Source: Vicugna vicugna (lineage: Eukaryota). From it: a DNA stretch of 64,000 nt. Shown piece by piece: positions 1 through 64,000 of the stretch (positions are counted from its first letter, which is position 1; each line of letters opens with the position of its first letter). The stretch spans positions 868,001-932,000 of the forward strand of contig MU061049.1 in assembly GCA_013265495.1 (NCBI GenBank), in the 5' to 3' direction. The notes under the pieces are model-generated. The model was not told where the DNA came from and ran no database searches. It saw only the letters and a list, made by a program, of their open reading frames with translations. Both the position numbers and the translations under genes were made by a program.

Positions 1-1424
1 ATCTGCCAAGAGGTCTCACCAACTGAGGGGCTGTTAGATGTTCCTGGAATTTTCCGTAAACAGGGTCCAGCCCTGCAGCTGGCCCCGAGGCTCTGGGACC
101 AGAGCTGAGCAGTCAGCTTCCCGCGAACCCCGTGGACCTGCCCCGAGGCTGTGCCGGATGTCCTGGGGGCCTTCAGTGCTCAGTGTTCTGGGGGCCGCAG
201 CCTTTCAGGTCAGCCCTGCCTCCTGGTGGGCCCGTGGGTCAGGAGGCCACCTGGCAGAGGGCCTGGGCAGGAGGGCGGGCTGCCTCGCAGCCCTGCAGGC
301 TGTCTCCTCCCTCTGAGAGCCCAGGGAGGCCCAGGGCTCACCTGATGCTACCCCGGGACTCAGGGCAGGGTCAGGTGGGCTTAGGAAAGGTAGGTGGACC
401 CCCCTGGGCCTCGGGAGGAGCTCCGAGCACAGGGCACCTTCAATGTCCATCCCCTAGAAATGGGGCGAGGCCGAGAACTGGGCCTCTCCTGAGCTGGTAC
501 TGGTGCTTGCAGAGTGGGCCTGGGGTGGTCCTTCCCAGGCCACCAGGGGGACATCTGGCTCTCGCCCTGGGTGCGTCTGGCTGTGCCCCTGCCCTGCATA
601 ACCAGGAGGGAGTGTCCTGCCGGGCTGGCTCTGTCTGTGTGGAGAACTGAATGGTCAAGGCTGTGGGCAGCTCCCCTGGCGAAGCCAGGAGTCCTGGCCC
701 CATCAGGACGCGTGTCCTAGTTTGCCTGATGAGTGGGGGCGAGGGCCCAGCCCTGCCTGTTGTGTGGCCAGTGTGGGGTGGCTATGGGGCCCTTCTCCCA
801 AGTGTCCCTTGTGCTGTCCCCTCCTGTCCCCTGCCCTCCTTTCCTCTGTCATTCCTTCCCTTCCTGCGTGTTCTGCATGACCCGTCCTGTGAACTCACCC
901 TTTGTATTCCTGGCCTCTTCGCTGCCCCTCGCTTTTGCCTCTCCTCCCGTGACCGAGGCGGCCATGTCAGTGCGAGCGCGACTTGGTTATGACTCTGTTT
1001 TCCTTGCTGTTAGACTCATGTCGTTAGGTGAGATCACATCATGTTTTAGTCTCATTAAGACAGCTAAGTCTGGATTCGCACGACAACACGTAATTACCAA
1101 TGATTCACAGGGTAATTGCAAGCTCTCTGTAGGCAATTGTGTCCTCACTCTGTGTGGTTTACAGTGGGAGTCTGCAGGTGTCAGTACTGAGCTGCTGCGT
1201 GAGAAGCAAGCCCGTGGGGGTGGGTTCAGGGCAGAGCGTGGTTTGGGGGTCAGGCTTTTCCCTGGCTGCCCTGGATGGCCCGAAGGGGCTGCACATTTTC
1301 AGAGGCTGGCGCCCATGGCGTAGTTCTGGCAGGGGGCCACGTACAGGGCACAGGGGGCAGTGGGGTGTGGGCGGAGCTCTCACGTGGCAGGTGGCTGGAG
1401 CGTCAGGGCGGCCCCCAGGCCGGG

Positions 1425-1460
1425 GTCACGAGCCTCCATGTCACGAGCCTCCGTGTCACG
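1425..1460 (+). repeat. 15-bp tandem repeat (gtcacgagcctccRt)x2.4 abutting the SLC19A1 exon 3 acceptor
   Basis: Read directly from sequence. Confidence 0.9.
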
Positions 1461-1463
1461 CAG

Positions 1464-2410
1464 GTCACCAACGAGATCACGCCGGTGCTGTCGTACTCCT
1501 ACCTGGCCGTGCTGGTGCCCATCTTCCTGCTGACCGACTACCTGCGCTACAAGCCGGTGCTGCTGCTGCAGGGTCTGAGCTACGTGTCCGTGTGGCTCCT
1601 CCTGCTGTTCGGCTCGTCCGTGCTGCACATGCAGCTCATGGAGCTCTTCTTCAGCATCACCATGGCCGCCCGCATCGCCTACTCCTCCTACGTCTTCTCG
1701 CTCGTGCCCCCCGCCCACTACCAGCGCGTGGCCGGCTACTCGCGGGCCGCGGTGCTGCTCGGCGTCTTCACCAGCTCCGTGCTGGGCCAGCTGCTGGTCA
1801 CCATGGGCCGCGTCCCCTTCTCCACACTCAACTACATCTCGCTGGCCTTCCTCACCTTCAGCCTGGTCCTTGCGCTCTTCCTGAGACGCCCCAAGCGCAG
1901 CCTCTTCTTCAACCGCAGCGCGCCCACCGAGGCCTCGCCCTCCGAGCTGGACCAGATGAACCCGGGCCCCGGCCAGCCCGCGGGCGGCAAGCCCGGGCCC
2001 GCGGCGGCCTGGCGGGACTCGGCCCTTGCGCGCATGGTCCGGGAGCTGGGCCACAACCTGCGGCTGCCGCAGCTGCGCCTCTGGTCCCTCTGGTGGGTCT
2101 TCAACTCCACCGGCTACTACCTCATCGTCTACTACGTGCACATCCTGTGGAACGTGGTCAACCCCACCATGGACTCAACGAGGGTCTACAACGGCGGGGC
2201 CGATGCCACCAGCACAGGTGCCATCACCTCCTTTGCGGCGGGCTTCGTGAAGATCCGCTGGGCGGTGTGGGCGAAGCTGGTCATCGCGGTGGTGACTGTG
2301 GTGCAGGCTGGGCTGGTCTTCCTCATGTACAGGACAGACAGCATCTGGCTGTGCTACATGGCCTTCGTGCTCTTCCGCGGTTCCTACCAGTTCCTGGTGC
2401 CCATCGCCAC
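1464..2410 (+). CDS. SLC19A1: SLC19A1 coding exon 3 fused to exon 4 (VTNEITPVLSYSYLAV...GSYQFLVPIA-T)
   Basis: Acceptor cag at 1461-1463 and donor gtgagt at 2411. Translation matches RFC1 (TDYLRY, MAARIAYSSY, RPKRSLFFNR, LWSLWWVFNS, VYNG, LFRGSYQFLVPIAT). No intron at the usual exon 3/4 position (~2217). Confidence 0.95.
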
Positions 2411-3099
2411 GTGAGTTGGGCGTGCGGGCGGCCATGCGGGTGGCCGTGCGAGGGCCTGGGGCCTGGCCTAGTGCGAGCAGATGGAGGTCGTGTGCTGTGT
2501 GTATCGAGAGGCCTCCTTCCAGAAGGTTCCGGGGGAGCAGCAGGAGCGTGTGCTGGGCAGTGTGGAGCGGCGTCTGGTGTGGTCCCAGTCAGCCGGGAGG
2601 AGCGTGAACCCTGGGCGCCCTTAGCCAGGGAGCCACTTGTCCACAGCACCTCCTGTCCCAGCCACTGTAACCTCACGGCTAGGCAAGGAGCCCAGTCCGT
2701 GTGGATGTCCCCTGTTCTCCCCCCGAGCCACTCACTGTCCACAGGGACCAGACTTCGGGAAGCCCTTCCTCCCAGCCTCCGGGCCCTGCATCTGAGTTCC
2801 CATCTCAGGTAGCCCTGTGGCCATTTTGAGCCTGTCCACTCCCACTCTGGGCATGGTGGCTCATGCCCAGGAGTGACCGGGTGACCCAGCTGGCCTTCTG
2901 CCCAGGGTGGCTCTTCCCCTGGTGCCCTTGCATTCCTCATGCCCCTGGGGGCACTCCTGCACCCACCCAGGGACGTCCCAAGAGCTGCCCGCTGACCTGT
3001 CTGTGCCTTCCAGAACCTTCCTCAGCCCACGTCCAGCTGACTCCTGCCCTCTGTGTGACTCTCTGAACCAGACCTCTCAGAAAGCTGCACACGCATGCT

Positions 3100-3165
3100 T
3101 CACGTGTTCACACCACACGCGTGTGTTTATCCCTCACACGTGTGTTTATCCCTCACACGTGTTCA
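3100..3165. repeat. 19-bp tandem repeat cacacgtgtgtttatccct with three CACGTG E-boxes
   Basis: Full unit at 3135-3153 with partial copies on both sides. Confidence 0.85.
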
Positions 3166-4884
3166 TGTGCAGTCATGGACACAGCATACACGCTCACACT
3201 GCTAGCTCCTGGCAGGTGGCCTGACTCCCTTGTGTTGCCTGGCCTTCCATCCTCCCCTCCTGTCCACCCTTCCCCCGGCTTTCTCAGCCTGTGAATGTCC
3301 TGGGAAAGCACTTCCTTTGGTCGCTCACTCCCCTCTCCTGTCACGTCAGCCTTGTGGGAGGGGCGCCAGGGCCCCAGGTGTTCCACTCCCTTCTCTCAGG
3401 ACCACCTAGTGTCCTGACTCCTGTTAACTGTAAGCACCGTAGGTGTGCGTGGTGGAAAGATCAGACAACGCAGGAAAGGTCAAGTCGGATACAGAAGAGA
3501 TCAAATGGGACACAGAAAGGCGTAAAGAGGACGCGTCCTCCTCAGACCCGGGTCCTGACGCTGACACGCGGGGGTCACTCTGCACCCCTGCCCCGCACGT
3601 AGCCGCGTGGCTCCGTCCGGAGCGCGTGTGTAGTTGGGCCTCTTGGTGATGGACCTGCCCTGATAGTTTCCTAGGACAGACGACACTGAAGCCACTTCCT
3701 CTCACCTACATTTTCCTTCCCAAATTCTGATAATGGCCTCAGGCAGGTCCTAGCAGGTATTGGTGAGGTTAAAGGGCATGCGCTTTAGAAGGAGGGTGGC
3801 AGAGATGTCGCAGGTGCCCGCCCGGCCAGTGCGCAGCCCCGGCGGGTGTCGGAGGGTGGCCAGGGCCAGTTGTCTTTCCCTAGTGACGGCAGGGCTGGCT
3901 CCCCGCTGGTGTCGTGGCCAGTTTGTGTCTGTGGGTTCTTCTTCTGCTGGGATTCCTTTTTTCCCTGTTTATCTGCAGTGTGCTTATCTCCATATGTGAT
4001 AGGAGCTTCTGTCACAGACGTGACCCAGTTACTGTGCCCTCAGTCCCACTTCCGGGCTGGAGGAGCACCATCTGAAACCACCTGTGGGTGGCATGGCGTT
4101 CTGCCTGTGCCGGCGGGACCTGGCCCGGCTCCAGCTTCCCAGCAGTGAATCTGTCGTCGGGGCCCCTGACCCGCTCTCTTCTCACCATCCGTGTGTCTGT
4201 CTGTGACCCTCATCCTGCCTTTTCGTGTATTTCTTGGCCCCCCCCCGCCCTCTCCACCCCAGCAGAAGCTCCTTGGCCTCGGTCGTTCTCTTTAAGGACT
4301 TCCTTGGGTATTTTTGTTCGGTTTTGTTTTCAGAACTTTAGAACATTTCTTGTCCGCTTTGTTTTCTCAGGCACTCTGGGGATTCTAATTCGAAGTATGT
4401 TCAAATGTTAATTTCTTTGCTGAGGACTGGAAGCTCTGAGCATATTAATTCCTCCGGCTTTCCTTCTTTGTTTTCCTGTTCTTTCCCTAATTGACTGAAT
4501 CATTTAACGACCAAGGACTTTGAGTTTTCCTTGTGCTCTGTCTGTGCCTGGGTTCTGCTGGTATCTCGCTCCCACGAGGGTGATTTTCTGAGACCTCTAT
4601 ACTGATTATGACTTACTCCGTCCCACAGTTACTAGAGGACTTTACCCGTCTTCCCAAGGTCGCATTTTGGACTTGGTTTGTGAGTTGTTGTGGGAGAGGT
4701 GCCCAGCTGATCTAGCCAGTCACCTGCAGCCTCAGCAAGCTGGCTGATCACTGGACCACACGGCAGTTCTCGCAGCCACTGGCGGCTCGGGAGTGCCTCT
4801 CCGAGCTGGGTTCCTCTGCGCCTGAGGTCGGTCTTGCCCCTCACTGGGCTGGACCCCTGACCACGGCCTACTCTTCCTGTCCAG

Positions 4885-5026
4885 TTTTCAGATCGCGTCT
4901 TCTCTTTCTCACGAGCTCCGTGCCCTGGTCTTCGGAGTCAACACATTCCTCGCCACCGTTCTCAAGACCATCATCACCCTCATCATCTCGGACAAGCGGG
5001 GCCTGGGCCTCCCGGTCCACTCTCAG
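4885..5026 (+). CDS. SLC19A1: SLC19A1 exon 5 (142 nt; FQIASSLSHELRALVFGVNTFLATVLKTIITLIISDKRGLGLPVHSQ)
   Basis: ccag acceptor and gtgagc donor; phase 2 entry matches the previous exon; the residue equivalent to human K411 is kept. Confidence 0.95.
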
Positions 5027-7049
5027 GTGAGCCCCGGTGTCGGGCTCACTTCCTCCAGGCGGGCAGCCTCTGGGGGGATGTCCTGGCCTGGCCTCTAGGG
5101 GCCCACCCAGCCAGGGGTGTTGCCTCTCCCCGGCACCCAGACCACAAATCTGCTGCAGGCTGGGCATCTCCAGCCGGACCCTCTGGCCTGAGTGGGAGCA
5201 GGAGCAGGAAGGGAGAAGCCCCAAGCAGGGAGGGAAAGGTCAGGGGCAGGGGCCACAATCTGGCTGCTGCAGTGCCGGCCTGTGCGGCTGCTGCCTGGGT
5301 CCAGGCAGGACATGGTCGAGTTCAGTTAGGACGCCGGGGCCTCTGAGGCTGGCCCAGGGCAGGTCCCTCGGCAGGCGTGCTCACTGGCCCTGGGTGTCCC
5401 CCACACGGGCTGGCATCCCGCCGTGCTGCCCCAGCCCATGTCCTCGTGCCAGGCCTCTGCCTGGGATGGGCCCTGGTGCTCGTGACTGCCGTTTGTCTCC
5501 TCTGTGGAGGGCCGGCGAGGGTGGAGCTGGCGAGGCTGGTGTTGGCGTGTGTGGCCCCTTTCCAGGCCCCTCGTCTGACCCTGGGCAGGTTCTCTGCCTT
5601 CTGGAGAGTTTGAGAATTCCTGTCTGCCGTGAGACTGGGGGGCACTCACTGTGTGACTCCGGGTGGCTCCAGCCAAGGCAGGACCTCTCGGAGTGCGCTG
5701 GAATTTGCCAGCGGACAGGCCCACAGCAGGGCGGGGCCCGGACTCCCCAGGGGCCATGCTGCCCCGCCCTCCGCTGTGGGCGCGGCCTCCTCTGCTGGGA
5801 GCCTGGGCCTCACAGGGGCTCAGTCGACCGCGTGGAGAAGTCCTGGCCTCTGTCCAAGGGTCCCTGCCCTGATGGCCCTAAGCTGGCCAGAAGGGGCGTT
5901 CTGAGCAGGAGAGACTCTTGCTTGGAGCCAGCTCCCGGGGCAGGGTTTAGAGGTGCCTTTCAGGGAGAAGCCTTGCAGCCTCTGGCCCTCTGTCCATGCA
6001 GGCAGGCAGGTCCTGGCTCTGCTTCTCCAGGCTCACCGCCCCCAGTCCCCAGGCCGGAACCGGGGAGTGTCCAACCAAGCAGGGTGGGCAGAGCGCCCCG
6101 TGGCCACGTGGGCTCGGGCCACGGTTGCGTGTGCAGCTGCGCCTGTGGGGCAGGGGCTGTCCTGAGGGCACGGCCCTGCTGTCCAGGGACGGTGGGTTGG
6201 AGTCTCCCTCACAGGGGAGAACGTGCCCTGGCCAGTGGGGCCTGGCCTGGCCGCTGTCCGGCACACCAGGGGCCTCCCTTCCCTGGGGCCCCCAGTTGTC
6301 CGGGCTCTGGGCCCTGGGGATCCGAGAGGCCCAGGGCTGGGGAGGGTCTGGAGAGCTCTTCCCCACGGCCTGGGCTTCCTTGCCTCCTGTCCCTGGCCCT
6401 CGCCACATGGCTGCTTCCGGCCACATCAGGTCAGGCTGACGGCAGTAGATTGATTTTTCTCTGGCTGGTTCGGTTTCCCAGTTAAAAGGTAACTCCAGAA
6501 GTTTGTTTGTAGTTGGAAATGCTGGCGGCACCAGAAGGAAGGGTCGTCTCGCTGACCTTCCCTTGTGCAGAGCTGTGCGTGTCCCTGTCCCTCCATCCTC
6601 AGGGGTGAGAACGGGGCAGGTGTTCAGACCTGGCGACTGGTGGGGACTGGGACGGAGCATGTGGGGAACTGGCCTGGGCGGCTAAGCTTTATTTTTGGAT
6701 CATGATAGGCTCACTGGCAGTGTGACCATGGCCACGCCCTGCACTTCCCTGGTGTGAGCACTGCCGTCCCTCCTCCCAGGGCCGCTCAGGCTCCTGTCCG
6801 TGGCCGCACCTGACCCACCCCGCGTCCTCCGGGCCCCGTCTCTGTGGTGGTCTCATCTCAAGTGCGGCGTCCGAGGATCCTGCAGTGGGTGGCTTCGGGG
6901 CTGCCCGTTGCCCGCTCCCCTCGGGGTGCACGGCGCGCGCCCACCCCGTCTCGGTGCTGCCGGGCTGGTTTACCGCTCCCTGCAAACAGCTCTGGGTCGG
7001 GGCTGGGAGGGTAGAGCCGCTCCTCACGCTTGCTTGTGGCTTCTGTGAG

Positions 7050-8162
7050 AGCCTAGGTCTCCGTGCGGCCAGACGCCCGGCGTGCAGGCGCGGGCTCCCA
7101 CGGTGGCTGCCCGTGTTTTCAGGCCCTGCGGACTGTTTTGCAGGGCAGCTGCCCCGTCGCGCACGTTCTCGTCCGTGTTGGGCGTTGTTGGGTTTCTGCT
7201 GAGCAGTTCGGGAAGCTGTGGGGCGATGTTTCCTGTGGTTTTAGTTTGCTGTTTCCTGGGACTTGGGTGAAGTGTTTCTTCACTTCCGTGCCGTTTCCCA
7301 GTTGGGTCCTTTTTTCTCGCGTGACTTTTGTTCCCTGTTTGTGTGTTCCGCATGCGAGTCCTTTGTTGGGTGTGTGGTTTGCAGACGGTTTCTCCCGTCC
7401 GTAGTCGGTCCGTCCTCACGGTCGTCTGTGCAGCAGCTTTAATTTGAGGAGGTCGGAGTTACTCGTTCTCCCTCTTTGGGAGCTCAGTTTTGGTGTCGCA
7501 CTTGGTGACTCTTTGCCTGGCCCCGGGTCCCACACGCTTTCCCTTAGTTTCTCTGCCAAAGTCGTGTAGTGTCACATTTAAGCCTGTGACCGCTTTTAGG
7601 TTCACTTTTGCGCAAGGTGTGAAGTCTGCGTCCGGTTTCATCCTTGGTGGGTGTCCAGTGCCTGCGGCGCCGTCTGTTGAAAAGCCCGGTGCTTTCCCAC
7701 CGCTTGTGCGCGCCTGTTCCTGGCTGCCCACTACCCTGCTCCGCTGAGCGGGGGGCCCGCCCTGTGCCCCCCGGCCCCCCTGCTGGGGGGAGGGGCTCAG
7801 CCCTGAGACCGGGTGCCCGGGTTCTCCAGCTTTTACATTCCTTTTTCAAAATCATCTCAGTTGCTGTCGTTTCTTTGCCTTTTCCTGTAAGTTTTAGAGC
7901 CATCTCGCCTGCAGACTTCCTTGCTGGGGTTTTGCTCGGAACCGCACTGAGCCTGCGTCAGTTTGGGGAGGGTGCTGCGCTGAGTGCCCCAGCCTGTGGC
8001 TGTGGTGTGCCTCTCCACTTGCTCGGAGCCTCCTCGGTTTCTTTCAGCATCTTGTAGTTTTGCATGTGCAAACACTGTAGTGCTGTGCGTGTTTTGTTAG
8101 ATTTATACTTGAGTGTTATTTTTTGAGCAATTGTAAATGGCATGGTTTTAATTTTGAGCTCT
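7050..8162 (-). mobile_element. Ancient L1M ORF2 fragment, GC-shifted
   Basis: Antisense L1 motifs such as gtttgcagacggtttctccc, ctgttgaaaagcccggtgctttccc, gtaagttttagagccatc; boundaries approximate. Confidence 0.7.
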
Positions 8163-8505
8163 GTGTGCTGGAGCTGCCATGACAAAATGCCAGCCTGGGC
8201 GGCTCAAACAGCAGCATTTACTGTCTGACAGTCGGGAGGCTGGAAGTCAGAGGTCAAGGTGTGGGCAGGCCTCGTCCCTCCTGAGAACCTCCTCCTCAGC
8301 ATGCCGGCCGCCGTCCCCTCCCTGTGCCCTCGTGTGGCCTTTCCCTTGTGCGCACGGGCACTCCTGGTGTCTCTCTCTCATAGGGACACCAGTCCTCCCG
8401 GATCAGGTCCCACCCTTATGACATCATTTGACTGCCTGTTTGCAAGCACAGTGGGGGCTGGGGTTCCAGCAGGCTAATTTGAGAGTCACAGTTCAGCTCA
8501 CAACA
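8163..8505 (-). mobile_element. MLT1-family MaLR solo LTR
   Basis: gctgccatgacaaaatgcc...ggaggctggaagtcagaggtcaaggtgtgggcagg...agggacaccagtc...cccaccctt...gttcagctcacaaca. Confidence 0.8.
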
Positions 8506-8532
8506 GTGTCCAAATGCTCACTCTAACGTGTG

Positions 8533-8822
8533 CAGGCCTCACTCTTGCACTGTTTTGCAGACATTGCGTTTTTACAAATTGAAGATTTGTGGCAACGCTG
8601 CATCATCAGATGATGGTTAGCTTTTTTTAGCAATTAAATATTTTTTATTGAAATATGTGCATTGTTTTTAGACGTAATGGTATTGCACACTTAGTAGACT
8701 ATAGAGCAGTGTGCGCACAGCTCTCACGTGCCCCGGGAAACCAGTCTGTGTGCCTTGCTTCATCGCAGCGTCTGCTCTGTCGCCGTGGCCTGGACCTGGG
8801 CCCGCAGCGCCTCTGACGCCTG
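8533..8822 (+). mobile_element. Internally deleted Tigger1 (MITE-like), both termini present
   Basis: 5' ttgcgtttttacaaattgaagatttgtggcaac joined to 3' atcagatgatggttagc...ttgcacacttagtagacta...gggaaacca. Confidence 0.8.
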
Positions 8823-8829
8823 CTTGCGT

Positions 8830-11800
8830 CGGACGTGCTTTGGAGCCTGTGTCTTTTCTCGCATGATCTTGTTGAGGTCACACCGGTCACTTCTAGGAGG
8901 TCTCTTCTGAGTGCCCTTCATGTGTTTTTCTTGCCTGACTGTGCTGGCTCGAACTTCAGTTGTTTCCTTTCCTCTGCTCGCTTTGGATTTGCTCCACTCA
9001 TCTTTTTCTAGCTGAGACCAATGCCTTGCGACGCCGTCCCGTCTGATACGTGTGTTTCGTTGCCGTTCACGTCCCTCCCAGCCTGGCTGAGCTGCAGCCT
9101 CCAGATTTTGATACGCTGCGTTTCACTTCCGCTCACTCAGCGTGTTTTCCCCTCCCTCCACACTTTCTCTTTGGCCTGTGGTGGTTGCGCAGTGGGCTGC
9201 GTGGTTCCAGGTGCTTCCACGTCTCCCTGTGATCCTGCTGTTCCTGACTTCTGCTTTGCGACCAGAGAACAGTCTGTGATTTCAGTCCTTTTCATTTGTG
9301 GGGGTTTGCCTCGGGGCCCAGGATGTGCTCTGTCCTGTTACGTGCTCCGTGGGCACTTGAAGACGGAACCGCTGATGCGGGCGGCATGCCCTGAAGCTGC
9401 TCGGACCCTGCTGCTGGGGGCGCGGTGGTTTGCTCTCTGTCCCCGTGGGTTTTCGTCTGGTCCACTGCTGAGAGGCGGGTACTGACTTTTGCATTTATTG
9501 TCGGGAACTTGTCTGTGTCTCCTTGCAGCTCCGTCACGGTTTTGCTTCGCATTTTCGCAGCTCTGTTTGCTGCGTGCACACGCGGCATTGCCGCGTGCCT
9601 TGCTGGATGGGGCTCTGCCTGCGGGTGTTCCTTCTCTGTGAAATCTGCCTGATGCTAATATAGCCGGTCTGCTCTCCTTTGATTAATGTTTACACGATGG
9701 GTCCTCTTCCATCCTTTCACTTTTAGCCTAACTATATTGTTGTATTTGAAATGAGCTTCTTGCAGACAGCATACGGTCGCCGTGTTTTTTAATCCACTCT
9801 GCTGATCTGTTATATAAGGTTTATTTAGACCACTGATATTTAGTGTGATCGTTAATGTGTTAGAACTTATGTCTGCCGTTTCATTTTTTGTTTTCCCTTT
9901 ATTGCCTCTACTTTTGTTTCTGTGTGTGCGTGCGCGCGTGTATGTGTGTGCGTCTTTCTCTAGGTTATTTACACATTCTTCAGGGTTTCGTTTTGGTTTC
10001 TGCGTTGTGTTTTTGAGTGTATCTCTTGGAATCGCTTTTTTGGTGGTTGCCTTCCGTGTTAAATGGCTAGTTGGAGTGCAGAATTGAGGTCTCACCTTCG
10101 TGTCACTTTCCCCTCCAGGGTTCATAGTCCGAGTGTCTTACTTCCTCCACGTGCCCGTCAGAGCCACCTGAGGTGAGGCTGCAAGCTTTGCTTCAGGATC
10201 ACGCATTTAGGAAACCAGAGAGGTGGGCGTCTGTCTACCAGCAGTTTTACTCACTGTGTTCTTTCTCCTTCCTGATGTTTCAAGCTTCCTTACTATTTTC
10301 TTTCTGTTTAGAACCTCCTGTAGCCATTCTTTTAGGGCAGGCCTGCTGGTGACAAATTGCTCTCTTAGTTTTTCTTCATCTGAGAATGTCCTGATTTATT
10401 TTTAACACCTGAAGGACATTCTCAATGGAATAGGCTTCTGGGTTAACAGTTTTTTCTCTCAACAGTGAAAAATGTGTCATTTCCTTGTGACCTTCCTGGT
10501 TTCTGATGAACAATCCACTGTCATTCTAATTTTTCCCCCTAAGGTGTCATTTTTTTCCAGCTACTTTCAAGATTTTTCCTTTTTCTTCTTCTTTGTGCTT
10601 CGCTTTCAAAATTGGAACATGGTATGTGTTGGTATGCTTTGTTGGGGGAGTTGTCCTGTTTGGGGTTCCTTCAGGTTCTTGACTCTGTGGCGCATGTCTT
10701 TTGCCAAATTTGCAAAGTTCTCAGCCATCTTAGGTACTTTTCAGCCCCCTCCTCTTTCTCTCTTCTTGTTTTACTCCCATGACGCAGTGTTACATCTTGT
10801 ATCATACAGTCCCCTAGAGAATGAGGCTCTTTTTTTTTTTCTTTTCTTTTCTTTTTTTGGTCTGCTTTCTCTCTGTTGTTCAGACTTGGTGATTTCTGTT
10901 GTTCTGTCTTCCAGCTCCATGCTGCTGTTGAGACCGTTTGCTGAGTTTTCATTTCGGTTATTGTATTTTTCAGTTCTAACTTCTCCTTTATCTCTTCTAT
11001 TTTCTGAGATTTTTTTTCATTTGTTTTAAGCGTGTTTGTTATGATCTTTTGAAGTATTTCTATATAGCTACTTTTAAATCATTCTCAGTTACTTTAAAAA
11101 TCTCTGTCACCTTGGAATTGATGTCTGCTGATTGTATTCCATTCACTTAGAGGTCTTTGTGATTCTGACTATGCTGAATGACTTTTTTATTGAAACCTGA
11201 ACATGTTGAGTCCTATGTCACGAGAACCTGTTATGAGGTGTTAATTTCTCTGTCTTACCTGGCTCTTGCTGACACTGCCCTGGTGGAGGGGAGGGGGCAT
11301 GCACCTCGATACAGCCAAGTGGTGGGGACGTCCGGGTCCCCTGCTCCGCCCTCCTCACACTGAGGGGTGGGTGGGGGCTCCTCCTTCCTGCTGGTGGGGA
11401 TGGGAGGTCCAGCCCCCATGTGACCTCCAGTGACACCACTGGGGGGAGGGGCATTCTCACAGCTGCTGCCAGCTGGTGAGAGTCCTGACACTGCCAGGGA
11501 AGGGACACCACCTGGTGGGAGTGGAAGTCCGAGCTCTCCTAGTGGTCTCTGCAGGGGGAGCACTCCGTCTCCCCACCAGGCCGTGACCACCTCTACCTGA
11601 CAGGGGTGGGGGCTTCATTATAGCCTGGGTCGTGAAGGTGGGGTCTGGCTGGAGTAGAGTGGCTCCCGGCTCTCAGTGTCCTGTCCTGCTGGGCGGTGTG
11701 GTCCGTCTCCTGGTCCTTCAGCCAGAAAGAGCTACTTTTGTTGTTTTTCTTCCTGTGTCTGGCATTTCTTGTTTGCTGGCTTCCTTGGGTCCTTTTAAAA

Positions 11801-11995
11801 TACACGCAGCAGAGAGAAAAAAGCCCAGGGAACACAGTGCTGTTGCCTCGGGCTTCCGGGCCCGCGCTGGTCTGCCCCGCCCGCTCTCAGCGTCACCTTC
11901 CCACGTGTGTGCTCTGTGCTCTTACCTGGTTCGGGCATACTTGGGGGAGGAACAGACAAGACGCGCCAGCTGCATCCTCCTGGAAGCAAAGTCCC
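8830..11995 (-). mobile_element. Ancient L1M (L1MC/L1MD-like) ORF2/ORF1/5' fragments
   Basis: T-rich antisense L1 sequence and an old 5'-end motif (aaaaagcccagggaacac...ctggaagcaaagtccc); probably the same element as 7050-8162. Confidence 0.65.
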
Positions 11996-12559
11996 TGATG
12001 GCTCGTTTCCTGGTTTTTCTTTTGAAAATGAACTTTCTTAGAGGGGCCAAGTGTGCCGGTGCGGAGGGGCTCCGGGAGACCACCAGGGAGCAGAGATCTG
12101 GGGCTGTGGGCAGGACTCATGTCCAGTCTGGCCCACAGGCAAGGGAGACCACCCTGGACCCCTGCCCCCAGCGGCCTGAGGACCGGGAGGGACATTCCTG
12201 CGAGCAGCGCTGGTGGGCGGCCTCACTGGTCGGGGTGGACGTGGCTCTGTGCAGGCCGTGGGGCCCCGGCCAGGCGACCTGGGCTGCCTGTCCTCCACCA
12301 GACTGCACTGTGCAGGACGTGCCTGCCTGCGCGGGTGTCCGGGAGGACTTGGCCCCAGAGCAGAGCACACGTTGCTGTCAACAAATTGATCACAGTGCCC
12401 TGGGGCAGATCGCAGAGCACTGGGTGTGCGGACTGCTGAGTGAGGGGACGGGCTGGGCCTGCTCCCGCCCCCGTGACCCCCGGCGCCCAGCCTTGTGTCC
12501 CCGCGGCCATTGAGTGGGGTCTGGTGTGTCCCGCCCTCACTTTGCCCTCTCTGTTCCAG

Positions 12560-12829
12560 TTTCTCGTCTACTTCATGTACTTCCTGGTGCTCTTTGTCGC
12601 CTACTTCTTCGCGGCCGTGCTGGTGGGGCTGCAGCACCTCCGACGGGGCAGCCACCAGCCCCTGCCGCCAGCCCAGGAACTGAGGAGCCCCGTGCAGGAG
12701 AAGGCCGTGCAGGACGGGGCCCTGGGCAGCCTGCAGCCCGGAGCCCGGCCCCTGGCCCCGGAGGATGGCTTGGAGGCCGTGGGGCCGGTCTCCCCAGAGC
12801 AGAGCCAGCAGCCCGAGGCCAAGGCCTGA
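12560..12829 (+). CDS. SLC19A1: SLC19A1 last coding exon (FLVYFMYFLVLFVAYFF...QPEAKA*)
   Basis: Polypyrimidine tract + ccag acceptor, TM12, hydrophilic C-tail, TGA at 12827-12829. Confidence 0.93.
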   Translation, partial: FLVYFMYFLVLFVAYFFAAVLVGLQHLRRGSHQPLPPAQELRSPVQEKAVQDGALGSLQPGARPLAPEDGLEAVGPVSPEQSQQPEAKA

Positions 12830-14687
12830 CCCTCACCCACCTGAGCTGCTCTCCTGGCCCGCCCGGGCCGCCAGGTTCCTGACGCCAGAGGCAGCCCGAG
12901 CTTGGGGTCTTGACCTCTCAGCCAACACGTGCCTGCAGCCGGGTTTTCGTCACCGTCCAAATTCCAGTGTTGAGATGGTGGAGCCAGTGACTGGCGGGCC
13001 CCAAGTGGTCTGTCCCCGTGGCCCCCACCTCGAGGGCCACCCACCTCAGCGGGGAGCCCTTGGCTGGTCCCGTGGCAGCCCGAGCCTGGCACCCCTCAGC
13101 CCTGGCTCTCACCCTGGCCGTGGCCCACCCGCGGCCAGGGATACTCGGCCAGCTGCCTGGCCACCACGGGCTAGTTTGCTGTCTCTGCCTACACGCAGCC
13201 AGTAGTGGGGCTTCACGTGCCCACCAGGCCTCCCCGCCTTGGGAGGCAGGTCCCACTTGTCCTCAGGAGCAGGCAAGGTGGTCCCAGAAGCCAGCCTGGG
13301 GCCCTAGCCCCCCACAGGGTGTCCTGGACCCCGCAGGCAGGGGGAGAGCCCTGTTCCTGGGCTCATGGCTAAACTGAGATGTTTCTAGTCGTCCAGGTGC
13401 TTGCAGTTTAGATGATTCTCTGTTCCTTTTTTAAAAAACCTTGTATGAGAACCCTCGTTTGGAGTGTTTCTCGGGGAGAAGCCAACATGGCGGGTGGCGG
13501 TGTCTCCCGTTGGTGGAAAGCAGCCCAGGCTCCTTGGTCCCGCTCTTCCCCTCAGGCCCCCTGTCCCTCCTTCGCACCTGACGTGGGCTGACATGATCTG
13601 CCTCAGACGCCCAGAGGGGCCTGGCCGGTGCCAATGGGCACTGCCACGGGGCCTGGAGCCAGCCTTGCTTCCTGAGATGCAACGCAGCCTGCTTGTCCCC
13701 AGATGCGTCATTCGGGCTCCTGACTCCATGTGGCCCATCGGGAGGCCAGGAGAGGTCCCCGCCCCGCCCCCAGCCACAAGCAAGGACCCACACCCTGTCC
13801 TGAGCTGAGCCCTGCCTGTCCCATGACCTCAGCCCTTGTGCAGGGCAGGGTCCCCCGTACAGAACAGGTGCTGCGCCAAGTTCAGAGCAGGACCCTGGGC
13901 GGAGGAGGGGCTGCCGGACCGGGGTCCTCTGGGGTCGCCTTAGGCGAGGGGGGCATCTCGGACACCCGATGGGTCCGGAAGGAGGCCCAAGTCACGGCCA
14001 ACGGTGGGGGCTGCGCAGGGCAGGTGCCCCCTAGGCTTGTGCATGCAGGCTTGCACAGCCACCCCAAGGCCCTGTGGAAAGGGGCCACGTGGAGTCCAGG
14101 GTCCCAGCTCCGCACCCCTCCATGCCTGGAAAGCTGGCGGGGCTTGATGGGGAGGGGGCTCGCCTCTGGCTGCTGGCCCCAGGAGGCGGGCTCTGCTCTG
14201 TGCCCCTCCCCCTGCCCCCCCACCCCTACCCCACCAGCACCCTCCTGGCACTGGGTGGTCGGCGCCGGGTCCTCCAGCTCCACCTGCTCCCTCTACAGCC
14301 TCCCCACCACCGCCAGGGCCCCGCGCTCGGCCTCTGCCAAGCTGACGTTTCTCTTGCTTCCGAGCTCCTAGGGCATCAGTGCCCACGACCTCTTGGAGTC
14401 AGACATGTCCTGGGCCCCAGCGAGCTGCAGCAGCCGTGGGGGAAAGCGGCGCAGGGTCCGGGAGCCCAGGGTACAGACCATCTGCATGGCTCTGACAAGC
14501 CTGTGAAGACTGCTAGCCACCCCCAGGGAGACACTGAGAGAGAAGTGGCTGTGTGTAGGGCACATCCATGCACACGTGTGTACACCCATGTCTGTCTCAT
14601 GCCGCTGTACACCTGCTCACATCTGTGCGCCTCTGTGTATACCCACGTACACCAGCACACCCCGCTGTACGTCGCACATCCGTGTGC

Positions 14688-15716
14688 CAGCGCCCCTACG
14701 TAATCTGTGGGTTCTACAGCTGAGGATTCAACCAACCACAGCTTGAAAATATTTTTTAAAAATTCAAGAAAGTTTCAAAAACCAAAACTTGAATTTGCCA
14801 TGTGCTGGCCAGTAAGTACCTGGCCTTTACATTGTATTTACAACCATTTACGTAGCATTTTTATTGTATTAGGTATTGTAAGTAATCTAGAGATGATTTA
14901 AAGTGTATGAGAGGACATGGCAACAACATAAATGTCCATCTGAAATACTAAATACTAAATACTAAAAGTAGACTTACCCTATGATCCAGCAATCCCACTC
15001 CTGGGCGTATACCCAGAGGGAACCCAAATTTGAAAAGACACCTGCACCCCAGTGCTCACGGCAACACTATTTACAACAGCCAAGACATGGAAACAGCCTA
15101 AATGCCCACTGACAGCTGACTGGTGAAGTACCCGTGGTGTATGTACACAATGGAACACTACTCAGCCATGAAAAGAATGAAGTAATGCCATCTGCAGCCA
15201 CATGGATGGATCTGGAGATGATCATACTGAGTAAGTCAGAGAGACAAATACCATGGTATCACTTATGGGTGGTACAAAAAAAAAGTGATACAAATGACCT
15301 TGTTTACAAGACAGAAGCAGACTCACAGACACAGAAAACAAACTACAGTTACCAAAGGGGGAAAGGGGGAGGGATAAATTGGGAGTTGGCAGATACAAGC
15401 TACTGTGTACAGAATAAACAGGTCCTGCTGTCCAGCACAGGGAGCTGTATTCAATATCCTGTCATTAAACATAAGGGAAAAGAATCTGGAAACGAATATG
15501 CGTGTGACTGAGTCTCTTTGCTGCACATCAGAAACTAACACAACATTGTGAATCAACTAGACTTCAATTTAAAAAATTAGGAAAAAAGTATGTGGGAGGC
15601 TGTGTGTAGGTTATATGTAAATACCACACCGTTTTATATAAGGCCTTGAGCACCTGGGGTTTTGGCATCCACGGGAGTCCTGGAGTCAGTCCTCCACAGA
15701 TACTGAAGGAGAGCTG
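14688..15716. mobile_element. MER2-like Tigger MITE split in two (14688-14914 and 15585-15716) by an L1
   Basis: ggattcaaccaacc...gaaaatatt, gtattaggtattgtaagtaatctagagatgatttaaagt, then gtaggttatatgtaaatacc...cttgagcac...cagatactgaaggagagctg: MER2 hallmarks. Confidence 0.8.
14915..15584 (+). mobile_element. 5'-truncated young L1 (end of ORF2, 3' UTR, A-tail), cetartiodactyl/camelid-like
   Basis: ccctatgatccagcaatcccactcctggg, gcagccacatggatggatctggagatgatc, gggataaattgggagtt; degenerate TSD aaagt(g)tatg..gagg at a TT|AAAG site. Confidence 0.85.
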
Positions 15717-15923
15717 TTTACCTGAACACCGTGCAAATCCACACGTATCTGTGTGTACCCGAGTGCACCTGCACACCTGTGCACACCTGTGTGTACCCGA
15801 GTGCACCTGCACACCCGTACTCCTCCTGTAGGGTTGCCTGGCTGGGCTATCCGGGACAGAGGCTCCCGAGTTTTCGTGACATGAAAACTGCTTGCAAACC
15901 AAGCATCAGGGTAAACAGTCATT

Positions 15924-15929
15924 TTTATT
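15924..15929 (-). promoter_or_regulatory. COL18A1: COL18A1 distal polyadenylation signal (AATAAA)
   Basis: tttatt on +, ~1.5 kb after the stop, preceded on - by a GU-rich tract; consistent with a long 3' UTR form. Confidence 0.6.
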
Positions 15930-17241
15930 TGGAGCCTGTTTGAAAACCACACACACAGTTAACAGGACCAGCCCCTCTAGTGTAGTCACAGTGCTCAGAC
16001 AGCACAGCCTGGGCTCTGGCCACCCCACCAGCTCCCCCAGAGATGCCTACATGCACCCTAAAACGTCCCCTTCATTCTTCCCAAGAGAAGGACGACCACA
16101 AAGATTTTCCCGTCACGCTCGTACAGCAGTCGTGAGCAGGGGCCTGGGCACAAGCAGCTTTCACCCCGCCTGCACAGGGCCCACCCGCGGACGTGGCCCC
16201 ATCCTGTCCCGGGCCAGCTTTGACCCCTCCGTGCAGCCTCGCCCGTCCTGAGGCTCCGCTGGGCAGGCCCAGGGGGCTGTGAGCCATGTCCAGGCGGGGC
16301 ATGTGTGGCTGTCCCCTTTGTCTCTGAGGTTTTCTGAGCTCCGTGTCCTGCAGAGGTGAACCTGAGATGCTGGCGCCAAGCCCAACAGGGAGCGGTTTGG
16401 ACCCAGGGCTTTGGGGGTGCCCGAGTTTGGCCCAGCTGGGCCCCAGGGTGTGCTCCTGAGGAAAGCTGGGCGGGCGCTGAGCTGGGGTCCTCGCCCTGGG
16501 GGAGGAGAGCTGTGTGTGAGGTCAGGGTGGGGCACTGCCACGCCCTCATTCACGGACCCTCCAAACTCCCTCAGCACAGCCAGGGTGGGGGGTCAGGTCC
16601 TTCACTGGGTGTGGCCACAGGGGTCACCCAAGAAGCCAGCATGGAAGAGAGGCCCGCAGACAGCCCCATGTGGCAGAGCTGCCCAGGGGACACACAGGCT
16701 CTGCTCCCAGCAGTGGGGGGGGGCGCAGGGGTTGGAACCCGGGGTCAGCAGTGGGGCGTTGAACTACACGAGGCTAAGGAAAGGGGTCTGTCTTCCCTCA
16801 CACGCAGTGACTGAGCTGTTCTGCCGCTTGTCAGCTGGGGAGGGAGGGAGGGCCCCTTCTCTGCTCCTGCACAGCTCCTGAGCCTGGTGGTGAGAGGGAG
16901 GAGGGGGCTGTGGGGCAGCTCCCAGCACGTCCTCACGGCTGTTCTGCAAACAGGCCTGAGATTTGTGCGTGAGGAGGAGGGCGGGACAGGATGCCTGGGG
17001 TGGCCGAGGGCCCTGCTGGGCACCCGGGAGGCCCTGGGAATACGCCTCCCTGGGCAGTAGGTTCGAGTCGGCCTCCTGCAGAGAGAGGGCCAGGTCTGCC
17101 CCTGGTCCAATTATGGCTCCACCAGCACCGAGGCCCCCGCGTGAGCAGCCTGGCCAGCTTGGGCAGGGCCCCGGGAGGGACGGAAGAGTCTTGGCACCAG
17201 GCTGTTTTAAACTTTTTAAAAAATACACTCTTTGGCTTCCT

Positions 17242-17247
17242 TTTATT
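17242..17247 (-). promoter_or_regulatory. COL18A1: COL18A1 proximal polyadenylation signal (AATAAA)
   Basis: tttatt on +, ~180 nt after the stop, followed on - by a U-rich tract. Confidence 0.7.
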
Positions 17248-17426
17248 TCTTGAGGATTACATGAAAGGTGAACCATACAGGGAAGTGTCCCAGCCAGGTC
17301 CCTTCCCTGGGAGCGCCGGCGAGGCTCCCTGCCCGGCCAGGGGGCACCTCCATGCTCCCGGCCTGCCGCCTGGCCTCCTCGCTGGCCATCTGTCTGTCCG
17401 TCCTGTCTGCGGAGCCAACAGAGGCC

Positions 17427-61663
<44,237 letters not shown>

Positions 61664-64000
61664 CGGGCTGTGTGCACCGCAGAGCAGGAGCAGCGGGCCG
61701 CCTCTGCCGTCCGGAGGTGGGGCCAGCCCGCTCCGCCTCCCGCCCACAGGCCAGCAGGCAGCTCCCCATTCACACATCCAGATGGCTCCTCCTCTTCCCT
61801 CTCCCTCCCACGGAGGAAAGACAGACAGGAGCCTCCACCCAAGGTGCCGGGCACCCTTGAGAACCTCTCACATATCCTTAAACAGCTGCAGACCCCTGGG
61901 GCCAAGGGGCACGGACAGCATGCAGTGGGGGTCCCACCTCCCTCCGCTGGGGCTGGAGAAGGCCCTGGGCCTCGCAGACTGCCGCCGAGTCCCTGCGCAG
62001 GCGCCCGGGCACAGGGGCTCCCGGCCAGCACGCTGGTCAGCCCCCTGGGGTGAGGCAGGGGCTCCTGGGTGCTCTGAAGCTTTGAGAAAGAGCTCCCTCC
62101 TCTCCCTGCAGCCTGCAGGGCCTGGCACCAAGAGAAAGCGCCTGGCACAGCCCCGCAGGACATCTGCCCTGGGCAGGCCTGGGACCCTCAGACACTGGGT
62201 GAGCCCCCAGCACACCCCGCCCATGGCCCTCTGCACTTGGAGCCGCTCTGACTGAGAACAGCCCGGAAGCCTGGCCATGGGCCACCACTCTGTGGCCAAA
62301 CTGGAACTGAAACAGCTCGACTTGCGGCAAGTCCGTCCTTCTGTCCCAGCTGTCCCACCAAGTCTGAGAAGCTGTGCGGGCGCTCGGTCCCCGGCCCCCG
62401 GGGGCCTACTCAGAGCTGCCCAGCCCCAGCCGGCTCCTCTGCAGACGCCTGGCCTGCCCTCCCTTCATCTCACCGGAGACCACCCGCTGGCTGGGAGTGT
62501 TGGCCTCTTTTCCTGTTTCACTCCTAAAACCCGCTCGGAGGCACGGGTCCTCTGTCTCCATCGGCTAGAACCCTGCTCTCGGGCGGCCACACCAGTGTCA
62601 GAGTCCTCACCCGGGCCTCCAGGCCCACAGGGGTTTCCGACTGACTCCTGAGAACTGCTCCAAAGGCCCAGCGCACAGGAGCAGCTGGGAGCCAGCATGA
62701 AGCCAGAGTGAGATCACGGGTCTCAGCGAGACCGACGGTCCCAGACAGACGTCCTCCCCGCTGAACACACACCTCAGAGCTCGGCTCGCGGGCAGGGTCG
62801 GGGGCTGTGCGGAGGCCACAAGGTGGGGCTGGGTGAGCAGGCCCAGCCCGCAGCCCCTGGGCGCCAGCTCCCTCCAGGCGTCGCCCGGCGCCCCTCCAGG
62901 GCTCCCTGCTCCAGGGCAGCCAGGCGGGCCTGCAGCTGGACCCCTCCCGCTGGGTCCCGACTCCGCCCCTCTGTGCAACCTTGGCCAACACAACTCTTCC
63001 ATCCAAGACGCTGAAAGGATGCTGCCCTGTGGCCTTGAGCCCTGCAGGCACCTGCTTCGGGGTTTGGGGAGGAGGCCCTGGTCGTCCGGCACAGCCTTGC
63101 CTGGGATTCCCCATCTGCGTCCGCATCTGACTTTGATGGCTGCTGCCACCCTCCCCACCCAGCGCCCACCCTCAGTGCTGCCCCAGGAGCTCCCCAACCA
63201 GGAGGGGCCCCAGGCAGCCGGGGATGGGGTAGGGGTGGGCTTTCCCCACAACCCAAGGACCCCGGGGGCAGGGCCGGCTTAAGCTCCGTCCCACCCTGAC
63301 CACCCAGCAGCCCGTCTGTGATGCAGGGCTCCCACACCCGCCGGGCCGGGTGCCACGCCTTCCTCGTAGGCCCGCGCACCACGGGGCTGGCAGCACTTCT
63401 GGTAAGGAAGCCACGGCCGGGGGTCCAAGCTCCAGGTCAGAGCCCAGGAGAGGCGTCCACGCTTGTCCAGCACTTGCTTGTACAAACACCCGTGCCCACG
63501 CGATCACACGCTCACAGAGCCTCTACCTCCACGTTCCCCGCCAGACCCCACGTGTGCCCCACATGCCAGCTGTCCACTCCCCACAACCTGCCTTCTCCAG
63601 GCTGCGGCCGGGGGTCTCAGCTGCCCCTCCCCAGGGCTGGTCCGGGCAGTGAGGGCAGGTCAAGTGAGACAGCCCTGAGGACATGCCCCCCAGCTCAGGA
63701 CACCGAGGGTGCCACTGATGAGTCATCCAACGGGCAAGGCTTGGCTGTCTGGGATCAGAACTCATGTCTCAGGACAGCTGAACACTGTGTCCCCTTCTCA
63801 AGAGAAAGGCAGGGGGCACCCCATGTGCCAACATCTGCGTCTCAGCGAGGACTTTCCCTGTCATCAATCCTCCGATCCCAGAATTCTTGGAAACGCCCAG
63901 AAAACAGTCTCTGCTATTCATTGCCGCTAATGTGATGTTATGCCTCAAAGTCTCCGGAAAATCTCAGGACAGAAGTTCCAAAGGTCCCCGAGGGCCCCGG

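What the first reader, a model, noticed from the sequence alone, without database searches (positions are those of the whole stretch)
2195..2235. SLC19A1 intron 3 is missing: exons 3 and 4 fused in frame, two TM8 leucines lost
Seen: the sequence reads GCC GAT GCC ACC AGC ACA GGT GCC ATC ACC (ADATSTGAIT) with no intron. Known, from recall: human RFC1 reads ADAAS313TLLG317AIT with a phase-1 intron inside G317. Here 1464-2217 is 754 nt, exactly 6 nt short of the 760-nt exon 3, and the junction keeps an acceptor-like 'cacag|GTGCC'. Inference: a genomic deletion removed the exon 3 end, the donor and almost all of the intron, recruiting the acceptor tail (possibly the whole 'accagcacag') as codons. 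That is imprecise intron loss, unlike clean cDNA-mediated loss. It shortens TM8 by half a helical turn next to the substrate-contacting S313 position and could change folate, methotrexate or cyclic-dinucleotide transport. An assembly collapse of a short GC-rich intron is the main alternative.
Basis: partly seen in the sequence, partly recalled or inferred. Interest (0 to 1): 0.8.

Follow-up and report, generated by a model that had tools for sequence, protein, structure and literature searches.

The report
Missing SLC19A1 intron: probable assembly collapse
In this alpaca-like genome sequence the folate-transporter gene SLC19A1 lacks a tiny, extremely GC-rich intron and two invariant leucines, but the evidence points to a sequence-assembly error, not a real change in the animal.

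Summary
The window is a Lamini (alpaca-type) SLC19A1 locus, and exons 3 and 4 form one open exon (1464-2410) reading GGADATSTGAIT. Every other tetrapod compared reads GGADAASTLLGAIT.

A chromosome-level alpaca assembly and wild Bactrian camel both carry a canonical 70-nt GT-AG intron here, 81-84% GC with a G-quadruplex motif. Dolphin (77 nt) and rhinoceros (70 nt) have it too. The window lacks 76 nt: about 16 nt of exon 3, the donor, and about 60 nt of intron.

I judge it an assembly artefact (about 0.8), for these reasons:
- The junction carries three window-only substitutions within 35 nt.
- A second window-only deletion 5 kb downstream (position 7261, C-rich, intronic) has the same signature.
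- Seven of 37 window-derived substitutions lie within 45 nt of these two junctions (P about 3e-8).
- Apart from the junction, the encoded protein is identical to alpaca's.
- No listed run held more than one of four junction words, and no protein record carries the fused form.

The one read-mapping call failed, so a real private deletion allele (about 0.15) is not excluded. The scan has not noted this locus before. It holds many unverified notes of similar lesions in conserved genes elsewhere in this genome.

The parts
1464..2410 (+). SLC19A1 fused exon '3+4' (947 nt; alpaca has 760 + 193 = 953 nt split by a 70-nt intron)
   Evidence: Translation. PDB and protein hits to the reduced folate transporter. 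Spliced with 4885-5026 and 12560-12829 it gives 452 aa, identical to alpaca isoform X1 except A>T and the LL deletion.
2207..2208 (+). Junction where 76-77 nt present in alpaca and camel are absent (about 16 nt of exon 3, the GT donor, about 60 nt of intron 3)
   Evidence: BLAST break: window 2207 pairs with L001 8358, and window 2209 with L001 8436. Alignments. Intron extracted.
2208..2217 (+). Retained tail of intron 3 (alpaca ccccgcacag; window ACCAGCACAG) read as codons Thr-Ser-Thr-(G)
2177..2211 (+). Cluster of three window-derived substitutions at the junction (2177 C>A synonymous, 2208 G>A or C>A, 2211 C>A)
   Evidence: Three-way alignment polarised with camel.
2218..2410 (+). Exon 4 portion, identical in coding sequence to alpaca
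4885..5026 (+). SLC19A1 exon 5
   Evidence: tblastn; splice sites and translation.
12560..12829 (+). SLC19A1 last coding exon up to the TGA stop
7245..7288 (+). Second window-specific deletion (26-27 nt of a C-rich tract, junction at 7261) in intron 5. Same signature: an A at the junction plus 7245 G>T, 7251 C>G, 7288 C>G.

Best explanation
The gene is the ordinary Lamini orthologue of SLC19A1 (reduced folate carrier). The apparent fusion of exons 3 and 4 is most likely an error of this draft assembly.

The 70-nt intron 3 is 81% GC, and its antisense strand carries a canonical G-quadruplex motif. Such stretches are poorly covered or badly read. Inferred: the consensus or contig ends on either side, built from few error-laden reads, were joined across the unreadable stretch. 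That join dropped 76 nt and left wrong bases within about 30 nt of the join. By chance (1 in 3) the join is in frame, so it looks like a two-residue deletion in TM8.

Shown:
- the absence of the 76 nt relative to alpaca and camel;
- its GC and G4 context;
- the mismatch cluster at the junction;
- a second deletion with the same signature.

Inferred: that these come from the assembly process and not from the animal's DNA.
For: (1) Alpaca GCA_048564905.1 and C. ferus GCA_009834535.1 both have exon 3 ending CTG CTC G, a 70-nt GT-AG intron (81% and 84% GC) and exon 4. Dolphin (77 nt) and rhinoceros (70 nt) share it.

(2) The window is only 0.33-0.39% diverged from alpaca, with symmetric derived changes (37 window-derived, 38 alpaca-derived). 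Yet 7 of the 37 window-derived substitutions lie within 45 nt of two window-specific deletions, against 0.29 expected (Poisson P about 3e-8). Five of those seven are transversions, against 8 of 30 elsewhere (Fisher P = 0.07).

(3) The second deletion at 7261 is intronic, C-rich, and also has an A at the joint. The same process therefore acted where no selection on the protein is involved.

(4) The deleted intron lies in the top 0.4% of 60-nt GC content across the 23 kb compared, and it holds the motif GGGGGCGGCGGGGCGGGCGGGG on the antisense strand.

(5) Outside the junction, the 452 encoded residues are identical to alpaca isoform X1.

(6) The two lost leucines are present in every orthologue aligned, mammals to alligator. 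Positions 311-314 of TMD8 and Ser313 matter for transport (PMC2947195).

(7) Fourteen Lamini DNA runs hold 90-95% of the words of 1200-3200. No listed run holds more than 1 of 4 junction words. No protein record with the fused form exists among the fragments retrieved.

(8) The window has an N gap of estimated size. The three Lamini de novo assemblies of Fan et al. 2020 are short-read SOAPdenovo builds, and the older alpaca drafts mix Sanger, 454, Illumina and low-coverage PacBio (PMC7331169, PMC6598621).

(9) Unverified scan notes list many frameshifting small lesions in conserved genes of this same genome.
Against: The source individual's DNA has therefore not been examined.

The fusion is in frame and stop-free, and it yields T-S-T, close to the ancestral A-S-T. 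A real allele filtered by selection would look like that.

Only one of eight regions with 60-nt GC of at least 85% in the compared 23 kb is affected, so the collapse is not a general rule.

G-quadruplex motifs also cause real genomic deletions.

The k-mer test rests on 4 sampled words, and its listing was dominated by added runs of the same samples.

Which assembly the window comes from is unknown.
Confidence: 0.8

Rival explanations
1. A real germline deletion allele, private to the sequenced animal or segregating in one Lamini lineage. Replication stalling or breakage at the G-quadruplex-forming intron was repaired by end joining. That repair removed 76 nt and left a few mutated bases. Transcripts then read through, giving an RFC with A312T and without L315/L316 in TM8.
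For: In frame with no stop, and a conservative T-S-T outcome. There is a G4 motif in the deleted intron. The rest of the gene is intact and identical to alpaca, so this is not a decaying pseudogene. No read evidence contradicts it, because none could be obtained.
Against: It needs a deletion plus two or three nearby substitutions in a lineage only about 0.2% derived from the common ancestor with alpaca. An identical signature sits at a neutral intronic site 5 kb away. The lost residues are invariant across tetrapods and adjoin Ser313. No listed run or protein record carries the junction.
Confidence: 0.15
2. Intron loss through reverse-transcribed mRNA (a gene conversion by cDNA, or a retrocopy).
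For: An intron is missing while flanking exons are joined in frame.
Against: The removal is imprecise: 16 exonic nt are lost and 10 intronic nt kept. The neighbouring introns (2411-4884, 5027-12559) are retained, and the locus is colinear with alpaca and camel over 22.8 kb, next to COL18A1.
Confidence: 0.01
3. The intronless state is the older state, fixed across Lamini or camelids.
For: None beyond the window itself.
Against: Alpaca (two annotation generations), three Camelus species, dolphin, rhinoceros and alligator all have the intron or the STLLG protein sequence.
Confidence: 0.02

Closest known systems
Alpaca SLC19A1 (XP_072826517 isoform X1; locus on GCA_048564905.1 CM108720.1)
   Same: The DNA is 99.3-99.7% identical over 22.8 kb. 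Exon boundaries match, and the 452 residues from exons 3-6 are identical apart from the junction.
   Different: Alpaca has the 70-nt intron 3 and codes AASTLLG. The window lacks 76 nt and codes ATSTG.
Human reduced folate carrier SLC19A1 (PDB 7XPZ, 7TX6, 8HII and others)
   Same: About 80% identity over exons 3-4, with E = 2e-155. TM8 has the Ser313 region (PMC2947195), Gly307 on TM8, and Ala324/Val327 at the intracellular gate (PMC11965291).
   Different: The window reading would delete the equivalents of L315 and L316 and change A312 to T. That would shift the register between the outer and inner halves of TM8.
Intron loss by genomic deletion (imprecise; described in several eukaryotes; from general knowledge, not tested here)
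   Same: The exon end, the donor and most of a short intron are removed, the residue of the intron is exonised, and the frame is kept.
   Different: Such events are accepted only when supported by reads or several individuals. Here the junction carries error-like mismatches and has no independent support.
Drop-out or collapse of extremely GC-rich, G4-forming sequence in draft vertebrate assemblies (general knowledge)
   Same: The missing segment is 79-81% GC with a G4 motif. There are mismatches at the joint, and the pattern recurs in the same assembly.
   Different: Usually such stretches end as N gaps. Here the flanks were joined without Ns.

Membership tests
SLC19A1 / reduced folate carrier orthologue | Folate_carrier (PF01770) sequence with best matches to vertebrate RFC, not to the thiamine transporters SLC19A2/3 | tested here: met
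   RFC chains score E = 2e-155, against 2e-73 for SLC19A3. The top 120 database hits that carry a source's name are nearly all named reduced folate transporter (a few 'hypothetical protein'), and all have PF01770.
SLC19A1 / reduced folate carrier orthologue | Orthologous position: colinear with the alpaca and camel SLC19A1 locus, tail to tail with COL18A1 | tested here: met
   Endostatin-coding exons lie on the minus strand at about 17.4-18.9 kb.
Real evolutionary intron loss | Intron absent here but present in sister taxa at the same phase-1 position | tested here: met
   This holds for the assembled sequence only.
Real evolutionary intron loss | The junction is seen in independent reads, individuals or transcripts | tested here: inconclusive
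In the junction k-mer query no listed run held more than 1 of 4 words. No fused-form protein turned up. The metagenome scan was empty.
Real evolutionary intron loss | Exact excision, as expected for cDNA-mediated loss | tested here: not met
   16 exonic nt are lost and 10 intronic nt kept.
Assembly collapse artefact | The missing segment is hard to sequence (extreme GC, secondary structure) | tested here: met
   81% GC, G4 motif, and top 0.4% of 60-nt GC content locally.
Assembly collapse artefact | Error-like mismatches concentrated at the joint | tested here: met
   There are 3 window-derived substitutions within 35 nt here. Across both junctions, 7 of 37 lie within 45 nt, P about 3e-8.
Assembly collapse artefact | The same signature recurs at unrelated sites in the same assembly | tested here: met
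   Deletion at 7261. Further leads from other windows are unverified.
Assembly collapse artefact | Raw reads of the assembled animal contain the missing segment | not testable with these tools

The most novel reading that the evidence does not exclude
A South American camelid really carries an SLC19A1 allele in which a G-quadruplex-forming 70-nt intron was lost by an imprecise genomic deletion. Ten intron bases were exonised, yielding a natural RFC variant with TM8 shortened by two invariant leucines next to Ser313.
Probability: 0.13. Interest if true: 0.55.

Novelty: not a real feature. Interest (0 to 1): 0.14.

Why it matters
If real, this would be a rare, datable example of intron loss by genomic deletion in a mammal. 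It would also be a natural two-residue deletion in the substrate-facing TM8 of a transporter for folates, methotrexate and cyclic dinucleotides.

As the evidence stands, its main value is as a warning. This assembly appears to drop short GC-rich segments without leaving Ns. In-frame or frameshifting lesions in conserved genes of this genome should not be read as biology without checking reads.

Tried and rejected
**Read mapping.** No read evidence was obtained.

**Junction k-mer search.** The query 2177-2247 had only 4 sampled words, and the result is weak.

**Locus look-ups.** The look-up of encoding contigs found nothing for the X2 and X4 isoforms. It worked once the longest isoforms were taken from the listing of cluster members.

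**Short-fragment protein search.** A search around the junction returned no camelid fragments in either form.

**Metagenome scan.** An exact scan for the start of exon 4 found nothing.

**Extending the comparison.** I tried to extend the window-versus-alpaca comparison to 23-64 kb through COL18A1. The representative search returned only distant full-length COL18A1 proteins (44-59% identity to the window), so the alpaca COL18A1 locus could not be fetched.

**Hypotheses rejected.**
- Retrocopy or cDNA-mediated loss: neighbouring introns are kept and the junction is imprecise.
- A chimeric join from elsewhere in the window: the 13-mer at the junction recurs only once by chance, near 50984 on the other strand.
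- An AT-rich island at 960-1200 as a deeply conserved element: it is conserved in camel only.

Full report
**What is in the sequence**

Window 1464-2410 (+ strand) is one uninterrupted exon. It opens after gcag| and ends at AC|gtgagt. Its translation matches human reduced folate carrier chains at E = 2e-155 and alpaca RFC at 99% identity.

At 2195-2235 it reads GGADATSTGAIT. The alignment held 17 orthologues, from alpaca, three Camelus species, whales, ruminants, carnivores, human, elephant and wombat to alligator. All of them carry AASTLL here, and all but two dromedary alternative-acceptor isoforms go on with GAIT. The two leucines are missing only in the window.

The stretch 1464-2217 is 754 nt, and alpaca exon 3 is 760 nt. 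The only correction is that the exon ends at 2410.

**What the relatives have**

I fetched the SLC19A1 loci of a chromosome-level alpaca assembly (GCA_048564905.1) and of Camelus ferus (GCA_009834535.1) through their longest annotated isoforms.

| Comparison | Identity to the window | Span |
|---|---|---|
| Alpaca | 99.3-99.7% | 22.8 kb |
| Camel | about 94% | 22.8 kb |

The alignment breaks exactly at window 2207/2209.

Both relatives have exon 3 ending GCC GCC TCC ACT CTG CTC G, followed by a canonical 70-nt GT-AG intron. It is 81% GC in alpaca and 84% in camel, and it ends ...ccccgcacag. Exon 4 follows, starting GT GCC ATC. Dolphin has a 77-nt intron and rhinoceros a 70-nt intron at the same phase-1 position. 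Alligator has about 1.4 kb.

The short GC-rich intron is therefore ancestral for camelids and their relatives, and the window state is derived. Relative to alpaca, the window lacks 76 nt: about 16 nt of exon 3, the donor, and about 60 nt of intron. The last 10 intron bases stand in as codons.

One detail differs. The retained tail would encode Pro-Arg-Thr. In the window it reads ACC AGC ACA (Thr-Ser-Thr) because of two further changes, at 2208 and 2211. A third window-only change lies at 2177. The orthologous Ser codon is TCC, so the AGC here comes from intronic CGC.

**Is it the animal or the assembly?**

A three-way alignment polarised with camel gives 37 window-derived and 38 alpaca-derived substitutions in 22.8 kb. 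That is an ordinary, symmetric divergence of 0.33%.

Against this background there are two window-specific multi-base deletions:
- the 76-nt one at 2208;
- a 26-27-nt one at 7261, in a C-rich tract inside intron 5.

Both have an A at the joint. Both are flanked by window-only substitutions: 2177, 2208 and 2211 at the first, and 7245, 7251, 7261 and 7288 at the second. Seven of the 37 window-derived substitutions thus fall within 45 nt of the two joints, where 0.29 are expected (P about 3e-8). Five of the seven are transversions, against 8 of 30 elsewhere (P = 0.07).

The second site is non-coding, so selection on the transporter cannot explain the shared signature. A process that acts on hard-to-read sequence can.

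The deleted intron lies in the top 0.4% of local 60-nt GC content. Its antisense strand carries a textbook G-quadruplex motif.

Outside the junction, the 452 residues encoded by exons 3-6 are identical to alpaca isoform X1.

The lost leucines sit in TM8 just after Ser313. The literature ties positions 311-314 to substrate binding and transport (PMC2947195). TM8 also links Gly307 to the intracellular-gate residues Ala324 and Val327 (PMC11965291).

**Independent data**

- Fourteen Lamini DNA runs hold 90-95% of the sampled 31-mers of 1200-3200.
- A query restricted to the junction (2177-2247; 4 sampled words) listed no run with more than one word. The holders of that word were other organisms. 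The only word they can share with the window is the intron-tail-plus-exon-4 word, because every other word of the query spans a window-only base.
- Protein searches with the fused exon, and with a 120-aa piece around the junction, returned no record with the fused form and no Lamini fragments at all.
- A metagenome scan was empty.
The decisive test could therefore not be run.

**Context**

The window holds an N gap of 104 bases, which indicates a scaffolded draft. Among published Lamini assemblies, the llama, guanaco and vicuna references are Illumina-only SOAPdenovo builds (PMC7331169). The older alpaca drafts mix Sanger, 454, Illumina and low-coverage PacBio (PMC6598621). I could not determine which assembly the window belongs to.

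The scan's notebook lists many first-reader notes of small frameshifting deletions and duplications in conserved genes of this same genome, among them ZMIZ1, EP400, SIM2, NKD2, DCUN1D2, HDAC4, VENTX and MSX3. These notes are unverified and I treat them only as leads. They agree with an error-prone assembly.

**Verdict**

The most likely explanation (about 0.8) is a collapse of the 70-nt GC-rich intron during assembly. Error-laden flanks were joined, and the join happened to be in frame.

A real deletion allele, private or lineage-restricted and possibly G4-induced, remains possible (about 0.15). No reads were seen, and the in-frame, conservative outcome is what a tolerated allele would look like.

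cDNA-mediated loss and an ancestral intronless state are excluded by three facts: the junction is imprecise, the neighbouring introns are retained, and the intron is present in alpaca and camel.

Nothing else about the gene is unusual.

Noticed in passing
window 7245-7288: A window-specific deletion of 26-27 nt in a C-rich tract of SLC19A1 intron 5. It has an A at the joint and three flanking window-only substitutions. Camel has a tandem duplication in the same tract.
   Followed up: yes
window 2420: A 12-nt difference (CGTGCGGGCGGC) just after the exon 4 donor. It is present in alpaca and absent in both the window and camel, so it is an alpaca-specific tandem insertion.
   Followed up: partly
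window ~17430-64000, minus strand: COL18A1 lies tail to tail with SLC19A1. The endostatin exons are at 17430-17636 and 18735-18932, and N-terminal domain exons at about 51.2-51.7 kb and 60.3-60.6 kb. The only N run (52107-52210) lies inside this gene.
   Followed up: partly
P0042 / P0044 (Camelus dromedarius RefSeq isoforms X3 / X2): These models read ...ASTLLD PLGGVGEAG..., which suggests an alternative acceptor (gtgaag|ATCCGC) inside exon 4. That would shift the frame after TM8. The equivalent site is window 2249/2250.
   Followed up: no
P0026 (older alpaca model XP_031535367): This model lacks about 41 residues inside exon 3 (window about 2000-2125) but keeps AASTLLG. It probably works around a defect in an older alpaca assembly.
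   Followed up: no
L003:15375-15444 (alpaca intron 3): This 70-nt intron is near the lower size limit for mammalian introns. It is 81% GC with a G-quadruplex motif on the antisense strand, and its length is conserved in camel and rhinoceros.
   Followed up: partly
window 15749-15786: A 38-nt unit of a CACACCTGTGCAC-type repeat is present in the window and absent in alpaca. The polarity is ambiguous between the two alignments.
   Followed up: no
window 960-1200: An AT-richer island in the GC-rich intron 2. It is 97% identical to camel, above the ~94% background, but was not found in dolphin, rhinoceros or alligator.
   Followed up: partly
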